Positions 1 through 64,000 of a stretch of DNA of 64,000 bases are shown here, in pieces (position 1 is the stretch's first letter; each line of letters begins with the position of its first letter). Source of the DNA: Accumulibacter sp. GTDB lineage: Bacteria > Pseudomonadota > Gammaproteobacteria > Burkholderiales > Rhodocyclaceae. The notes beneath the pieces are model-generated. The model did no database searches. It had not been told where the DNA came from and saw only the letters and a list, made by a program, of their open reading frames with translations. A program made the position numbers and the translations under genes. Where the stretch lies: assembly GCF_036625275.1 (NCBI RefSeq), contig NZ_JAZKUD010000006.1:11716-75715 (forward strand). The letters run 5' to 3'.

Positions 1-1
1 C

Positions 2-1111
2 AACGCCCGGCAACTGATTCACGATAACGAAGTGCTGATTGTCGATGGCACGCGTGGCGTCCTGATCGTCAACCCCGATCCGCGCATTCTCGAAGAATAC
101 CGGCTCAGAAAGAGCCAGATCGAGCTTGAACGGATCAAGCTAAGACGGCTCAAGACGGCGAAGTCGGTGACCCTCGACGGCGTCGACATCGATCTGCAGG
201 CCAACATCGAGTTGCCAGGTGACGTAGCCGCAGCGCTCGACGGCGGTGCCGAAGGGATTGGCCTGTTTCGCACCGAGTTCATCTTTCTCAATCGCGGCGA
301 CATGCCGACCGAGGACGAACAGTTCGAAGCCTATCGTACGGTCGTCAAGGGCATGGGTGGCCGGCCGGTCACCATCCGCACCTTCGATCTCGGCTCCGAC
401 AAGGATCTCCATCCGGAAAAGGTGCAGGGCGAGCGACTGCAAAGCAATCCGGCGCTCGGGCTACGCGCGATTCGCCTGTCGCTCGCCGAGCCAAAGATGT
501 TCCAGACACAGTTACGGGCCATCCTGCGCGCTTCGAAGTACGGCAAGATCAAGCTCCTGATCCCGATGCTTTCGCAGGCGCACGAAATCGATCAGACACT
601 GGCAGCGGTCGAGCGGGCCAAGTCGAGTCTGCGCGGCGAACGCATTCCCTTCGATGAGACGATTCAGGTCGGCGCGATGATCGAGATCCCGGCCGCCGCA
701 CTGGCCGTCGGCCTGTTTCTGCGGCGCATGCATTTTCTGTCGATCGGCACCAACGACCTGATCCAGTACACGCTGGCCATCGATCGCAGCGATGAAGAGG
801 TCGCACCGCTCTATGATCCCCTGCATCCGGCCGTATTGATGCTGTTGGCGCATACTATGGCGAGTGCCGAAAAGATGTATATCCCGGTTTCGATCTGCGG
901 CGAACTCGCCGGTGACCCGACCCTGACGCGGCTGCTGCTGGGGATGGGGCTGCGCCAGTTCTCGATGCATCCGGCACAGATCCTCTCGGTCAAGCAGAAG
1001 ATCATGCAGAGTAATTGCGCCGAGCTGGCGCCGATCGTTCGCCGCCTGTTGCGCCATGAGGAACCGGCGAAGATTCGCGAGCAACTGGAGAAGCTCAACA
1101 GTTGCGTATGA
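2..1111 (+). CDS. ptsI: PEP-protein phosphotransferase (PTS enzyme I), 5'-truncated by window edge
   Basis: Motifs GIGLFRTEF, RTFDLGSDK, NPALGLRAIR, SIGTNDLIQY and ICGELAGD. The frame is open to the window start. Confidence 0.97.
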   Translation, partial: NARQLIHDNEVLIVDGTRGVLIVNPDPRILEEYRLRKSQIELERIKLRRLKTAKSVTLDGVDIDLQANIELPGDVAAALDGGAEGIGLFRTEFIFLNRGDMPTEDEQFEAYRTVVKGMGGRPVTIRTFDLGSDKDLHPEKVQGERLQSNPALGLRAIRLSLAEPKMFQTQLRAILRASKYGKIKLLIPMLSQAHEIDQTLAAVERAKSSLRGERIPFDETIQVGAMIEIPAAALAVGLFLRRMHFLSIGTNDLIQYTLAIDRSDEEVAPLYDPLHPAVLMLLAHTMASAEKMYIPVSICGELAGDPTLTRLLLGMGLRQFSMHPAQILSVKQKIMQSNCAELAPIVRRLLRHEEPAKIREQLEKLNSCV

Positions 1112-1136
1112 ATTCATTTTTTTCCTGCCACCGAAC

Positions 1137-1260
1137 GGTCATGACTTTTCCAAGCACCCCCGATCATCAAAGCCATGACCGTTTCCCTCTCCCCCGACCC
1201 CTCCCCCACAAGTGGGGAGGGGAGATTCGTGAGTCGCTGACGCGGCTTGCACATTAAACG
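1137..1260 (+). repeat. ~125-bp intergenic three-hairpin repeat, copy 1
   Basis: Near-identical inverted copy at 8364-8488 and partial copy at 20874-20909. Internal stems: GGTCATGACTTT..AAAGCCATGACC, CCCCTCCCC..GGGGAGGGG and AGTCGC..GCG(G/A)CT. Confidence 0.85.
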
Positions 1261-1266
1261 ATCACG

Positions 1267-2394
1267 ATGTCACCTGAGAATTCAGTCGGAGTCGTTGCGC
1301 CTCGGCGAGCGCAATTCAACGAGCCGCTGCGGCTGCAGAGCGGTGCCGAGTTGCCGGGTTTCGAACTGGTTTTCGAAACCTATGGCACGCTCAACGCCGA
1401 TCACACCAACGCCGTGCTGGTCTGCCATGCCCTTTCCGGTAGCCACCATGTCGCCGGCCACTATGCGGACGATCCGGAGAACGTCGGCTGGTGGGATAAC
1501 CTCGTCGGTCCAGGTAAACCGCTCGACACCAGAAAATTCTTCGTGATCGGGGTCAACAACCTCGGTGGCTGCTACGGGTCAACCGGACCCCTGTCGATCA
1601 ATCCGGAAAGTGGCAAGCGCTACGGCGCCGATTTTCCGCTGGTGACGGTCGAGGACTGGGTCGCAGCGCAGGCTCGCCTGGCCGATCATCTCGGCGTGCA
1701 CACCTGGGCTGCGGTGATTGGCGGCAGCCTCGGCGGCATGCAGGCGCTCGAATGGTCGCTGCAATTTCCCGACCGTATCCGTCATGCCATGGTGATTGCT
1801 TCGGCACCCAAACTGTCGGCGCAGAACATCGCCTTTAACGAGGTGGCGCGGCAGGCCATCCTCTCCGATCCGGATTTTCATGGAGGTTACTACGCGGATC
1901 ATGGGGTCGTTCCGACCAGGGGCTTGCGGCTGGCGAGAATGGTCGCTCACATCACCTATCTGTCGGATACGCAGATGGCCGAGAAATTCGGTCGTCAGTT
2001 GCGCCATGGCGAGCACAAGTTCAGTTACGAGGTCGATTTCGAGATCGAGTCCTATCTGCGCTATCAGGGCAACAAGTTTGCCGGTTTCTTCGACGCCAAC
2101 ACCTATCTGATGATGACCAAGGCGCTCGACTACTTCGATCCCGCCTATGACTACGACGGCAATCTGGCCGCTGCGCTGGCATGCGCCAAGGCCAGCTTCT
2201 TTGTCGCCAGTTTTTCGACCGACTGGCGTTTCGCACCAGCGCGTTCGCGTGAGATCGTCTTTGCGCTGTTGCACAATCGCCGGCGCGTCGTTTACGCGGA
2301 GATCGACTGCGGTGCCGGGCACGACTCGTTTCTGCTCGACGACCCCCACTATCACGCGCTGCTGCGTGCCTATCTGGAGAACATTGCGGTATGA
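1267..2394 (+). CDS. metX: Homoserine O-acyltransferase
   Basis: [21 protein letters not shown] nucleophile elbow and GHDSFLL; adjacent to metW. Confidence 0.97.
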
Positions 2395-3014
2395 CCGAGC
2401 ATGAGCGGAGAGTCAGGGCCGAGCAGCGGGAGCGCTTCGACTTTGCGGTGATCGCCCACTGGATTCCGCCTGGCGAGCGCGTTCTCGACCTGGGTTGCGG
2501 TGACGGCAGACTGCTGCGCTATCTGAACGAAACTCGGGAGGTCAGTGGCTACGGTGTCGAAATCGACCACGACAGTATCCTGGGCTGTATCCGCAACGGG
2601 GTTGACGTGATCCAGATGGACATCGAGTGCGGACTGTCCGGCTTTGAGGACGAATCTTTCGAGCACGTGATCATCTCACAGGCGCTGCAGACGATGCGCG
2701 CCACCGAGCGCATCCTCACCGAGATGCTGCGCGTTGCGGCAGAAGCAGTGGTCAGCTTCCCCAATTTCGCTTACCGTGCCAACCGGGTTGCGATCAGCGA
2801 GGGACATATGCCGGTCTCCGAAGACCTGCCCTATGACTGGTTCGATACCCCGAACGTGCGTTTTTTCACGATTGTTGACTTCGAAAATTTGTGTCGCCGG
2901 CTCGACATCGAGATTCGCGAACGTCTGGCCTTTGACGAAGCCGGATGTGAGGTCCGCGAAGATCCCAATCTCAACGGCAGTCTCGCCTTCTATCGCCTCG
3001 GACGCAGACCCTGA
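2391..3014 (+). CDS. metW: Methionine biosynthesis protein MetW
   Basis: SAM motif [16 protein letters not shown] and [10 protein letters not shown]; overlaps the metX stop. Confidence 0.95.
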
Positions 3015-4273
3015 TGCCTGCCTGGCTACGCCTGCTGCTGACCAGGCGGATGCTGATCTGCGTGTTTACCGGTTTCAGCTCGGGTTTGCCGCTGTACCTG
3101 CTGCTCAATCTGCTGCCGGCGTGGTTGCGCAGCGAGGGCGTGGATCTCAGAACCATCGGTCTGTTCGCGTTGATCCAGTTTCCTTACACCTGGAAATTCA
3201 TCTGGGCGCCGCTGCTGGATCGTTATCGCCTGCCTTTGGGTCGCCGGCGCGGCTGGATGCTGTTCTCGCAGCTCGGCCTGCTCCTGTCGATTGGTCTGCT
3301 CGGAGGATTCTCGCCGTCGAGCAATCTGACGCCGGTGATCTGGCTATCGGTGATACTGGCTTTCCTGTCGGCGACGCAGGATGTCGCGCTCGATGCGTTT
3401 CGGCGTGAAATCCTCAGCGATCAGGAACTCGGTCTGGGTAATTCGGTGCATGTCAATGCCTACCGGATCGCCGGGCTGGTGCCGGGATCGCTGTCGCTGA
3501 TCCTCGCCGACCTGTTGCCCTGGGGGCAGGTCTTCTGGATCACCGCAGCCTTCCTGTTGCCGGGGATGTTGATGGTCTTGCTGGTCAGCGAACCGGCCGT
3601 GCTCGGGGCGCCGAAAACCTTGCGCCAGGCGGTGGTCGAACCGTTTCATGAGTTCATCGGTCGTCAGGGCTGGCGGGGTGCGTTGCTGGTGCTCGGCTTC
3701 ATTTTTCTGTACAAGCTTGGCGATTCGCTGGCGACCGCCCTGGCAACGCCGTTTTATCTGGATCTGGGCTTCAGCAAGACCGATGTCGGCGTGATTGCCA
3801 AGCATGCCGGACTCTGGCCGGCGGTATTCGGCGGTCTGCTGGGTGGTTTGTGGATGGTTCGTCTGGGGATCAACCGCGCGCTATGGCTGTTTGGCCTGGT
3901 TCAGATGGTGACCATCCTCGGCTTCGCCTGGCTGGCCTGGCGTGGCGTACAGGCACCTGTCGGCGCGCTTGACCGGGCCGCGCTGGCCGCCGTGATTGCC
4001 GCCGAGTGCCTGGGCGTTGGCCTGGGTACTGCCGCTTTCGTCGCCTTTATCGCGCGTGCCACCCATCCGGCCTTCACGGCGACCCAGTTTGCGCTGTTTA
4101 CCAGCCTGGCCGCCGTTCCCCGAACCTTCATCAACGCCACGGCGGGCGCACTGGTCGAGTCGCTGGGCTGGGTCAGCTTCTTCATCCTGTGTTTTCTGCT
4201 TGCCGCGCCGGGCATGTTGTTGCTGCTGAAGGTTGCACCATGGAACGAACTTCACCCATCGCCGCGACACTGA
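3014..4273 (+). CDS. ampG: AmpG family muropeptide MFS transporter
   Basis: GFSSGLP, PYTWKFIWAPLLD, SATQDVALDA, YKLGD and ATQFALFTSL; multiple hydrophobic segments. Confidence 0.92.
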   Translation: MPAWLRLLLTRRMLICVFTGFSSGLPLYLLLNLLPAWLRSEGVDLRTIGLFALIQFPYTWKFIWAPLLDRYRLPLGRRRGWMLFSQLGLLLSIGLLGGFSPSSNLTPVIWLSVILAFLSATQDVALDAFRREILSDQELGLGNSVHVNAYRIAGLVPGSLSLILADLLPWGQVFWITAAFLLPGMLMVLLVSEPAVLGAPKTLRQAVVEPFHEFIGRQGWRGALLVLGFIFLYKLGDSLATALATPFYLDLGFSKTDVGVIAKHAGLWPAVFGGLLGGLWMVRLGINRALWLFGLVQMVTILGFAWLAWRGVQAPVGALDRAALAAVIAAECLGVGLGTAAFVAFIARATHPAFTATQFALFTSLAAVPRTFINATAGALVESLGWVSFFILCFLLAAPGMLLLLKVAPWNELHPSPRH

Positions 4274-4971
4274 TCGCTGCCGCCCGGCAGTTGTCCGACA
4301 GTCTTTCGACGCTGACCTTCTCGCCGCCGGTCAGCCACGTCTACAATCCGTTGATTTACGCTTGGTCAGCGCACGAGTTGTACCTGCGTCGCTATGGCGC
4401 AAGTACCCGGCGGGTGGTCTTTCTGGGAATGAATCCGGGTCCCTTCGGGATGGTCCAATGCGGCGTGCCTTTCGGGGAAGTCGCAGCAGTGCGCGACTGG
4501 TTGGGGATCGAGGCCGCAGTGCTGAAACCGGCGGTCGAGAACCCCCGGCGACCGATCGAAGGTTTTGCCTGCGCACGCTCCGAGGTCAGCGGGCGGCGTC
4601 TGTGGGGATTATTCCGCGAGCGCTTCGGTTCTGCCGACGCTTTTTTTGCCGAGCACTTCGTCGCCAACTATTGCCCGCTGGCCTTTTTCGATCAGGCTCG
4701 CAATCTGACTCCCGACAGGCTGCCGGCAACTGAAGCGGTTGCGCTGCGGGTGGCTTGCGATGCGCACCTGAAAACGCTGGTTTCTGTCTTGCGGCCCGAA
4801 TGGGTGATCGGCGTCGGTGCTTTTGCCGAGACGCGGGCAGCCGCAGCGCTGACCGGGACGCAGGTCAGGACCGCTCGCGTGCTGCATCCGAGTCCCGCGA
4901 GCCCGCTGGCGAATCAGGGTTGGGCGGCAGCGGCGACCCGGCAATTGGTCGAGCTGGGTATCTGGGAGTGA
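4240..4971 (+). CDS. SMUG1-type uracil-DNA glycosylase (UDG family 3)
   Basis: VYNPLIYAW, FLGMNPGPFGM, GVPFG, SEVSGRRLW and HPSPASP. ATG at 4240 chosen over the ORF-track start. Confidence 0.9.
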   Translation: MERTSPIAATLIAAARQLSDSLSTLTFSPPVSHVYNPLIYAWSAHELYLRRYGASTRRVVFLGMNPGPFGMVQCGVPFGEVAAVRDWLGIEAAVLKPAVENPRRPIEGFACARSEVSGRRLWGLFRERFGSADAFFAEHFVANYCPLAFFDQARNLTPDRLPATEAVALRVACDAHLKTLVSVLRPEWVIGVGAFAETRAAAALTGTQVRTARVLHPSPASPLANQGWAAAATRQLVELGIWE

Positions 4972-5059
4972 CCGGGAGACTCTTCAGGTAGCCGGTGAGG
5001 GGAGGGCAGACAAGGGAAGGGATGCGATTCCCTGATTCGATTGGCGTGGCAAGGGATGC

Positions 5060-5365
5060 TCAGGCCGAGATCCCGATCTGTTTGCGCAGCATGCGCCAGG
5101 TGCGCCAAACGAAAAAAACTCGCTGGCTCCATCGCCAGACGCGACGCGGTTGCAGCACGACCAGCACAGCGACGCCGACGGCGACCATTTCCGGGTGTTG
5201 TTTGATGTAATCACTGCTCTGGCGAATGCCGGCAATGGTTCGGTCGGCTCTGGCCAGACCTGTGCCCAGCGGTTGCAGTTGCTGGCCAAGGAGTTGGCGC
5301 TGGCTGCTGATACGTTCGATCAGTCTGCCGCGCTCAATGGCCAGGTCAATCAGCTCTTGGTTCAT
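5060..5365 (-). CDS. YqjK family protein
   Basis: Third gene of an elaB/yqjD-yqjE-yqjK-like cluster; pattern R.RL...I..QR..L followed by a hydrophobic segment. Confidence 0.75.
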   Translation of the reverse strand: MNQELIDLAIERGRLIERISSQRQLLGQQLQPLGTGLARADRTIAGIRQSSDYIKQHPEMVAVGVAVLVVLQPRRVWRWSQRVFFVWRTWRMLRKQIGISA

Positions 5366-5756
5366 GGCTGGCAGAGCCTTTCATCTGGCGAAGATCCTCT
5401 GCGAGTTCGGCAACGCTGGCCGCGAAGGGTTGATGGCGGGTGCGCAGCGAACGTCGCAGGGCCGCGTAGGCAAACCCTCCGCTGGCCAGGGAAATGACAG
5501 TGAAGGCGCTCAACAGGAGCACCCGGTTTTCCCAGAACACGACGACCAGCAAGGTGATTGCCAGGATCGTGCCGACCATCAGGGAAAACGCCACAACTTG
5601 CGACAGGAGCAGGACACGGACGGCACGCAGCTTTTCTTCCTTGAGGTCGTTGCCCAGGAGTTCGAGGCGCGTGCGTCCGATGGCCAGCAGGGTGGCGGCA
5701 CCGTTCCTGGTGGCCGCCAGCAGGCCGCCGCTTGCGCTGCCTGGTGTCTCGCTCAT
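5346..5756 (-). CDS. YqjE / phage holin family membrane protein
   Basis: TRLELL..DL.EEK motif, two TM segments, and position in the cluster. Confidence 0.8.
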   Translation of the reverse strand: MSETPGSASGGLLAATRNGAATLLAIGRTRLELLGNDLKEEKLRAVRVLLLSQVVAFSLMVGTILAITLLVVVFWENRVLLLSAFTVISLASGGFAYAALRRSLRTRHQPFAASVAELAEDLRQMKGSASHEPRAD

Positions 5757-5779
5757 GACTGTCAGACGGTTGCGGTTGA

Positions 5780-6100
5780 TTAGCGACGACCGATGATCAC
5801 TCCGAGCAGCAGACCAACGGCTGCAGCAACGCCGACAGCACGCCAGGGATTTTCGTGCACGAAGTCGTCAGTGGCGCGCGCCGCGGCCTTGGTGCGGTCG
5901 ACCAGAGCCGCTTCGGCATCTGCCAGGCGGAGCTTGGCGTCGCGCAGCCGCTCGCCGATGCGTTCGCGCAGATCGCCCATTTTGTCGCCGGCAACGCCAG
6001 CGGTGGCACGCAGGATTTCTTCTGCGTCGGCAACGACGACCTTCATGTCGGAGACGAGTTTTTGTTTGCTGGCGGCGGAAAGTTCGGTAACTTCGGACAT
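5780..6100 (-). CDS. ElaB/YqjD (DUF883) membrane-anchored ribosome-binding protein
   Basis: C-terminal TDDFVHENPWRAVGVAAAVGLLLGVIIGRR; start placed at MSEVTEL. Confidence 0.9.
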   Translation of the reverse strand: MSEVTELSAASKQKLVSDMKVVVADAEEILRATAGVAGDKMGDLRERIGERLRDAKLRLADAEAALVDRTKAAARATDDFVHENPWRAVGVAAAVGLLLGVIIGRR

Positions 6101-6270
6101 GATGAACCTCACAGGGGAAAGTGATGGCAGGAATGGCGAGGGTGCAGGGGCAAACCTCAACGAAGTTCCCAGATTATAGAAATCACTCGCGGAGAGCAAT
6201 CCATAAAAGCTGTTGCGCTGCACCAGGACCTCCGTTCCGGGCAGGCGCCAGCTCGCTCTCGTCGATCGGT

Positions 6271-7053
6271 CTACAGTGAATAGTCATAATCGATGGTCAA
6301 GGGTGCATGGTCGCTGAACCGTTGCTCCTTGTAGACCGATGCGCTGCGGGCCTTGCCGGTGATCGCGGCCGTCGCCAGTTGATAGTCGAGCCGCCAACCG
6401 ACGTTCTTTGCCCAGGCCTGACCACGGTTCGACCACCAGGTGTACGACTCGCCCGTGCTGTCGGGGTACAGACTGCGGTATACGTCGCACCAGCCGCCTT
6501 CGTCGAGCAATCGGCTTACCCAGGCACGCTCCTCGGGCAGAAATCCGGAGTTTCTGCGGTTGCCTCGCCAGTTACGGAGGTCAATTTCCTGATGGGCGAT
6601 ATTCCAGTCGCCTCCGATGATGATGTCGCGCCCGCTCGATGCAAGTTCGACGAGATGCGGATAGATCAGGGCCATGAATCGGAATTTCGCTGCCTGCCGT
6701 TGCTCGGAACTGGAACCCGAGGGCTGATAAAGCGAGATGATCGAGAGATTCCCGAAATCAGCACGCAAATAGCGCCCTTCGCGGTCAAATTCGTCGCTTC
6801 CCAGTTCGTCGAATAGCCGCTCCGGTCTGTGGCGGGACCATAGACCGACGCCGCTGTAGCCCTTTTTCTCGGCGCAGCGATAGTAGGCATGGAAGCCCTC
6901 GGGGGCTTGCATGGTTTCGCAGAGATCCGCCGCATGTGCCTTGATCTCCTGGAGGCAGATGATATCCGGATTGTGGGCCCTGGCCCAGGGGAGAAATCCC
7001 TTGCGCCATGCCGAACGAATACCGTTGAGGTTCAACGTAATGATGCGTAACAT
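6271..7053 (-). CDS. xth: Exodeoxyribonuclease III (AP endonuclease)
   Basis: NLNGIRSA, CLQEIK, KKGYSGVG, GDWNIAH, GWRLDY and SDHAP. Confidence 0.97.
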   Translation of the reverse strand: MLRIITLNLNGIRSAWRKGFLPWARAHNPDIICLQEIKAHAADLCETMQAPEGFHAYYRCAEKKGYSGVGLWSRHRPERLFDELGSDEFDREGRYLRADFGNLSIISLYQPSGSSSEQRQAAKFRFMALIYPHLVELASSGRDIIIGGDWNIAHQEIDLRNWRGNRRNSGFLPEERAWVSRLLDEGGWCDVYRSLYPDSTGESYTWWSNRGQAWAKNVGWRLDYQLATAAITGKARSASVYKEQRFSDHAPLTIDYDYSL

Positions 7054-7095
7054 AGAGGGTCGATGCCCGAAGCGGCTTTCATCCGAGATTGGTTT

Positions 7096-7743
7096 ATGGA
7101 CTTTCGTCAGGAATTCATCGAGTTTGCCGTCGCTCAGGAGGTGCTGCGTTTTGGCAGTTTCACGACCAAGGCGGGACGGCTTTCACCCTACTTTTTCAAC
7201 GCCGGCCTGTTCAACAACGGCGTGGCACTGGGTCGTCTGGCGGAATTCTACGCGCAGGCGATCATCGCCGGTGGGATCGTCGTCGATGGCCTGTTCGGGC
7301 CGGCGTACAAGGGCATCCCGCTGGTGGCTGCGATCGCCGTTGCCCTGGCACGGACAGGGCGCAACCTGCCGTTCTCGTTCAATCGCAAGGAGGCCAAGGA
7401 TCACGGCGAAGGCGGTAGCATCGTTGGTGCGCCATTGGCTGGTCGCGTGCTGATCATCGACGACGTGATCAGCGCCGGCACCTCGATTCGCGAATCGGTG
7501 GCGCTGATCCGTGCTGCCGGTGCTTCACCCTGTGGCGTGGTCATCGCGCTGGATCGCATGGAGCGCGGCAGCGGTGAAAGGTCGGCGGTGCAGGAAGTCG
7601 AACAGGATTATGGTATTCCGGTGCTGGCCGTCGCCAACCTCGACGATCTGATGAGCTTTCTTCGGGAGCATCCGGATTTCAGACAGCACGAGGTTGCGAT
7701 GGCGCATTACAGACAGGCATACGGCCTTGCACGCGGCAGTTAG
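7096..7743 (+). CDS. pyrE: Orotate phosphoribosyltransferase
   Basis: GRLSPYFFNAG, FGPAYKGIP, RKEAKDHGEGG and IIDDVISAGTS. Confidence 0.97.
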   Translation: MDFRQEFIEFAVAQEVLRFGSFTTKAGRLSPYFFNAGLFNNGVALGRLAEFYAQAIIAGGIVVDGLFGPAYKGIPLVAAIAVALARTGRNLPFSFNRKEAKDHGEGGSIVGAPLAGRVLIIDDVISAGTSIRESVALIRAAGASPCGVVIALDRMERGSGERSAVQEVEQDYGIPVLAVANLDDLMSFLREHPDFRQHEVAMAHYRQAYGLARGS

Positions 7744-8350
7744 CTATGCTCTCCTGCTGCTGGCGTTGACCGGCGGGGATGCGAGCTTTGCCGCCGCTTC
7801 GATCTTCTGTTGCACGGATGAACAGGGTAGGCCGGTGTGTGGCGACGTTTTGCCGCCGGCCTGTTATACGCGTGCCTATCGCGAGCTGGGTACTTCCGGT
7901 CGGGCACGGACTGTCGAGGCGCCGCTGACTGCCGAGCAGCGAGCCCAGCGTGCCGCCGAGGAAAAACGGCGTAGCGAGCAGGAACGGGCGCTCAAGGAGC
8001 AGCGGCGCAAGGATCAGGCCCTGCTCAATACCTATGGCAGTGAAAAAGATATCGAAGTCATGCGTAGCCGCGCCGAGCGAGACCTGAATGCAGCGATTCA
8101 GGCGGCGCAGGACAGGATCACGGAGATCCGCAGGTTGCGCAAGAAGTTCGAGGATGAAGCCGAGTTCTACAGAAACCGGCAGTTGCCGGCAGACGTGGCC
8201 AAGGGCCTGCGTGATGCTGATCAGGAGATCAGGGCACAGGAGTCGGTCATCGAGTCCAAGAAAAAAGACCAGGAAACGATTCGGCAGAAGTACGACGAGG
8301 ATCTGCGCCGCTTTGTCGAACTTTCGAAGCGGCCACCGGTGCGGCCCTGA
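7694..8350 (+). CDS. Exported DUF4124-like protein with coiled coil (start uncertain)
   Basis: Signal-like N-terminus, C.D..G....GD..P..C motif and DQALLNTY.SE.DI motif. Confidence 0.75.
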   Translation: MRWRITDRHTALHAAVSYALLLLALTGGDASFAAASIFCCTDEQGRPVCGDVLPPACYTRAYRELGTSGRARTVEAPLTAEQRAQRAAEEKRRSEQERALKEQRRKDQALLNTYGSEKDIEVMRSRAERDLNAAIQAAQDRITEIRRLRKKFEDEAEFYRNRQLPADVAKGLRDADQEIRAQESVIESKKKDQETIRQKYDEDLRRFVELSKRPPVRP

Positions 8351-8363
8351 GTGGTGTGCTTGA

Positions 8364-8488
8364 CCGTTAATGTGAAAGTCGCGTATGCGACTCACGAACC
8401 TCCCAACCCCTCCTCGCGGGGGAGGGGTTGGGAGAGAAGGAAACGGTCATGACTTTCATGATCGGGGTGCCTGGAAAAGTCATGACCA
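8364..8488 (-). repeat. ~125-bp intergenic three-hairpin repeat, copy 2 (inverted)
   Basis: Reverse complement aligns with 1137-1260; lies between convergent genes. Confidence 0.85.
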
Positions 8489-9940
8489 TTAGCCGAGTTT
8501 CCTGCGCAGCAGGTCGCTGACGCGCTGTGGGTTGGCCTGGCCGCGCGTCGCTTTCATGACCTGACCGACCAGTGCGTTGAAGGCCTTTTCCTTGCCGGCC
8601 CTGAATTCGGCAACCATCGCCGGGTTGGCGGCAAGCAGGTCGTCGAGCAACCTTTCCAGAGAGCCGCTGTCACTGATCTGCTGCAGGCCCTGCCGGGCAA
8701 TGATCTCGTCTGCCGAACTGCCCTCGCCGTTCCACAGGGAATCGAAAACCTTTCTGGCGATATTGGTCGAGATCGTGCCGTCGCCAATGCGGGCGATCAG
8801 GCCGCCGAGTTGTTCTGCCGAGACCGGCGATTCGCCGATTTCGCGGTCTTCCTTGTTGAGGCGGGCGGCCAGGTCGACCATGACCCAGTTGGCGCAGCTT
8901 TTGGCGTTTGCCTTGCCGGCCATGGCTACGGTGGCTTCGTAGTAGCCGACCAGTTCAAGCGAACTGGTCAGAACCCTGGCGTCATAGGCGGAAAGCCCGT
9001 GGTCGGCCATCAGGCGCTCGCGTTTGGCGGTTGGCAACTCGGGCAGTTGTGCACGAATCTGCTCGACCCATGGGCGATCGATAACCAGCGGCAGCAAATC
9101 CGGATCGGGGAAGTATCGGTAATCGTGGGCATCTTCCTTCGAACGCATGGCGCGTGTTTCACCGCTGACCGGATCGAACAGGACCGTTGCCTGCTCGATT
9201 CTGCCGCCATCTTCAAGGGTGGCGATCTGCCACTGCACCTCGTAATCGATGGCTTGCTGCATGAAGCGGAAGGAGTTCAGATTCTTGATTTCCCGGCGAG
9301 TACCGAAATGCGGCTGGCCGACGGGGCGTACCGAGACGTTGGCATCACAACGGAAGGAGCCCTCCTGCATGTTGCCATCACAGATGCCGATCCAGCGCAC
9401 GAGCGCGTGCAAGGCTCGGGCATAGGCGACCGCTTCGGCGGAAGAACGCATGTCGGGTTCGGTGACGATTTCCAGCAAGGGTGTTCCGGCACGGTTGAGA
9501 TCGATTCCCGAGTGCTCCCGGAAATGCGGCCCCAATCCTTCATGCAGGGACTTGCCGGCATCCTCCTCGAGGTGGGCGCGGGTCAGGGAAACCGTCTTTT
9601 CGCTTTCGCCGACCTGAATCGCCAGCTTGCCGCCCAGCACCACCGGCGACTCGTATTGGCTGATCTGATAACCCTTGGGGAGATCCGGATAGAAGTAGTT
9701 CTTGCGTGCAAAGACCGAGTGCCGGGCAATTTCGGCACCGACCGCGAGGCCAAAGCGAATTGCGCAGACTACGGCGCCCCTGTTCAGCACCGGCAGGACG
9801 CCAGGCAGGGCGATGTCGACCGCGTTCGCCTGGATGTTGGGGGCGGCACCAAAGGCAGTCGAACTGCCCGAGAAAATCTTGGCCTGGGTAGACAACTGCG
9901 CGTGCGTTTCGATACCAATGACGACTTCCCACTGTTTCAT
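8489..9940 (-). CDS. gatB: Asp/Glu-tRNA amidotransferase subunit B
   Basis: [35 protein letters not shown] and [10 protein letters not shown]; start at MKQWEV. Confidence 0.97.
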
Positions 9941-10034
9941 CACTGCTGACTCTTTCTTCAAGAAGCGTTGGCGAAGTACCTGCCGGTACTGGCCGGAAAA
10001 GGGCACGCCGACGGCGTGTGCAGACTGCCGTGCC

Positions 10035-11504
10035 TCAGTCAAATCCGTCTGGCCGCCGCAAGTGCCAGGCGTTTGCCTGCTGATAGCGGTGGGCGATGTT
10101 GAGCAGCCGGGCTTCGGCGAAATAGTTCCCGATGAGTTGCAGACCGACCGGCAAGCCGCCGGCAAAACCACAGGGGATTGAAATTCCGGGCAGGCCGGCG
10201 AGGTTGACGGCAATCGTATAGATGTCCGACAGGTACATCTGCACCGGATCGGCCGCTTTTTCGCCGAGCTTGAAAGCGGTACTCGGACTGGTCGGCCCGA
10301 TGATCACGTCGCATTTCTGGAAGGCGCTGGCAAAATCGTTGGCAATCAGGCGACGGATGCGTTGCGCCTGCAGGTAATACGCATCGTAGTAGCCGTGCGA
10401 CAGGACATAGGTACCGATCAGTATGCGCCGCTTGACCTCGTCACCGAAGCCCTGCGCGCGACTCTTGCAGTACATGTCGTTGAGATCCTGGTACGCCGGT
10501 GCCCGATAACCGTAGCGAACGCCGTCAAAGCGCGCCAGGTTCGAACTCGCTTCTGCCGGGGCGATCACGTAGTAGGCGGCCACTGCAAGGCCCATGCTCG
10601 GCAGGCTGATGGCAACGGTCTCGGCGCCAAGTTGGCGGTATTCACCGATGGCCGCTTCGACCAGTTGCATCACTTCGGGACTGCAGCCATCGCCAAAAAA
10701 CTCTTCCGGCAAGCCGATCTTCAATCCGGCCAGTGGTTTTGCAGTCCTTGCGGCATTGATTTCACGGCCGTAATCTTCAATTGGGCGGTCGAGACTCGTC
10801 GAATCGCGTTCGTCGAAGCCGGCCATGGCGTTGAGCAGGAGGGCACAGTCGGCAGCCGAGCGGCCAAGCGGTCCGGCCTGGTCGAGTGAGGACGCAAAGG
10901 CGACCATGCCGTAGCGCGAGATGACGCCATAAGTGGGTTTCATCCCGGTCAGGTTGCATAGTGCCGCCGGCTGGCGAATCGATCCGCCGGTGTCGGTGCC
11001 GGTGGCTGCGGGTGCCAGGCGTGCGGCGACCGCAGCGGCCGATCCGCCGGAAGAGCCACCGGGAACGCGGCTGTCGTCCCAGGGGTTGTGTACCGGCCCG
11101 TAGAAGGACGTTTCGTTCGACGAACCCATCGCGAATTCGTCCATGTTGGTCTTGCCGAGCATTACGGCACCGGCGGCCTGAAAGCGGGCAATCACTGCGG
11201 CATCGTAGGGGCTGACGAAATTGCTCAGCATCTTCGACCCACAGGTGGTCAGCCAGCCCTTGGCGCAGAAGATGTCCTTATGCGCGATCGGGATGCCGGT
11301 CAATGGTCCTTCTGTGCCCCTGGCCAGGCGCTCGTCGGCGGCGCGCGCCTGGGCAAGACTGCGGGCCGGATCGACGGTAATGTAAGCATTGAGTGGTGGA
11401 TTGTGGCGAGCGATCCGGTCAAGGTACAGTTGCGTCAGCTCGACGCTTGAAATTTCCTTGTTTGCCAAGGCGGTCGCCATCGCCTGGAGGCTGTACTCAA
11501 TCAT
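10035..11504 (-). CDS. gatA: Asp/Glu-tRNA amidotransferase subunit A
   Basis: Amidase signature [23 protein letters not shown] and [13 protein letters not shown]. Confidence 0.98.
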
Positions 11505-11797
11505 TCGATGACCTTTGGCACCAGGTAGAGTCCGCCCTCGGTTTCTGGTGCGATGGCCTGGAAAGCAGTGCGCTGGGCAAGCTGATCCGACTCGGTGACC
11601 CGATCGGCGCGTAGACGCTGCGCCACCTCCTGGGCATGCGCCATGGGCCCGATGCCTTGCGTATCAACGGCCTGCATCTCTTCGATCAAGCCAAAAATCT
11701 CGTTCAGATGGCCGAGTGTGCGATGTGCTTCGACATCACTGATTTCGATTCGGGCGAGGTGGGCGACGCGCCGGACCTGTTCTAGCGTAAGCGACAT
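11501..11797 (-). CDS. gatC: Asp/Glu-tRNA amidotransferase subunit C
   Basis: V..VAHLARI N-terminus and YLVPKVIE C-terminus; overlaps the gatA start. Confidence 0.95.
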
Positions 11798-11848
11798 GGG
11801 CGGAAATTACCAAGTTGTTAAATGAGTAGGCCATATAAGGTATCATAA

Positions 11849-12943
<1,095 letters not shown>

Positions 12944-12997
12944 TGCGCTGTGGTGCGTGGTGTGATTGCCGCACCTTGTCAACTCCAGGCCTGATTG

Positions 12998-13930
12998 ATG
13001 GACCACCAGCCGCCACCGTTTTTCAAGCGCGGGCCGGCACCTTTGGCGCTGCTGTCGTTCTACGTTGCGCTGTCGGTTGCACTCCTGGTGGTCGACGCGC
13101 GCCTGCAAACGCTGGAAGTGTTGCGGCAGGCGCTGTCCATGTTCACTCATCCGGTGCAACATCTGGCTCAGCTGCCAGCGCAGTTTCTCGATAACGCCGG
13201 GAATTATTTTGTCAGCGTGTCACGTTTGCAGGATGAAAATGCCCAGTTGAAACGCGCCCGCCTTGACAACGTGGCGACGCTGCTGCGCACCCAGCACCTG
13301 GAAGTCGAGAACCAGCGTCTGCGCAATCTGCTCGGTGTCAAGGAGCGGCAGCAGGCGAGCGGTCAACTGGCACAGATCCTCTATTCGGCACGCGACCCCT
13401 ATTCGCGGCGTATCGTCATCGACAAGGGGCAGCAGGACAAGGTGGTTGCCGGGCAGCCGGTGATCGATGATGCAGGCATCGTCGGTCAGGTGACCCGAGT
13501 GTTTCCCTTCGTCGCTGAAGTCACGCTGATTACCGACAAGGAGCAGGCGGTGCCTGTACAGATCGTTCGCACCGGCTTGCGCTCGGTGGTTTTTGGTCTG
13601 GGCAATGGCCAGCTCGAACTGCGTTTTCTGCCGGCCAACGCCGACGTCAAGGATGGCGACGTGCTCGTGACCTCGGGACTGGATGGCATCTTTCTGCCGG
13701 GCTTCCCGGTCGCCAGGGTGGTGCACATCGAACGGGATACCTCGTACTCATTTGCCAGGATCTTTTGCATGCCCTTGGCCGGCGTCGAGAACTTCAGCGA
13801 AGTGATGATTCTCGACCCGCGTCCGGCGGTGGTCTTGCCAGAGCAACTGGTCAGGGAGGCTGCCGGTCGGGAAGCCAGGTCATCGGTGCGATCCGGACCG
13901 GCCAAGAAGAAACGTCTGAAAAAGGACTGA
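12998..13930 (+). CDS. mreC: Rod shape-determining protein MreC
   Basis: TM helix plus coiled coil (ENQRLR.LL), G.VGQV and LVTSGLDGIF; operon position. Confidence 0.95.
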   Translation: MDHQPPPFFKRGPAPLALLSFYVALSVALLVVDARLQTLEVLRQALSMFTHPVQHLAQLPAQFLDNAGNYFVSVSRLQDENAQLKRARLDNVATLLRTQHLEVENQRLRNLLGVKERQQASGQLAQILYSARDPYSRRIVIDKGQQDKVVAGQPVIDDAGIVGQVTRVFPFVAEVTLITDKEQAVPVQIVRTGLRSVVFGLGNGQLELRFLPANADVKDGDVLVTSGLDGIFLPGFPVARVVHIERDTSYSFARIFCMPLAGVENFSEVMILDPRPAVVLPEQLVREAAGREARSSVRSGPAKKKRLKKD

Positions 13931-13935
13931 ACCCG

Positions 13936-14460
13936 ATGCAGACCAGCAGCTATTCCTCATCGCGAATTCTCTTGCCGGTACGCCCGTGGTTCATCGGCTT
14001 CAGCTTGCTGGTGGCGCTGCTGCTGAATTTCCTGCCGACCACCGTCTGGCACGGTGTGCCCGACTGGCTGGCTTTGTTGATCGTTTTCTGGAGCATTCGC
14101 GAGCCACGCCGAGTCGGCATGGGCTTGGCTTTCGTTTTCGGTGTGGCCATGGACGTTGCCGATGCCAGCCTGCTCGGACAACACGCGCTGGCCTATGTCC
14201 TGGCAGCTTACGGCGGGTCCTCGCTGTCGCGCCGGATCCTGTGGTTTCCACTCGGGCTGCAAGCCTTGCAGGTCCTGCCGCTGCTCCTGCTGGTTCAGCT
14301 GGTGCAGTTCAGCGTACGCCTGCTCACCGGCGCCGATTCGCCGGGCATCAGCTATTTCCTCGGACCCGTTTTCGGGACGCTGCTGTGGCCCTTGCTAACC
14401 TTCGTCCTGCTGCTGCCGCAGCATCAGCCCGTGGACCGTGATGCCAACCGGCCGCTCTGA
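13936..14460 (+). CDS. mreD: Rod shape-determining protein MreD
   Basis: PDWLAL..VFWS and D...GQHALAY motifs; operon position. Confidence 0.92.
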   Translation: MQTSSYSSSRILLPVRPWFIGFSLLVALLLNFLPTTVWHGVPDWLALLIVFWSIREPRRVGMGLAFVFGVAMDVADASLLGQHALAYVLAAYGGSSLSRRILWFPLGLQALQVLPLLLLVQLVQFSVRLLTGADSPGISYFLGPVFGTLLWPLLTFVLLLPQHQPVDRDANRPL

Positions 14461-14543
14461 GTCCGTGAGGTGCTGTCGGCGCCGTGTTCGCCGATATGCG
14501 GGACAGTGGTCATTGATCCGACGTCATCGCTGAGGGTTTCACC

Positions 14544-16439
14544 TTGCTGGCTGGTCAGTTACCGTTGAATGCCACCGATCGCGAACTGTCTCGCTTCCGC
14601 TTCCGGATCGCCCTGGCCGGGGTTGCGGTGTTCGCGGCTTTCGTTGTCCTGATCGTGCGCTTCGTCCATCTGCAGGTGCTGCAGCACGCCTACTACACCA
14701 CCCGCGCCGAGGACAATCGGATTTCCCTGGTGCCGATCGTTCCCAACCGGGGTGTCATCGTCGATCGCAATGGTACGGTCCTGGCCCATAATTACTCGGC
14801 TTTCACGCTGGAGATTACGCCCTCGAAGGTCGCGGACCTCGAAGCGACGATCGAAGGTCTGGGCAAGGTGATCGAGGTTCTGCCCAAGGATCGCAAGCGT
14901 TTTCGCAGGTTGCTCGAGGAGAGCAAGAATTTCGAAAGCCTGCCGATTCGCACGCGCCTGAGTGAGGAGGAAGTCGCTCGCTTTGCAGCCAACCGTTATC
15001 TCTTTCCCGGTGTCGAGGTCAAGGCGCGTCTGTTCCGCCAATATCCGCTGGGTCCGATCGCCGCGCACGCCATCGGCTATATCAATCGAATCAACAAGCG
15101 CGACCTGGAGATCATCGAGGAAAACGAACAGGCGGCAAACTATAAAGGCACCGACCACATTGGCAAGACCGGACTGGAACAGAAGTACGAATATCAGTTG
15201 CATGGTCAAACCGGCTATGAACAGGTCGAAATCGATGCGGGCGGACGGGCCATTCGCAGTCTGTCGCGGACAGCACCGGTACAGGGCAACAACCTGACTC
15301 TGACGCTCGACATCAAGCTGCAGGAAATGGCCGAAAAGGCCTTTGGCGACCGCCGCGGCGCGCTGGTGGCGATCGAGCCCGCGAGCGGAGGCATTCTGGC
15401 GCTGGTGTCCACTCCTTCCTTCGACCCCAATCTCTTTGTCGATGGCATCCGCAGCGACGACTGGGATCTGCTCAACAACTCGCCAGACAAACCGATGCTC
15501 AACCGCGCACTGAACGGCGCCTATCCGCCGGGTTCGACCTTCAAGCCGTTCATGGCCCTGGCAGCGCTGGAAACCGGCAAGCGCACGCCCGGACAGACGA
15601 TTTCGGACCCCGGCTTCTTCAATTTTGGCGGGCACCAGTTTCGCGATGACAAGAAGGGGGGGCACGGCAGCGTCGATATGTACAAGTCGATCGTCCATTC
15701 CTGTGATACCTACTACTACATGCTTGCCAACGACATGGGCATCGACAGCATCGCTCGCTTCATGGGGCAACTGGGTTTCGGTCAACGCACCGAGGTGGAT
15801 ATCGAGGGGGAATCGGAAGGTGTGCTGCCGTCGCCGGAGTGGAAGAAGCGTCGTTTCAAGCGACCCGAGCAGCAGAAGTGGTTTGCCGGTGAAACGATCT
15901 CGATCGGCATCGGTCAGGGTTACAATGCCTACACCCCGATCCAGCTGGCGCAGGCGACCGCCACCATTGCCAACAATGGGGTCATGTTCCGGCCGCACCT
16001 CGTCAAGTACATCACCGATAGCCGAAGTGGCGAGCAGACGATGATCGAGCCGGAGCCGCTGCGCATCCTGCCGTGGAAGCGACAGAATGTCGAGACCATC
16101 AAGAAGGCCATGATCGGCGTCAACACCGCGGGCACTGCCGCGCGCGCTTTTGCCGGTGCCAGCTATGTCTCGGCAGGCAAGACCGGCACGGCGCAGGTTT
16201 TCAGCCTCAAGGGCGCGGAGTACCGGGCCTCGAGTGTCAAGAAGGAGTTGCGTGACCATGCGCTGTTCATTGCGTTTGCGCCGGCAGACCAGCCGAAGAT
16301 CGCGTTGGCCGTGCTGGTGGAAAACGGGGGCTTCGGTGCCCAGTCGGCGGCACCGATCGCACGCATGGTTTTCGATTACTATCTGCTTGGCAAGCTGCCC
16401 AAGGGGGCAGCGCGGGAAGACGATGTCGAGGAGGACTAG
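14544..16439 (+). CDS. mrdA: Penicillin-binding protein 2
   Basis: SxxK (GSTFK), SxD (SCD) and KTG motifs; P.RG.IVDRNG. Confidence 0.97.
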   Translation: MLAGQLPLNATDRELSRFRFRIALAGVAVFAAFVVLIVRFVHLQVLQHAYYTTRAEDNRISLVPIVPNRGVIVDRNGTVLAHNYSAFTLEITPSKVADLEATIEGLGKVIEVLPKDRKRFRRLLEESKNFESLPIRTRLSEEEVARFAANRYLFPGVEVKARLFRQYPLGPIAAHAIGYINRINKRDLEIIEENEQAANYKGTDHIGKTGLEQKYEYQLHGQTGYEQVEIDAGGRAIRSLSRTAPVQGNNLTLTLDIKLQEMAEKAFGDRRGALVAIEPASGGILALVSTPSFDPNLFVDGIRSDDWDLLNNSPDKPMLNRALNGAYPPGSTFKPFMALAALETGKRTPGQTISDPGFFNFGGHQFRDDKKGGHGSVDMYKSIVHSCDTYYYMLANDMGIDSIARFMGQLGFGQRTEVDIEGESEGVLPSPEWKKRRFKRPEQQKWFAGETISIGIGQGYNAYTPIQLAQATATIANNGVMFRPHLVKYITDSRSGEQTMIEPEPLRILPWKRQNVETIKKAMIGVNTAGTAARAFAGASYVSAGKTGTAQVFSLKGAEYRASSVKKELRDHALFIAFAPADQPKIALAVLVENGGFGAQSAAPIARMVFDYYLLGKLPKGAAREDDVEED

Positions 16440-16442
16440 CTG

Positions 16443-17549
16443 ATGTTGCCGCCGTTGCTGCACCGGATCTGGGTGCGCCTGGTCGAACACCTCGACGGGC
16501 CCTTGCTGCTGCTTACCGCATCGATCATGGCGACTGGTCTGGCCACCGTCTACAGTGCCACCTACGACGCCAGCAATCGCCTGCTGGCGCAGGCCGTGAA
16601 CATGGCGGTGGGCTTTTGTGCGATGTGGCTGGTGGCGCAGTTGCCGCCGCAGAAACTGATGGGTTTCGGTGTGCCGCTCTACGTGCTCGGCGTGATCCTG
16701 TTGATTTGCGTATTTTTCTTCGGGGTCAAGGTGAATGGGGCAAGACGCTGGTTGTCGCTCGGGTTTACCCGCATCCAGCCCTCCGAGGTGCTGAAGATTG
16801 CCGTGCCGCTGATGCTCGCCTGGTACTTTCACAAGCACGAAGCGATGCTCCGATTCCGCCATTATTTCTTTGCCTGTCTGCTGCTGCTCGTCCCTTTCGC
16901 GTTGATTGCCAAGCAGCCTGACCTCGGAACGGCGATTCTCGTCGGGGCTGCCGGCTTTTACGTCATCTTTCTGGCGGGTCTGCCCTGGCAGGTGATCTTT
17001 GGCCTGTTCGCTGCGGCTGCGGCGGCAGCACCTTTCGTATGGACGATGCTGCATGACTACCAGCGCAAACGCATCCTGACCTTGATCGATCCGGCCAGCG
17101 ATCCGCTTGGGGCGGGCTATCACATCATCCAGTCGACCATTGCCATCGGCTCAGGCGGCACATTCGGCAAAGGCTGGCTGGAAGGTACGCAGACCCACCT
17201 TGAATTCATCCCCGAGCGCCATACCGACTTCATCTTCGCCGTTTTCTCCGAGGAGCGCGGTTTGCTCGGCAACAGCATTCTGGTGCTGCTCTACTTTCTG
17301 TTGATTGTCCGTGGCCTGATGATCGCCGCCAATGCCTCGACACTGTTCGCGCGTGTCATGGCCGGCTCGGTGACGCTGAGCCTGTTCACCTACGTGTTCG
17401 TCAACATGGGCATGGTCAGCGGCATTCTGCCGGTGGTCGGGGTGCCGCTGCCGTTCATGAGTTATGGAGGAACGGCGCTGGTGACCCTGTCGGTTGGGAT
17501 CGGCATCCTGATGAGCATCCAGACGCACCGGATGCTGGTTCGAAAATGA
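16443..17549 (+). CDS. rodA: SEDS peptidoglycan glycosyltransferase RodA
   Basis: GARRW, QPSE..K, QPDLGT, PERHTDFIF and VVGVPLPFMSYGG. Confidence 0.97.
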   Translation: MLPPLLHRIWVRLVEHLDGPLLLLTASIMATGLATVYSATYDASNRLLAQAVNMAVGFCAMWLVAQLPPQKLMGFGVPLYVLGVILLICVFFFGVKVNGARRWLSLGFTRIQPSEVLKIAVPLMLAWYFHKHEAMLRFRHYFFACLLLLVPFALIAKQPDLGTAILVGAAGFYVIFLAGLPWQVIFGLFAAAAAAAPFVWTMLHDYQRKRILTLIDPASDPLGAGYHIIQSTIAIGSGGTFGKGWLEGTQTHLEFIPERHTDFIFAVFSEERGLLGNSILVLLYFLLIVRGLMIAANASTLFARVMAGSVTLSLFTYVFVNMGMVSGILPVVGVPLPFMSYGGTALVTLSVGIGILMSIQTHRMLVRK

Positions 17550-18616
17550 GGCGCGCGGAGTGTGGACTGGCTGGGCTGGCACTGGCCAGACGGCTGCCGT
17601 ACACCGCGGCACTGTGCCTGTTGCCATGGCTCCTCGCAGCCTGTGGTGGTCAGCCATCGCGTCCGGCCGAGTCGGGATCGCGTACGACCGAGCCGGCCAA
17701 GGCACCGGCGAAGATGGTCAGGAAGACGAACGTCCTGCAGAAGCGGGGGGGTGCCTATTACAAGGACGATGGCCCGGGCGACGAGTTCCCCGACAATCTC
17801 GACGAGATTCCCGACGCACAGCCGCGCCTTGAACCGCTGCATCGCTTTGCGAACCGGCCGTATGTCGTTCTCGGCAGGGCCTACGAGCCGCACGCCAGTC
17901 TCAGACCCCATCAGGAGCGTGGTGTGGCGAGCTGGTACGGCAAGAAGTTTCATGGGCAACCGACGTCGATCGGTGAACCCTACGACATGTTCTCGATGAC
18001 GGCCGCACACCCGACCCTGGCGATTCCCTCGTATGCCCGTGTGACCAACGTCAGCAATGGCAAATCAGTGGTCGTGAGAGTGACCGATCGCGGCCCCTTC
18101 CATGCCGATCGGATCATCGACCTCTCGTATGCAGCCGCTTATCGATTGGGTTACGTGGATAACGGCAGTACCCAGGTTGAAGTCGAGTCGATTCTGCCCG
18201 TCGGCGCGACGACGATGAGCTACGCGCAGGTGATGCCGACGCCACGCCCAGCGCGAGCGATGGTCAACCCGGTGGAACGAGACGAGATTGAACTGCTGGC
18301 GGCCAGACTGGGGTCCGACAAGGCGGTCACGCCATCCCCGCTGGTGAATGCGACGCCGGTGGTGGCTACCGCGTCCGTAGGCCTGCGCGGCGTCTTCCTG
18401 CAGTTGGGGGCTTTCGTCAGCGCCGAAAATGCCGAAAGCCTGCGCTCACACCTGTTGCGTGAACTGGACTGGCTCAACGAAGAGATCCAGGTCAACGCCG
18501 GTGGCGGTATGCACCGCGTTCATCTGGGTCCGTATCCTAGCCGCGTCGATGCCGAAAAAGTGGCCGAAAGGATTCGTCTGGCGCTTGGGTACAAGCCTAC
18601 CCTGGTGGCGCGCTGA
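17546..18616 (+). CDS. rlpA: Septal ring lytic transglycosylase RlpA (lipoprotein, DPBB + SPOR)
   Basis: Lipobox LAAC, G.ASWYG..FHG, TAAH.TL, DRGPF..DRIIDLS and C-terminal SPOR (LQLGAF). Confidence 0.93.
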   Translation: MRRAECGLAGLALARRLPYTAALCLLPWLLAACGGQPSRPAESGSRTTEPAKAPAKMVRKTNVLQKRGGAYYKDDGPGDEFPDNLDEIPDAQPRLEPLHRFANRPYVVLGRAYEPHASLRPHQERGVASWYGKKFHGQPTSIGEPYDMFSMTAAHPTLAIPSYARVTNVSNGKSVVVRVTDRGPFHADRIIDLSYAAAYRLGYVDNGSTQVEVESILPVGATTMSYAQVMPTPRPARAMVNPVERDEIELLAARLGSDKAVTPSPLVNATPVVATASVGLRGVFLQLGAFVSAENAESLRSHLLRELDWLNEEIQVNAGGGMHRVHLGPYPSRVDAEKVAERIRLALGYKPTLVAR

Positions 18617-19534
18617 TCAGCCGTCGTCGTCAAGCGGGCGGAATACTCCCTGCACGACTTTCTTGCCTTGCTCGAGCTGCACCACCTGGCTCCTGATTTC
18701 GAGCGGAATGCGCTTGCCGTCGCGAGCGAGCATTTCACTGCGTACCGACTCGACGCCAGTGGTCCTGGCCAGCCGCTTGCACAGATCTCGAATGTTCAGG
18801 CTGTCGCCGTAGTGATGGGCGACTTCATTGGGTTGAACGCCGAGAAGCTGTTGCAATGGTCGACCGAAGAGTTTTTCCGCCTGAGGGTTGGCTTCGAGAA
18901 TATTCCCGGTATGGGCATCGGAGATCAGGATGGCGTCACGCGCACTCTCGAACAGGGCGCGTCGCAGGTGGTTGGCGTCGCGCAGTTCTTCCTTGATCGA
19001 AAGCAGTTGGTTTTGCAGCAAGGCCTGGCTGACCAGACTGGCGACCGCATGAGCAAACAGTCGTTGCACCGAAGTCCAGGCTGAGTGCGGTCCAACACGC
19101 TCGATGCAGAGCACGCCCTGCAATTCGCCATCGGCATGAATCGGCGAGTTGATGACGGCACTGATGCCGTTCAACAGCAGATAGTCGTGGCTGAATTCCT
19201 GAGTGGACGGATGTTTCATCGCGTCATCGGCAACAATCGGTTCGCCCTTCTCAAGGGCCCGGAAATATTCCGGGTAGCGAGCCGCGCGCAGTGTCAAGCC
19301 GCTGCTATGCCGGTCGCGGGACAGCTCATAGAGATTGATGCATTCGAGGTTTTCTCCTTGCGCATTCAAGCCCCATAGACTGACGCGCTCGATATTCAGT
19401 ATCCGGCTGGTGGTGGCGGTGAGCTGGCGCAGGGTTTCGTCGAGGTGATGTCCGGCAAATCCTCGTCTTGAGAGTTGCGCAAACGCGCCTTGCAGGTCAA
19501 GGGAGCTCGAAAGGGGTCGGAAGAGTGGCAACAA
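18617..19534 (-). CDS. GAF + PAS protein with no output domain
   Basis: GAF-like segment ERVSLW...YP.YF..L...GVLCIE, then PAS FESARDAI..SD...ILEANPQAE; protein ends after the PAS/PAC. Confidence 0.8.
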   Translation of the reverse strand: MLPLFRPLSSSLDLQGAFAQLSRRGFAGHHLDETLRQLTATTSRILNIERVSLWGLNAQGENLECINLYELSRDRHSSGLTLRAARYPEYFRALEKGEPIVADDAMKHPSTQEFSHDYLLLNGISAVINSPIHADGELQGVLCIERVGPHSAWTSVQRLFAHAVASLVSQALLQNQLLSIKEELRDANHLRRALFESARDAILISDAHTGNILEANPQAEKLFGRPLQQLLGVQPNEVAHHYGDSLNIRDLCKRLARTTGVESVRSEMLARDGKRIPLEIRSQVVQLEQGKKVVQGVFRPLDDDG

Positions 19535-19728
19535 TGGAGTCCAGCAGCGCCCGCTTGCACGGGTATTTACATCCGGAAAAGTGCCTCTACTGTACGTTCA
19601 GGTCGGCCTGCCAGGATGTAAAGTAAATCACGGAAGTGAGGAATCTCCTGGCTAACCGGGTCGCAAAACGCATACGGATATGGCCGGAATGGCTTGCTAT
19701 AATCGCCGCTTTGCCAAGAAACCCAACC

Positions 19729-20862
19729 ATGCTCACGCTCCGATCCCTGCTCTTCGTTCTGTTTTGTCTTCCCCTTCTGGCCAGTGCCCAGCAATTGCCG
19801 ACGCCGCCGGTTCTGGCAGCCAAGTCATGGCTGCTGGTCGAATCGGCGTCTGGACAGGAACTGACCGGACAGGCAGCTGATCAGCGCCTCGAGCCAGCAT
19901 CACTGACCAAGCTGATGACCGCCTATCTGAGTTTTGCGGCGATCAGGCAGGGGACGATCAAGCTTGATCAGGCCGTACCGGTTTCCCAGAAAGCCTGGAA
20001 AACAGGCGGTTCGCGAATGTTCATCCAGGTCGGCACAGAGGTCAAGGTTGAGGATCTGTTGAAGGGCATGATCGTCCAGTCGGGCAACGATGCCTGTGTC
20101 GCACTGGCCGAAGCCATTGCCGGCGACGAAGGGAACTTCGCGCAGATGATGAATCGTGAGGCGCAGAGGCTGGGCATGAAAGGGTCGAGTTTTCGCAATT
20201 CTAGCGGCCTCCCCGATCCGCAGCACTACACGACGGCACGCGATCTGGCGATTCTGGCTGACGCCCTGATTCGTGATTTCCCCGAAGAGTACGCCAGGTA
20301 CTACTCGATGAAGGAGTTTCGCTACAACAACATCCGGCAGCCGAATCGCAATCGCCTGCTGTATATCGACCCGACCGTCGATGGCCTCAAGACCGGTCAC
20401 ACCGAGGCGGCAGGCTATTGCCTGGTCTCGTCGGCAAAACGGGGATCACGTCGCCTGGTTTCGGTGGTGCTCGGTGCGGCATCGGATAGCGCGCGCGCGC
20501 AGGAATCGCTGAAGCTGCTCAACTTCGGCTTCCAGTTCTACGATGCCGTTCAACTGTATGCGAAGAACGAACCGGTGAGCACGCTGAAGGTCTGGAAGGG
20601 CAAGGAGAATACGGTCAGAATTGGCTTTCCCAAAGACCTTGTCATGGCCGTGCCCAAGGGTTTCGGCCCCAAAATCAGGACCGAACTCGTTACGCAGCAG
20701 CGGCTGATGGCGCCGGTCGCCTCCGGGCAGGTTCTGGGTACCCTGAAGGTCAGCATCGATGACAAAGCTTACGGGGATTACCCGGTGCTGGCGCTTGAGG
20801 AGGTTCCGGCAGCAGGCATGCTTGGCCGCATGATCGACAGCGTCCGTCTCTGGTTTAACTGA
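19729..20862 (+). CDS. dacA: D-alanyl-D-alanine carboxypeptidase (PBP5/6)
   Basis: PASLTKLMT, SGNDA and GLKTGHT; start placed at MLTLRS. Confidence 0.95.
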   Translation: MLTLRSLLFVLFCLPLLASAQQLPTPPVLAAKSWLLVESASGQELTGQAADQRLEPASLTKLMTAYLSFAAIRQGTIKLDQAVPVSQKAWKTGGSRMFIQVGTEVKVEDLLKGMIVQSGNDACVALAEAIAGDEGNFAQMMNREAQRLGMKGSSFRNSSGLPDPQHYTTARDLAILADALIRDFPEEYARYYSMKEFRYNNIRQPNRNRLLYIDPTVDGLKTGHTEAAGYCLVSSAKRGSRRLVSVVLGAASDSARAQESLKLLNFGFQFYDAVQLYAKNEPVSTLKVWKGKENTVRIGFPKDLVMAVPKGFGPKIRTELVTQQRLMAPVASGQVLGTLKVSIDDKAYGDYPVLALEEVPAAGMLGRMIDSVRLWFN

Positions 20863-20873
20863 CATCCGCAGGC

Positions 20874-20909
20874 GAGATTCGTGAGTCGCTGACGCGACTT
20901 TCACATCAA
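20874..20909 (+). repeat. Partial copy (third hairpin) of the 125-bp intergenic repeat
   Basis: GAGATTCGTGAGTCGCTGACGCGACTTTCACAT matches 1222-1254 with two mismatches. Confidence 0.8.
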
Positions 20910-20930
20910 CCAAAACGAGCCGGAGCACCG

Positions 20931-21200
20931 ATGTCTGACGATACTGACAGCCTGTTCGAGTTTCCTTGTGCTTTCCCGCTGAAGATCATGGGGGCGGCCA
21001 GCGATGCCCTGGTGCAGGCGGTCCTCGAAGTCGTGCTGCGGCAGGCGCCGGATTTCGATGTCGCGACGATGGAGGTGCGTTCTTCATCGGCCGGCAACTA
21101 TCTGAGCCTGACCTGCACCATCCATGCCACCAGCAGAGCGCAGCTCGACACGCTCTATCAGGAACTGAGCAGCCATCCGCTGGTCAAGATCGTTCTGTGA
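20931..21200 (+). CDS. ybeD: YbeD / DUF493 family protein
   Basis: FEFPC.FPLKIMG and SS.GNY.SLT; conserved dacA-ybeD-lipB-lipA order. Confidence 0.9.
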
Positions 21201-21880
21201 AGCCGGCCGGTCAGTGCGGCCCTGTCGATTCGGATGGCTTCGACAGCGATCCGGTGTCGATCGCCAGCTCGCTGCGGGTTCGTCATCTTGGCTACACCGA
21301 TTACCAGCAGACCTGGCAGCAGATGGTCCGCTTTACGGCTGCACGTAGCGAACAGACGGTCGACGAACTGTGGTGTTGCGAGCATTCACCGGTGTTTACC
21401 CTGGGTCAGGCGGGTAAACCGGAGCATCTGCTGGCTGACCTGGGCATCCCGCTGCTGAAGACCGACCGGGGTGGCCAGATTACCTACCACGGTCCAGGTC
21501 AGGTGGTGATCTACCTGTTGCTGGATCTGAACCGAAGGAGGCTGAAAGTGCGTGAGCTGGTAGCGGCGATCGAGCAGGCGGTGATCGATCTGCTTGCCGA
21601 GTATGGCGTCGTTGCCGAGCGGCATGGCGGTGCGCCGGGGGTCTATGTGGGCGTGGCCAAGGTGGCGGCGCTCGGTCTGCGCGTCCGCAAGGGGTACTGT
21701 TACCACGGCGTCAGCTTGAACGTTGCGATGGACCTGTCGCCGTTTGCGGCAATCAACCCCTGCGGCTACCCTGGCCTGCCGGTGACGCAGACACGCGATC
21801 TCGGCATCGCGCTGACTCCCGCACAAGTGGCCACGGCGCTGGCCGGACATCTCGCGGGACAACTGGAGTGCAGGCAATGA
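21197..21880 (+). CDS. lipB: Octanoyltransferase LipB (start uncertain)
   Basis: [34 protein letters not shown] and INPCG. Confidence 0.95.
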
Positions 21881-22869
21881 GCAGTCAGGATGATGGGCAG
21901 GCAGGGCAGGGGGCAACAAGAGCAGGTGCCAGGATCGCCGGCGTCAAGGAAAGGGGTGAACTGAAAACGGCTCGCATTCCCATCAAGATCGTTTCGCAGA
22001 CGCCACAGCGCAAGCCTGACTGGATTCGAGTCAAGGCGGGTAACGATGCGGGTCGTTTCGGTGAAATCAAGAAAATGTTGCGCGAACAGAAACTGCATAC
22101 CGTCTGTGAAGAAGCCGCTTGTCCCAACATTGGCGAATGTTTCGGCCGCGGTACGGCGACCTTCATGATCCTCGGTGACATCTGTACGCGCCGCTGCCCG
22201 TTTTGCGACGTCGGCCACGGCAAGCCGCTGGCACCCGACGTCAATGAACCGGCCAATCTCGCCGACAGCGTTGCCCGGCTCAAACTTCGCTACGTGGTGA
22301 TCACCAGCGTCGACCGCGATGACCTGCGTGATGGCGGCGCGCAGCATTTTGTCGAGGTCATTGCCGAAGTGCGGCGCAGATCGCCCGGCACAACCATCGA
22401 GACGCTGGTTCCCGATTTCCGGGGCCGTATGGAGCTTGCCATCGAGGTGTTCGGGCAGGCGTTGCCCGACATTCTCAACCACAACCTGGAAACGGTGCCG
22501 CGCCTGTATCGCCAGGCCCGGCCTGGCGCCGATTACGCGCATTCACTGGCTTTTGTCAAAGGCTTCAAGGAGCGCTATCCGCAGGTGCCGACCAAATCGG
22601 GACTGATGGTCGGCCTTGGCGAGACCGACGACGAGATCCTCGAGGTGTTGCGAGACCTGCGTGCCAACCACGTCGATATGCTGACGATCGGCCAGTACCT
22701 GGCACCTTCCGGCCATCACTTGCCGGTGCTGCGCTACGTTCATCCCGAGACCTTCAGGATGTACGAGCGGGAGGCGTTGGCGATGGGCTTCACCGGTGCT
22801 GCCTGCGGCCCAATGGTGCGCTCCAGCTACTGGGCGGATGTGCAGGCGCACAGCGCCGGTATGGCCTGA
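21877..22869 (+). CDS. lipA: Lipoyl synthase
   Basis: [12 protein letters not shown] and CTRRCPFC radical SAM motifs; C-terminal VRSSY. Confidence 0.98.
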
Positions 22870-22886
22870 TCCGGGGTGTCTGCTGC

Positions 22887-23405
22887 TCAGCCGTAGCGGA
22901 TGAAGCGCGCCGGATAGCGGGCCGTGGCCCAGGCCAGAAACAGATATTTGACCGTCTTGCCGATGCCGACTGCGATCAGGATGCCCAGCGTCGACACCTC
23001 GGCCAGCGCGCAGAAGAGCAGTGCGGGGGTCTGTGGGATCGGCGACCCGGCAATGATCAGCATGGCAATCAGACCCCAGCGCTGCAGCCATTCGCTGGCC
23101 GTTTGCCAGGCCTGCGAGTGCAGCAGTTCCGGGTAGTGCGAGACGATGAATTCCGACCCGAGGTACCGGAAGATCTCGACCAGTGCGGCGGCGCCACAGC
23201 CACTCGCGATGCCGCAGAGCAGGCCGAGCGTGCGCCAGCGCCTGGGTGAGAGCAGTACCGCCGGGATCAACACGGCGACGAAAGGAAAGGTGAAGGTCAT
23301 CGTCGATGAGAAGGCGATCGCCGTCACCACCAGCGAATAGTAACGATGTGCCACGCTGCGCATCAGCAACCGTCGCAACCAGTCAGGAACAGTGTGCGTA
23401 TTCAT
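22887..23405 (-). CDS. YqaA/DedA-like (VTT domain) membrane protein
   Basis: Several TM segments; SPIP.TP and G..GK.VKY motifs. Confidence 0.65.
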   Translation of the reverse strand: MNTHTVPDWLRRLLMRSVAHRYYSLVVTAIAFSSTMTFTFPFVAVLIPAVLLSPRRWRTLGLLCGIASGCGAAALVEIFRYLGSEFIVSHYPELLHSQAWQTASEWLQRWGLIAMLIIAGSPIPQTPALLFCALAEVSTLGILIAVGIGKTVKYLFLAWATARYPARFIRYG

Positions 23406-23700
23406 GCGGTCGAGCAGCCCGGCCGATCGATTTTGCATGCGCCGGCGGTGCGCGGCAGTCGCGCGGGCGCCAGCTCGATCGACGGGCGACTTGTGCGCGT
23501 GCCAACGCGCAGGATATGCTTACGCAGGCAAAGCTGGAGCTTTGCCAATTGCCACCGGGGAGTCACCATGCGACACCTTGCAGGAAGAGTCGGAATTGTA
23601 AGCGTTCTCTTGATCAGCAAGCAGGCGGTGATGAGGCTTGTTGACCGGTCTGGCCTACCATCGTTTTGGCTCTTGCGGCCACCTTGAGGAGTCAGATCCT

Positions 23701-24189
23701 TTGAAACTTGTTTTTGTCGTGCTGGCTTCGCTTCTTTCTGGATTTGCTTTCGGAGATTCCTTTCCAGTCCTGGGTTCGCCGGGTGAATGGCCTGATACGT
23801 CACCGATCCTGAGCGGACGAGCCAGCTTTTACGGGACCGCTTTTAGCGGGCGCAAGACGGCCTCTGGCGAGCATTTTGATCACCGGACCATTTCCGCAGC
23901 AAGCAATCGCTTTCCCATGGGCGCGCTGGTGGCTGTTCGCCGTGTCTTGTCAGCGCGTTGCGTGGTGGTCAGGATCAATGATCGGATGGGACATCGCAGC
24001 CGGCTGATCGATCTCTCACGTGAGGCGGCGGTACGTCTCGGCATGATCGAGGCCGGTGTGACCGAAGTGGAAGTCGTGGCGTTGCCGAAATACCTGAAAG
24101 GCCACGAGAACGCCTGTTCGCTCGCCTTCATGCCTCCGCCACACCTGCATGTCAGCGACGAGCCAGGTACAGGGATGGCAAAGAAGTGA
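23701..24189 (+). CDS. RlpA-like DPBB-only protein (second paralog; start uncertain)
   Basis: G.ASFYG..F.G.KTASGE, VRINDR and LIDLS..AA..LG; no SPOR domain. Confidence 0.8.
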   Translation: MKLVFVVLASLLSGFAFGDSFPVLGSPGEWPDTSPILSGRASFYGTAFSGRKTASGEHFDHRTISAASNRFPMGALVAVRRVLSARCVVVRINDRMGHRSRLIDLSREAAVRLGMIEAGVTEVEVVALPKYLKGHENACSLAFMPPPHLHVSDEPGTGMAKK

Positions 24190-24245
24190 GCGTGCGTGCA
24201 TAGCCACAAGCCGAATGACTCGTCAACAAGGGGAGGGGATACGAG

Positions 24246-25394
24246 ATGAAAGAGGGGGAACTGTCCAGGGTCAAGAAGTCAGTCGCGTTGTCCGGTGTGG
24301 TTGCCGGCGACACGGCGATCTGTGCGGTAGGGCGCATCGGCAATGATCTGTATTACCGTGGTTATGATGTGATTGCCCTGGCCGAGCATGCCACTTTCGA
24401 GGAAGTGGCCTATCTGCTGCTCTACGGACGCTTGCCGAGTCCGACCCAGCTCAACCAGTACAAGAAGAAGCTCAAGACGCTGCGTGGATTGCCAGTGATG
24501 CTGCGACCAATGCTGGAGAGCCTGCCGGCCTCGGCGCATCCGATGGACGTCTTGCGTAGCGGATGTTCAGCGCTCGGCACGATTCTGCCGGAAGCGCAGG
24601 ATCATAACCCCGGTGCGGCGCGTGAGATCGCCGACCGGCTGATTGCCAGCTTCGGATCGATGCTGCTCTACTGGTATCACTGGTCGCATAACGGCCGGCG
24701 CATCGAGACCGAGACTGATGATGACTCGATCGCCGCGCACTTTCTCCACCTCTTGCGGGGCAAGGCCCCGACGGCGCTGCAGGCGAGCAGTCTCGACAAG
24801 TCCCTGGTGCTTTATGCCGAACACGAGTTCAATGCTTCGACCTTTACTGCCCGGACGATCACTGGCACCGGTGCCGACCTGTATGCAGCGATCAGTGGTG
24901 CGATCGGCGCGCTGAGTGGCCGTCTGCACGGCGGTGCAAACGAGGTTGCTTTCGAGATCCAGAGCCGCTATAACGACGCCGAGCACGCCGAGCAGGACAT
25001 CAACCGCCGCCTCGAGAACAAGGAAATCGTCATCGGTTTCGGTCACCCCCTGTATACCATCTCCGATCCGCGCCACAAGGTCATCCGCGCCGTTGCCCAG
25101 CAATTGTGTACTGCGGGAGACAACCGGGTGCTGTTCGACATCGCCAGTCGAATCGAGGCCGTGATGTGGGAGCAAAAGCGCATTTTTCCCAATGTCGATT
25201 GGTTTTCGGCCGTGGTGTATCACATGCTGGCCGTTCCAACACCGATGTTTACCCCGCTGTTTGTCATTGCCCGTACCAGCGGCTGGGCAGCGCACGTCAT
25301 CGAGCAACGCATCGATGGAAGAATCATCCGCCCCTGGGCCAACTACGTTGGACCGGAGGAGCAGAAGTTTGTCACTCTGTCAGAACGATGCTGA
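24246..25394 (+). CDS. prpC: 2-methylcitrate synthase
   Basis: [38 protein letters not shown] and GFGH; upstream of prpD. Confidence 0.93.
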
Positions 25395-25436
25395 GCATTC
25401 CGCGGGGCAGTTGCTCCGCAGCAAGAGAAAACAGAC

Positions 25437-26888
25437 ATGAGCACACGCATTCCCGCCACACCTCCCGCACCGGACCAGGTACTGGTCGATATTGCCGACT
25501 ACGTTCTCGACTTCAAGATCGAGTCGAGAGCGGCTTTTGAAACGGCGCGCTATTGCCTGATCGACGCGCTCGGTTGCGGTCTTGAAGCGCTTGCCTACCC
25601 GGCCTGCAGCAAACTGCTCGGGCCGATCGTTCCAGGCTCCGTCGTCCCTGACGGTGCCCGTGTTCCCGGTACCGTATTTCAACTCGACCCAGTGCAGGCG
25701 GCCTTCAACATCGGTACGCTGATTCGCTGGCTGGACTTCAACGACACCTGGCTGGCCGCCGAATGGGGGCATCCCTCGGATAATCTCGGGGGCATTCTCG
25801 CGACTGCCGACTGGCTGTCGCGGACCCGCATCGCCAGCGGGCAGGCGCCGCTACTGATGCGCCAGGTCTTGGAAGCGATGATCAAAGCCTATGAGATCCA
25901 GGGGGTGCTATCCCTCGAAAACAGCTTCAATCGCGTCGGGCTGGACCACGTCCTGCTGGTCAAGGTGGCGACTGCTGCGGTATGCACCTGGCTGATGGGC
26001 GGTGGGCGAGAGCAGGTCATCAATGCCGTTTCGCAGGCCTTTGTCGATGGTCAGCCGCTGCGCACTTATCGGCACGCGCCAAACACCGGTTCGCGAAAAT
26101 CCTGGGCAGCGGGCGATGCCACCGCGCGCGGTGTATTGCTGGCGCTCATGTCGTGCAAGGGTGAAATGGGTTATCCGTCGGTGTTGACTGCCCCGACCTG
26201 GGGCTTTTATGAGGTTCTGTTCAAGGGACAGCCGTTCCGCCTGTCGCGTCGGTATGGCAGCTATGTGATCGAGAATGTGTTGTTCAAGATCAGTTTTCCA
26301 GCCGAGTTCCACGCTCAGACGGCGGTCGAGTGTGCGGTGGAACTGCATTCGCAGGTGCGTGGACGGATTGACAGGATTGCCAGGGTACTGATTCGCACCC
26401 ATGAATCGGCGCTGCGCATCATCGACAAGCAGGGGCCGCTCTTCAATCCCGCCGACCGCGACCACTGCCTGCAATACATGGTTGCTGTCGCGCTGATCAA
26501 GGGACGGCTGACTAGCGAAGACTACGAGGATGCGGCTGCCGCCGACCCGCGTATCGACGCGTTGCGTGCGAAGATCGAGGTCCGCGAAGAACCCAGGTTT
26601 TCGGCGGACTATCTGGACCCGTCCAAGCGCTCGATCGCCAATGCCGTGCAAGTCGTGTTCGCCGACGGCAGCCGAACCGCAGAACTGGTTTCCGAATATC
26701 CGTTGGGACACTGTCGACGCCGCGCCGAAGGGATTCCGGTACTGGTCGAGAAATTCCGGACTCATCTGGCACGCCGGTTTTCCCCGGCACAGCAAGACCG
26801 CATCGAAGAGTCTTCGCGCGATGTGTACCAACTGGGCACGCTGGCAGTGCACGATTACCTCGACCTGTATGCCCAATATGTGCACTGA
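25437..26888 (+). CDS. prpD: 2-methylcitrate dehydratase
   Basis: [43 protein letters not shown] and DRDHC.QY. Confidence 0.97.
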
Positions 26889-26904
26889 TCGGTTCTCTAT
26901 CACA

Positions 26905-28233
26905 TCAGACAAAACCGATGCCGACTTCGGAGAGACCCACAAGGTCGATATTGGCCGCGTTCTGAGCAGTTTCAGCAGCCAGCACGCCCAGGCTGGCCGG
27001 CGTATACGCGCCGCTTTCGAGCAGGCTGGTGAAGAAGGCCAGCGTGTCGGGCGAGGGCGCGCTGCCGATCACGTTGGTGTATAGCAAAGTCACCACCGCC
27101 TGGTGGCTGGCGCCGGCGCCGAGCCGGGCATCCAGCGCAAGTTGCATCAGGCTTTGGTAGGACATGCCGCCATCGAGCAGACCAAGCCCGATGCCGACAT
27201 AGGCAGGATTGTCGACTGCGGCTGCGCCGAATACGGCCCCCAAGACTTTGGCGGTGGTGCCGGCATGGCCGTCGATGTCGATCGCCAGCTTGTGGTCGGC
27301 AAAATGCAGGCGTTCGATGCCGTACAGGAAATCGTGGCCATCTTGGCCGGCAGTGTCGCTTACCGACCAGTGACCGTTCGTCATGGCTAGCGCATAGTGG
27401 TCGGCAGGGCCGTTGTAATGGGCGGTGTCCTGACCGATGCCACCGCTCAACTGATCGTCGCCGGCCAGGCCTTCGAGCACGTCGTTACCGTTGCTGCCGG
27501 TCAGGGTATCGGTGCCGCGAGTGCCCATCAGATACTGCCCGCGGCTACCCTGGCCGAGTGCCTTGCCCAGGCCGTCACCCCCATAGAGAAACCTCAGCGC
27601 TGCAATATCGTAGGGCGAATAGTCGCTATAGGGCCCGCCGGCATGGTTATAGGACATCAGTGTGTTCGCCGTGTGGTCGTCGGCCTCGCTCAGCCGCACA
27701 CTGCCCGAAAAGGGGTGCTTCAACCCCAGCGCATGGCCCAACTCGTGCAGGAGCACCTCGTAGCCGGCCGAGCCGGCAGCGGGGGCGTGGTTGCTGGCTG
27801 CGAAGTCGGCGTTGTCAAGGTAGATGTAGGCGTCCGCCGTGTACGTAATGATCGTGTTGTCGCCGTCGAACGAGTAGTGGCGGCGCGTTGAGCAGATGCC
27901 CGCGGTGCTGCTGCTGGTGATGATGTCGGCGGCAGCGAAATAAAGATCGGCCACAGCGCCGTCGGCGGTGGCCACGAAGGTGATGCCGGTGATCTGTGTC
28001 AGCCGGTTGAGGGCCTGCACCGCGGCCGCCTGTTGCGTGGCATTGAAAGCCACTGGTGCAGCACTGATCGTACTGCCGATGTCGCGGCTGTTGCCGTCGT
28101 TCAGTGCGAAGGTATAGAAGAGCGTGTTGCGAGCGGGAGCCACCCAGTTCCAGCCGGGGCCGCTATCCAGGAGGGCATCGATATGGATCAGGCCGGACGC
28201 GGCCTGCGTATTAATGTCGGTGACGGTGGTCAT
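26905..28233 (-). CDS. Serralysin-like (M10) metzincin with RTX-like nonapeptides and DUF4214-like C-terminus
   Basis: HELGHALGLKH, Met-turn TLMSY, DIAAL..LYG and GG.G.D-like repeats; no Sec signal. Confidence 0.85.
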   Translation of the reverse strand: MTTVTDINTQAASGLIHIDALLDSGPGWNWVAPARNTLFYTFALNDGNSRDIGSTISAAPVAFNATQQAAAVQALNRLTQITGITFVATADGAVADLYFAAADIITSSSTAGICSTRRHYSFDGDNTIITYTADAYIYLDNADFAASNHAPAAGSAGYEVLLHELGHALGLKHPFSGSVRLSEADDHTANTLMSYNHAGGPYSDYSPYDIAALRFLYGGDGLGKALGQGSRGQYLMGTRGTDTLTGSNGNDVLEGLAGDDQLSGGIGQDTAHYNGPADHYALAMTNGHWSVSDTAGQDGHDFLYGIERLHFADHKLAIDIDGHAGTTAKVLGAVFGAAAVDNPAYVGIGLGLLDGGMSYQSLMQLALDARLGAGASHQAVVTLLYTNVIGSAPSPDTLAFFTSLLESGAYTPASLGVLAAETAQNAANIDLVGLSEVGIGFV

Positions 28234-28258
28234 GTGATGTTCTGCAGTCCTTTCATGA

Positions 28259-29830
28259 TCAAGGGGGGCTCAAATCGCCAGCATCGTTAGGCACTACGAA
28301 CCGTTTTCGTTGCTGCTTCATCTTGTACATGTGTTCATCAGCGTCGGCGATGAATTCCTCCAGCGTCGAGTGATGTTCCGGATTGAAGTCGGTCACACCC
28401 AAACTGATGCCCATGGCGAAGGGCTTGTGTTCCTGAATGCCAATTGCGACGATCCGATCCTCGATGCGTGCAAGCAGGCGGGAGACGGCTTCTTTCTCAC
28501 AGTCGTGGAAGATCAGCAGAAACTCGTCGCCCCCGAGCCGCATCGCAACATCGCCGGCACGAATCGATGTTGACAGGACTTCAGCCGTCTTGCGTAACAA
28601 CCAGTCGCCTTCGGAGTGGCCAAATCGATCGTTGGTCGTCTTCAGACCATCAAGGTCAGCAAAACAGAGGGTGAGTGATCGACGATCGCGTTTGCAGCGG
28701 GCCATCGAATTTTGCAGAATCATCAATCCGGCGCGTCGATTGAGCAACCCGGTCATTTCGTCAAAGGTGGCGAAATGCTCAAGCGCCGCATGTGCTTTCT
28801 TGAGATCGCTGATGTTGGTCATGCCAAGGACCAGCACCTCTCGCCCGGCAAAGCGGATTTGGCGAACGGAAACCAGGGCATTGGTCACGGTGTTCTGTAC
28901 CGTCAGGAGAATGATCTCGTAGTCATTGAGAGACTCGTTGTTGATGATTTTTTCAAGAAACAGTCGGTTCGCATCAAAGGTGTCATCGAGATAGGTTTGC
29001 AAATGACTTCCGGCAAGTTGCCGAACGGTGACTCCGGTCAGTTCAGCGGTTTTCTGGTTGGCATCCAGAATGGTCAGATTCTTGTTATCGACCAGCAGCA
29101 GTGCGGTTGGACTGACGGAGAAGAGGTGACGCATGTCCTCTTCCTTCTGTTCAAGTGCCAGCATGTCTTGACGGATGCGACGAGTCACCGGCGAAAAAAT
29201 AAACAGGGCTTCGAGCGCCAGTACCAGCAGGGTGAGTACCATCAAAGCCAGTTCAACCCAGCGTGCCACATCTAGCTTGCGCTTGGCCTCCTGATCGTAG
29301 CGGAATACGATTTCATCCATACCTTGCAGAAAACTGGACTCGTGTTCGCGAATGCTCTGGATATCCTGGTCGACGGGCTGAGCCTGCGCAGAGGTTGCCA
29401 ACAGGTTTCTTGTCGCGGCAATGATCGCCTGATGGTGTGGGTCGATGCGGTTGTAAAGGGCGATGACCTCTACACTGTTTTTTCCCGGTAGCCCAAGTTC
29501 GGTGTCGCCGTGCAGCAGTCCTTGGTGTGAGCGCTTCCAGAGTTCCAACGTCTCTGCAAGTTGCTGGCGGTAGCTTGTCGCTGACTCGGTTGCCTGGGCA
29601 TTGGCCACGTAGAACGCGTTCTTGGTGATTTTTTGGCTCAGCATGCGCTGTCGGCCGGCAATGTTGACGACGCGCGAGTCAGATGTCTGATCGGCAATCA
29701 GGTGCTGTACCACGATCTGTGACAGGATGGTTAGCAAGGCGATCAGCGATAGCGCCGTGATGTAGCGTTTGCGAAGCTGGCCGGCTGTCAAGACAGCATT
29801 CAATGCGGGGATTATTCTGTTCTTCGGCAT
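28259..29830 (-). CDS. Membrane diguanylate cyclase (PilJ/NarX-like periplasmic domain, PAS, GGDEF)
   Basis: TM-VNIAGRQRMLSQKI-TM, PAS-like segment, DEMTGLLNRR, RxxD I-site (RAGD) and GGDEF. Confidence 0.92.
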   Translation of the reverse strand: MPKNRIIPALNAVLTAGQLRKRYITALSLIALLTILSQIVVQHLIADQTSDSRVVNIAGRQRMLSQKITKNAFYVANAQATESATSYRQQLAETLELWKRSHQGLLHGDTELGLPGKNSVEVIALYNRIDPHHQAIIAATRNLLATSAQAQPVDQDIQSIREHESSFLQGMDEIVFRYDQEAKRKLDVARWVELALMVLTLLVLALEALFIFSPVTRRIRQDMLALEQKEEDMRHLFSVSPTALLLVDNKNLTILDANQKTAELTGVTVRQLAGSHLQTYLDDTFDANRLFLEKIINNESLNDYEIILLTVQNTVTNALVSVRQIRFAGREVLVLGMTNISDLKKAHAALEHFATFDEMTGLLNRRAGLMILQNSMARCKRDRRSLTLCFADLDGLKTTNDRFGHSEGDWLLRKTAEVLSTSIRAGDVAMRLGGDEFLLIFHDCEKEAVSRLLARIEDRIVAIGIQEHKPFAMGISLGVTDFNPEHHSTLEEFIADADEHMYKMKQQRKRFVVPNDAGDLSPP

Positions 29831-29960
29831 GCGCCTACTCTAATCGAAAACCGGTTGCCGATAATGCGCTACCCTCGCCGCATCGAAGCCATTGTTCGAT
29901 ATCGGTCTGGGCCAGGCATCGGTGATGGCAAACCCTCTGGATGAACCACAGAGGTCTGGC

Positions 29961-31997
29961 TCAGGGTTTGTCGCCAGCGCTGACGGCCAGCCAGAGTTCA
30001 TAGTGGCAAGGTCGTATCGCTGACGAACCCTCAAAGCCGTGCATGTATTTCACCGGCACGTCAGGCAGACCGGCATGGGCCAGGGCGGCCGCTGCCGCTT
30101 CTGCACCGCCCTCCTCGGCTTTATGAAAATAGCGAATCTCGTTGGCGGATGGCATCCTTTCGGGCACCATCACTTCAGTCTGCGGGACGATGAAGCCCGC
30201 TGCGCGCAACGCCGGCGCCAGCCGCTGCACCAGCGCGCTGCCCGCTGGCGAACCGACCTGGGGGTACAGGCGCCGACCGGCCGGACACGACTGGAGTGCC
30301 GTCGTCGCCTGCACAACGCTCTGGTACGAGCGATTGGCATCGGAAAGCAGGGCGCTTGCCTCGGCGGCACGGTCGGGCTTGTTGCCTTCGAGCAACTGGG
30401 CTGCCGCCAGCGCTTTTGTGGCGGCTTCCAGGGCACTGGCGCGTTCAGAGTCTGCTGCCGACGCATTGCGGGTTTCCCACTTCGCCACCGACAAGGCTTG
30501 CCTGGCTTCTTCGTTTGCTGTCAGAGCCCACCACAACAAGCCCATGGCGATGACCAGGAGCACCATCAGCCCGATCAACAACCGCCGCGTACGGCGCGAT
30601 GCGGCCAACGCATCTTCGGCGCGAGCACGCTCCAAGTCCGCGCGCTCTTCGGCCAGCCTGGCGGCAGCAGCGCGCTGCTTGAACAGTTCGAGTTCGGCGG
30701 CTTCCTTCTCACGTTGCAGGTGGCCCGTGGCTTCGGCTTGCTGCTGCGCCAGTTGCGCGCGGGACAGCGCGACGGTGGCCAGCCGGTCATGGACCAGCTC
30801 GACCTGGTCTCCTTGCTCGGTGATTTCGATACGCAACAGCCGTCGGTTGACCAATTCGCGCAACGCGGGCAGTAGTGTTGCGTCGACTGCGGCCAAAGGA
30901 TAGGGTCTGCGCGTACCGTCGATGGTGATCAGGTTGGCCTCGATCCAGCTTGCTGCCGAAATTCGCTGCGCATCGGGCAGGTCGGCAAAGGCCTGGTTGT
31001 AGAAGCGGTCGAGGATCTGCGCGCCCCGTGCCTCGAGGTCGCTGACATCGAGCTGCAGGCCTGGCGGCCGTTTCGCCAGGCGGTCGGCGTTGAGACTCGC
31101 GCACACCAGGCTCAGCAGCGCCGGTTCGATTCGACGCGATTCGCGCGCCACCCGCATGGCACTGGATTGGGCCATCTGGCAGCCCAGGAACTCGACGATG
31201 CGCTGTGCCGAGGGGGCGTCGACGAGTTTGCCGCCGGTCTTCTGCACCGCATCGAGCGCCTGCTCCCGTGACATCGGCAACAGTCGGTAGCGATTCGGTC
31301 CCAGGCGTGGGATAAGGTCGGTCCAGGTTTCGAGTTCGGGCAGAAAGTCCTCGCGCAGAGCGATCAGGAAGCGGTAAGGCTGGCCATCCAAGTCGAGGTG
31401 GTCGAGCAATTCGTCGTGCTGGTCCAGACGTGCGGTCACCTGCGGTGGCACGCGATTCTCCAGCAGATCGCCGAGTTGTTCGAAGGTCTGCCGGCGCAGA
31501 TGTTCATCAGGCTGAAGGGTGAAGATTTCCTCGAACTGGTCGAGCACAAAGACGATCGTCCAGCGCCGGCCAGTGGTGTCGAACAGGTGTTGTCGGCGGT
31601 CATGCAGACGCTCCCACAGTGCGGCCACGTCATCGCCTGCGGCCGTGTCGCTGTTGTCGACGGTGTTTGAGCGAAGCCGAGCCTGGACGACGGCATCGTT
31701 GAGTGAGCGCAGTAGCTGCGATGACAAGGCCGGCGTGCCCGCACCGTGTTCGACGCGTCGCAGCGGCACGGGCAACAGGCAACGCTCGCGCAGTAGCGGG
31801 AACAGCCCGGCCAGTAGCAGCGAGGTCTTGCCAAGACCGGACTTGCCGAAAAACACACACACGGGCGTTGTCAGCAGGCTGCGCTGCAGTGCCTGCACAT
31901 CGTCATCCCGGCCATTGAAGAAGCTGCTCGCGCTCTCGGTGAACGGGTCTAGCCAGGGCCAGGGGTTCTGCGCATCGAGATGCCCGCGCTCAGCCAT
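29961..31997 (-). CDS. STAND-class NTPase (nSTAND1-like) with coiled coil, TM helix and LytR_C-like C-terminal domain
   Basis: NPWP.L..F, Walker A GKSGLGKTS, Walker B VLDQFEE, LREDFL, ELVHD and TM LLIGLMVLLVIAMGLLWWAL; start at MAERG. Confidence 0.8.
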   Translation of the reverse strand: MAERGHLDAQNPWPWLDPFTESASSFFNGRDDDVQALQRSLLTTPVCVFFGKSGLGKTSLLLAGLFPLLRERCLLPVPLRRVEHGAGTPALSSQLLRSLNDAVVQARLRSNTVDNSDTAAGDDVAALWERLHDRRQHLFDTTGRRWTIVFVLDQFEEIFTLQPDEHLRRQTFEQLGDLLENRVPPQVTARLDQHDELLDHLDLDGQPYRFLIALREDFLPELETWTDLIPRLGPNRYRLLPMSREQALDAVQKTGGKLVDAPSAQRIVEFLGCQMAQSSAMRVARESRRIEPALLSLVCASLNADRLAKRPPGLQLDVSDLEARGAQILDRFYNQAFADLPDAQRISAASWIEANLITIDGTRRPYPLAAVDATLLPALRELVNRRLLRIEITEQGDQVELVHDRLATVALSRAQLAQQQAEATGHLQREKEAAELELFKQRAAAARLAEERADLERARAEDALAASRRTRRLLIGLMVLLVIAMGLLWWALTANEEARQALSVAKWETRNASAADSERASALEAATKALAAAQLLEGNKPDRAAEASALLSDANRSYQSVVQATTALQSCPAGRRLYPQVGSPAGSALVQRLAPALRAAGFIVPQTEVMVPERMPSANEIRYFHKAEEGGAEAAAAALAHAGLPDVPVKYMHGFEGSSAIRPCHYELWLAVSAGDKP

Positions 31998-33387
31998 TGC
32001 CGGCCTTGTGGAAGCGCCCGACAAGCTCCTGCAGCTTCCTGATGTCTTCATCGGACAGCTGGCCCTGCGGGGCGTGCATGAGCTGGATGCGCCGGAAATC
32101 ACTCGTGAAGCCGTTGAAGATGCGTTCGTAGCCGCTGCGATCCGGGGCCGTGGCGTCGATGCCAATGGGCAGCACGAATGCGTCGTTGACCCGCATCGCC
32201 CGCATGACGGCCTTACGCCATTCCTCCCAGAATACTCCTTCGCGACGGCGGTCAGCCTGTTTCGACAGCACCGGCACGAAGAAGTCACAATGCTCGATAG
32301 CGTCGTCGATACGGTCGGACCAGTCGTCGCCGGCGATCAGCTTGCGCTGGTCGAACCAGACGTCGCCGAACTTGAGTTCGACCAGCGCATCGGCGACACG
32401 CCGCGCCGCTGCGCGATCCTCGCTGGCATAGCTGACAAATACCGAAGGACTGGCCCCAGCCGCCGCGCCAGGCTTTGCCACCACCGGCACGGCATGCCTT
32501 GGTGCAGGCCCGAGCAGCGCCTCAAGCTCGGCAACGAATTCCGATGGTGACCATGGAAACACTGTCGCGTTGGGGTTGAAACGCGCGAGGAACGAATTCA
32601 GCCCAGGGTCCTGAGCGTCGGCGGCGAAGAACTCCATTTTTTTGTCCTGCGAGGACAAGCGTGCCTCGTTGGCCAGACGCAGAAAGCCGCGTCCCAACCA
32701 GTCCGGCAGGTTGCAACCAAGAAACAGCAGGTCGCGGCTGCGCATTTCGGTCAGCAGGTTGGGCGCGCGCCGCGTGCCTTCCTCTTGAAACTTGTAGAAG
32801 TACTCGAGGGCATCTTCCTCGTGGATGGCCAGTCGCGTGCCGGTAGCGCTACGCCCCAGTGGAAAGAACACTCTGGTCGTACCGGCGCACGCCGGTGAGA
32901 CGTCTACGGGTTGCGAACTGTCGGCGTTGGGCGAGTAGGCCCCCACCTTGACTGCATCGGCACCGAGCAGGCGCTGCAGTGCGTCTACGAGCAGGTCATC
33001 GGGCGTCAAGCAGATGTAGAGGTCGAATACGTGCAGGCGGGCAAGCCGATCGAGCAGCGGAGACGCCGTGATGCCCGACGCTGCGTCCTTGACGATAGCC
33101 GAAACCGAGCGCCGCACGCGCTCTGTACTCACGTCGCTGTGATCTGCGAGCACCTGGGCCACGCCGCGATGCAACAGCCAGCCACTGCTCCCGGTTGCTG
33201 CCGGCAGTATGCTGCCGTAAGTGGCGAGCAATTGGTCCACGACGACGCGGTAAAACGGTAAGTGGGTGCATTCGCCATCGGTAGTGACGTTCTCCACTGT
33301 CACCATCTCGGGTCCGAGCACCGGCACGACGCAGTGTGCGCGCAGCGCTTCAGCAAGGCTCTGTCGGCCCGCGAGCAGACGATCCAC
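31990..33387 (-). CDS. SIR2-like domain + C-terminal TIR (TIR_2) protein (start uncertain)
   Basis: VVPVLG and LLFLGC.LPDWL (SIR2_2-like); SVFVSYASED..VWFD...GDDW..I..CDFFVPVLS..EEW (TIR). Confidence 0.8.
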   Translation of the reverse strand: MDRLLAGRQSLAEALRAHCVVPVLGPEMVTVENVTTDGECTHLPFYRVVVDQLLATYGSILPAATGSSGWLLHRGVAQVLADHSDVSTERVRRSVSAIVKDAASGITASPLLDRLARLHVFDLYICLTPDDLLVDALQRLLGADAVKVGAYSPNADSSQPVDVSPACAGTTRVFFPLGRSATGTRLAIHEEDALEYFYKFQEEGTRRAPNLLTEMRSRDLLFLGCNLPDWLGRGFLRLANEARLSSQDKKMEFFAADAQDPGLNSFLARFNPNATVFPWSPSEFVAELEALLGPAPRHAVPVVAKPGAAAGASPSVFVSYASEDRAAARRVADALVELKFGDVWFDQRKLIAGDDWSDRIDDAIEHCDFFVPVLSKQADRRREGVFWEEWRKAVMRAMRVNDAFVLPIGIDATAPDRSGYERIFNGFTSDFRRIQLMHAPQGQLSDEDIRKLQELVGRFHKAGNG

Positions 33388-33624
33388 GTCAGGGATGACC
33401 CGATAGCCAAGGGATGACAGCGATGGCCCGCATGCTGGCTTTCTGATACGTGAAAAGGGTAGAAAATCAACGCTATGTCGGAAAGTATCGCGCGTCACGA
33501 CAGCCGCAGTCAATCGAATCATGAGCCTGTGGGTTGACACTTCCCGGACCCTGGTCATCGATCCAAAGAAGGATCACCCGCACGGTCAGGATCATGAAAT
33601 ATCACATTCAGGCGGCAAACAGGC

Positions 33625-33653
33625 TTGAATTATTGAAATTTGAAGTGTATGCT
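33625..33653 (+). promoter_or_regulatory. Sigma70-like promoter upstream of the riboswitch
   Basis: TTGAAT-N17-TATGCT in an AT-rich tract about 20 nt before the aptamer. Confidence 0.6.
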
Positions 33654-33674
33654 GGATTCCATAGTCTCACTGAA

Positions 33675-33758
33675 AAGGGCAAACCCGTCGAAAGGCGGGG
33701 ACGCAAAGTCACCGATCTAACGGAAACGGCATGTTTCCCAGGATGGCGGGGCCGCCAG
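33675..33758 (+). ncRNA. Cyclic di-GMP-I (GEMM) riboswitch
   Basis: GGCAAACCCGTC-GAAA-GGCGGG-GACGCAAAG..CCGATCTAA...ATGGCGGGGCCGCC fits the consensus: GNRA tetraloop, receptor-type P2 and closing P1. Confidence 0.9.
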
Positions 33759-33934
33759 GCTAACGGAGACAGCGTCCGGACAAATTCCCCAGTCTTGGTC
33801 GCAGTCGATCCACCTCCAGCCCGTCGGATCTCCAGAAAGTTTCATCTCTGCCCAACGGTTGACCTTGCACCAGCCCGCAGTTTTTGCGGCCAGGCCGTGC
33901 GTCTTTTTGGCGCCAGCGACAAGGAAAACCGACG

Positions 33935-34213
33935 ATGGCATTTCAATTCGACAAGGTAAGCAGCTTTCTCGGTGGCGACCGGTCGGTCGCCAAGCCTGAT
34001 CGTTTCCGTAGGCCTGTTGAAGCACGGACACGCGTGGCCTGGTTGCTGGGGCGACTGGGCGAAGTCAGTGGACTGGCCGTCTGCGCCACACACGCCACAA
34101 TTTCCAAGGTGTTTACCCTCAAGTTCGGCGGCTTGCATGCCGTTGATTCAAGCATACCCTTCGGCAGCTTGCCGTCATGCTTACCATTTAAGCAGCTCTG
34201 GCCAACCACATGA
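33935..34213 (+). CDS. Possible 92-aa leader ORF coupled to pilE
   Basis: AAGGA SD 9 nt before the ATG; the stop overlaps the pilE start (ATGA). No family recognised. Confidence 0.3.
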   Translation: MAFQFDKVSSFLGGDRSVAKPDRFRRPVEARTRVAWLLGRLGEVSGLAVCATHATISKVFTLKFGGLHAVDSSIPFGSLPSCLPFKQLWPTT

Positions 34214-34638
34214 AAGCGAATTCCGGATTCACCCTGATCGAGGTGATCAGCGTCATCGCGATCATCAGTATTCTGGCGGCGATCGCCGTTCCAAATTACA
34301 TCGACTATCTGACCAAGGGGCGGATCACCGAGGCGGTTGGTGCGCTCGCCAGTATGGAGGTCAGGATGCAACAGCATTTCCTCGATGAGCGTACCTATGT
34401 CGGGGCCTGTGCGGCCGGTACGGTGGCACCTCTGCCGACCAATACCAGCAATTTCACGTTTACATGCTCCGGTCTTGGCGCGGCGGCTTATCAGGTGGAT
34501 GCCACCGGGAAGAGCAGCATGGCGGGCTTTCAATACCGGATTACAGCGGCTGGCAAAAGCACGGTTGCCCTGCCAAGTGGCTGGACTCTCCCGAGTCCGA
34601 ATACCTGCTTCGCGCTGAATAAAGCCGGGGGGTGTTGA
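34210..34638 (+). CDS. pilE: Type IV minor pilin PilE
   Basis: Prepilin site G/FTLIEV followed by A.IA.PNY..Y..K.R..EA. Confidence 0.9.
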   Translation: MKANSGFTLIEVISVIAIISILAAIAVPNYIDYLTKGRITEAVGALASMEVRMQQHFLDERTYVGACAAGTVAPLPTNTSNFTFTCSGLGAAAYQVDATGKSSMAGFQYRITAAGKSTVALPSGWTLPSPNTCFALNKAGGC

Positions 34639-34641
34639 GCG

Positions 34642-35121
34642 ATGTTGGGCCATCCGCGTGGATTCACCATGGTCGAAGTTCTGGTGGTCATTACCATCCT
34701 GAGCGTTCTGCTGGCGTTTGGCGTTCCGGCCCTCGGTACCTATACGGGAAATGTCCGTCTGCGGACGGCCGCGGAAAAGGTCCTTGCCGACCTGCAGAGG
34801 GCTCGCAGCGAAGCCATTCGCCTGAACAGCAATTCCCCGCCGTTCTTTCCCTCGGAGACGCCAGCTTCGGTGGTGATCACCAGCAGCGTGAACGACAGTA
34901 GCGGTGGGCATGATCTCGTGTTCACTCCGTTCGGTGGAACCACCCTGGCGTCTACCGCGGTGTACACCTTCACCAATCCGGTTGCCGGGGCCTGCCATGC
35001 GGATGGTGGCCCGATACGCTGCCTGAATGTTTTTATAACCACGGGTGGCGGGGCTCGCCTGTGCGACCCCGGCCTGACCACCGCTCAAAAAGCGGCGGGT
35101 GATACGAGGGCATGTCCATAA
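34642..35121 (+). CDS. fimT: GspH/FimT family minor pilin
   Basis: G/FTMVEV, A..L.ADLQ.ARSEAI and F.PFG. Confidence 0.85.
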   Translation: MLGHPRGFTMVEVLVVITILSVLLAFGVPALGTYTGNVRLRTAAEKVLADLQRARSEAIRLNSNSPPFFPSETPASVVITSSVNDSSGGHDLVFTPFGGTTLASTAVYTFTNPVAGACHADGGPIRCLNVFITTGGGARLCDPGLTTAQKAAGDTRACP

Positions 35122-35630
35122 TGAAGACTCTTGAACGTTCTCAATCCGGCAGCGTGTTGCTGGAGGCACTGATCGGCATTCTGATCTTTTCTCTGGGCAT
35201 CCTGTCGATGGTGGCGCTGGGAGCCACGGCAGTCAACGTGCAGGCCGATGCACAGTATCGCACCGAGGCGATGAATCTGGCCGAGCGAATCTTGAGCCAG
35301 ATCTGGACCGGAGTCGACCGGACCCAGGAAACCATCAATGGAGTCGTCATGTCCGTGGTGAGCACCAGCTCCCTCAACAATTACCAGCACTTCAGCACTG
35401 GGGACAACTGCGTATTCACCGGGTCGGCTTCGACCATGCCGGCGGTTGTCGACTGGGTCGCCACCTTGCTGCCTACTGGCAAGCCTTCCCCGTTGCCCGG
35501 CTCGACCGCGGGAAGACAGCAAATCAAGGTGGTTCCTGCGAACAACAACCAGGTCAGCATCACGATTTGCTGGCAGACGCCTTCGGATAACAAGGTGCGC
35601 CACTACACCCTGGTGAGCTATGTCAACTGA
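35121..35630 (+). CDS. pilV: Type IV minor pilin PilV
   Basis: G/SVLLEALI..LIFSLGIL; C-terminal V.ITICWQ.P. Confidence 0.85.
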   Translation: MKTLERSQSGSVLLEALIGILIFSLGILSMVALGATAVNVQADAQYRTEAMNLAERILSQIWTGVDRTQETINGVVMSVVSTSSLNNYQHFSTGDNCVFTGSASTMPAVVDWVATLLPTGKPSPLPGSTAGRQQIKVVPANNNQVSITICWQTPSDNKVRHYTLVSYVN

Positions 35631-36732
35631 TTTCCCGCTGCGACGCATCCTGGCGCACAAGAGTGCGCCGATGCGTTTTGGCAGGGGCTTCACGCTGACC
35701 GAGTTGCTGGTCGGCGTGGCGATCGGATTGATCGGCATCATCGCCATGTTCCACGTCCTGTCGACGTGGGACAAGACGAAGCGGACGACCGCTGCCGGGA
35801 GCGATGCACAGATTGCCGGGGCGGTGGGCTTTTTCCGCCTCGAGCGCGATGTCAAGCAGGGAGGCATGGGTTTTGGCATGGCCAAGAGTCCGGTGATGGG
35901 TTGTAACGTTTCCACAGTCGTTAACGCAACGGCCACGACGACGGCACGGACTGCATTCACGTTTCCTCTGGTGCCCGTGAGGATCATTCAGGGGGCCAGT
36001 GGTGCGCCCGACGGCTTGCAGGTGCTTTATGGCAATTCCACCTTCTTCACCGCCGAGCAACCCTTCAAGGCATCCACCAGCACCAGCAAGAAAACCGAGT
36101 CGCGAAATGGTTTCAAGGTGGGTGATGTGGTGGTCGTTTCTGACGGTGCGTCGAATTGTGCGTTGATCGAAGTCTCCAGCGATACCAATGCCGATTTGCT
36201 GACGCTCGACCACAACGGGCTGTTGCGCTTTAAACCCGGTCCGGGAGCGGCCTTCAGTTCCGGCCTCCTTTTCAACATGGGCAAGGAACCCCAGCTCAAC
36301 CTCTGGCAGGTGTCCAATGGGACCCTGGTGCTGACCGATGGCTTGTATCGCAATACCACCATCTCGGTCGCCGACGGGGTGATCGATCTGCAGGCACAGT
36401 ATGGCATCGACAGCGATGGCGACTACAAGGTCGATACCTGGCAGGATGCCGATCCGGCCGACTGGACCCGTCTGCTGGCGGTGCGTGTATCGATCCTGAC
36501 ACGCAGCCAGCAGTATGAGCCCTCGCGCGCCGGCCCCGTTTATGTCACCGCCACGGCGCCGGTCTTGTCCTGGCTGGACAGCAGCAATGCCGCGATCCCC
36601 TTCACCATGAAAAATGTCGACGGTACCGATGACGATAATCCCGACAATGACAACGACTGGCGGAATTATCGCTACCGCGTCTATGGTGGGGTGATTTCCC
36701 TGCGCAACATGGTCTGGGGTCTCTCGCCATGA
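35620..36732 (+). CDS. pilW: Type IV minor pilin PilW
   Basis: G/FTLTELLV; C-terminal LQAQYG.D, VRVSIL.RS and YRY.V....ISLRN. Confidence 0.88.
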   Translation: MSTDFPLRRILAHKSAPMRFGRGFTLTELLVGVAIGLIGIIAMFHVLSTWDKTKRTTAAGSDAQIAGAVGFFRLERDVKQGGMGFGMAKSPVMGCNVSTVVNATATTTARTAFTFPLVPVRIIQGASGAPDGLQVLYGNSTFFTAEQPFKASTSTSKKTESRNGFKVGDVVVVSDGASNCALIEVSSDTNADLLTLDHNGLLRFKPGPGAAFSSGLLFNMGKEPQLNLWQVSNGTLVLTDGLYRNTTISVADGVIDLQAQYGIDSDGDYKVDTWQDADPADWTRLLAVRVSILTRSQQYEPSRAGPVYVTATAPVLSWLDSSNAAIPFTMKNVDGTDDDNPDNDNDWRNYRYRVYGGVISLRNMVWGLSP

Positions 36733-37316
36733 GCACGCTGGCAAGGCCGGCTGCCCTCCATGCAGGTTCGCCGGGCCATCAGCAAGGCATGGTAGTTCTG
36801 ATTGCACTGGTCATGCTGGTCGCCATGACCATGGCCGGTCTGACCATGATGCGCGGGACCGGGACCGGTCTCGGGATTGCCGGCAATCTGGCTTTCAAGC
36901 AGACGGCCACTTCGGTGGCGGATGTCGGTGTGGAAAATGCGATTGCCTGGCTGACCAATCCCCTGCGCACATCCGAGGTTCTCAAGACCGACGACACCGC
37001 CGCCGGCTATTACTCGTCATGGGCGATCGACTTTTCGCCGATGACCTATGACTGGACGAATTCGAAATTGCTCACCGCCGATGACGGTTTGGGAAATGAA
37101 GTGCGATACGTCGTTCATCGTCTCTGCGAGACGGCTGGTCTGGCCCCGAACGCCGTCCTCCAGAAGTGTGCGACGGTGAATACACCCTGTGCAAGTTGTT
37201 CGAAGGGGGGCGATGCCAGTTCGCTGATCGATTCGGTTCAACCCTATTACCGGATCACTTCACGGGTCAGGGGACCGCGAAATACGGTCAGCTATGTCCA
37301 GGTGATCATGTATTAG
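36729..37316 (+). CDS. pilX: Type IV minor pilin PilX
   Basis: G/MVVLIALV (no Glu at +5), IAGN.AFKQ and YYRIT.RV.GPRNT. Confidence 0.88.
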   Translation: MSTLARPAALHAGSPGHQQGMVVLIALVMLVAMTMAGLTMMRGTGTGLGIAGNLAFKQTATSVADVGVENAIAWLTNPLRTSEVLKTDDTAAGYYSSWAIDFSPMTYDWTNSKLLTADDGLGNEVRYVVHRLCETAGLAPNAVLQKCATVNTPCASCSKGGDASSLIDSVQPYYRITSRVRGPRNTVSYVQVIMY

Positions 37317-37434
37317 GAGTGCAGGTGGCCCTGTCAGGGGTTGCCGCGAGTTTAACAAGCATCAGGTCGGGTCCCGCCGGGATTCGATTCGGGTTCAGTA
37401 GTGGCAATGGTCGTTGCTGCCAAGGAGAACTGTC

Positions 37435-40400
37435 ATGGGCGATTTCAGGAAATTGAGAGTGGTTGGTCTCTTGCCAGGCGTATGCCGTGTTCTTGCGGGA
37501 CTGTCCATGATGGTTGCGTTGGGCGTGGCTGATGCCGCATTGACCGATGTGTCCGACGCCCCGTTCTACAATTCCACCTCCTCGCAGCTCAAGCCGAACA
37601 TCATGCTGCTCATGGACACTTCCAACTCGATGCGTTTCTCGCACATGCCGGATCAGATCGAGGGAACCAATAGCGGCTTGATGCCCATCGGTTACAAGAG
37701 TTATCAGTGCAACGTGCTCTATTACAACCCGAACCGGGTTTACGAGATTCCCAAGGATAGCTCGGGGAGTGCCTTGCCGACGCCCAGTTTCACCGCCGCA
37801 CCCTACAATTATTTTTCGACCGATGCGAGCACCAGGAATCTATCCGCCAGTTTCCAGGCTTATGACACCTCGACCCGGCAGTATCAGACGGTCTCGGACC
37901 CCGAACAAGCCGCCTATTACTATCTGCATTCGGTTGCCGGTACGAAGAACTATCTGAATACTCCCTGTACCGATGCGGATGTCGGGGCGACGGTTCCCGC
38001 CGGCGACGGTGGCACGTGGACTCGGGTCCTGGTGTCATCGACCTCGGGACCCGGCGGGGTCGATGAACGGCAGAATTTTGCCAACTGGTACACTTTCTAC
38101 CGGACCCGGATCAGTCTGATCAAAAGCGCCGTCAGCCTCGCCTTCATGCCCTTGACGGACAGCAGTCGTGTCGGTTTCATCACCGTCAATCCCGATCTGA
38201 GCGGCAGCGCCAACTACCTGCCGATCGCCGATTTCAATGCGACGCAGCGAAGCAACTGGTTCAACACGCTGTTCAGCCAGGTGCCGGGCGGATCTTCTCC
38301 TTCGCGTGAGGGACTGGCGCGGGTCGGTCGACACTTTGCCGGCAAGCAGGACGGCATCAACAGTGGCATGAGCGGTGACCCGATCCAGTTTTCGTGCCAG
38401 CAGAATTTCACCATCATGACCACCGACGGTTACTGGAACGTGGCGGCCGAAACCGCTGGTCCGGTGATGATCGACGGGGCGACGCAGGTCGGCCAGCAGG
38501 ATGGCACGCTCGACATCGTGGTCGACAATACCCACTGGACGCAGCGCCCGATGTGGGACGGGGGGGCCGACACCTTGCGCGTGATTACCGACAAGACCAC
38601 CCAGTATCGTTCGGTCATCTGCGTCAGCCCCTACGCCAACCAAACCACCTCGCAGACCCTGCAGAGCACTTCGCAGAATTTGCAGAGCACCACGCAGAAC
38701 CTGCAGAGTACCGCGCAGAACCTGCAAAGCACGCTGCAGAATCTGAAGAGCACCTCGCAACTGACGAAAAGCACCTCGCAGATCACGCAAAGTACGCTGC
38801 AGAACCTGCAAAGCACGTCTCAGAAACTGAAGAGCACCTCGCAACTCACCCGGAGTACCTCACAGCTCACGCAAAGCACCTCGCAGAATCTGAAAAGTAC
38901 AGTGCAAAAATTCAGGAGCACCTCGCAACTTACCCGGAGTACCTCGCAGCTTACGCAAAGCACCTCACAGAACACGCAAAGTACGCTGCAGAACCTGAGA
39001 AGCACTTCTCAGGTCACGAAGAGCACCTCGCAGGCCACGCAAAGCACGTCACAGCTCACGCAAAGTACGCTGCAGAACCTGCAAAGCACTTCCCAGCCCA
39101 CACGGAGCACCTCGCAGATCACGGTCAGCACACTCAAGGCCTATCAGTCGACCAGCCAGATCCTCCAATATGACGCTACCACTGAACTGACCACGCCCGT
39201 GGCAAGCTGCACGCCGGGCGGCAACATTTCCTGCACGACGGTAACCACCGGCCCGACCCTGGTGGCTTCGTGCACGCCCGTGGCGGCTGCAGCAGGCAAC
39301 CTTTATACGGCAACGACCTGCTCCTCTTCGACCACCGGGCCGACCGCCGCGGCTTCGTGTACGCCTGCCAGTGCTTCCGCGGGCAATGGTTACACCACCA
39401 CCACCTGCAACACCGTGACCACCGGGCCAACGCCCGTGGCCAGCTGCACGCCAGCGGCTGCCGATGCCGGCAACAGCTATACGACCACCACCTGCAACAC
39501 CGTGACCACCGGACCCACGCCGGTGTCCACCTGTACGCCGGTGACCGGTGCGGCTGGCAACGGCTATACGACGGTGACCTGTTCGTCCGCGACCACCGGG
39601 CCTACCGGCGTGGCCTCGTGTACGCCAGTGGCCGCTTCTTCCGGCAACAGCTATACGGCCACGACCTGCAACACCGTGACTACCGGACCCACCGGCGTGG
39701 CGTCGTGTACGCCGGTGGCCGCGTCTGCCGGCAACAGCTACACGGCGACGACCTGCAACACCGTGACCACCGGACCCACCGGCGTGGCGTCGTGTACGCC
39801 TGCGGCCGCTTCTTCCGGCAACAGCTATACGGCGACGACCTGCAACACCGTGACCACCGGGCCCACTGCCGTCGCGTCGTGTACGCCCGCGAGCGCTTCT
39901 TCCGGCAATAGCTATACGGCCACAACCTGTTCCACGGCCACCACCGGGCCCACTGCGGTAGCCACTTGTACGCCGGTAGCGGCGTCTTCCGGTAACAGCT
40001 ATACGGCCACGACCTGCGCCACCGTGACCACCGGACCCACCGGCGTGGCGTCGTGTACGCCGGTGGCGGCGTCTGCCGGAAACAGCTACACGGCGACGAC
40101 CTGCAACACCGTGACCACCGGACCCACCGGCGTGGCATCCTGTACACCCGCGACGGCCGCTGCCGGCAACAGCTATACGACCACGACCTGCAACACCGTG
40201 ACCACCGGGCCGACTGCGGTGGCGTCGTGTACGCCTGCGACCGCTTCTTCCAGCAATAGCTATACGACAAGGACCTGTTCGACCGTGACCACCGGGCCTA
40301 CTCCGGTGGCGACGTGTACGCCGGTGTCCGCGTCTTCCGGCAACAGCTATACGGCGACGACCTGTTCGACCGCGACTACCGGGCCGACCGGCGTGGCGAC

Positions 40401-43400
40401 CTGCACGCCGGTGGCGGCGTCTGCCGGCAACAGCTATACCGCCACGACCTGCAACACCCTGACCACCGGACCGACCGGCGTGGCGTCGTGTACGCCGGCG
40501 ACCGCATCTGCCGGCAACAGCTATACGACCACGACCTGCAACACCGTGACCACCGGGCCGACTGCGGTGGCGTCGTGTACGGCCGCGACCGCTTCTTCCA
40601 GCAACAGCTATACGACCACAACCTGCTCGACCGTAGCGACCGGGCCCACCCCGGTGGCCTCCTGTACGCCGGTGTCCGCGTCTTCCGGCAACAGCTATAC
40701 GGCCACCACATGCGCCACCGCGACCAGCGGGCCGACCGGCGTGGCGTCGTGTACGCCGGTGGCCGCGTCTTCCGGCAACAGCTACACGGCCACGACCTGC
40801 AATACCGTGACCACCGGGCCGACTGGCGTGTCGTCGTGTACGCCGGCAACCGCGTCTTCCGGCAACAGCTATACGGCCACGACCTGCAACACCGTGACCA
40901 CCGGGCCAAGCCCTGTGGCTTCCTGTACGCCGGCAGCGGCTTCTTCCGGCAACAGTTATACGGCCACGACCTGCTCGACCGTGGCGACCGGGCCCGCCCC
41001 GGTGGCCACCTGTACGCCGGTGGCCGCATCTTCCGGCAACAGCTACACGGCCACGACCTGTTCGACCGCGAACACCGGGCCCACCCCGGTGGCCACCTGT
41101 ACGCCGATCTCGCCCAGCGCAGGCAATGGGTATACCACCACCACCTGCACGACCACGACCACCGGGCCAAGCGCCGTGGCCACCTGTACGCCGGCGACGG
41201 CGTCTGCCGGCAACGGCTATACGGCGACGACCTGCACCACCGCGACCAGCGGACCCACTCCGGTGGCCTCGTGCACGCCGGCACCGGCAAGTTCGGACAA
41301 TGACTGGGTGACAACCACCTGTGCGCTGGTCGAAACCGGCCCGACCGAAGTGGCGTCCTGTACGCCGGTCTCACCCACTGCACCGGATTACCAAACCACC
41401 ACTTGCGACTATCTGAATGGCCACAAGCTGCAGAAGCGCATTCAGACCGGCGTGACCTCGATCTTCCTGAACGGCGGCATCAGCGGTTTCGAAATCAGCC
41501 GATCGACGACCACCGACGATCCGGATTACGTCGATGTCGACGGTGTCTGTCATCCCGATGCTTCGACACTGGCCGCTCCCTTGGGGCCCGTTCCGGATCC
41601 CGCACGTTCGAGCAGCGATGAAGCGCCACTACCGGCTTCCTGCAGTGAATGGCCGTGTGTCGTGGATTCGACCATTACCGGGGGCAGCAGCAATTCGCTG
41701 GCTGACGTGGCCCAGTACTACTATGTCACCGACTTGCGTCCGGAGTTGACCAACGACGTGCGGGTTGCGGCAACCATCGGTGCCGAAGCGGATCGTGCCA
41801 CTCACCAGCACATGACCACCTTCACCCTGGCGCTCGGTGTGTCCGGCACCCTCAATTACAGTTCAACCTACAAAATCGACACGGTCGGGGATTTTGCGCG
41901 GATTCGTTGCAATCCGCTGAGCGGCGGTTGCAACAATACCTGTCCGGTAACCGATCCGAGCTTCCCGAACTGCACGCCGAAGTCCTGGCCGGTGTGGCCC
42001 GATCCGACCCTCGATTACTCCGATGCCACGCGTTACAGTGACCCGCGGTCGATCGACGATTTCTGGCACACCGCAGTCAATGGCCGCGGGCTTTATTTCA
42101 GCGCCGACGACCCGAATTCGGTGGTCAGTGGGCTCCAGCAGGCGCTGGCAGGCATTCAGTCGCGGCTGGGCGCTGGCTCGGCGGCAGCGACCTCGACCCT
42201 GTCGCCAGTGGCCGGAGACAATGCCGCCTACCGCACCAGCTACGTTTCGCAGGAGTGGGTGGGCGATCTGGCCGCCTATGAAATCAACCCGGCAACCGGC
42301 GTCATGAGCACGACCACGCAGTGGCGATCGCAGCCCTTGCTGGATGCCACGATCGGATCGGCTTGCGACCGGCGGACCATCTATCTCTTCCGCGCCGGTG
42401 CAAGCAACAATCTCACTCCCTTCACCTGGGACACGCGGACCTGTGATGTTGCCGGCCTGCCGACCGGTGACCCCACGACCGGACTGGTGGCGGCGGAGCA
42501 AGCCTATTTCGGGGCGGACAGCGTGGCACAGTTCAGTCAGTATCCGAGCATGTCGGATGGCAGCGGTGCCACGGTCGACCAGCGGACGGCCGCCGCCGGC
42601 GCGAATCTGGTGAACTATCTGCGCGGTCAGCACACGCACGAGGGAACGGCACTGTTTACGACCAATGATCTGACCAAGCTTTACCGTGCCCGCACGCATG
42701 TTCTGGGGGATTTCGTGAACTCCCAGCCGGCTTTCGTCAAGGGGCCCTTCGCCTCCTACGCGGATAGCGGTTATGCCACGTTCAAGAGCGACCATGCCGG
42801 GCGTACGCCGATGATCTACGCAGGCGCCAACGATGGCATGCTGCATGCTTTTGTCGCGGCAAACGGGGCAGAGTCCTGGGCATTCATTCCGAGACTGGTT
42901 CTGCCCAATCTCTTCAAGCTGGCCGACAACAACTATGCCAATACGCACCAGTTCTACGTCGATGGTTCGCCGACAGTGGGTGACATCTATGCCAGTTCCA
43001 CCTGGAAAACGATTCTGGTCGGCGGACTCAACAAGGGCGGCAAGGGTTATTATGCGCTGGACGTGACCGATCCGGCGGCTCCGAAGGCCTTGTGGGAATT
43101 CGGCTGGAGCGACGCGTGTTGGGATGGTGTGACCTCCGGGGTCGGGTCCGACTGCCATCTCGGCTATACCTTTGGCCGCCCGATCATCTCCAAGCTCCAG
43201 AATGGCACCTGGGTGGTCTTCGTGACCTCCGGTGTGAACAATGTCAACAGCCCGGCCAAGGCAGGCGATGGCAACGGCTATCTGTACGTGCTCAATGCCG
43301 ATACCGGCAAGCTGATTGCCAAGATCGCCACCGGTGTCGGCGACGCAGAGACGCCCAGCGGACTCAACCAGATCAATAACTTCGTGGATAACGTGCTGCT

Positions 43401-44166
43401 CAACAACACTTCGCTGCGGGTGTACGGGGTGGATCTGCTGGGCAACGTCTGGCGCTTCGATGTCAATGACAATCTCGATCCCGATGGTCTGGAAGCGACG
43501 CTGCTGGGAACGGCGAAGGACTCGGCGGGTAATCCGCAGCCGATCACGACACGTCCCGAACTGGCGGAAATCGAAGGAAAGCCGTGGGTTTTCATTGGCA
43601 CCGGGCGTTTGCTCGGGCTTGGCGACCTGCCCGATACCAGTACCCAGTCGACGTATGGTTTCAAGGACCCGCTGACCGGATCGCCGGCCTATGCCGACCT
43701 GCGCAGCGTCTTGAATCCCTTGCAGATGACGCAACCTGCAGGCGAGCTTTACCGGACCATTGCCTGTAGCGGGTCTGACGCAGCCTGCGCAGGCACCAAT
43801 GGCTGGGTGGTCGATTTGCCCGAATCCGGCGAGCGGGTCAATATCGATCCAAAACTGCAACTGGGTACGCTGACCTTCGCCAGCAACGTGCCGAGCAACT
43901 CTGCATGCAGTATCGGTGGCCATAGTTGGTTGAATTTCCTGGATTTCCGTACTGGTCTGGCGGTTCCCACCTCACCCAATCTGGCCGCCTCAAGACGTTT
44001 GAACGAAACCCTGGCGGTGGGTCTCAACTTCGTGCGTCTGACCGATGGGCGGATCGTGGTTGACGTGATCGGTTCCGGTGACAAGCCCCCCGAGGTTGTG
44101 GAGCTGCCGGTGCTGACGCCGCCTCCGGCAGGTAAACGCGTGAGCTGGCGTGAGGTGATCAATTGA
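37435..44166 (+). CDS. pilY1: Giant PilY1/PilC pilus adhesin (~2243 aa): vWA-like N-domain, dual repeat insertion, C-terminal beta-propeller
   Basis: Signal-like N-terminus, DTSNS (DxSxS) and TTDG; C-terminal LGDFVNSQP, YAGANDGMLHAF, FYVDGSP, KTILVGGLNKGG, DLLGNVWRFD and GWVVDLP..GERV. Confidence 0.93.
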   Translation: MGDFRKLRVVGLLPGVCRVLAGLSMMVALGVADAALTDVSDAPFYNSTSSQLKPNIMLLMDTSNSMRFSHMPDQIEGTNSGLMPIGYKSYQCNVLYYNPNRVYEIPKDSSGSALPTPSFTAAPYNYFSTDASTRNLSASFQAYDTSTRQYQTVSDPEQAAYYYLHSVAGTKNYLNTPCTDADVGATVPAGDGGTWTRVLVSSTSGPGGVDERQNFANWYTFYRTRISLIKSAVSLAFMPLTDSSRVGFITVNPDLSGSANYLPIADFNATQRSNWFNTLFSQVPGGSSPSREGLARVGRHFAGKQDGINSGMSGDPIQFSCQQNFTIMTTDGYWNVAAETAGPVMIDGATQVGQQDGTLDIVVDNTHWTQRPMWDGGADTLRVITDKTTQYRSVICVSPYANQTTSQTLQSTSQNLQSTTQNLQSTAQNLQSTLQNLKSTSQLTKSTSQITQSTLQNLQSTSQKLKSTSQLTRSTSQLTQSTSQNLKSTVQKFRSTSQLTRSTSQLTQSTSQNTQSTLQNLRSTSQVTKSTSQATQSTSQLTQSTLQNLQSTSQPTRSTSQITVSTLKAYQSTSQILQYDATTELTTPVASCTPGGNISCTTVTTGPTLVASCTPVAAAAGNLYTATTCSSSTTGPTAAASCTPASASAGNGYTTTTCNTVTTGPTPVASCTPAAADAGNSYTTTTCNTVTTGPTPVSTCTPVTGAAGNGYTTVTCSSATTGPTGVASCTPVAASSGNSYTATTCNTVTTGPTGVASCTPVAASAGNSYTATTCNTVTTGPTGVASCTPAAASSGNSYTATTCNTVTTGPTAVASCTPASASSGNSYTATTCSTATTGPTAVATCTPVAASSGNSYTATTCATVTTGPTGVASCTPVAASAGNSYTATTCNTVTTGPTGVASCTPATAAAGNSYTTTTCNTVTTGPTAVASCTPATASSSNSYTTRTCSTVTTGPTPVATCTPVSASSGNSYTATTCSTATTGPTGVATCTPVAASAGNSYTATTCNTLTTGPTGVASCTPATASAGNSYTTTTCNTVTTGPTAVASCTAATASSSNSYTTTTCSTVATGPTPVASCTPVSASSGNSYTATTCATATSGPTGVASCTPVAASSGNSYTATTCNTVTTGPTGVSSCTPATASSGNSYTATTCNTVTTGPSPVASCTPAAASSGNSYTATTCSTVATGPAPVATCTPVAASSGNSYTATTCSTANTGPTPVATCTPISPSAGNGYTTTTCTTTTTGPSAVATCTPATASAGNGYTATTCTTATSGPTPVASCTPAPASSDNDWVTTTCALVETGPTEVASCTPVSPTAPDYQTTTCDYLNGHKLQKRIQTGVTSIFLNGGISGFEISRSTTTDDPDYVDVDGVCHPDASTLAAPLGPVPDPARSSSDEAPLPASCSEWPCVVDSTITGGSSNSLADVAQYYYVTDLRPELTNDVRVAATIGAEADRATHQHMTTFTLALGVSGTLNYSSTYKIDTVGDFARIRCNPLSGGCNNTCPVTDPSFPNCTPKSWPVWPDPTLDYSDATRYSDPRSIDDFWHTAVNGRGLYFSADDPNSVVSGLQQALAGIQSRLGAGSAAATSTLSPVAGDNAAYRTSYVSQEWVGDLAAYEINPATGVMSTTTQWRSQPLLDATIGSACDRRTIYLFRAGASNNLTPFTWDTRTCDVAGLPTGDPTTGLVAAEQAYFGADSVAQFSQYPSMSDGSGATVDQRTAAAGANLVNYLRGQHTHEGTALFTTNDLTKLYRARTHVLGDFVNSQPAFVKGPFASYADSGYATFKSDHAGRTPMIYAGANDGMLHAFVAANGAESWAFIPRLVLPNLFKLADNNYANTHQFYVDGSPTVGDIYASSTWKTILVGGLNKGGKGYYALDVTDPAAPKALWEFGWSDACWDGVTSGVGSDCHLGYTFGRPIISKLQNGTWVVFVTSGVNNVNSPAKAGDGNGYLYVLNADTGKLIAKIATGVGDAETPSGLNQINNFVDNVLLNNTSLRVYGVDLLGNVWRFDVNDNLDPDGLEATLLGTAKDSAGNPQPITTRPELAEIEGKPWVFIGTGRLLGLGDLPDTSTQSTYGFKDPLTGSPAYADLRSVLNPLQMTQPAGELYRTIACSGSDAACAGTNGWVVDLPESGERVNIDPKLQLGTLTFASNVPSNSACSIGGHSWLNFLDFRTGLAVPTSPNLAASRRLNETLAVGLNFVRLTDGRIVVDVIGSGDKPPEVVELPVLTPPPAGKRVSWREVIN
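38641..39165 (+). repeat. 25 x 21-bp coding tandem array (7 aa, [Q/K/R]STxQxx) within pilY1
   Basis: Units counted by hand from QTTSQTL (38641) to QSTSQIL (ends 39165); no indels. Confidence 0.95.
39244..41415 (+). repeat. 25 x 87-bp coding tandem array (29 aa, TTGPTxVASCTPxxASxGNSYTxTTCxTV) within pilY1
   Basis: Exact 87-bp phasing: unit 1 at 39244, unit 25 at 41332. Cys at positions 10 and 26 of units 1-24; unit 25 is one residue shorter. Confidence 0.95.
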
Positions 44167-44178
44167 GGCTCGCGTTTG

Positions 44179-44997
44179 ATGGTCAGGATCTCGATGAATG
44201 GATTGCTTGAGTGCTGGCGTTCGGAAATTCGGGCACCAGAGAACCGTTATCTGTGGGCAGCGCTGGCTTGCTCGTTCGGCCTGCACATCCTGTTGATGCT
44301 GTTCACCAGCGGCGCCGGACGCTCGGACGGGGTAAGCCTGTTTCCTCCTTCTGCCGCTCGTTCGGCACCGATCTTGCTGATGGCGAGTCTTGCGGAGTTC
44401 CGTCGGGCCAGTGTTTCAGAGCCTGCGGAGCCGCATACCTCCGAGGTTCCTGAACCTTTAGCGCAGATCCAGGAATCACCAGCCAGTATCGCCCCGACCA
44501 TCATGCAGGAGGTCCCGAAGGAGACGCGTCCTCCTGATCGCCATGGTGCGGCGAACTCATCGGGATCACCGGAGTCTTCGGCACGTGCGGAAGCGGTTCC
44601 GACTGCCGCGCGGCACGCCGCGAGCGCCGAGCAGGCCCGCGCCGACGAGGATGCTGCTCGCCTTGCCCGGCACGCAAGCTATGGGCTGGCCAGCCTGCTG
44701 GATGTGCCGCCGGTGCCCTTGTCAGACATTCAACCGGAGTATCCGGAGTCGGCCGGGAATCAACAGGGGACGGTCGTCTTGCGACTCTTCATCAGCGCCA
44801 GCGGCGATGTGGATGAACTTTTCGTCGTCCGTGCATTGCCGAGCGGTTTTTTCGAGGAGGCGGCACTGACGGCATTCGCGTCAGCGCGCTTCTCGCCAGG
44901 CATGCACCATGGTCGTGCGGTCAAGAGCCAGATGGCGGTGGAGGTACAGTTCGTTCCCTTCAACCGGGGCGCCGGCGTTTCCGGAAGAGGGTATTAG
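44179..44997 (+). CDS. TonB family protein (N-terminal TM, Pro/Ala linker, TonB C-terminal domain)
   Basis: ALACSFGLHILL; P.YPE.A...G.V.L...I...G.V and FEEAAL.A....RF.PG. Confidence 0.85.
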   Translation: MVRISMNGLLECWRSEIRAPENRYLWAALACSFGLHILLMLFTSGAGRSDGVSLFPPSAARSAPILLMASLAEFRRASVSEPAEPHTSEVPEPLAQIQESPASIAPTIMQEVPKETRPPDRHGAANSSGSPESSARAEAVPTAARHAASAEQARADEDAARLARHASYGLASLLDVPPVPLSDIQPEYPESAGNQQGTVVLRLFISASGDVDELFVVRALPSGFFEEAALTAFASARFSPGMHHGRAVKSQMAVEVQFVPFNRGAGVSGRGY

Positions 44998-45047
44998 AGG
45001 GGTCTTTGCGCCTCATCCACAGGCTTTGAAGCCTGCGCCCTGCGCTG

Positions 45048-45473
45048 TCACTTGCCAGTAAAACCGACCAGCTCCGCGCTGACCGCATTTTGCTGTTCAA
45101 TTGCGGTTTCGAAATTCCATGCAAAACCTGCCTGCAGGTTGTTGACGGCCGGGGTGACGGTGCCGATGGCCACGCCGTTCTTGTCGAGGAGCCTGAGTTC
45201 GGCTTCGGCGTGGCCAATGGCCTGCTTCGATGCATTATTGACCCGTCCCTGGACCACCAGCGTTCCCGCGCTGTTGCGGGCAATCTTGGCGTCAACGAGC
45301 GAAAGTCCGCTGAGCGCAACCTTGTTGCCCTCGGGCGTGGCCGCTGGTGGCGCGTGCGCCTCGCCCTTCGCAGCGGGCTGCTCAGGCGGAGTCTGGTTGC
45401 AGGCGGCCGTCAGTGTGATGACGATGACGGCAGTGATCAGTAATCGACATTGCGAAGCCGTTGCCAGTTTCAT
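45048..45473 (-). CDS. FxLYD-like domain lipoprotein
   Basis: Lipobox LTAAC; V.G.V.N......L.D.NG...G....NNL..G..W.F pattern. Confidence 0.75.
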   Translation of the reverse strand: MKLATASQCRLLITAVIVITLTAACNQTPPEQPAAKGEAHAPPAATPEGNKVALSGLSLVDAKIARNSAGTLVVQGRVNNASKQAIGHAEAELRLLDKNGVAIGTVTPAVNNLQAGFAWNFETAIEQQNAVSAELVGFTGK

Positions 45474-45519
45474 TTGTTTTCCCGTTCATTCAGAATGCCC
45501 CGACGCGGATGCGTGGGAT

Positions 45520-45766
45520 GCGGCCATTTTAAATCGTCCATTCGTCGGAGAACATCGGCTCGATAGCCCAGCGCGTGGCGCCGCCCAGCACTCCGGCCCT
45601 TGAGAGAGCGTTGACGAATTCACGGCGCTATTGCGGTTGCGAGGCGGACTTCTTTTCTGCCACTGACGCCCACCCACCAGCTTGCCCAAGGCGATGAGAC
45701 ATCCGGCCAGCCATGCGAAACCCTTGATGGATAGGGGATGAGGGTTAAAGTCCGACAAGCTGCTAG
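45520..45766 (-). pseudogene. Decayed IS debris: IS4-like transposase fragment plus solo terminal repeat
   Basis: The minus strand reads RWAIEPMFSD (IS4-like RWxIE motif). AAGTCCGACAAGCTGCTAG at 45748-45766 resembles the terminal repeat at 57863-57880. Confidence 0.5.
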
Positions 45767-45801
45767 CATCGGGTCATCTTGTGCTAATATTCGCGCCCGA
45801 A

Positions 45802-45891
<90 letters not shown>

Positions 45892-46150
45892 TGAATAGCC
45901 ATAAACGCCAGTCGTAGCAAGGGTTCCAGGTTTATGCAAATAGGAATCCCATCATGGGTACCATCAAATCTGATGCGCTTGCATGGCACGTCGTGAGACA
46001 ACGAGACCTTGCCGACAGAATTCTGTGACAGTCACGGAAAAAGGCAGGCAGCCCGCTCCGACCGCCGCCAGCTTGGAAACCATGCTGTTAATCCGACTTT
46101 GGTAAGCATGCGCAGTGACCGAACCCCTGCCCGACACCATCGCCGCACCC

Positions 46151-46175
46151 AAGAAAAACCCGGCGCTTGGCCGGG
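46151..46175 (-). terminator. Intrinsic terminator ending the element's leftward transcript
   Basis: Minus strand reads CCCGGC-CAAGC-GCCGGG-TTTTTCTT. Confidence 0.7.
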
Positions 46176-46250
46176 TCGGTAGGGTCATGCGGTCGTTACG
46201 CTGTAACGCTCGCCGGCATCCGGTCAGTCTTGGCGAACCCCCCCCTGCTT

Positions 46251-46556
46251 TCAGGCCGTCGCACCGCCTTCCTCTTGGCCCGCTCCCCTTCGGGCTTCAA
46301 TGAGCGATTCGACGACGGCCAGATGCGGGTTTTCGCTCTCGTACTTCAGGGCGGCGCTGATGGTGCCACACAACAGGTAGAGGCTGCCGAAGCGCGGCTC
46401 GTAGCCATCCGGCGGGCTGTCGATCTGCGACAACAGATAGCCGAGGTCGGACACGACGCGAGACAGATTGTCGAGCGTGTCCTGGGTGAAGATTCCGACG
46501 AGGGGATTGATGGCCGACGCGGCGGCGCGATCGACGGATGCGGAGGTGTGGGTCAT
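46251..46556 (-). CDS. Hypothetical protein (101 aa)
   Basis: AGGAG SD 5 nt before the ATG; followed by a terminator. Confidence 0.65.
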   Translation of the reverse strand: MTHTSASVDRAAASAINPLVGIFTQDTLDNLSRVVSDLGYLLSQIDSPPDGYEPRFGSLYLLCGTISAALKYESENPHLAVVESLIEARRGAGQEEGGATA

Positions 46557-46589
46557 GGGTTGCTCCTATCGTGAGACTCAAGGCCCCGC

Positions 46590-46777
46590 TGTTCAAGGCG
46601 GGAGGGCGGATGTTGAACACACGTCGATAGCCGTGCCGCCAGCCTTACGGACAGGCGCATCCGCCCATTGAGAGACAACAGGCGCAAAAAATCCACGCTT
46701 CGTGGTGGATACCGCTATCGACTTGGTGTGTTCAGCACCGTTTCACCAGTATCGGCCACCGGCCAGCAGTCCGTCAA
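46590..46777 (-). promoter_or_regulatory. Promoter plus structured C4/CI-antisense-like leader
   Basis: TTGACG-N18-GATACT (46777-46748); hairpins GGTG-CTGAACA-CACC and CCAC..GTGG-ATTTTTT; complementary segment at 46612-46631. Confidence 0.55.
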
Positions 46778-47063
46778 GGGCTTGCGCTGTGCTCGCTGGA
46801 CGAACGATCAGCACTCAGCCCATACCATCGCCCACTGCACCACAGAAACGCGCCTGAGCGTCGCCGGGGACAGCTTGCTATCAGCATTGCGCAGTGCAAC
46901 GTCCGCACTTCTCGCGCCAGGAGTGAGTGATACCCGATGAATGCCTTGTAGATCATGGCAAGGAACAGTTCATGCTTGCAGTTGCTAATGGCATTGTGCG
47001 ATGCATTTTCTCAGGCGCTTGACTCGTCGCCGTCAGGCCAAACCTTGCCGTAACCTTGGGTAT

Positions 47064-47387
47064 CTATGGCTCTGGTTTCTGCCTCTTCGGCCTTCCACCC
47101 TTCCGGCCATTGATGCGGGACTGCTCCTTGCCGGCTTCCGACTTCGGGCCAGTGCTCAAGCCGCCGTGCCACTTGCAGCGACCACCGAAGTAGAGCGTCG
47201 TGATTTTGCACGGCGTACCGGCTCTGGTCCTTGCTCCACAGGGTAAGTCCCACAGGTCGACAGGCATGGCCGGGCAGTCGGGGATTGCGCCCTTGTGCTC
47301 ACGCTCATACCGAAGTTCCCAGAGGTACCGCCGCAAGTCCCAATACGCCCGCCACCGTCGGCGCTTGTCGCTGTAGGGGTCAGTCAT
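47064..47387 (-). CDS. HGGxSTG-motif protein
   Basis: CGARTRAGTPC...RCKWHGGLSTGPKS..GK. Confidence 0.85.
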   Translation of the reverse strand: MTDPYSDKRRRWRAYWDLRRYLWELRYEREHKGAIPDCPAMPVDLWDLPCGARTRAGTPCKITTLYFGGRCKWHGGLSTGPKSEAGKEQSRINGRKGGRPKRQKPEP

Positions 47388-47398
47388 GGCCTTGTTCG

Positions 47399-47716
47399 CT
47401 ACTGCTTCCGGTGAACCAAGCGCGCATCAGTCACGATGCCATCGTTCGACAGGCCCATAGCAGCCCGGTCGGCAATCGTTTCAAGTGGACTCGAGTCCAC
47501 TTGATCTGCCCTGCGGTTTCCGCCGTGCGACTGAGCCTTTGCCCAGTCCTGCGCGCTCGCCACAATCGCCGCAGCCTGCGCCACGGACAAATGCCTGCGG
47601 TGCAGATTGGCCGACAGCATCATCGCCCGCAGGGTGTCGGGATGATCCATGCCCAAGGTATCGACAAGTCGAAGGTGCCGCTCGGCTGCCGCCATGAATT
47701 CAGGGGTTGGGTTCAT
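47399..47716 (-). CDS. Hypothetical protein, apparently containing a ParB-like C-terminal fragment
   Basis: NLHRRHLS..Q.A.I and HGGNRR motifs; no ParB N-domain. Confidence 0.5.
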   Translation of the reverse strand: MNPTPEFMAAAERHLRLVDTLGMDHPDTLRAMMLSANLHRRHLSVAQAAAIVASAQDWAKAQSHGGNRRADQVDSSPLETIADRAAMGLSNDGIVTDARLVHRKQ

Positions 47717-47731
47717 TTCGTTCCTTTCTTG

Positions 47732-48259
47732 TCAGGCCAGCGTTCGCGGAGAAAAGCCCGCGCAGCGTTGCAGCATCTCGGGCAGTGCCGGCCGATAGCC
47801 GACGATTGCCGACACCAGCCCGCCCGGCTTGGCGATGATGCACACCGCGCCGCGCAGGTTGCCGCACTGGTCGCAGCGCCGCCGGTCATCGGGGTCGTCG
47901 CCGGTGCGCTCGATCGGTTCGGCGGCAAGGGTCGGCAATTCGCCTCTTGCTGATACCCCTGGAACCCCGGAACACACCGGCGGGGTTCCAGTAAAAGCCT
48001 TGCCAATACTGGCTTTTACCCTTGGAACCCCTGAACCCCCTGCAAGGTAAGGTCGCGTGAGACTTTTTCCGGTTTCCGCCTGTCTGGAGTGTCCCGGTTC
48101 CGCTTTCTCTCCGTCATTGTTGTTTTGTGGGGTTCCAGGGGTTCCAAGGGTACAACCCAGCAACGGCAAGGCTTTTACTGGAACCCCGCCGGTGTATTCC
48201 GGGGTTCCAGGGGTTCCGGCTTCGCGTTGCAGTTTGGCGAGCAGCTCGTCAAGACCCAT
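47732..48259 (-). CDS. Hypothetical protein with GTPGTP/GVPGV iteron-encoded motifs and C-terminal CxxC
   Basis: ATG overlaps the DUF927 stop; RRRCDQC motif; sequence is dictated by GGAACCCC boxes. Confidence 0.6.
   Translation of the reverse strand: MGLDELLAKLQREAGTPGTPEYTGGVPVKALPLLGCTLGTPGTPQNNNDGEKAEPGHSRQAETGKSLTRPYLAGGSGVPRVKASIGKAFTGTPPVCSGVPGVSARGELPTLAAEPIERTGDDPDDRRRCDQCGNLRGAVCIIAKPGGLVSAIVGYRPALPEMLQRCAGFSPRTLA
47952..48217. repeat. Two 89-bp GGAACCCC-box modules in inverted orientation (47952-48040 and 48129-48217)
   Basis: The reverse complement of 48129-48217 aligns with 47952-48040 apart from scattered mismatches. Confidence 0.9.
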
Positions 48260-50171
48260 GATCGCCGCCCAACTCATCGGCCCGAACCTCGTAGACGCGC
48301 ACCTTCCGCCCGCCAATGTTTTCAGGCTTCGCGCGCTTGCCGTCCGCGCCCGCTTTGGGAATCGCGCCGCAGGCTTCCAGCTCGTCAAGCGCCCGCTTGA
48401 AGTCGAACCCCTTCAAGGCTTCGCGCATGCCTTCCGCCGTGAAGAGGTAAAGCCGCCCGTCTTGGGTATCGCGCCACCAGCCGGCCCGGTCACGCGTTTG
48501 GCTTTCGTGGGAATCGTCCGCATTGGAAAAGCGCCCGTCGCCGTGACGTTCGATGAAGTCGGAAACCTTTTGAAGAATTTGCCGCCGCTCGTCGTTGCCG
48601 CGCCCGCGCAGGGAACGCCAGGCATTGAACCCGATCACCGCCGCCTTGACGGCTTCGCCTTCCGGCCAGCCCGTCAGCCCGTATTCAGTCGCCAGTTCGC
48701 CGGCCAGCGCGAGCAGCGCGAACCGGCCCGCCGCCCGCTTGTCTTGCCCCTCGAAATCTTGGCGGTTGAAGTCTCGCAAGCCCTTCAGGATCTCCAGCCG
48801 CGCCGCGAAGTCGCGTTGATCGTGCGTCAGCCGCTCCAGGAACGCCCGGCCCGGTCGCCCGTAGTGCGTGACCGCGGCCCGCTTGATCGCATCTGACAGC
48901 GCCGCCCCGCTGGCGTGATCGTGCAGCACGTCGAAACAGCCTTGCTGGCGAGCCGTCGGAATATCGAGCAGGCGAACCGATTGCCCGGCCTTGAAACGGT
49001 GCCCGCCTTCGGCCATGGTCGTGGCAATGGTGCGTTCGCCGGTCGAGACAATGAACGCCTGCCAGCGGGTCACCGCCCGCGCCGCGCCGGTTCGCCCCGC
49101 CCGTTGCTTGCCCCGCCCGTTGCCCAGCGAGTAAACGATGTTGCCGACTTCGCGCGGGTCGCATTCGCTGATTTCGTCCAGGGCGAGCAGGCAATCATTG
49201 AACAGCGCCGCCGCGCCTTCCATGCCGTTGGCAGTCGCTCGCCAACTGCGCCGATAGTTCGCCCCGCCCCAAACGGATGCCGCCGCCTCAAGGATGGTGG
49301 TCTTGCCGGTGCTCGAATCGCCAACGAAATGCAGCCCGCCGCCTTCAGCATTGCAGCACGCCAGCATCGGCCCGGCAAAGGCAGCCGACAGGCCCAGGGC
49401 GAACAGGGGATTGCCGACAGCGCGCGCCGCAACCTCTGCCCGCCAGCCGTCGAGCGTGCCTTTCTGCCCGTGTTCCTCGTGCCCGCGTTCGCCGGATTGA
49501 AAGATCACGCTCGCCTTGTCCGGCCCGATCACCGCATCCGGCAGGACGAACACGGCACCACACCAGCCGACTTGCAGCGCGCAACGAACCTTCTTCTTTG
49601 GCGGTCGTTCTTGCAGGTAGCGCGCCAGGTGGAAACGCCCGTTCGGATCAATCGCCAACCCCATCGCGAGCAGTTCGCCGCGCAGGTCGGTGCCGTCGCC
49701 CCTGAGCAGTTCCATGGGCATGGCCCATTCCCGCCAGCGGCCCGCCGTGTTCTTGAAGCGCAGCAGCCGCCCGAAGTTGTTGCCGGTGCTGTCGAAGGTT
49801 TGGGCTTCAACGTACAGCGGCCCGCACACCCAGGTATCCACCGGCACCGGGTCGCCCTTGCCCTTGGGTGCGCTCATGGCATGAAGACAGACGCCCGGCC
49901 GCAACTTGCGCCCGGTGTCGGTCACCGTCCAGCCGTCATAGACGCGAAAGCAGGGGCGCTCATTCTCGGGAACTGCGGCAATTGGCTCCTGCTGCGCCTT
50001 GCCTTCGCCCGGTTCCACCGCACTGGCGAGCAGATCGGCCAGAACTGGAACCCCTGGAACCCCAGGGGTTCCGCTCGGGGTTCCGTCAAGATCCCCGTCG
50101 TTGCTGGGTTGTACCCCAGGAACCCCTGGAACCCCTGAAATCGGTAATGCGTCGAGAAGTTCATCATTCAT
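48249..50171 (-). CDS. DUF927-domain replication protein / helicase
   Basis: NFGRLL.F....G..REWAMPM..L; Walker A GDSSTGKTT; LALDEI; Y.LGNG.GK.R; STGE. Confidence 0.85.
   Translation of the reverse strand: MNDELLDALPISGVPGVPGVQPSNDGDLDGTPSGTPGVPGVPVLADLLASAVEPGEGKAQQEPIAAVPENERPCFRVYDGWTVTDTGRKLRPGVCLHAMSAPKGKGDPVPVDTWVCGPLYVEAQTFDSTGNNFGRLLRFKNTAGRWREWAMPMELLRGDGTDLRGELLAMGLAIDPNGRFHLARYLQERPPKKKVRCALQVGWCGAVFVLPDAVIGPDKASVIFQSGERGHEEHGQKGTLDGWRAEVAARAVGNPLFALGLSAAFAGPMLACCNAEGGGLHFVGDSSTGKTTILEAAASVWGGANYRRSWRATANGMEGAAALFNDCLLALDEISECDPREVGNIVYSLGNGRGKQRAGRTGAARAVTRWQAFIVSTGERTIATTMAEGGHRFKAGQSVRLLDIPTARQQGCFDVLHDHASGAALSDAIKRAAVTHYGRPGRAFLERLTHDQRDFAARLEILKGLRDFNRQDFEGQDKRAAGRFALLALAGELATEYGLTGWPEGEAVKAAVIGFNAWRSLRGRGNDERRQILQKVSDFIERHGDGRFSNADDSHESQTRDRAGWWRDTQDGRLYLFTAEGMREALKGFDFKRALDELEACGAIPKAGADGKRAKPENIGGRKVRVYEVRADELGGDHGS
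50047..50135. repeat. Third 89-bp GGAACCCC-box module, in the 5' end of the DUF927 gene
   Basis: Same box layout and shared spacer GTTGCTGGGTTGTACCC as the 48129-48217 module. Confidence 0.88.
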
Positions 50172-51040
50172 CCCGCCGCCCTCCGCAGGTTCGCCAGGTC
50201 GTTGAAGTCTGAACCGCTCACGCCCTCGGGGAATTCCGGCACTGCCAGCCGCGCGCCGGTTGCCTTCGCCGCCGCGGTTGCCGCCGTCAAGCCGGGGTTG
50301 CCTTCCGTCTTTCGATCGTTGTCCGCACAGATCAGCAGATCAGCGCCCGGCCAAGCAGCGCGCGCCGCCTTCGCCACCGGCAGCAGGTTGCCGGCGTTCA
50401 TGGCGCAGAGCACCGGGTGCCCGGATTCTTCGTGCAGCGTCGCGCCGGTTGCCCAGCCTTCGCAGATCAGCAGCAGCGCCGGGTTCATCAGGTCGCCGAT
50501 TGGCGAGAACAGCCCGCCAGCCCGGCCGCTCTCGAACCGCTTGCCGCCATCGGGCATGATTCGCTGAACATTCCACAGCAGCCCGTGAATATCGAGCAGG
50601 GGAACCACCAGCGCCGCGCCGGTTTGCCGCAGGCTGTGCGCCTGTACGCCTTTGGCGATCAGGTAGGGGTGTGTCGGGTTGGCAGTACCCGCCGCCGCCC
50701 AGATCGCCCGCGCCTCGATCGCCCGCGCCTCGTGTTCGGCCCGCCGTTCGGCTTGCGCTTTGGTCCGCGCCGCCCGTATCAGTTCGGCGAAGGCTTCGTG
50801 CTCGGTATCGTTCAGCCGCTTGCCGTCCGCCGCCCAGGTCGAACGGAATCCGGTTTTCCAACTGCCGAAGATGCCAGCGGCCCGGCCATCGGTGTGCAGG
50901 CAATACCAGCCGTTGCGGGTTCCGCTCCGGTCGCCATCGGCATGGAAGCGATGCAGCAGCCCGTCCGCCTCGATCGCTTCAGAGGGAAGCAGCCCGGCCA
51001 GGCGCATCGCTTCGCGGAATTCTTGGAGTGGGTCATTCAT
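50168..51040 (-). CDS. Toprim-domain primase (P4-alpha-like, helicase split off)
   Basis: DG.LHRF...NGWY, HPYL..KG, ICEGWATG and ICADND; start at MNDPL. Confidence 0.88.
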   Translation of the reverse strand: MNDPLQEFREAMRLAGLLPSEAIEADGLLHRFHADGDRSGTRNGWYCLHTDGRAAGIFGSWKTGFRSTWAADGKRLNDTEHEAFAELIRAARTKAQAERRAEHEARAIEARAIWAAAGTANPTHPYLIAKGVQAHSLRQTGAALVVPLLDIHGLLWNVQRIMPDGGKRFESGRAGGLFSPIGDLMNPALLLICEGWATGATLHEESGHPVLCAMNAGNLLPVAKAARAAWPGADLLICADNDRKTEGNPGLTAATAAAKATGARLAVPEFPEGVSGSDFNDLANLRRAAG

Positions 51041-51332
51041 CGCCGCCCCCTTGATCGTCAAGGAAGCCAGGCGCCGGCCATTCCGGTGTACCCATCGAGT
51101 ACAGCGCGACATTGCGCCGGATGACACCACGGAATTCAAACTCCGGCTCGATCACCGTCAGGATGTGGAACCCCTTGGCCCGCAGGTCGTGGATGCGCGC
51201 TGCGGTTTCGGGGATGGCGAGGTTTGCCGTCAGCTCGAAGCTGGGTACCGGCTGACGTTCTCGAATAACTTGCAGGACTTCGGCGCACTGCCCGGTGACC
51301 ACCGGTGGCCCGTCGTGATTTGCTGTGCTCAT
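51033..51332 (-). CDS. Winged HTH protein
   Basis: Q...L..I.......EL......AARI.DLR..G..I.T pattern. Confidence 0.75.
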   Translation of the reverse strand: MSTANHDGPPVVTGQCAEVLQVIRERQPVPSFELTANLAIPETAARIHDLRAKGFHILTVIEPEFEFRGVIRRNVALYSMGTPEWPAPGFLDDQGGGDE

Positions 51333-51496
51333 CGCCGGCCTCCTCTCTGCCATCCGCGTTTCGGTCGCCGGTCGATGCGGCTTGGCTTGGCGAAGAATCC
51401 GCCTGACAGGATGCTGTTCGGGTTATGATTCGGGCTGTCGAATGTCTTTGAGCCCGTGCCGGTGCCCCCCTGTGCGGGTTTTTTGTGGGTCGTCAT
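51329..51496 (-). CDS. Small hypothetical ORF (55 aa)
   Basis: Fills the gap between alpA and the HTH gene; its stop overlaps the HTH start. Confidence 0.4.
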   Translation of the reverse strand: MTTHKKPAQGGTGTGSKTFDSPNHNPNSILSGGFFAKPSRIDRRPKRGWQRGGRR

Positions 51497-51509
51497 GTCG
51501 TCGCTCCGA

Positions 51510-51809
51510 TCAGGCCGCAAGGGCTTTGCGAAGCTCGCCGACGTTCCAAGCGGTAATGCGCTGCGAGAGTTTTCGGGGTGCTGGCAGGTCGCCGCGCCGG
51601 ACCATGCGCCAGACAGTTGCGGCAGAGCACGCTTTCAGCGCCCGGACTACCGGCAATCGAACGCTGGCCGAATCGGGAAGGGAATCAAAATTTTTGAGAG
51701 CGTCGGAGATACCGACTTCTTTGATGCGAACGGGTGCCGAATCAGTAGCTGGGAATGCTTCCTTGACGACGTCGACGATGGTGGCTGTATTGCCGAATTT
51801 GTGGGTCAT
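51510..51809 (-). CDS. alpA: AlpA family regulator / excisionase
   Basis: S.ATVWR.V..G.LP.P.KL....TAW...EL. Confidence 0.85.
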   Translation of the reverse strand: MTHKFGNTATIVDVVKEAFPATDSAPVRIKEVGISDALKNFDSLPDSASVRLPVVRALKACSAATVWRMVRRGDLPAPRKLSQRITAWNVGELRKALAA

Positions 51810-52296
51810 GGGGATAAATCCTTAAATGATTGCGCCTCGGTGGCGCCGTAGTGGTCCGGACAAGTCTGTTAAACATTGGATTCCTCGGGTCTTTATTAGA
51901 ATGTACGCAATTGGTGCGTCCCATTTGCTACGTGAGTTAGCTGCTTGCATCTCCTTGCCAAAGTTGTGAAAGCCGCGCCTTAATGCCTTTACAAGACACA
52001 GCATGCGGCACATTATATCTGAGTTATCCACAGCCTATCCGGATGCCGCAACGGCTCTTTGGCGAACCAAAGCCCAACACGCCCGCATGCTGAAAAAATA
52101 TACTGCCTGAGCCGGAGAAAGGGTCGAGCACTGTTACGGCTTGATATGTCTTGCGACAATCCAGACGATGTAAAAGCGACTTTGTTGTGATTCCGTCACG
52201 AAGTGTTGTTATTTTGTAACGGCGATGATTGGTACTCGTCGAGTGCTCTTTTGCCGCGCCGGCCGATGCGCTCCGACCATGCGCTTCCGCCCTCGA

Positions 52297-53580
52297 TCAG
52301 CCGGCTTTCGTTGATCTCATTGGCAACACCTTGCCCGTCGTCGTCGCCACCGTCGCGCAGAACTTCGCCCAATCGGCCATGAGCCTGCGCCGCTTCTCGA
52401 TCAGATCGCCGCGCCGGTAAGCCGCTTCCACCTTGTTGATGATGGTGTGCGCCAAGGCCATTTCCACGACCTCAGAGGGGTATGCGGTTTGCTCTGCGGC
52501 CCAATCCCGGAACGTCGACCGGAATCCATGCACCGTAATGTCGTCGCGCCCCATGCGCCGCAGTACCGCGGTCAGGCTCATATCGGACAGCGGCCGGCCA
52601 GACCGCGCACCAGGGAAGATCAGGTCGCCGGACCTTGGGAGGGACCGCAGCAGATCAAGCGCCGCGTCTGAAAGCGGTACGGTGTGCTCGTTCTTCGCCT
52701 TCATGCGCTCGCCGGGGATGGTCCAGATGCCGGCTTCCAAGTCGATTTCCCCCCAAGTCGCACCGCGAACCTCGCCCGACCTCGCCGCCGTCAGAATGGT
52801 GAATTCCAGCGCTCGCGCACCGACGCCTTGCATCTTGGCCAGATCGGCCATGAAAGCGCCAAGCTCTCGATAGGGGAGGGCGGCATGATGTTCGACCTTG
52901 GCAATCTTCGTTGGCATGGCGAGCAGGTTTTGCAAGTGGCCTTTCCAGCGCGCCGGATTCTCTCCCATCCGGTATCCCGCCGTCGTCGCCCAGGACAGAA
53001 CGCTTTCAATCCGGCCTCTCAACCGGACTGCTGTCTCCGTCTTTTCGGACCAGATTGGTTGAAGGACCTTCAACACATGCCCGACCTCGATCTGCGCCAC
53101 GTCCAAACCGCCGATGACCGGCCCGGCGTAAGTGGCCAGGGTATTGCGCCACTGTTGCCGATGTTTGGGATTGCTCCACGACTCATTGTGCGCGTCGAGA
53201 TAGGCGTCAATGCACTGGTTGAACGTCATCGCCTTGGCGAGCGTAGCCCGCAGCGCAGCGCGTGCTTCCCGACGCTGGCCGATCGGATCAATGCCGTTGT
53301 CGATCTGTTCGCGCAGTTCGCGAGCCCGTCGACGTGCATCTGCGAGGGTCACATCGGGGTAGCCGCCCAGGCCCATGTCGCGCCGCTTGCCGGCAATCGA
53401 GACGCGCAGAATCCAGGACCGTGCGCCCGTCGGTTTGACGAATAGCGCCAGGCCCGCGACCTCGCCAACGAAGTGCATGCCCGGCGTCGTGAGTCGCTGC
53501 ACCTCGATGGCCGTCAGCGACTTGACCTTGTGCCGGCCACGAACAGCGCTTGATGACAACGTGTTTTTCCGTTCCATCAT
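52297..53580 (-). CDS. int: P4-like tyrosine integrase
   Basis: Arm-binding GL.L.V..TG..SW and MGLG.YP.V.LA.AR; catalytic AARSGE, HGFRST and LAH...Y.R. Confidence 0.96.
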   Translation of the reverse strand: MMERKNTLSSSAVRGRHKVKSLTAIEVQRLTTPGMHFVGEVAGLALFVKPTGARSWILRVSIAGKRRDMGLGGYPDVTLADARRRARELREQIDNGIDPIGQRREARAALRATLAKAMTFNQCIDAYLDAHNESWSNPKHRQQWRNTLATYAGPVIGGLDVAQIEVGHVLKVLQPIWSEKTETAVRLRGRIESVLSWATTAGYRMGENPARWKGHLQNLLAMPTKIAKVEHHAALPYRELGAFMADLAKMQGVGARALEFTILTAARSGEVRGATWGEIDLEAGIWTIPGERMKAKNEHTVPLSDAALDLLRSLPRSGDLIFPGARSGRPLSDMSLTAVLRRMGRDDITVHGFRSTFRDWAAEQTAYPSEVVEMALAHTIINKVEAAYRRGDLIEKRRRLMADWAKFCATVATTTGKVLPMRSTKAG

Positions 53581-53722
53581 TAGTCCCATCAAAAAAGATG
53601 AGATTCTATACTACCCCATAATACAGCATGAGACAACAAGAACCCATGAAACGCTTGCCATTGCTGGATTCATGACAAGTCATGCGACAGCCTGATACCG
53701 TTGGAGTATGCCAAATGGCGGA

Positions 53723-53736
53723 CGCCCTCTCCGCCA
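53723..53736 (+). repeat. att core: duplicate of the tRNA-Ser 3' end
   Basis: Identical to 45878-45891. Confidence 0.85.
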
Positions 53737-53959
53737 GTAATCAAGCACTTATGGAAATCTTTCGGGGTTGGCTTTTTTGTTTGCTGGCAGTCGAGCAACG
53801 AATGAGCAACGCATGGAGAACATAGGTCCCTTCCAGATGGTTCTTGCCGCTTTTGGCAAGCGGTCTCAGACGTTATTGCCCCGCAGCAACCCATGATGCG
53901 CTGCACACCGACTTACTGCGGCGAAATGAACTGCTGGTAACCGCCAAGCTACTCCCGGC

Positions 53960-54718
53960 TGTCTGTCGGCACCGCGGGGGTGCGCCTACGCTTTTCCCCT
54001 GAACCAACTGGGCACCGCCGAAGATCGGCTCGACGGTCTGCTTGCGCAAGGCATCGAGGGCTCGTCCGGCTTGGGTCTTCAAGCAATGCGACATCGCCTG
54101 CACCGGGGTTGCATTTTCCAGGAGCGCTGCCGGTTCGCTGTGGCGTTCCCGCCAGTCAGGAGGGTGCTCGTCGCGAGCCACCGCGATCACCGGAGCGATG
54201 GCCGGCCGCCTCGCACAACTGGATGTTCTACTCGCTGCAGAAGCCACTGTCGGCGATCAGACTTTCCGGGGCGCCCAGCACCTTGGCTGATGCCTGGAGC
54301 GTCGCCAGCATCGGCTCGACCTGCTCTTGGTCATGGGGAGCTGGTGTCACGCCGACCGCTACCACCCGCATCGTCGCCGCATTCACCCCGGCCTGGGCGT
54401 TGTACGCTGGTTCGAAGCCGCCACCGGCTACGGGCATGATCCGTGATTCTTTGTCGGTCAGATTGATCCGGTCAGTGTCCCGGGCGCCGGGCTCGAGGGC
54501 CTTCGGCGGCTTGCCACCCAGCTTCTTGCCGGTCGCTTCTTCCTTCGCCGTGCGCCGGGCGATTTTCTCGTCGTACCCGGCTTTCTCTCGCTGATAGCGT
54601 TCCTCGGTTCGGGCAGCCATCTTCGCCTTCGCCGCCGCCATGGCCGCCAGCCGACCTTGACGGCGCTTGATTTCTTCGGGCAGGCTGACGCCGTCCGGAA
54701 TGTCAACCTGGTCGGTCT
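53960..54718 (-). pseudogene. IS1182-family transposase remnant
   Basis: DIPDG.SLPEEI.RR, INLTD.ESRIM, YNAQA, ADSGF.SE and RKQTVEP.FG, split across frames with stops. Confidence 0.8.
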
Positions 54719-54726
54719 GTTCTTAA

Positions 54727-54910
54727 GTCAAGACGAACAAGAACGACGCCGCCGATGCCGAAGCGATCTGCGAAGCGGTGGGCCGGCCCAATAGGCACTA
54801 TGTGAAGCGTTTCGAGAACGGACGACAGTTGGCGGCCTGGCTGGGATAGGTTCCCGAACGACACTCCCGTGGCGGCAAGCAGTGGCTGCTGGGGATCAGC
54901 AAGCACGGCC
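54727..54910 (+). pseudogene. IS110-family transposase remnant (internally deleted)
   Basis: KTNKNDAADAEAICEA lies next to F.NGRQLAAWLG*VP...GGKQ..LGISK.G. Confidence 0.8.
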
Positions 54911-55068
54911 CCCCCTCTTCTGTAGAACAAATCTACCGTGCTACCGGGCTGCCTGCCTGCTGCCTGCGTCATGCCCCTCTGTTACAATTCCAAGCTTGTT
55001 CGATGCTGGCTGGTGGACCTTCGGGGAGGCACCAGTCCCCGGTTTCTTTTTCCTAGATAGAGGCAATC

Positions 55069-56184
55069 ATGCAACCCACAGCGAAACCCAAAAACCCCAA
55101 TTTTTCCTCGGGTCCCTGCAGCAAGCGCCCAGGCTATGATGTCAGCGCCCTGTCGCTCAACACTTTGGGCCGCTCGCATCGCTCGGCGCTGGGCAAGAAA
55201 GCCCTCGCGCTGGCGTGCACGGAAACCGCGCGTATCCTCGGTTTGCCGGAAGGCTATCGCGTTGGCGTCGTGCCGGGGTCGGACACGGGTGCGGTGGAAA
55301 TGGCGATGTGGTCCCTGCTGGGTCAGCGCGGTGTCGACGTTCTGGTCTGGGAATCCTTTGGCGCGGGTTGGGCAACGGACGTGGTCAAGCAACTGAAACT
55401 TTCCGACGCACGCGTCCTGAAGGCCGATTATGGCGACATCGTCGATCTCGCGCAGGTGAATTTCGACCATGACGTGGTGTTTACCTGGAACGGCACGACT
55501 TCCGGCGTCAAGGTGCCCAATGGTGACTGGATTTCCGATGAGCGCGCCGGTCTGACGATCTGCGATGCCACTTCGGCGGTTTTCGCCATGGACCTGCCCT
55601 GGGAGAAGCTCGACGTGGTGACCTTCTCCTGGCAGAAGGTCCTGGGCGGGGAGGGGGCGCACGGCATGCTGATCCTCGGCCCACGCGCAGTGGCTCGTCT
55701 GGAAAGCTACAGCCCGCCGTGGCCGCTGCCCAAGGTATTCCGCCTGACCTCCGGCGGCAAGCTCAGCGAAGGTATCTTCCGCGGGGAAACGATCAATACC
55801 CCTTCGATGCTCTGTGTTGCCGACTATCTCGACGCCTTGCAATGGGTCGAGAGGATTGGCGGCGTCCCGGCAGCGATCGCACGCAGCGAGGCCAACCTGG
55901 CGGTGATCGCCGAGTTTGTCGCCGCCAACGACTGGATCGCCTTCCTGGCCAAGGAGCCGGCGACGCGCTCGAACACCAGCGTCTGCCTGAGCGTGCAACT
56001 CGACGCCGAACAGGTGAAGAAGCTCGTCAAACTGCTCGACAGCGAAGGCGTCGCTTTCGACATCGGTTCGTACAAGGACGCACCGGCAGGGATTCGCATC
56101 TGGTGTGGGTCAACCGTCGAGACTTCCGACCTGCAGGCGCTGATGCCATGGCTGGCCTGGGCCTATCAGCAGGTCGCCGCCTGA
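55069..56184 (+). CDS. serC: Phosphoserine aminotransferase (NPNFSSGP subtype)
   Basis: [32 protein letters not shown] and TPSM. Confidence 0.93.
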
Positions 56185-56222
56185 TTCCTGCCATTCCACC
56201 CACCTATCCGAGTCACATTGCC

Positions 56223-57395
56223 ATGTACAAGGTCAGAACCTACAACAAGATTTCGATCAAGGGTCTCGATCGATTTCCGCGTCAATCCTATGAAGTCGGT
56301 AGCGACATCGCTCATCCCGACGCTTTTCTCCTGCGCAGCCAGAAGCTGCAGGGTATCGAGGTCCCCGCCTCGCTGCTGGCCGTCGCCCGTGCCGGTGCCG
56401 GGGTCAACAATGTTCCGGTCGCCGAGTACGGCAAGCAGGGGATCGTGGTGTTCAACACTCCAGGTGCCAATGCCAACGCCGTCAAGGAACTGGTGATGGC
56501 CGGCATGCTGCTGAGTGCGCGCGGCATCGTCGACGGCATGAACTACGTGCAGTCGCTCGCCGATCTGAAGGACCCGGCGGAGATGTCGCCGCTCGTCGAG
56601 AAAGCCAAATCCCGCTTTGCCGGCCACGAGATCCGTGGCAAGACGATCGGTATCGTTGGTCTCGGAGCCATCGGTTCGATGGTCGCCGACATGGCGCTGG
56701 CGATGGGCATGACAGTAGTCGGCTTTGACCCGGTGTTGTCGATTGATGCGGCCTGGCGCCTGTCGAACGAAGTCAGCCGCATGGAAAACCTGCAATCGCT
56801 GCTCGCCCGTTCCGACTACGTCTCGCTGCATGTGCCGGCGGTCGATGCCACCCGGCACATGCTCAACGACGATACCCTGGCGGTCATCAAACCTGGCGCC
56901 GTGCTGCTCAACTTTGCCCGGGACGCGATTGTGGACTCGGGGTCGGTCCTGCGCAGTCTTGACGCCGGCCGGCTTGGCAAGTACGTCTGCGATTTTCCCG
57001 AGCCCGCTCTGCTCGGACACCCGCGAATCATTGCCATGCCGCACATCGGCGCCAGTACCGAGGAATCCGAGGAAAACTGTGCGGTGATGGCTGCCAACCA
57101 ACTGGTCAACTATCTGGAAAACGGCCACATCGTGAATTCGGTGAACTTCCCGAAGATCAGCATGGAGCGCAGTCCGGGTACCGCGCGGATCACCTTCTCC
57201 AACGACAATGTCTCCGGTGTTCTCGGCCAGGTCCTGTCGATTCTGGCCAGCCACCAGGTCAATGTTGTGGACATGATGAACAAGAGCCGCGGTGAACTGG
57301 CTTTCAACATCGTGGATGTCGAGAAAAAGCCCGGCGACGAGGTGATCAGCGCGATCCGGGCGGTCGAACGCGTGATTCGCGTACGCGTGATCTAG
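56223..57395 (+). CDS. serA: D-3-phosphoglycerate dehydrogenase with ACT domain
   Basis: RAGAGVNN, NTPGANANAV.E, GLGAIG, PHIGAST.E.E and C-terminal ACT. Confidence 0.93.
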   Translation: MYKVRTYNKISIKGLDRFPRQSYEVGSDIAHPDAFLLRSQKLQGIEVPASLLAVARAGAGVNNVPVAEYGKQGIVVFNTPGANANAVKELVMAGMLLSARGIVDGMNYVQSLADLKDPAEMSPLVEKAKSRFAGHEIRGKTIGIVGLGAIGSMVADMALAMGMTVVGFDPVLSIDAAWRLSNEVSRMENLQSLLARSDYVSLHVPAVDATRHMLNDDTLAVIKPGAVLLNFARDAIVDSGSVLRSLDAGRLGKYVCDFPEPALLGHPRIIAMPHIGASTEESEENCAVMAANQLVNYLENGHIVNSVNFPKISMERSPGTARITFSNDNVSGVLGQVLSILASHQVNVVDMMNKSRGELAFNIVDVEKKPGDEVISAIRAVERVIRVRVI

Positions 57396-57717
57396 GGTTT
57401 TTGACCGGAACGGCGAGCTGGCCCGGCTCGCCAGTCGCCCTTGATGTACGGCAACCCCTCTCTGTGGCTGGAACCGGGTCGGTCGAGCGCGGGTCATAGG
57501 CCAGTCAGGGCGGTCTGGCGCCGGCCTTCGTCGGCCTGCTGCATCGCTCAATGGAGGAAGCCATGCCTTTTCAACTGCTCGCAAACCTGGGCTGGCACGA
57601 GTGCTCGGTCCTGCTCTTCGCGCTGCTCCTGGTGCTCGTTTTCTTCCTGGTCCTCCGCCAGAACCAGAAGGATTTTCTCGAAATCGAGGCATGGGTGACT
57701 GAAGAGAAACCCGGTCT

Positions 57718-57880
57718 CTAGCCGCCTGTCGGACTGGATGAGTCGAAGCGAAAAAAGTGGGAAGCGAGGACAGATTGTCACGAGTTTCAAGCCAATGGTG
57801 GAACGATTGGCACCGAAATTCGGGGCAATAGGGACCGCTACTCTTTGCAGCCGATTTGGTCAAGTCCGACAGGCGGCTAG
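57718..57880. mobile_element. 163-bp MITE-like element
   Basis: Perfect 18-bp terminal inverted repeat CTAGCCGCCTGTCGGACT / AGTCCGACAGGCGGCTAG; no internal transposase. Confidence 0.75.
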
Positions 57881-58091
57881 CCCCCGCGCGAGTGGCAACC
57901 TGGCGCTCTCCCGAGCACGCGGAGGCGCGGGACGATCGTCGGCGCATTACCCAGAACGGGCGTGATGGCGTTTGCACGGCGCAGCGTGCACGGTTGCGTG
58001 CAATGTTATAGACTCGCCACGGGCGTGGACCGGTGGACGTGGATTCACGATCTCTCTCACATCGATGAACGGAAGAACACAAGGGGCTGAC

Positions 58092-60671
58092 ATGAACGTT
58101 GAAATGGAAAAAGAAAATGCGCCGCCGGTAGAGGCGGTCGGCGATCCGCTGGTGGGGCGTGAAGACCGGCGCATCGGACTCAGTGTGGACGCACTGAAAC
58201 GTGCCATGCTCGACAAACTGGTCTATGTGCAGGCGCGCTTTCCGCAGGTGGCGACGCGGCGTGACTGCTTCATGGCGCTCGCGCAGGCGGTACGCGACCG
58301 CCTGCTGCAACGCTGGGTACAAACTGCGCGCACCTATCGCGATCGGGGCAGCCGTACCGTCTGTTACCTGTCCGCCGAATTCCTGATCGGTCCGCAACTC
58401 GGCAACAACCTGATCAATCTCGGAATCTTCGACAAGGCCCGGCAGGCCACCCAGGAATTCGGACTCGATCTGGAGATGCTGCTCGACCAGGAAGAGGAGC
58501 CGGGGCTCGGCAACGGTGGTCTCGGACGCCTGGCGGCGTGTTACCTCGACTCGTTGGCAACTCTCGAAATTCCCGCTATCGGTTATGGCATTCTGTACGA
58601 GTTCGGTATCTTCACGCAGGCGATTCGCGATGGGCAGCAGATCGAGCTGACCGACAAGTGGTTACGTGCCGGGAGTCCGTGGCTGATCCACCGTCCGAGT
58701 ATTGCTTTCGACATCAAGCTCGGTGGTCATACCGAATTTCAGTTCGAGGCAAACGGCGAACGCCGCCTGCGCGTGCAATGGGTCCCGGCAAAGGTGGTGC
58801 GCGGGACCGCCTGGGACATGCCGGTGTTGGGTTACGGAGTGAACACCCCGAACCGGCTCCGGCTGTGGAGCGCCGAGGCGCCGGAAAGTTTCGATTTCGC
58901 GGCCTTCAATGCCGGTAACTACTATCAGGCAGTCGACGCCCAGATTCGCTCGGAGACCATCACCAAGGTGCTGTATCCGAACGATGAAACGGAAGCGGGC
59001 CAGGAACTCAGGCTCGAGCAGCAATACTTCTTCGTGGCTTGCTCACTGAAGGACATGATCCGCCTGCAACTGCAGCGCGAGAAGAACCTCGATCACTTCG
59101 ACGAGAAGTTTGTGGTCCAGCTCAACGATACGCATCCGTCGATCGCTGTGGCGGAACTGATGCGCTTGCTGGTCGATGAATACATGATGGAGTGGGACCC
59201 GGCCTGGGCGATTACCCGCAAGACCTTCGCCTACACCAACCACACGCTGCTGCCAGAGGCGCTCGAGAAATGGCGACTGGCCTTGTTCAAGCGCGTGCTG
59301 CCGCGGCATTTCGAGATCATTTGCGAGATCAACCTGCGGTTCCTCGACGAAGTGCGGATTCGCTATCCGGGCGACGACGCGCGGCTGAGAAGGATGTCGC
59401 TGATCGACGAGGATGGTGCGCACTACGTGCGCATGGCGAATCTGGCGGTCGTCGGCAGCTTCGCGGTGAATGGCGTGGCCAGGCTGCATTCTGAACTGCT
59501 CAAGTCGGATGTCCTGAAGGACTTCTACGAGCTGTGGCCGGAGAAGTTCAACAACAAGACCAACGGCGTCACCCCGCGCCGCTTTGTGGTCCTGGCGAAC
59601 CCGACGATGTCCGGGTTGATCGAGGAAACCATCGGTAGCGGCTGGGTGACCGATATGACACGGCTGCGCGAACTCGAACCGCATGCCAACGACCCCGCCT
59701 TTTGCGAATCCTGGCGGCGGATCAAGAACGGCAACAAGAACCGCTTGGTCGGCGAGATCAAACGTTTTGTCCATGTCGATGTCGATCCGGCGTCGATGTT
59801 CGACGTCCAGGTCAAGCGTTTTCATGAGTACAAGCGGCAGCACCTCAACATCCTGCATGTGGTTTCCCTGTACAAGCGCCTGAAGGACAATCCCGACCTC
59901 GTGACCGCGCCCCGCACCGTGATCTTCGGGGGCAAGGCGGCGCCAGGTTATTTCATGGCCAAGCTGATCATCCGGCTGATCAACGCCGTCGCCGACGTGA
60001 TCGGTCGCGATCCGGCGATGCACGGCAAGCTGCAGGTGGTTTTCTTTCCGAATTACAACGTCAAGAACGCCCAGTCGATCTTTCCCGCAGCCGATCTGTC
60101 CGAACAGATTTCACTGGCCGGCAAGGAAGCTTCCGGGACTGGCAACATGAAGTTCCAGATGAACGGTGCGCTGACCATCGGTACGCTCGACGGGGCCAAC
60201 GTCGAAATCCGCGAGGAAGTCGGCGACGACAACTTCTTCCTGTTCGGGATGAGCACGCCCGAGGTCATGGAACTCAGGAGGACGGGCTACCGACCCCGGG
60301 CCTACTACGATGCAAACCCGCATCTGCGTGAAGTGATCGACCTGATCGCCAGTGGCTTCTTCACCAAGGGAGACCGCGAGATCTTCCGGCCTCTCGTCGA
60401 TCATCTGCTCAACCACGATGAGTACATGGTCCTGGCCGACTTTCAGTCGTACATTGATTGTCAGGCCAGGGTCTCGGAGGCCTATCTCGATGTCGATCGC
60501 TGGACGCGGATGTCGATTCTCAACGTGGCACGTTCGGGTTTCTTTTCTTCCGACCGGGCGATCCGCGAATACTGCGACGAGATCTGGAAGGTGAAGCCGG
60601 TGCGTATCGAACTCAGTCACCTGTCGGGCGAGGACATACAGTTTACGCGTGCCCTTGCCGGAGCAGACTGA
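58092..60671 (+). CDS. glgP: Glycogen/alpha-glucan phosphorylase
   Basis: GLGNGGLGRLAAC, QLNDTHP, YTNHT..PEALE, KRFHEYKRQ and EASGTGNMK. Confidence 0.97.
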   Translation: MNVEMEKENAPPVEAVGDPLVGREDRRIGLSVDALKRAMLDKLVYVQARFPQVATRRDCFMALAQAVRDRLLQRWVQTARTYRDRGSRTVCYLSAEFLIGPQLGNNLINLGIFDKARQATQEFGLDLEMLLDQEEEPGLGNGGLGRLAACYLDSLATLEIPAIGYGILYEFGIFTQAIRDGQQIELTDKWLRAGSPWLIHRPSIAFDIKLGGHTEFQFEANGERRLRVQWVPAKVVRGTAWDMPVLGYGVNTPNRLRLWSAEAPESFDFAAFNAGNYYQAVDAQIRSETITKVLYPNDETEAGQELRLEQQYFFVACSLKDMIRLQLQREKNLDHFDEKFVVQLNDTHPSIAVAELMRLLVDEYMMEWDPAWAITRKTFAYTNHTLLPEALEKWRLALFKRVLPRHFEIICEINLRFLDEVRIRYPGDDARLRRMSLIDEDGAHYVRMANLAVVGSFAVNGVARLHSELLKSDVLKDFYELWPEKFNNKTNGVTPRRFVVLANPTMSGLIEETIGSGWVTDMTRLRELEPHANDPAFCESWRRIKNGNKNRLVGEIKRFVHVDVDPASMFDVQVKRFHEYKRQHLNILHVVSLYKRLKDNPDLVTAPRTVIFGGKAAPGYFMAKLIIRLINAVADVIGRDPAMHGKLQVVFFPNYNVKNAQSIFPAADLSEQISLAGKEASGTGNMKFQMNGALTIGTLDGANVEIREEVGDDNFFLFGMSTPEVMELRRTGYRPRAYYDANPHLREVIDLIASGFFTKGDREIFRPLVDHLLNHDEYMVLADFQSYIDCQARVSEAYLDVDRWTRMSILNVARSGFFSSDRAIREYCDEIWKVKPVRIELSHLSGEDIQFTRALAGAD

Positions 60672-60779
60672 GTGACCACGCCGGGGCCGGCCTGCCCCGG
60701 TCGCATGGCGCTTGCTGTGCAAGTCGTAAAGGTGGTGCCCGCCGCACTGGCTGACCGCCGGCAGATTGGCGACCGGCGG

Positions 60780-62741
60780 CTACCAGCGCCGGACCTTGAT
60801 GATGTGCGCCATCTTGGTGGTTGGAGCAAGTTCGACATAAGCCGTCGGACCATGCCAGCGATAGCGCTCGCCGGAGAGCAAGTCGTGCGCCTGGTATTGC
60901 TCGTCCTCGGGAATTCCGAAGGTGCCCAGTGGCACATGTAGGATCGAGTGGTGTGTGTGGAAGGGGTCGAGATTGACCACGCAGATGACAATGTCCGAAC
61001 GGTCTTCGGTCATTTTGGCATAGGCAAGGATATTGGGGTTGTCGGCGTTCAGGAAGAGCACATTGTTATAGGTCTGCAGGGCAGGGCATTCCTGGCGGAT
61101 CTGGTTGATTCGGGTGATGATGTCGACGATGTTGCCCGGGGCTTTCCAGTCGCGCATCTTGATTTCGTATTTCTCCGAATCGAGGTACTCTTCCTTGCCG
61201 GGAATCGCCTCGTTTTCGCACAGCTCGTAGCCGCTGTAGATGCCGTAGACGCTCGACAATGTTGCCGCTAGCACGGCGCGCATGATGAATGCCGGGCGAC
61301 CGCCGAACTGCAGGATCGGTGGCAGGATGTCGGGGGTATTGGCAAAAAAGTTGCCGGTAAAGTATTCCTTCATCTCGCCACAGGTCAGTTCGCTGACGTA
61401 CTCGGTCAGGTCATGCTTATGATCGCGCCAGGTAAAGTAGGTGTAGGACTGGGCGAAACCGACTTTCGCCAGCAAGCGCATCATCTTCGGTTTGGTGAAG
61501 GCTTCGGCCAGGAAGATGACTTGCGGGTGTTGCCGGTGCACTTCACCGATCACCCATTCCCAGAACGGCACCGGTTTGGTGTGCGGATTGTCGACCCGGA
61601 AGGTGGTGACGCCCTTGCCGATCCAGAACAGGAAAATCTTAAGCATTTCCTGCCACAGCCCGGCACGGTCGCTGGTCCCGAAATTGAGTGGGTAGACATC
61701 CTGATACTTCTTGGGCGGGTTTTCGGCGTACTTGATCGATCCATCGGGACGATGGAAAAACCAGTCCGGATGCTCGGCGACATAGGGATGGTCGGGTGAA
61801 CAGTTCATCACATAATCGAGCGCAATCTCGATTCCCAACTCACGGCAGGTGGCGACAAACTGGTCCCAGTCGTCCCAGGTACCGAGTTGTGGTTCCAGCG
61901 CCATGTGGCCGCCGTGTTTGTTGCCAATTGCCCAAGGACTGCCGACGTCGCCCGGTACAGCCACCAGACTGTTGTTTTTGCCCTTGCGAAAGCTATGGCC
62001 AATGGGGTGGATCGGCGGCAGATAGACAACGTCGAAACCCATCGCCTTGATGTCGTGCAGGCGACGAATGCTGTCCTGCAGCGTGCCATGCCGGTACGGC
62101 AGGTTGCCTTGCGAACGCGGGAAGAACTCGTACCAGGCAGCAAAACGGGCAATGGGCCGATTGACCATGATCGTCAAGGGCGGTGTCATTTGATGGCCCT
62201 CGCTGCGATCAGGGTAACTGGCCATCATGTTGCGCATGACCTTGCCGATGCCAAGGTCGATGGCGCCACGCTGTTCACCGGCTGCCAGCGCAGTTTCGAT
62301 GGCTGCAATGATGCCCAGCATGCGGCTGAGATCCTCGCCGTGTGCCACGGCAGCCGACTTCTTGAGGACCACCAGACCCTCCAGCAGTTCGCTCCGGAGG
62401 TCGGCACCGGGCACGCTTTTCTTGGTGATTTCGTCCACCCACGACAGATAGATCTCGGCGTAGGCCTCGATGGTGTACTCCCAACGACCGATCGCGGTGA
62501 CGGTAAACTCGCCGAACCAGCGGTCATTGTCACCCTGATTCATCGCGCTTTCCAGCCACTCAGTCTCCCCGGCCTGGCGTGCCTTGAGCACGGCCGCGAG
62601 CTTGAAGTGGCCCTCCTTGTAAATGTCGGCACTGACGGTGACTTTTTCACCGACGACACGCTTGATGGGGAAACGGCCGCCGTCCACTTGCGGCTCGACC
62701 GCTTCGATGACCACACGAGGGTATTCTTTGGGAATCATCAT
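60780..62741 (-). CDS. glgE: Alpha-1,4-glucan:maltose-1-phosphate maltosyltransferase
   Basis: VDGGRFP.KR, WYEFFPRS, YLPPIHPIG, YAENPPKKYQD, FRVDNPHTKP and LAEAFT. Confidence 0.96.
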   Translation of the reverse strand: MMIPKEYPRVVIEAVEPQVDGGRFPIKRVVGEKVTVSADIYKEGHFKLAAVLKARQAGETEWLESAMNQGDNDRWFGEFTVTAIGRWEYTIEAYAEIYLSWVDEITKKSVPGADLRSELLEGLVVLKKSAAVAHGEDLSRMLGIIAAIETALAAGEQRGAIDLGIGKVMRNMMASYPDRSEGHQMTPPLTIMVNRPIARFAAWYEFFPRSQGNLPYRHGTLQDSIRRLHDIKAMGFDVVYLPPIHPIGHSFRKGKNNSLVAVPGDVGSPWAIGNKHGGHMALEPQLGTWDDWDQFVATCRELGIEIALDYVMNCSPDHPYVAEHPDWFFHRPDGSIKYAENPPKKYQDVYPLNFGTSDRAGLWQEMLKIFLFWIGKGVTTFRVDNPHTKPVPFWEWVIGEVHRQHPQVIFLAEAFTKPKMMRLLAKVGFAQSYTYFTWRDHKHDLTEYVSELTCGEMKEYFTGNFFANTPDILPPILQFGGRPAFIMRAVLAATLSSVYGIYSGYELCENEAIPGKEEYLDSEKYEIKMRDWKAPGNIVDIITRINQIRQECPALQTYNNVLFLNADNPNILAYAKMTEDRSDIVICVVNLDPFHTHHSILHVPLGTFGIPEDEQYQAHDLLSGERYRWHGPTAYVELAPTTKMAHIIKVRRW

Positions 62742-62879
62742 CCTGCTCCTAAATCCTGAATCCTGAACCGGCGAGGCCGGAAGCGTTGGGTCTGTAGGGC
62801 GCCGGCCGGTGTGCGCCGGCAACGTGCAGACCGACGGTCGCGAGCCGGGCGTCGCCGTGGCTGTCGACAAACGCCGACA

Positions 62880-64000
62880 TCACTTCACCAGCGAATCGTA
62901 GAGTCGTTTCGTTTGTTGCGCGATGCTCGACCAGCTAAAGACTTCGCGCGCCCGCTGCTGACCTGCTGCGGCCATCGATGCGGCGAGTTCCGGGTTATCG
63001 AGAATCTTGTTGATTGCGGCCGCCAGATCGCGCGAAAAGACATCCGGGTTGACCGGCTCGAAAGGGGCGACATGCAGTTGCTCGAGCGGCACCAGGTAGC
63101 CGGTGACGCCATCGATGACGACCTCCTTGATGCCCCCGACGGCACTTGCCACGACCGCGGTACGGCAGGCCATGGCTTCAAGGTTGATGATCCCGAACGG
63201 CTCGTAGATCGACGGACAGCAGAACACCGTGGCATGCGAATAGAGCTGGATCGCTTCTTCCTTGCTCACCATTTCCTGTATCCAGACCACGTTCTGGAAA
63301 CCTTCCTGGCGAACACGCTTGACGGCAGCCTTCATTTCGGCCAGGACTTCGGGGGTGTCGGGGGCGCCGGCGCAGAGGACGACCTGCGCGTCGGGGTTGA
63401 TGTAATGAATGGCATTGACCAGGTGGACGATGCCTTTCTGACGCGTGATCCGGCCGACGAAGAGGACCATTGGCTTGTCGGGGTCGACGCCAAACTTTTC
63501 GAGGGCAGTTGTTTCGTCGGTCGGGTGGTACTGGTCGACATTGATGCCATTGTAGATCACCGTGATTTTCGCCGGGTCGATGTCGAAATGCTCGAGGATG
63601 TCGGCCTTGGTTCCCTGCGAGACGGCGATCACGGCGTCGGCCATGCTCAACGAAGTCCGTTCGACCCATGACGACATGTCATAGCCACAGCCGAGCTGCT
63701 CGCGTTTCCATGGGCGCAGCGGTTCCAGCGAATGCACTGTATGGACCAGCGGAATGCCATAGAGGGTTTTTGCCAGGATGCCGCCCAAATGGGCGTACCA
63801 GGTGTGTACATGCACCAGGTCGGCGTCGACCTGATCGCTCAGCGTCTGCAGGTTGGTCTCGAAAGTATCCAGTGCGCCGCTCAGTTTCTTGTCGACATGC
63901 GCGAAACTTCCCTTGCCGAAAGGGTAGCCCTTGATGCGCACGCCATCACTGCTGACCGCATCCTGGTCACCGAAGGAGCGGACTTCGACATGCATCAGCC
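62880..64000 (-). CDS. glgA: GlgM/actinobacterial-type GlgA glycosyltransferase (GT4), 5'-truncated by window edge
   Basis: H.HTWY, HSLEPLRPWKREQLG.GY..SSW.E, GRITRQKG, LCAGAPDTPE and CPSIYEPFGIINLEAMAC. Confidence 0.9.
   Translation of the reverse strand, partial: LMHVEVRSFGDQDAVSSDGVRIKGYPFGKGSFAHVDKKLSGALDTFETNLQTLSDQVDADLVHVHTWYAHLGGILAKTLYGIPLVHTVHSLEPLRPWKREQLGCGYDMSSWVERTSLSMADAVIAVSQGTKADILEHFDIDPAKITVIYNGINVDQYHPTDETTALEKFGVDPDKPMVLFVGRITRQKGIVHLVNAIHYINPDAQVVLCAGAPDTPEVLAEMKAAVKRVRQEGFQNVVWIQEMVSKEEAIQLYSHATVFCCPSIYEPFGIINLEAMACRTAVVASAVGGIKEVVIDGVTGYLVPLEQLHVAPFEPVNPDVFSRDLAAAINKILDNPELAASMAAAGQQRAREVFSWSSIAQQTKRLYDSLVK

Follow-up and report, generated by a model that had tools for sequence, protein, structure and literature searches.

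In the window analysed (a stretch of 64,000 nucleotides from Accumulibacter sp.), two overlapping minus-strand genes have a PilJ-PAS-GGDEF gene on one side and a riboswitch-led minor-pilin operon on the other. Gene 1 encodes a protein with an N-terminal SIR2-like domain and a C-terminal TIR domain, and gene 2 encodes an NTPase of the nSTAND1 family with a predicted membrane anchor. The genes and their features, ordered along the direction of reading, are as follows.

33484..33513, minus strand: promoter-like site TTGACT-18-GATACT, from a consensus scan only, about 97 nt 5' of the gene 1 start
31990..33387, minus strand: gene 1 (SIR2-like and TIR protein, P0001), 465 aa with a GTG start, from the ORF and its translation
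32518..33387, minus strand: SIR2-like domain, predicted to be catalytically dead, residues 1-290 (Foldseek, Pfam and motif comparison)
31993..32451, minus strand: TIR domain, residues 313-465 (Pfam TIR_2 and profile matches to SPARTA TIR-APAZ and AbTIR)
32221..32223, minus strand: codon of Glu389, the predicted catalytic Glu of the TIR domain, invariant in 26 homologues
31990..31997, minus strand: 8-bp overlap (ATGGCTGA) in which gene 1 stops and gene 2 starts, read from the sequence
29961..31997, minus strand: gene 2 (predicted membrane-anchored nSTAND1 NTPase, P0002), 678 aa, from its translation
30774..31964, minus strand: nSTAND1 NOD module, residues 12-408 (Pfam PF20703, E 2e-29, 103.9 bits against a cut-off of 27.1)
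31824..31847, minus strand: Walker A GKSGLGKT, residues 51-58, with S53, G54, G56 and K57 invariant in 27 homologues
31527..31541, minus strand: Walker B DQFEE, residues 153-157, with D153, Q154, E156 and E157 invariant in 27 homologues
30597..30773, minus strand: charged helical, coiled-coil-like linker, residues 409-467, assigned from composition only
30519..30581, minus strand: single predicted TM helix, residues 473-493, with RRTRR just before it (Kyte-Doolittle score 2.57)
30300..30518, minus strand: helical linker, predicted to be periplasmic, residues 494-566, with a mean pairwise identity of 0.32 and a length of 54-81 aa
29964..30299, minus strand: C-terminal LytR_C-like domain, residues 567-678, containing Cys571 and Cys664 (AlphaFold pLDDT 91)

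The 8-bp overlap of the two genes, as given in the original prediction, is borne out by the sequence. The junction letters around 31990-31997 are ggcaATGGCTGAgcg, in which gene 1 ends with ...AGNG followed by TGA, and gene 2 begins with ATG GCT GAG (MAE...). An identical 8-bp overlap is present in contexts L007, L008, L010, L025 and L027 and one of 4 bp in L026, and gene 1 and gene 2 are probably translationally coupled. For gene 1, the GTG start at 33387 is preferred over an ATG at 33558 because the close homologues of this gene begin with MDRLL. The candidate promoter-like site (33513-33484) is located downstream of that alternative ATG.

SIR2-like and TIR domains of gene 1

More than 140 homologues of gene 1 were found. 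The AlphaFold model of its product has a pLDDT of 82, and the best Foldseek matches of its SIR2 fold are ThsA, DSR2 and KomBC (E 5e-10 to 1e-7, probability 1.0), with ThsA as the closest structural match (E 5e-10). Fold comparison alone succeeded in this respect; when PDB sequences were searched with a profile of the SIR2-like domain, no match was obtained. The Pfam family SIR2_2 (PF13289) reaches 15.6 bits in gene 1 (E 0.017), under the gathering score of 24.5, unlike a 35%-identical family member in which the score is 52.5 bits. In the alignment with canonical SIR2_2 proteins, every family member has GP[DE] in place of GAG, LTPDD in place of TTNYD and PLG in place of KxHG, and with these motifs the domain has lost the GAG NAD-binding loop as well as its catalytic Asn and His. 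The invariant polar residues H189, D192 and E252 are kept, as observed in the homologue alignment. From these substitutions the SIR2-like domain of gene 1 is predicted to be catalytically dead, and because the catalytic residues are missing, this SIR2 fold could not be the NADase effector. The domain had been described beforehand as degenerate, which agrees with a fold that is kept while GAG, Asn and His are replaced; the further suggestion that SIR2 acts here as an NAD-consuming effector is not supported, the loop and both catalytic residues being substituted across the family.

The TIR domain matches TIR_2 (PF13676) at residues 316-416 (E 4e-19, 69.6 bits against a gathering score of 28). 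The motif GVFWEEW, in which a Glu had been pointed out as lying in the usual catalytic helix, was found in this domain; in the alignment, its invariant E389 falls opposite the KELAV-motif Glu of the SPARTA TIR-APAZ chains, and both are presumably equivalent to the catalytic E77 of TIR. The TIR domain of gene 1 is predicted on this basis to be catalytically competent.

Predicted membrane topology and outer module of gene 2

A total of 1575 homologues of gene 2 were found. As had been anticipated, the protein opens directly at the STAND NTPase with no N-terminal effector, nSTAND1 starting at residue 12 and having intact Walker motifs, and a Pfam profile search for ParA, CbiA or MinD gave no match in gene 2. 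The coiled-coil-like linker after the NOD has a length of 38-80 aa among homologues. It is followed by residues 473-493, the sole hydrophobic segment of the protein, found at the same position in 27 aligned homologues and corresponding to the one TM helix of the original prediction. The mean of K+R around the helix is 5.6 in the N-side flank vs 2.7 in the C-side flank, and the positive-inside rule is satisfied in 58 of 63 relatives. Hydrophobicity and charge bias point to a bitopic product with N-in/C-out orientation and a predicted extracytoplasmic C-terminal domain.

This outer domain comprises about 100 aa (about 567-670), with the order beta-alpha-beta-beta-alpha-beta-beta in the AlphaFold model (pLDDT 91). 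Its two cysteines co-vary: of 27 homologues, 21 have both Cys571 and Cys664 and the remaining 6 have neither. It has weak profile matches to LytR_C, DUF7224 and SPOR. The score of LytR_C (PF13399) in gene 2 is 15 bits, under the gathering score of 22.2, and the same profile is found at E<10 in 11 of 21 relatives (best 0.0024) and in 10 of 88 members of the wider outer-domain family (best 3e-8). The expected LytR_C-like C-terminal domain of about 100 aa is upheld as a domain that is predicted to fold well, while its match to LytR_C stays under the Pfam cut-off. A fold search against PDB and BFVD returned nothing significant; the weak, non-significant resemblances include amidase_3-type folds, phage endolysins and the domain of an Rv2700 orthologue (6q10; TM 0.46, rmsd 4.3, E 1.5). 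Rv2700 is a solo LytR_C protein (PMC11832169), and the function of LytR_C itself is not known (PMC11481543).

The identity is 0.54 for the outer domain vs 0.65 for the NOD, and this fair conservation would be compatible with a conserved self ligand. The outer-domain family has 1872 representatives, with a TM or signal segment ahead of the domain in 62 of 88 carriers, and in other proteins the domain is fused to TIR, caspase, ParA or other STAND NTPases. Judged by these architectures, it is a modular unit of predicted extracytoplasmic location.

In the wider clade, a TM helix is found in 93 of 106 homologues, including those with WD40 and TPR. On the NOD-TM chassis the outer module has been exchanged at least 7 times, the alternatives being LytR_C-like, WD40, TPR-like, ankyrin and MORN modules, and because the WD40 and TPR relatives carry the TM helix too, the swapping is confined to the outer module. 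The same relatives contradict the earlier view of the TM helix and periplasmic domain as a special substitute for cytoplasmic TPR or WD40 repeats. A WD40 or ankyrin array beyond the membrane, as implied for these relatives, is unusual and weighs against the model presented below.

Conservation of the pair and proposed mechanism

Co-conservation, which had been set as a test of the pair, was found to be strong. The two genes are adjacent or overlapping in 7/7 metagenomic contexts, in which the flanks are all different, and among 80 genome loci, 73 place a gene 1 relative beside the nSTAND1 gene, 71 of them on the same strand and directly upstream of it. These 80 loci span at least five phyla (Proteobacteria, Acidobacteriota, Verrucomicrobiota, Actinomycetota and Bacteroidota). 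Within the genus, the pair is adjacent in all 6 of the loci mapped, with a patchy spread: the family is found in 8 of 40 species, and the variant described here only in the present genome. Some contexts have neighbours of mobile or defence type, including an integrase with transposases, a RES-Xre toxin-antitoxin pair and patatin/TPR-S genes, and 3 of the 7 metagenomic contexts have housekeeping neighbours only; a third conserved gene beside the pair was not found in these 7. Many of the carriers are metagenome-assembled genomes of environmental samples.

It is proposed here, with a probability of roughly 0.55, that the pair constitutes a self-contained, horizontally mobile two-gene conflict module (immune or programmed-death) on a receptor-like STAND NTPase. 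The proposal builds on the identified domains, on which catalytic residues are lost and which are kept, on the TM helix with its N-in bias, on the co-conservation of the pair and on the outer-module swaps, all of which were obtained directly; from them we infer a ligand, a direction of signalling, an NADase output and a role in defence. The gene 2 product would be a bitopic inner-membrane protein with a cytoplasmic nSTAND1 NOD, a coiled-coil stalk and the TM helix, continuing in the periplasm as a helical spacer that leads to a LytR_C-like domain stabilised by a disulfide, and the gene 1 product would be a cytoplasmic protein combining the dead SIR2 fold with a competent TIR. The outer domain would read some conserved feature of the envelope, the most plausible candidates being peptidoglycan or a partner associated with the cell wall. 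When this feature is breached or remodelled (e.g. by phage entry, lysis or another attacker), the oligomeric state of the receptor would be altered, and ATP-dependent oligomerisation of the NOD would gather the TIR domains of the gene 1 partner, with the dead SIR2 domain in the role of adaptor and scaffold. Once assembled, the TIR domains would hydrolyse NAD+, leading to growth arrest or cell death. A split transmembrane receptor of this kind, activating the TIR in trans, would agree with the predicted domain anatomy.

An unlikely alternative is that the periplasmic domain is a mere anchor to the wall or to a place such as the septum or pole, the trigger being picked up in the cytoplasm or membrane (NOD, coiled coil or TM helix) and the TIR output remaining unchanged. 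It would fit an outer domain that is not hypervariable and coiled-coil and TM parts that are consistently kept, and LytR_C has been reported as a mediator of protein-protein contacts and of localisation at wall-synthesis sites (PMC11832169); however, the relatives hold WD40, TPR, ankyrin and MORN at this place, modules with which STAND proteins usually sense and which have been exchanged repeatedly, a diversity that would be needless for a plain anchor. Sensing through the outer domain could also serve purposes other than phage defence, such as a death or dormancy switch responding to envelope damage or cell contact in aggregates such as flocs and biofilms, or directed against bacterial competitors (e.g. 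T6SS or lytic-enzyme attack). The conserved outer domain would be suited to sensing the self cell wall, and the environmental origin of many carriers points the same way, but sequence alone gives no distinction between such a switch and phage defence, and the switch is considered improbable.

The output of the module may be different as well, if the TIR makes a signalling nucleotide in place of depleting NAD+ and the signal is read by the dead SIR2 fold or by an unlinked effector. Structurally, gene 1 comes closest to ThsA, the signal-activated Thoeris effector, and the invariant H189, D192 and E252 could hold a ligand in the dead domain. This version has little probability, given that the 7 contexts show no third conserved gene beside the pair and that the SIR2 fold, having no catalytic residues, would not be an NADase effector. 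Still further from acceptance, at a very small chance of being correct, is the idea that the pair cooperates with its neighbours for type IV pili and c-di-GMP, e.g. by guarding a phage receptor linked to the pilus. The genes that flank the pair on its two sides in the present genome speak for it; against it, pilus genes are beside the pair in 0/7 other contexts, and the GGDEF gene is missing at the corresponding place in a 98-99% identical strain. The link to the type IV pilus locus that the original prediction had drawn was rejected on the evidence of these 7 contexts, and the pilus neighbourhood of the pair is coincidental. In a synteny comparison within the genus, aimed at an insertion site, the GGDEF homologues of four relatives (51-54% identity) do not have other window genes nearby.

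If the receptor-like module is real, NLR-like ATPases would be able to act as transmembrane receptors, the conversion of envelope damage into NAD+-based cell arrest could be studied in a simple system of two genes, and a role would be available for a dead SIR2 fold and for the poorly understood LytR_C-type domain. A more tentative extension, with the odds somewhat against it, is that an entire clade among the bacterial STAND (NLR-like) NTPases consists of true transmembrane receptors, in which an exchangeable outer sensor, a TM helix, a NOD and a separate TIR on a dead-SIR2 adaptor would follow a logic like that of Toll-like receptors, with sensing on the outside coupled to TIR signalling on the inside, and in the present case would detect cell-wall breaches before or during invasion.

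Relation to known systems

None of the PADLOC models match gene 2, and gene 1 was matched at the TIR-domain level only; none of the NCBIfam models fit either gene, and no description of the pair was found in a literature search. The nSTAND1 counter-invader systems (PF20703; Kaur, Burroughs, Iyer and Aravind, eLife 2021), in the passages of PMC8195603 that deal with them, have in common with the present pair the NTPase family, an association with TIR, variable C-terminal repeats and a predicted immune or apoptosis-like role. In the same passages, the effector or adaptor is fused N-terminally to the STAND module and a TM or extracytoplasmic module is not mentioned, whereas in the present pair the effector is a separate upstream dead-SIR2 gene and the STAND protein is predicted to span the membrane.

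Avs/AVAST and bNACHT proteins similarly combine a STAND NTPase with a C-terminal sensor and with an effector, which may target NAD; however, they are single soluble proteins by which phage proteins are sensed in the cytoplasm, while the present STAND protein has a TM helix. Membership in Avs/AVAST was rejected, gene 2 having the TM helix, no N-terminal effector and no PADLOC match. Thoeris ThsA (SIR2-SLOG) resembles gene 1 in its layout, with a SIR2 fold at the N-terminus and a Rossmann-like domain at the C-terminus. In ThsA, the SIR2 is an active NADase and the SLOG binds the signal, whereas gene 1 has a SIR2 without Asn, His and GAG and a C-terminal TIR with the predicted catalytic Glu. Thoeris was excluded for the lack of SLOG, the dead SIR2, a TIR that is fused and not separate, and the absence of a ThsB-type partner (ThsB models E ~0.008). 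EACC1 was also considered and rejected on its defining features.

In Zorya, the inner-membrane defence component ZorAB carries a periplasmic part that binds peptidoglycan and, on the general view, senses envelope perturbation and signals to cytoplasmic effectors. Zorya is a MotAB-like proton-driven motor complex. A comparison of ZorAB (PMC11890865) with the present pair gives no domains in common.

A receptor-like design has also been predicted computationally for ParA NTPases (TIR-ParA and PCTM; bioRxiv 10.64898/2026.10.19.760177, Oct 2026). The likeness includes an upstream effector gene (TIR in TIR-ParA), an N-terminal cytoplasmic NTPase and a type-II protein with a single TM, as well as a variable outer module (LytR-C, SPOR-like or TPR) for which sensing of peptidoglycan breach is predicted (10.64898/2026.10.19.760177). 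These systems differ from the present pair in having a ParA NTPase of the SIMIBI class and not a STAND AAA+, and a TIR partner of FxsC type and not a dead SIR2 with TIR. Membership in TIR-ParA/PCTM was rejected because gene 2 is an nSTAND1 and does not have the ParA-clade NTPase; for the receptor-like ParA systems of that 2026 prediction, the pair provides a parallel that is independent and based on STAND.

Gene order and conservation of the pair

The SIR2-like/TIR gene (gene 1) and the membrane-anchored nSTAND1 NTPase gene (gene 2) lie among the following features:

26905-28233, minus strand: serralysin-like metalloprotease carrying RTX calcium-binding repeats, flanked by prpD and the GGDEF gene and kept in a near-identical strain
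28259-29830, minus strand: PilJ-PAS-GGDEF gene, at a strain-level indel
31997-29961, minus strand: gene 2, 678 aa
33387-31990, minus strand: gene 1, 465 aa, GTG start
33669-33760, plus strand: c-di-GMP-I-GGC riboswitch aptamer (RF03167, 66 bits, gathering score 59)

The two genes overlap by 8 bases (ATGGCTGA), with gene 1 ending in GGC AAT GGC TGA and gene 2 beginning with ATG GCT GAG. A longer open reading frame of gene 1 extends to an ATG at 33558; the GTG start, and with it the gene coordinates of the original prediction, was retained because every close homologue begins with MDRLL there and the longer frame contains a promoter-like site (33513-33484).

Homologues of the two genes were adjacent in all seven contexts retrieved via homologues, with an 8-bp overlap in five, a 4-bp overlap in one and abutting genes in one. 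Among species-representative genomes encoding an nSTAND1 relative, a gene-1 relative adjoins the nSTAND1 gene in 73 of 80 loci (immediately upstream and co-oriented in 71, on the opposite strand in 2), and the hosts of the 80-locus set belong to Proteobacteria, Acidobacteriota, Verrucomicrobiota, Actinomycetota (Mycolicibacterium porcinum) and Bacteroidota. Both neighbourhood sets bear out the co-conservation of the pair, and the two genes form one unit. The gene-1 family occurs in 8 of the 40 species of the window's genus, the two genes being adjacent in 6/6 loci where both could be mapped; no other species of the genus had an orthologue with the transmembrane (TM) helix and LytR_C-like domain, the best match (45% identity) covering the nSTAND1 module (NOD) only.

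The flanks differ among all seven contexts and include an integrase with transposases, a RES-Xre toxin-antitoxin pair, a UvrD-like helicase and housekeeping genes; in Methylomonas methanica the neighbours are patatin and TPR-S genes, and the surroundings may be a defence island. This locus (CP002738.1, 1724135-1740780) carries a WD40 variant of the pair and an additional 205-aa gene that overlaps the beginning of the TIR gene. The proposed link to the type IV pilus locus was abandoned: pilus genes were found beside the pair in none of the seven other contexts, a function of the pair with them is essentially excluded, and the pilus locus is a bystander. The riboswitch lies upstream of the minor-pilin/pilY1 operon, divergent from gene 1.

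A strain 98-99% identical to the window preserves the order prpD, RTX protease, STAND, TIR and lacks the PilJ-PAS-GGDEF gene that intervenes in the window. The 1.7 kb at 28266-29966 (GC 0.55, surroundings ~0.61) correspond to 53 bp in that strain. With the indel junction lying in the final codons of the STAND gene, the proteins of the two strains end differently (...SAGDKP vs ...NAGQKSYPPN).

Domains of the two proteins

The SIR2_2 match of gene 1 (residues 164-250) is below the Pfam threshold (15.6 bits vs a cut-off of 24.5); a more distant member of the family in the same genus reaches 52.5 bits, above the cut-off. In the AlphaFold model, built with 26 homologues (mean pLDDT 82; disordered linker at residues 296-311), the top PDB matches were ThsA from three species, the KomBC complex and the SIR2 domain of DSR2 (E 5e-10 to 1e-7, probability 1.0), and because of these matches the modelled SIR2 fold is considered real. 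When the family was aligned to canonical SIR2_2 proteins of related genomes, all three hallmarks were substituted throughout: the Rossmann loop LFVGAGVS is VPVLGP(E/D), the catalytic Asn motif TTNYD is LTPDD (with Pro at the Asn position, and Phe or Cys there in more distant members), and the catalytic His motif KxHGD is PLGR/LLGS (Leu). The domain had been called degenerate, which agrees with this alignment; H189, D192, W230 and E252 are invariant among the homologues, and the domain appears to be a conserved pseudo-enzyme, not a domain in decay.

The TIR_2 domain of gene 1 (residues 316-416, Pfam E 4e-19) matches the short-Argonaute (SPARTA) TIR-APAZ chains and AbTIR at the profile level. 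In these alignments 'REGVL-KELAVA' stands opposite 'REGVFWEEWRKA', and the invariant E389 is aligned on the Glu of KELAV, the catalytic E77 of TIR-APAZ. The catalytic-helix Glu was rightly placed in GVFWEEW, as its second Glu, and the TIR domain is live-looking by alignment.

In gene 2, nSTAND1 (PF20703, 104 bits) spans residues 12-408 and therefore leaves no room for an N-terminal effector, as had been proposed; the Walker A (GKSGLGKT) and Walker B (DQFEE) motifs do not vary across 27 full-length homologues. The remainder comprises:

residues 409-467: charged helical stretch, coiled-coil-like by composition only
residues 473-493: hydrophobic segment, the sole one in the protein (Kyte-Doolittle 2.57), preceded by RRTRR
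residues 494-566: helical spacer, poorly conserved
residues 567-678: last element, a domain of ~100 residues (outer domain)

The single TM helix of the original prediction is this hydrophobic segment; its coiled coil would be the charged stretch. Among 63 relatives, K+R averages 5.6 in the N-side flank of the TM vs 2.7 in the C-side flank (N > C in 58/63). Of the 27 homologues, 21 have both Cys571 and Cys664 and the other 6 have neither, a pattern as expected of a disulfide, and a TM or signal segment precedes the outer domain in 62 of 88 proteins of its wider family. Because of these four features, gene 2 is predicted to be a bitopic STAND protein with an extracytoplasmic outer domain.

The outer domain and its exchange

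The outer domain is modelled as beta-alpha-beta-beta-alpha-beta-beta (pLDDT 91). Taken alone, it matches DUF7224 (E 4e-4) and LytR_C (E 0.05), and in 21 relatives the matches were LytR_C (11), DUF7224 (5) and SPOR (3), all under cut-offs. Fold searches gave nothing significant in the PDB (top matches amidase_3-type folds, E 0.15) or in BFVD; the match to the soluble domain of an orthologue of Rv2700, a solo LytR_C protein (PMC11832169), had a TM-score of 0.46 and was not significant. 'LytR_C-like' is a fair label, as originally proposed; membership in LytR_C is not demonstrated. The wider family has 1872 cluster representatives (E<=1e-3), many members being ~200-250 aa long with a TM, a helical spacer and the domain. 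In the 88 carriers it shares the protein with nSTAND1 (26), TIR_2 (9), ThsB-type TIR (2), ParA/CbiA (5), nSTAND6 (3) and caspase (1) domains; the outer domain is associated with conflict machinery.

The TM and periplasmic domain had been read as replacing TPR/WD40 repeats, which does not hold. A strong hydrophobic 19-mer, each time behind a basic patch, directly follows the NOD in 93 of the 106 homologues that are at least 520 aa long, and these 93 include WD40 and TPR proteins from Methylomonas, Methyloglobulus and Nitrosomonas; the same segment occurs in nearly all genome loci, exactly one per protein checked. The TM helix is thus a property of the whole clade. After it come WD40 propellers (18/63 loci), a ~600-aa helical module with weak or absent Pfam TPR (loci L039, L040, L046 and several others with ~1055-1075-aa proteins), WD40 with ankyrin, MORN or the LytR_C-like domain. 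The ~600-aa module is recurrent and predicted extracytoplasmic on the same chassis; at L085 and L103 the predicted outer region holds WD40 with ankyrin, or MORN, unusual modules for the periplasm. In the NOD tree the LytR_C-like ending falls in at least 3-4 separate clades, interleaved with repeat-bearing ones, and well-supported branches force at least seven outer-module changes. Because of these changes and the clade-wide TM, NOD and TM form a chassis with an exchangeable outer module, of which the window has one of several variants.

Proposed mechanism and related systems

The anatomy and co-conservation of the pair best support a receptor-like conflict module, for which we infer ligand, signalling and output. 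The outer domain would read an envelope event, cytoplasmic NOD oligomerisation would assemble the TIR domains of the partner, whose dead SIR2 fold would act as adaptor or scaffold, and the assembled TIR domains would destroy NAD+. The mean pairwise identity of the outer domain in the orthologous group is 0.54, below that of the NOD (0.65) and above that of the spacer (0.32), for which reason a conserved, probably self, envelope component would suit it better as target than a fast-evolving phage protein. In rival explanations, the outer domain could be an anchor only, the pair could be a non-phage switch for envelope-damage or aggregate-level death, or the TIR domain could produce a signal that the SIR2 fold detects.

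nSTAND1 has been named as an NTPase of counter-invader systems whose effectors or adaptor domains are fused, and the passages on nSTAND1 systems in that source make no mention of a TM form (PMC8195603). An October 2026 preprint describes PCTM and a 'receptor-like subtype' of TIR-ParA, both of them based on ParA; their constant part is the cytoplasmic ParA of a type-II single-TM protein, the outer domains are PASTA, LytR-C, SPOR-like or TPR, the effector gene is upstream, and their predicted role is to sense breaches in peptidoglycan (10.64898/2026.10.19.760177). PADLOC 2.0 and NCBIfam 20 hold no model for the pair, and no experimental work on it was found in the literature. Because of this, and of the likeness to the ParA systems, the pair is seen as a variant of a familiar design, already predicted for ParA; it differs from those systems in its NTPase class and TIR partner.

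Follow-up and report, generated by a model that had tools for sequence, protein, structure and literature searches.

Genes and regulatory features of the locus

The stretch of DNA analyzed here (the window; 64,000 nucleotides of the Accumulibacter sp. assembly GCF_036625275.1, contig NZ_JAZKUD010000006.1) carries on its forward strand a promoter-like pair of hexamers, a c-di-GMP-I aptamer, a long leader and a run of type IV pilus genes (Table 1). We refer to the genome of the window as G000 and to its congeners by similar G-numbers, 40 genomes of the genus having been examined. The gene set pilE-fimT-pilV-pilW-pilX-position-pilY1, which a sequence-only reading of this DNA had described as a minor-pilin/giant PilY1 operon, was confirmed by Pfam and NCBIfam. 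The features of a type IVa minor-pilin/PilY1 operon are present, with PF07963 (N-methylation motif) in three of the ORFs, together with PF16074 and the PilY1 beta-propeller family PF05567. The TonB_C gene is probably the last gene of the operon, and is followed by a convergent ORF. A second minor-pilin/PilY1 cluster was found in the same genome by tblastn with the window proteins (C27:20380-27760), and a genome-wide aptamer search located no riboswitch near it.

Upstream of the promoter, the opposite strand encodes TIR and STAND genes (Pfam). Homology to the 91%-identical locus of G014, and to that of G028, begins only ~8 nt upstream of the -35 hexamer (~33617). Thus, the left flank lies outside the unit and the TIR/STAND pair is not shared with G014; judging from these alignments, the left flank of the pilus operon varies between genomes. 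The sole promoter-like site listed by the scanner near the locus, TTGACT-N18-GATACT on the minus strand (33513-33484), falls within the 5'-terminal part of the TIR ORF as listed, so the true TIR start may be further downstream.

Table 1 Features of the leader and the pilus operon, in window coordinates.
Feature	Position	Strand	Remarks
Promoter-like TTGAAT (33625-33630), 17-nt spacer, TATGCT (33648-33653)	33625-33653	+	Read from sequence
c-di-GMP-I aptamer	33669-33760	+	RF01051 71.1 bits, RF03167 66.2 bits; complete
C-rich, G-poor linker, rut-like	33780-33877	+	C 37-40%, G 18-21% in sliding 78-nt windows
Conserved block CCCGUCGGAUCUCC	33820-33833	+	Complementary to SD-to-AUG spacer 33927-33934; helix 1, 79% of cells paired
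Anti-SD CCUUGC	33863-33868	+	Pairs with (G/A)CAAGG 33919-33924 (RNAalifold); 90.7% of cells paired
SD AAGGA (33921-33925) and ATG (33935-33937)	33921-33937	+	Inherited from DUF1631 gene (alignments)
Stump ORF, 92 codons	33935-34213	+	Codons 1-38 homologous to DUF1631/PacR N-terminus; TGA overlaps pilE ATG (ATGA)
pilE-like prepilin, MKANSG/FTLIE	34210-34638	+	Pfam N_methyl, ComP_DUS; NCBIfam pilin models; without own SD
fimT/gspH-like pilin	34642-35121	+	Pfam
pilV-like	35112-35630	+	TIGR02523 (PilV) top NCBIfam match but below its cut-off
pilW	35620-36732	+	PF16074
Unnamed 195-aa ORF in pilX position	36729-37316	+	
Giant PilY1, 2250 aa	37414-44166	+	PF05567 153 bits, residues 1764-2086
TonB_C-domain protein	44176-44997	+	Pfam, NCBIfam; 10 nt past pilY1

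The aptamer and its promoter

The consensus GEMM aptamer proposed in the sequence-only reading was borne out by Infernal searches against Rfam. In a per-model genome search, RF01051 covers the aptamer from model position 1 to 87 and scores 71.1 bits against a cut-off of 35. The ligand-contact bases are canonical in the RF03167 alignment (G at model position 10, A at 37 and C at 75), positions which we take to be G20, A47 and C92 of the Vc2 structures. The canonical G precedes GGCAAAC and the canonical C comes after the second helix. The first hairpin is capped by a GNRA loop (GAAA, 33690-33693, within CGAAAG, 33689-33694), and the second is long, with a 20-nt insertion in its helix that the model tolerates. 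On score and contact bases, we assign the RNA to the canonical c-di-GMP-I class. An assignment to the c-di-GMP-I-GGC variant, or to an RNA sensing another ligand such as 3'3'-cGAMP, could appeal to the Rfam clan competition, in which cmscan names RF03167 (66.2 bits, E 1.9e-13) above its cut-off of 59, but the canonical model scores higher. Furthermore, the variant-defining G at model position 37 is replaced by A (GCAAAG, where the variant consensus reads GCGAAG), an A shared by all 11 of the homologous aptamers aligned, and the base taken as the G20-equivalent is G and not the A of cGAMP-type RNAs. We consider a different ligand class very improbable.

The TTGAAT-N17-TATGCT pair noted in the sequence-only reading is indeed present, and its hexamers are invariant in the three closest loci (G000, G014 and G028) while the flanks vary. 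It aligns with TTGCAT-N17-TAGATT/TAGCAT in the DUF1631-linked and G006 copies of the module. The promoter scanner omits the pair because its hexamers agree with the consensus at only 8 of 12 positions, which places it below the threshold. On the plus strand, the scan gave no promoter-like site between the aptamer and pilE.

The leader is probably derived from a DUF1631/PacR gene

The leader before pilE had been described as ~450 nt long. This length stands (449 nt from 33760 to the ATG at 34210), but the leader is not inert sequence, since it holds a transplanted expression platform and the 5' stump of a DUF1631 gene. The aptamer, the leader and the first 30 nt of ORF 33935-34213 share 72-73% identity with loci of two congeners. 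At both of these loci, the module heads a gene of >500 aa belonging to the DUF1631 family (PF07793; named PacR in NCBIfam), for which a link to c-di-GMP-related regulation has been described in Xanthomonas (PMC9543026). Across the 40 genomes, this aptamer lineage with its leader and start codon heads DUF1631 in seven, and the aptamer lineage heads the minor-pilin operon in four (G000, G014, G028 and G006). DUF1631-linked copies in named relatives come from Rhodocyclaceae and Azonexus MAGs.

A DUF1631 gene, reported as full-length and with the same promoter and leader, is also kept elsewhere in G000 (on another contig), G014 and G028. At these DUF1631 loci the aptamer has been deleted from G000 and G028, and in G014 an insertion together with point changes has disrupted it; an Rfam search of the three loci returned no remaining aptamer match. 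Both aptamer copies, DUF1631-linked and pil-linked, are intact in G006. Since relatives keep the arrangement at DUF1631, the stump and promoter are homologous and the original copies remain, we propose that the pilin operon acquired, ahead of its first gene, a copy of a ~440-nt cassette that runs from the promoter through the aptamer, leader and SD/ATG to the first ~38 codons.

In G028, the DUF1631 gene is split into two parts on C47, at 60665-61069 (profile positions 6-140) and 100000-101688 (positions 156-741), ~39 kb apart, which suggests a large insertion. In G018, the DUF1631-linked aptamer (C12, 88464-88564) reads AAAAGAGCAAAC, with A at the G20-equivalent, the signature of cGAMP-sensing GEMM-Ib RNAs. 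A metagenome scan for further copies of the module returned only near-identical sequences. The 41-nt aptamer core GCAAACYCRTCGAAAGRYGGGGACGCAAAGYCACCGRTCTA is present in >120 contigs, mostly from Steroidobacteraceae, Woeseiaceae and other Gammaproteobacteria, where genes other than DUF1631 follow it, and DUF1631 lies downstream in only 7 of the 81 matches in a genome-contig scan. Thus, the aptamer core alone does not mark this lineage. One core locus (L121) has two tandem copies 228 nt apart.

The stump ORF is open up to pilE, which has lost its SD

Homology of the stump to DUF1631 was established by profile comparison, in which a profile built from three stumps aligned with one built from DUF1631 N-termini, the match spanning residues 1-38 (hhalign probability 92%, E 5.7e-7). 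The G028 stump alone also matches DUF1631 by BLASTP (46% over 37 aa, E 3e-7); BLASTP with the G000 stump gave no match to a DUF1631 protein. The Pfam PF07793 model does not match the stump, homology being confined to residues 1-38. By these comparisons, the stump appears to be a remnant of DUF1631 and not a member of the family.

Between G000 and G014, substitutions in the stump fall on the three codon positions in the ratio 8/12/16 (7/7/7 within the first 38 codons), with pilE showing 4/3/18. The G028 stump carries indels of -6, -1, +3 and -2, and its distal third is read in another frame. The G006 stump is not alignable. This pattern points to a stump without protein-level constraint. One might take ORF 33935-34213 for a functional small protein, given its good SD, its ATG start and a frame that is open in all homologues, but the spread of substitutions over the codon positions, the frame of the C-terminal third in G028, the loss of alignment in G006 and the lack of a Pfam match leave this notion with hardly any credibility.

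In G000, G014 and G028, no stop interrupts the stump frame until precisely the ATGA overlap with pilE, despite the frame-shifting indels of G028; only ~5% of shuffles behave in this way. In G006, the frame that begins at the homologous start (SD AAGGAGG) meets no stop codon before pilE and is fused to it in frame (chance ~6%). These statistics are modest, because the module is present in only four loci, two of which are from close relatives. The canonical pilE ATG has become ATC in G006, and none of the in-frame ATGs further inside is preceded by an SD.

pilE is without an SD in all four riboswitch-bearing genomes (G000, G014, G028 and G006), whereas three riboswitch-less PilE orthologues (62-63% identical) have AAGGAG, AGGGAG or CAGGAG 5-7 nt before the ATG. 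Because the pilE SD is absent from the former and present in the latter, control most likely acts at the ribosome-binding site of the stump and reaches pilE through translational coupling, perhaps together with Rho polarity. The loci as a group favor the inference of the sequence-only reading that the operon is read directly by c-di-GMP at the RNA level: the canonical aptamer lies on the operon strand behind a conserved promoter, the layout is kept in four genomes, an aptamer of a different lineage heads the minor-pilin operon in a fifth, and the SD of pilE is lost only where the riboswitch is present.

The block at 34120-34180, which includes a small hairpin (CGGCAGCUUGCCG), is nearly invariant in G000, G014 and G028, partly recognisable in G006 and absent upstream of the riboswitch-less pilE orthologues. 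It could hold a promoter or a protein-binding site missed by the consensus scan. SD-less initiation occurs in bacteria. Both points would suit a scenario in which the captured DNA brought in an aptamer that is now a fossil, expression of the operon relies on its own signals within 34050-34209, and pilE is translated without an SD. Against this, the aptamer is almost invariant in the four genomes while the linker diverges, unused aptamers degenerated rapidly at the DUF1631 loci of these genomes, 34050-34209 contains no promoter-like site, and c-di-GMP-I aptamers have been recruited to pilin operons repeatedly. We therefore judge a fossil aptamer to be improbable.

Leader structure and mode of control

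The leader folds into a predicted SD-sequestering domain. In an alignment of nine sequences, 85.9% of its cells are paired, compared with <=50% when the pairing partners are slid, and five pairs show compensatory changes. The helix formed with the anti-SD has compensatory changes in three of its six pairs, all from one sequence (G026). Two hairpins lie between the two elements that pair with the ribosome-binding site. The expression platform thus looks translational. A scan of the leader and the homologue alignments gave no conserved intrinsic terminator.

Nine homologous leaders were folded with the aptamer free and with the aptamer locked; the SD was mostly paired in both states, with no consistent shift that would indicate an ON or an OFF switch. 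An OFF switch was also considered from complementarity, as the blocks 33820-33833 and 33857-33870 pair with the 3' strand and core of the aptamer in most homologues. This candidate was rejected, the excess over shuffled-aptamer controls being only 0 to -1.4 kcal/mol and other windows pairing better.

Control might instead be mainly transcriptional, through a ligand-controlled intrinsic terminator at 33885-33907 (a hairpin and T-run) or through Rho acting in the C-rich leader, with the stump being irrelevant. The scanner does list a terminator-like site at 33885-33899, with the tail CGTCTTTTTG, and the excess of C over G in 33780-33877 fits the Rho variant. However, one such site is little different from the mean of 0.8 found in shuffles. 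G028 has an interrupted T-run (TCCTTATGG) and all DUF1631-linked homologues have a shorter one, and the run sits in the loop of a conserved hairpin, not after one. Mainly transcriptional control would also leave the loss of the pilE SD and the maintained open frame unexplained, and we regard it as unlikely. A contribution by Rho is compatible with translational control as well, and by its composition the linker 33780-33877 would suit a Rho loading site.

Taken together, we assign a probability of roughly 0.7 to the reading in which a c-di-GMP-I cassette captured from DUF1631/PacR controls the pilE-fimT-pilV-pilW-pilX-pilY1(-tonB-like) operon via the inherited SD/AUG and coupling through the stump. 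The promoter, aptamer, SD-sequestering leader domain, SD/start codon and ~38 codons would have been copied from the DUF1631/PacR leader and joined to the pilin operon. The aptamer would most likely govern access to the inherited SD/AUG (33921-33937). Ribosomes that gain access would translate the 92 codons of the stump and terminate at the pilE start (ATGA), and SD-less pilE would be translated by termination-reinitiation. When untranslated, the stump may expose the C-rich leader to Rho, leading to polarity over the 10-kb operon.

Comparison with known riboswitches and pilus systems

The riboswitch class and the kind of gene context are known; the proposed capture of a cassette with an exapted stump ORF is new. 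Text searches of the literature returned no paper linking a c-di-GMP riboswitch to Gram-negative minor-pilin/PilY1 operons. Translational riboswitches with secondary Rho-dependent polarity, and translational coupling through leader ORFs, are represented by systems of the thiM, ribB and mgtA type. The present leader shares with them an SD-sequestering helix downstream of the aptamer, and translation of the leading ORF would set downstream expression. It differs in that the leading ORF is the pseudogenised 5' end of the former target of the cassette and not a dedicated leader peptide.

Examples of the c-di-GMP-I (GEMM-I) class are Vc1 (gbpA) and Vc2 (tfoY) of Vibrio cholerae (Sudarsan et al. 2008; reviewed in PMC7266159). 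The aptamer fold, the ligand-contact bases, the location in a 5' UTR and the tie to motility, pilus and adhesion genes are common to these RNAs and to the one described here. Unlike in Vc1 and Vc2, the aptamer is separated by 175 nt from its most likely target, the start codon at 33935, and by 449 nt from pilE, and the platform and gene stump are inherited from another gene. In Clostridioides difficile, a c-di-GMP-II riboswitch is located upstream of pilA1, encoding a type IV pilin (mentioned in PMC6916266). Both cases place a c-di-GMP riboswitch at type IV pilus genes, the control being predicted in ours, but the pilA1 switch is of the other aptamer class, regulates the major pilin of a Gram-positive organism and works through transcription anti-termination. 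Here, a class I aptamer heads the genes for a minor-pilin/PilY1 priming complex in a Gram-negative organism. Myxococcus xanthus has alternative minor-pilin/PilY1 sets that are differentially expressed (PMC9109919, PMC7541494). It resembles G000 in having more than one such set per genome, one of them with its own regulatory input; the M. xanthus sets are regulated by a phosphorelay, whereas the predicted input here is an RNA sensor of c-di-GMP.

If the proposed mechanism is correct, a pilus-tip adhesin set including the 2250-aa PilY1 would be under direct control by c-di-GMP at the RNA level. Given the second, riboswitch-less tip set in the same genome, c-di-GMP could then choose which pilus tip is made. 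The locus would also be a natural example of a riboswitch gaining a new regulon: an entire expression cassette would have been copied along with the beginning of the gene it formerly served, and the ORF left over would act as a coupler. This bears on the design of portable riboswitch parts.

Recurrence of c-di-GMP-I aptamers at minor-pilin operons

In G007, pilE-fimT-pilV-pilW-pilX-pilY1 is preceded by a c-di-GMP-I aptamer that scores 62.8 bits and belongs to another lineage. This lineage heads a different gene in five relatives, the product of which we take to be a secreted peptidase. Over 260 nt, which take in the aptamer, the leader and the first ~8 codons of that gene, G007 shows 80% identity to the locus in G005, after which the homology ends. 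G007 thus represents another capture of this kind, independent of the first. Its stump stops ~140 nt short of pilE, so coupling does not hold for every case. G016 carries a third aptamer lineage, followed by its intact 89-aa gene and then by a pilin operon. Beyond the genus, an aptamer scoring 74.8 bits lies 170 nt ahead of a prepilin gene in a Burkholderiales MAG.

We tentatively extend the proposal to the genus, as a conjecture somewhat more open to doubt than the reading of the window locus itself. The minor-pilin/PilY1 operons of the genus may repeatedly have been placed behind portable c-di-GMP-I cassettes from unrelated genes (DUF1631/PacR and the putative peptidase gene), with the DUF1631-derived stump exapted as a leader ORF that would pass control at the ribosome-binding site to SD-less pilE by termination-reinitiation or, in one species, by in-frame fusion.

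A genome search with RF01051 found four c-di-GMP-I aptamers in G000. The three outside the window locus are at C5:27771-27857, C39:19213-19300 and C7:87347-87434. They are followed, in turn, by genes for a ~400-aa membrane protein, a >475-aa protein beginning VALASWTQQQILAQLDSG and an 89-aa protein (MKTYIATIETPGG).

Follow-up and report, generated by a model that had tools for sequence, protein, structure and literature searches.

Two copy-number-matched repeat arrays in an Accumulibacter PilY1 probably form a disulfide-stapled hairpin rod

The pilY1 gene in the window, as we call the whole stretch of 64,000 nucleotides of Accumulibacter sp. DNA analyzed here, raises the question of why a pilus-tip adhesin carries two separate tandem arrays, one of heptads (H) and one of 29-residue units (R), whose variants appear to match in mirror order. 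A preliminary description proposed that an outgoing strand of heptads is captured unit by unit by the returning R units. The features that bear on this proposal are collected in Table 1.

Table 1. Features of the pilY1 region (positions in the window)
Feature	Position	Strand	Basis or remark
c-di-GMP-I-GGC riboswitch aptamer	33669..33760	+	Rfam RF03167, 66.2 bits (gathering 59), E 4e-15
Five minor-pilin-set genes upstream of pilY1	34210..37316	+	ORF list and Pfam PF07963, PF16732, PF12019, PF16074
pilY1 ORF	37414..44166	+	Stop-free frame; 2250 aa as listed from TTG
MIDAS-type DxSxS motif of vWA domain (D68-T-S70-N-S72)	37615..37629	+	Conservation in 20 homologs
TTDGYW motif, vWA domain	38419..38436	+	T336, T337, D338, G339, Y340, W341 invariant
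N-terminal stalk base (WDGGADTLRVITDKTTQYRSVICVSPYAN, with conserved Cys403)	38554..38640	+	C403 invariant
H array: 25 exact heptads	38641..39165	+	Sequence; predicted as one continuous outgoing central beta strand
Tip: tight turn (Q-YDATTE-LTTP) and shortened R unit (VASC-TPGGNIS-C-TTV)	39166..39243	+	Sequence
R array: 25 units, two Cys each	39244..41415	+	Returning leg; Cys invariant across homologs
C-terminal stalk base and return into vWA domain	41416..41724	+	NGHKLQKRIQ ... GGSSN-SLADVAQYYY
PilY1 C-terminal beta-propeller domain	42703..43671	+	PF05567, aa 1764-2086, E 1.3e-44

The encoded protein is a true member of the PilY1/PilC family, the adhesins found at the tips of type IV pili. 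Its PF05567 match scored 153 bits, against a cutoff of 28.1, and a homolog without the repeat insert matched the C-terminal domain of PilY1 in PDB 3HX6 (E 4.8e-44). Besides, we found 285 homologs at E ≤ 1e-3, and those named in their source were PilC/PilY or PilY1. Translation may in fact begin at a Met 7 codons downstream of the TTG. Minor-pilin genes lie directly 5' of pilY1 on the same strand, as in a fimU-pilVWXY1-type cluster; by Pfam, the five genes comprise N-methyl pilins, one ComP_DUS-like, one GspH-like, and a PilW, with two of the five giving no Pfam match. The riboswitch aptamer lies upstream of this minor-pilin/pilY1 operon. The protein thus resembles the Pseudomonas aeruginosa-type PilY1 in its C-terminal propeller, in the DxSxS and TTDG motifs of its N-terminal vWA domain, and in the position of its gene behind minor pilins, but differs from the PilY1s described so far, which are of ~120 kDa (PMC9210963), in its length and in a two-array insert of ~950 aa within the vWA domain.

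The insert (~950 to 1,000 residues, encoded by 38554-41724) appears to occupy a loop at the surface of the vWA domain. It is flanked by the DxSxS and TTDG motifs, both named for the PilY1 vWA domain (PMC9210963); D68, S70, S72, and M73 are nearly invariant columns in 20 homologs, and TTDGYW is the final conserved landmark ahead of the insert. In PilY1s that lack the H and R arrays, only ~34 to 154 aa separate TTDGYW from SLADVAQYY. A strand is predicted with low confidence in the N-terminal stalk base, and the C-terminal base holds three nonrepeat Cys residues and an invariant stretch, S1428-Y1437. Pfam returned no VWA model for the 2,250-aa protein at E ≤ 0.1, and a sequence search against solved structures matched no vWA domain.

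The arrays themselves were seen as previously described, namely 25 heptads, a Cys-containing turn, and 25 units, except that the R array consists of 24 units of 29 aa and a last unit of 28 aa. The heptad consensus is S-T-S-Q-x-x-x (also written Q-S-T-S-Q-x-x), with no more than one or two aliphatic residues per heptad, and that of the R unit is TTGPTGVASC TPVAASAGNS YTATTCNTV. The 26 residues that separate the arrays read Q-YDATTELTTPVASCTPGGNISC-TTV and include a further, truncated R unit (ASC-x7-C), the 26th, which brings the run of Cys residues to 52. At this tip, Cys599 and Cys607 were invariant in 20 homologs and E591, the Glu of YDATTE, was nearly so; homologs also show another type of turn, which carries two additional Cys residues. 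Tandem Repeats Finder detected both arrays, each with a 4-unit period (84 bp for H and 348 bp for R).

Of the 50 registers compared, in both directions, H(i)-R(25-i) was the best. We confirmed that in this register an aliphatic residue at heptad position 6 accompanies Gly at R position 6 in all 17 core pairs from H5 to H21 (22/24 overall), and that Thr at heptad position 7 accompanies Asn at R position 27 in 23/24 pairs, with 7 mismatches in parallel register 0. Likewise, H9 and H13 are the only heptads with Lys at position 6, and R16 and R12 are the only R units with Ser at position 18. Full shuffling of the window arrays gave chance probabilities of 1e-4 and 1e-3, and a run-length-preserving permutation, which keeps the 4-unit period, gave P values of 0.07 for the Thr/Asn rule and 0.02 for the aliphatic/Gly rule. 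Since both arrays are 4-unit periodic and the latter null yields such values, the mirror pattern within the window sequence alone is suggestive and not conclusive. It is the comparison with relatives, through counts and covariation, that decides the mirror pairing.

We counted both repeats in 155 nonredundant PilY1 homologs with the insert, after correction for the two turn types. Equal counts, a check proposed in the preliminary description, were found in 110 homologs; the counts differed by no more than one in 143 (Pearson r, 0.95) and by more than one in 12. The insert span grows by 36.8 aa per unit pair, with 36 expected. Copy-number classes were 17, 21, 25, 28, 29, 32, 33, 41, and 49, and the equal-count classes include 17:17, 21:21, 25:25, 29:29, 33:33, 41:41, and 49:49, probably with a further one at 9 copies. 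Six of the 12 mismatched homologs are unexplained (L068, 25:29; P0054, 33:29; L024; L104; L039; and L051); all six are MAG or metagenome contigs and could represent assembly errors or real intermediates. Matched counts were also found on very long contigs and in complete genomes (L042, 33:33; L072, ~18:17; P0002; P0008; and P0103). On a tree built from the nonrepeat C terminus of PilY1, four pairs of sister taxa are separated by 8 copies in H and R alike (P0033/P0085, P0027/L060, P0077/L118, and P0062/L138), and 25:25 forms are nested inside 33:33 clades, with P0001 (25:25) adjoining P0002 (33:33). Judged by these sequences, concerted changes of H and R are many and independent. The carriers are Burkholderiales: Accumulibacter, Dechloromonas, Variovorax, Rhodoferax, and Comamonas. 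The copy number followed n = 4k+1 in 119 of 143 homologs, a rule that falls outside what the zipper model explains.

Covariation was scanned by mutual information after the units of 110 homologs had been pooled and numbered from the turn. The scan singled out the H(i)-R(25-i) register proposed earlier. Antiparallel offset r = h-1 gave z scores of 18 (H5/H6-R27 and H7-R7) and 16 (H6-R6), and offset r = h gave scores up to 10; offsets -2 and +1 were flat in the pooled scan, and the other 23 registers reached at most 4.8. The partners step residue by residue (H6-R27, H5-R28, H4-R29, H3-R1, H2-R2, and H1-R3), with H3-R23, H2-R24, H1-R25, and H5/6-R6 on the opposite side, an order that antiparallel strands are expected to give. 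The contingency table contained complementary changes, in which Leu goes with Pro/Ala, Thr with Gly, and Ser/Arg with Leu. When columns were compared in orthologous units, the predicted partner unit ranked first in 11 of 24 heptads (1 by chance). The pooled scan of 110 homologs had no echo at a four-unit shift, indicating that the covariation does not simply arise from the 4-unit periodicity, and the signal persists in diverged arrays of Variovorax and Rhodoferax that have no DNA-level repeats.

An AlphaFold2 (AF2) prediction of the central fragment H17-turn-R8 (window 38980-39939, 62 sequences) gave a mean pLDDT of 95.2, with all five models at 91.4 or above. As read from the secondary-structure string and confidence values, residues 5 to 65 of the fragment, in the heptads, form a single 61-residue strand (pLDDT 93 to 98), followed at the tip by coil (66 to 69) and a short strand (70 to 73), and each R unit contributes one strand of 13 to 15 residues (110-123, 139-152, and so on; pLDDT 92 to 97). 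The continuous heptad strand of the earlier proposal was thus predicted, rather than a coiled coil or a disordered linker. We rejected an alpha-helical coiled coil for the heptads also because their consensus lacks a hydrophobic a/d pattern. Because AF2 itself uses this covariation signal, the fragment model is not wholly independent of it. The initial AF2 run covered the entire insert (990 aa, 23 sequences); its mean pLDDT was 50.8, and it left the heptads unstructured (pLDDT ~20) and modeled the R units alone at 50 to 80. With this low-confidence model, the best Foldseek matches were beta-helix proteins, which were nonsignificant (E ≥ 0.26). In a separate Foldseek comparison, the lysenin pore and secretin hairpins ranked at the top, again without significance (E ≥ 0.18, TM ~0.1). 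The high-confidence fragment and the modeled stagger of 7 residues per unit argue against a beta-solenoid fold. The insert matched nothing in Pfam, NCBIfam, or the PDB, and we found no description of it in the literature, in line with the earlier impression that neither this repeat family nor such an insert belongs to described PilY1s. In the homolog search, the H/R module was found only in PilY1.

We consider it very likely that the insert is a cis three-stranded antiparallel beta ribbon, that is, a disulfide-stapled hairpin rod in the PilY1 vWA domain. The 25 heptads would extend outward as one beta strand of ~175 residues, the YDATTE turn would reverse the chain and be fixed by the small disulfide unit, and the 25 R units would return antiparallel. 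R positions 22 to 29, together with positions 1 to 6 of the next unit, would form a 14-residue strand beside the central one, consecutive R strands being staggered by exactly 7 residues on alternating sides. The central strand would then be flanked on both sides at every level, with each heptad adjoining three R strands from two adjacent units. R positions 7 to 21 would form a 15-residue loop that crosses the central strand over the invariant Thr and Gln residues in its own heptad, most likely stapled by a Cys10-Cys26 disulfide; the side alternation and the loop crossing are suggested by the covariation map and the secondary-structure string. One heptad per unit would fix the geometry, which would account for the equal copy numbers and the mirror-ordered variants. 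The rod would measure 175 × ~3.3 Å, or ~58 nm. The antiparallel rod of the preliminary description is retained at about this predicted length, while covariation and AF2 point to three strands instead of two. Its disulfide-bonded modules would survive as a stapled part in each unit, positions 7 to 21 forming a crossing loop and not a separate module.

The mirror match might instead be a by-product of 4-unit higher-order repeats arising from unequal crossing-over, with no physical coupling. The 4-unit periodicity of both arrays and the P values of 0.02 to 0.07 in the window fit this explanation, yet it cannot account for near-equal counts in 143/155 homologs across 17 to 49 units, for the missing four-unit echo, or for the signal in the Variovorax and Rhodoferax arrays, and we regard it as extremely improbable. 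It is also quite unlikely that the R units form a beta-solenoid-like rod of their own and the heptads a flexible Ser/Thr/Gln linker, perhaps glycosylated, with the two counts matching only through a common span. The coil of heptads and the regular strand pattern of R units in the first AF2 run accord with this, as do the nonsignificant beta-helix matches, but the supporting model is of low confidence (mean pLDDT 50.8). With a solenoid rise of 4.8 Å per unit, 25 units would span 12 nm, which 175 linker residues need not match, and the 1:1 antiparallel residue covariation and the pLDDT-95 model contradict this arrangement.

Pairing in trans, in which the heptad strand of one PilY1 is captured by the R array of another and links pilus tips or cells, predicts the same equal counts and register-specific covariation, so that covariation cannot separate cis from trans, and type IV pili are known to mediate aggregation. 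Against it, the register begins at the turn, where the nearest heptad pairs with the shortened unit ~20 residues away, and AF2 folded one chain by itself into a hairpin with a pLDDT of 95. Furthermore, the turn is among the best-conserved parts of the insert, and both insert ends must re-enter one vWA loop; we therefore judge trans pairing unlikely.

Within the cis ribbon, the odd strand step of 7 and the one-parity loop contacts (with T2 and Q4 in heptad h and with residues 5 and 7 in heptad h+1) imply that successive stapled loops should cross alternate faces, in which case the central strand would be topologically threaded through a sleeve. Such a new fold class, in which the R array would wind around a strand of ~175 residues by half a turn per 29-residue unit, is a tentative proposal to which we give somewhat less than an even chance. 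We know of no strand near ~175 residues in a solved structure, the candidate being far longer than those known to us, nor, to our knowledge, does any solved structure contain a regular series of ~26 disulfides as predicted here.

As a best guess at function, the insert may serve to extend the pilus-tip adhesin by a stiff rod of tunable length whose surface is rich in hydroxyl groups (Thr/Ser/Gln/Asn). Such a rod would increase both the reach of the adhesin and its contact area in attachment and would be shear-loaded on pilus retraction. Over the family (17 to 49 units), rods would range from ~40 to 113 nm, mostly in steps of four units (~9 nm). The predicted rod sits on the vWA domain, for which a role in sensing surfaces under force has been implicated in P. 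aeruginosa (PMC9210963). Its carriers dominate activated sludge, soil, and freshwater, and the rod may bear on floc formation and attachment. If the model holds, one array templating the other would be an undescribed way to make a long thin rod from one chain, and, if the threaded sleeve is real, a mechanically interlocked, length-quantized "ruler" would stand on a retractile pilus tip. The two arrays also provide a rare natural case of separate tandem arrays constrained to lengthen and shorten in concert (as seen in at least four sister pairs and in several clades) and thus a clean system for studying length change of repeat proteins under structural constraint. For protein design, the H/R motif is a candidate module from which rods of programmable length could be built.

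Among known systems, antigen I/II of oral streptococci (SpaP and SspB) is alike in principle: two separate repeat arrays pair antiparallel in matched numbers and form a long hairpin stalk, as counts and covariation suggest here. The likeness drawn in the preliminary description stands to that extent, without relation in sequence or fold. In antigen I/II, a wall-anchored protein of Gram-positive bacteria, an alanine-rich alpha helix and a proline-rich polyproline-II helix wind together into a stalk that is capped by a globular V domain, whereas the PilY1 insert is predicted to be all beta with Ser/Thr/Gln-rich heptads, has only a 26-residue turn, and would be a vWA-domain stalk with ~26 disulfides. 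The central sheet of Borrelia OspA, which is single-layered and three-stranded, and the long hairpins of pore formers and secretins are likewise extended antiparallel sheets that lack a conventional hydrophobic core, but they span tens of residues, against 175 predicted for the PilY1 strand, and have no second array that gives staggered flanking strands and stapled cross-over loops. "Periscope" proteins (SasG and Rib-domain proteins) also vary in length between strains by repeat number; theirs is a single array of independently folding domains, whereas in PilY1 two arrays change together, mostly in four-unit steps. Finally, the Tenebrio antifreeze protein, a Thr-rich beta-helix with TCT repeats, regular disulfides, and a flat Thr-rich face, is similar in composition only (short repeats and a Thr-Cys-Thr strand), being a 12-residue solenoid whose coils are all stacked with no partner strand.

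Three lines of evidence, namely equal copy numbers of the two repeat arrays, register-specific covariation between them and an AF2 model of a fragment, support the proposal that the insert in PilY1 forms a self-zipping antiparallel beta hairpin stalk. By translation, the arrays were exactly as set out in the preliminary description: 25 heptads (H) and, beyond a turn, 25 units (R) of 29 aa (the last has 28), each with two Cys. The stretch between the arrays reads Q-YDATTELTTPVASCTPGGNISC-TTV, and a shortened extra R unit (ASC-x7-C) sits inside this "turn."

Features of the window and of the pilY1 insert (coordinates count within the window)
Feature	Position	Strand	Remarks
c-di-GMP-I-GGC riboswitch aptamer	33669-33760	+	RF03167, 66.2 bits; precedes the minor-pilin/pilY1 operon
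First minor pilin of the cluster	34210-34638	+	ComP_DUS family match (PF16732, E 3e-10; DNA-uptake-sequence receptor pilin family) and N-methyl motif
pilY1 open reading frame	37414-44166	+	2250 aa, no internal stop
Heptad array (H1-H25)	38641-39165		25 heptads
Fragment modeled with AF2	38980-39939		H17-H25, turn, R1-R8
Unit array (R1-R25)	39244-41415		25 units
TonB C-terminal domain protein	44176-44997	+	PF03544, E 6e-13; 10 bases past the pilY1 stop, same strand

The preliminary description had further paired H(i) with R(25-i) in mirror order, from an aliphatic residue at heptad position 6 against Gly at R position 6 (feature a) and Thr at heptad position 7 against Asn at R position 27 (feature b). 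With all registers scored in both directions, this register was the best (22/24 matches for feature a and 23/24 for feature b), and Lys at heptad position 6 (H9 and H13) maps onto Ser at R position 18 (R16 and R12). Parallel register 0 gave 20/25 and 18/25 matches, respectively. Both features are strongly periodic and correlated within each array, and when the run lengths of the R pattern are permuted, a match as good as the observed one arises with a P value of 0.02 (a) or 0.07 (b). By Tandem Repeats Finder, each array also has a higher-order period of 4 units (84 bp in H and 348 bp in R). The mirror match in the window's sequence is correct, yet by itself it is no proof of coupling. A DNA-level cause of the match was ruled out, since inverted repeats between the H and R arrays were absent.

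We scored mutual information between the 7 heptad and 29 unit positions at every offset and in both directions in 110 homologs, counting heptads and units from the turn to allow pooling across all size classes. Only two offsets stand out, r = h-1 and r = h, with z values against the other 23 registers of up to 18 and 10, respectively; at the flanking offsets (-2 and +1) |z| is at most 2, and the background registers reach a maximum of 4.8. The antiparallel offset r = h-1 is exactly the H(i)-R(25-i) pairing. This family-wide covariation, pooled over the 110 homologs, has no echo at four units, indicating that the higher-order repeat is not its cause; together with the run-length-preserving null, this led us to reject an artefact of that repeat as the source of the match. 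In a column-wise test across orthologous units, unpooled along the array, the predicted partner unit took the top rank out of 25 for 11 of 24 heptads, against one expected by chance.

The coupled pairs advance one residue at a time, as for antiparallel strands. Heptad h as a whole faces positions 27-29 of R(h-1) and then positions 1-4 of R(h); its first half also couples to positions 22-25 of R(h), and its second half to positions 3-9 of R(h-1). These couplings match those expected of 14-residue strands (positions 22-29 plus 1-6), staggered by 7, on both sides of a central strand. Complementary changes were seen in the contingency tables (Leu with Pro/Ala, Thr with Gly, and Ser/Arg with Leu).

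Copy numbers were counted with a correction for two turn types, leaving out three non-repeat Cys downstream. The homologs have either a type A turn (Y-D-x-x-T-E ... ASC-x7-C) or a type B turn, in which Tyr is replaced by Cys and a second Cys follows seven residues on, and which would add one disulfide across the tip. An initial comparison of Cys number with the length of the Cys-free gap gave strong co-variation but two offset series; the second, offset by three units, was gone once the turn type with two extra Cys was recognized. Heptad and unit counts are exactly equal in 110 of 155 non-redundant sequences and within one of each other in 143 (Pearson r = 0.95). Each additional unit pair lengthens the span by 36.8 aa (7 + 29 = 36). 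The majority class, 25:25 (heptads:units), includes the diverged arrays of Variovorax and Rhodoferax lacus, and class 17:17 includes Comamonas isolates and one complete Comamonas genome; further classes are 21:21, 28:28, 29:29, 32:32, 33:33, 41:41, and 49:49, and a 9:9 class probably exists.

In a tree built from the C-terminal part outside the repeats, the size classes are interspersed. Both arrays differ by exactly 8 in four pairs of sister taxa, some clades contain further switches (17/33/25, 33/49, and 25 nested in 33), and the 25:25 protein of the window adjoins a 33:33 protein from "Ca. Accumulibacter contiguus." The unit number follows 4k+1 in 119 of the 143 matched homologs (17, 21, 25, 29, 33, 41, and 49), and Gly at R position 6 recurs family-wide at units 5, 9, 13, and 17 from the turn; the super-period of four units keeps its phase relative to the turn.

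The counts differ by more than one in 12 of the 155 sequences. Three of these (proteins P0007, P0019, and P0104) have C-termini identical to those of matched alleles and are therefore most likely collapsed assemblies, and three others have simply lost Cys. The remaining six are P0054 and loci L068, L024, L104, L039, and L051 from the contig scans. In L068 (25:29) and P0054 (33:29), the arrays differ by exactly four units, and these two alleles either reflect assembly errors in near-identical repeats or represent true intermediates in a concerted change of length. The apparent mismatch in two further homologs, P0082 and P0086, comes from an extra module of ~75 aa in one loop, which upset the counting by Cys runs. 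This aromatic-rich module (...KWDAFGLANGYSPTFIYNTWTGPGRPYASQYDPQPGTATYPGAGWYVQNNYT...) lies between the two Cys of one R unit, about two thirds along the R array, and resembles a possible binding module shown on the side of the rod.

The AF2 model of the whole insert (990 aa, 23 sequences) had a mean pLDDT of 50.8, with the heptads unstructured at ~20, and was counted neither for nor against the hairpin. The fragment covering the central hairpin (62 sequences) was predicted with a mean pLDDT of 95.2, and none of the five models fell below 91.4. A single unbroken strand spans residues 5-65, running through all nine heptads into the Tyr-Asp of the turn, after which the chain reverses over four residues and starts back in a short strand. 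Each unit then contributes one strand of 13-15 residues (positions 22-29 plus 1-6), and each loop has a helix of three residues (positions 17-19) as well as an isolated bridge close to position 13. The fragment model agrees with the map derived from covariation. The proposed rod is better described as three-stranded. A coiled coil of the heptads was ruled out by composition and by the AF2 model, and a beta-solenoid of the R array was rejected as the main model, since its rise of 4.8 A per unit cannot match seven partner residues per unit.

We infer, rather than read from the coordinates, that the strands lie on two sides, that the loops cross and that Cys10 pairs with Cys26. An inter-unit disulfide from Cys26 to the next Cys10 seems excluded, because four residues cannot fold back along nine of the same strand. 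Cys26 of unit h-1 is opposite position 7 of heptad h, and the heptad residues coupled to loop h (T2 and Q4 in heptad h, positions 5 and 7 in heptad h+1) are all of one parity. Because the step per unit is odd, successive loops should take alternate faces. If they do, the returning chain would wind round the central strand, an arrangement for and against which we consider the chances evenly balanced; Thr2 and Gln4 would then be buried under a loop in each heptad, which would account for their near-invariance in every heptad. Three points find no explanation here: the 4k+1 rule, the conservation of the tip and the handful of alleles with mismatched counts.

The gene carrying the insert, present in one copy in the window's genome, is a genuine pilY1, as judged from the propeller, the upstream minor-pilin genes and the vWA landmarks. 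The PilY1 beta-propeller (aa 1764-2086, E 1.3e-44) is the only Pfam match in the protein; NCBIfam gave no match to the whole protein, and the insert is covered by no model of either collection. N-methyl minor pilins, a GspH-like protein, and PilW are encoded upstream on the same strand. The N-terminal part has the DxSxS and TTDG landmarks named for PilY1 (PMC9210963), here D68xS70xS72 and T336-T337-D338-G339, which are invariant or nearly so among 20 homologs. Given the aptamer sequence ahead of the operon, c-di-GMP probably reads the whole adhesin operon.

With the insert as a query (E <= 1e-3), 285 homologous proteins were found, and the PilY1 Pfam domain was present in 119/120 among the matches listed; the named relatives are Accumulibacter, Caldimonas, Rhodoferax, Variovorax, and other Burkholderiales. 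A further 154 loci, including Comamonas, Xylophilus, Polaromonas, Dechloromonas, Rhizobacter, and Sulfuritalea, came from scanning contigs of genomes and metagenomes; PilY1 genes without the insert account for about 26 of the loci. From TTDGYW to SLADVAQYYY, the smallest insert-free PilY1s span ~40 aa, whereas the window's protein spans 1085 aa, indicating that the two arrays are an insert in a vWA-domain loop, both ends of which must meet. A hairpin profile retrieved only 184 clusters from 1.84 billion representatives. Among 71 long clusters, 66 have the vWA motifs of PilY1, and the PilY1 propeller occurs in four of the remaining five, which argues against an H/R module outside PilY1; the exception, P0131, has neither.

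Other PilY1s have shorter inserts of other kinds at the same vWA site (L046, L047, L054, and L055 of Sulfuritalea; L031, L109, L116, and L121; L038, L040, and L124). In one kind, Cys units containing Trp follow a stretch rich in Gln and Arg; another kind consists of a segment of ~115 aa that has two to four Cys. These inserts may be related to the zipper or may have preceded it.

Literature searches gave no description of this insert, a sequence search of the PDB with the insert gave no match, and Foldseek found no significant match in the PDB to the whole-insert and fragment models. As to function, we favor an extension of the pilus-tip adhesin that would be stiff, rich in hydroxyl groups and tunable in length. 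A PilY1 paralog of Variovorax paradoxus, which may or may not carry the insert, is reported to affect swarming and biofilm (PMC3283707).
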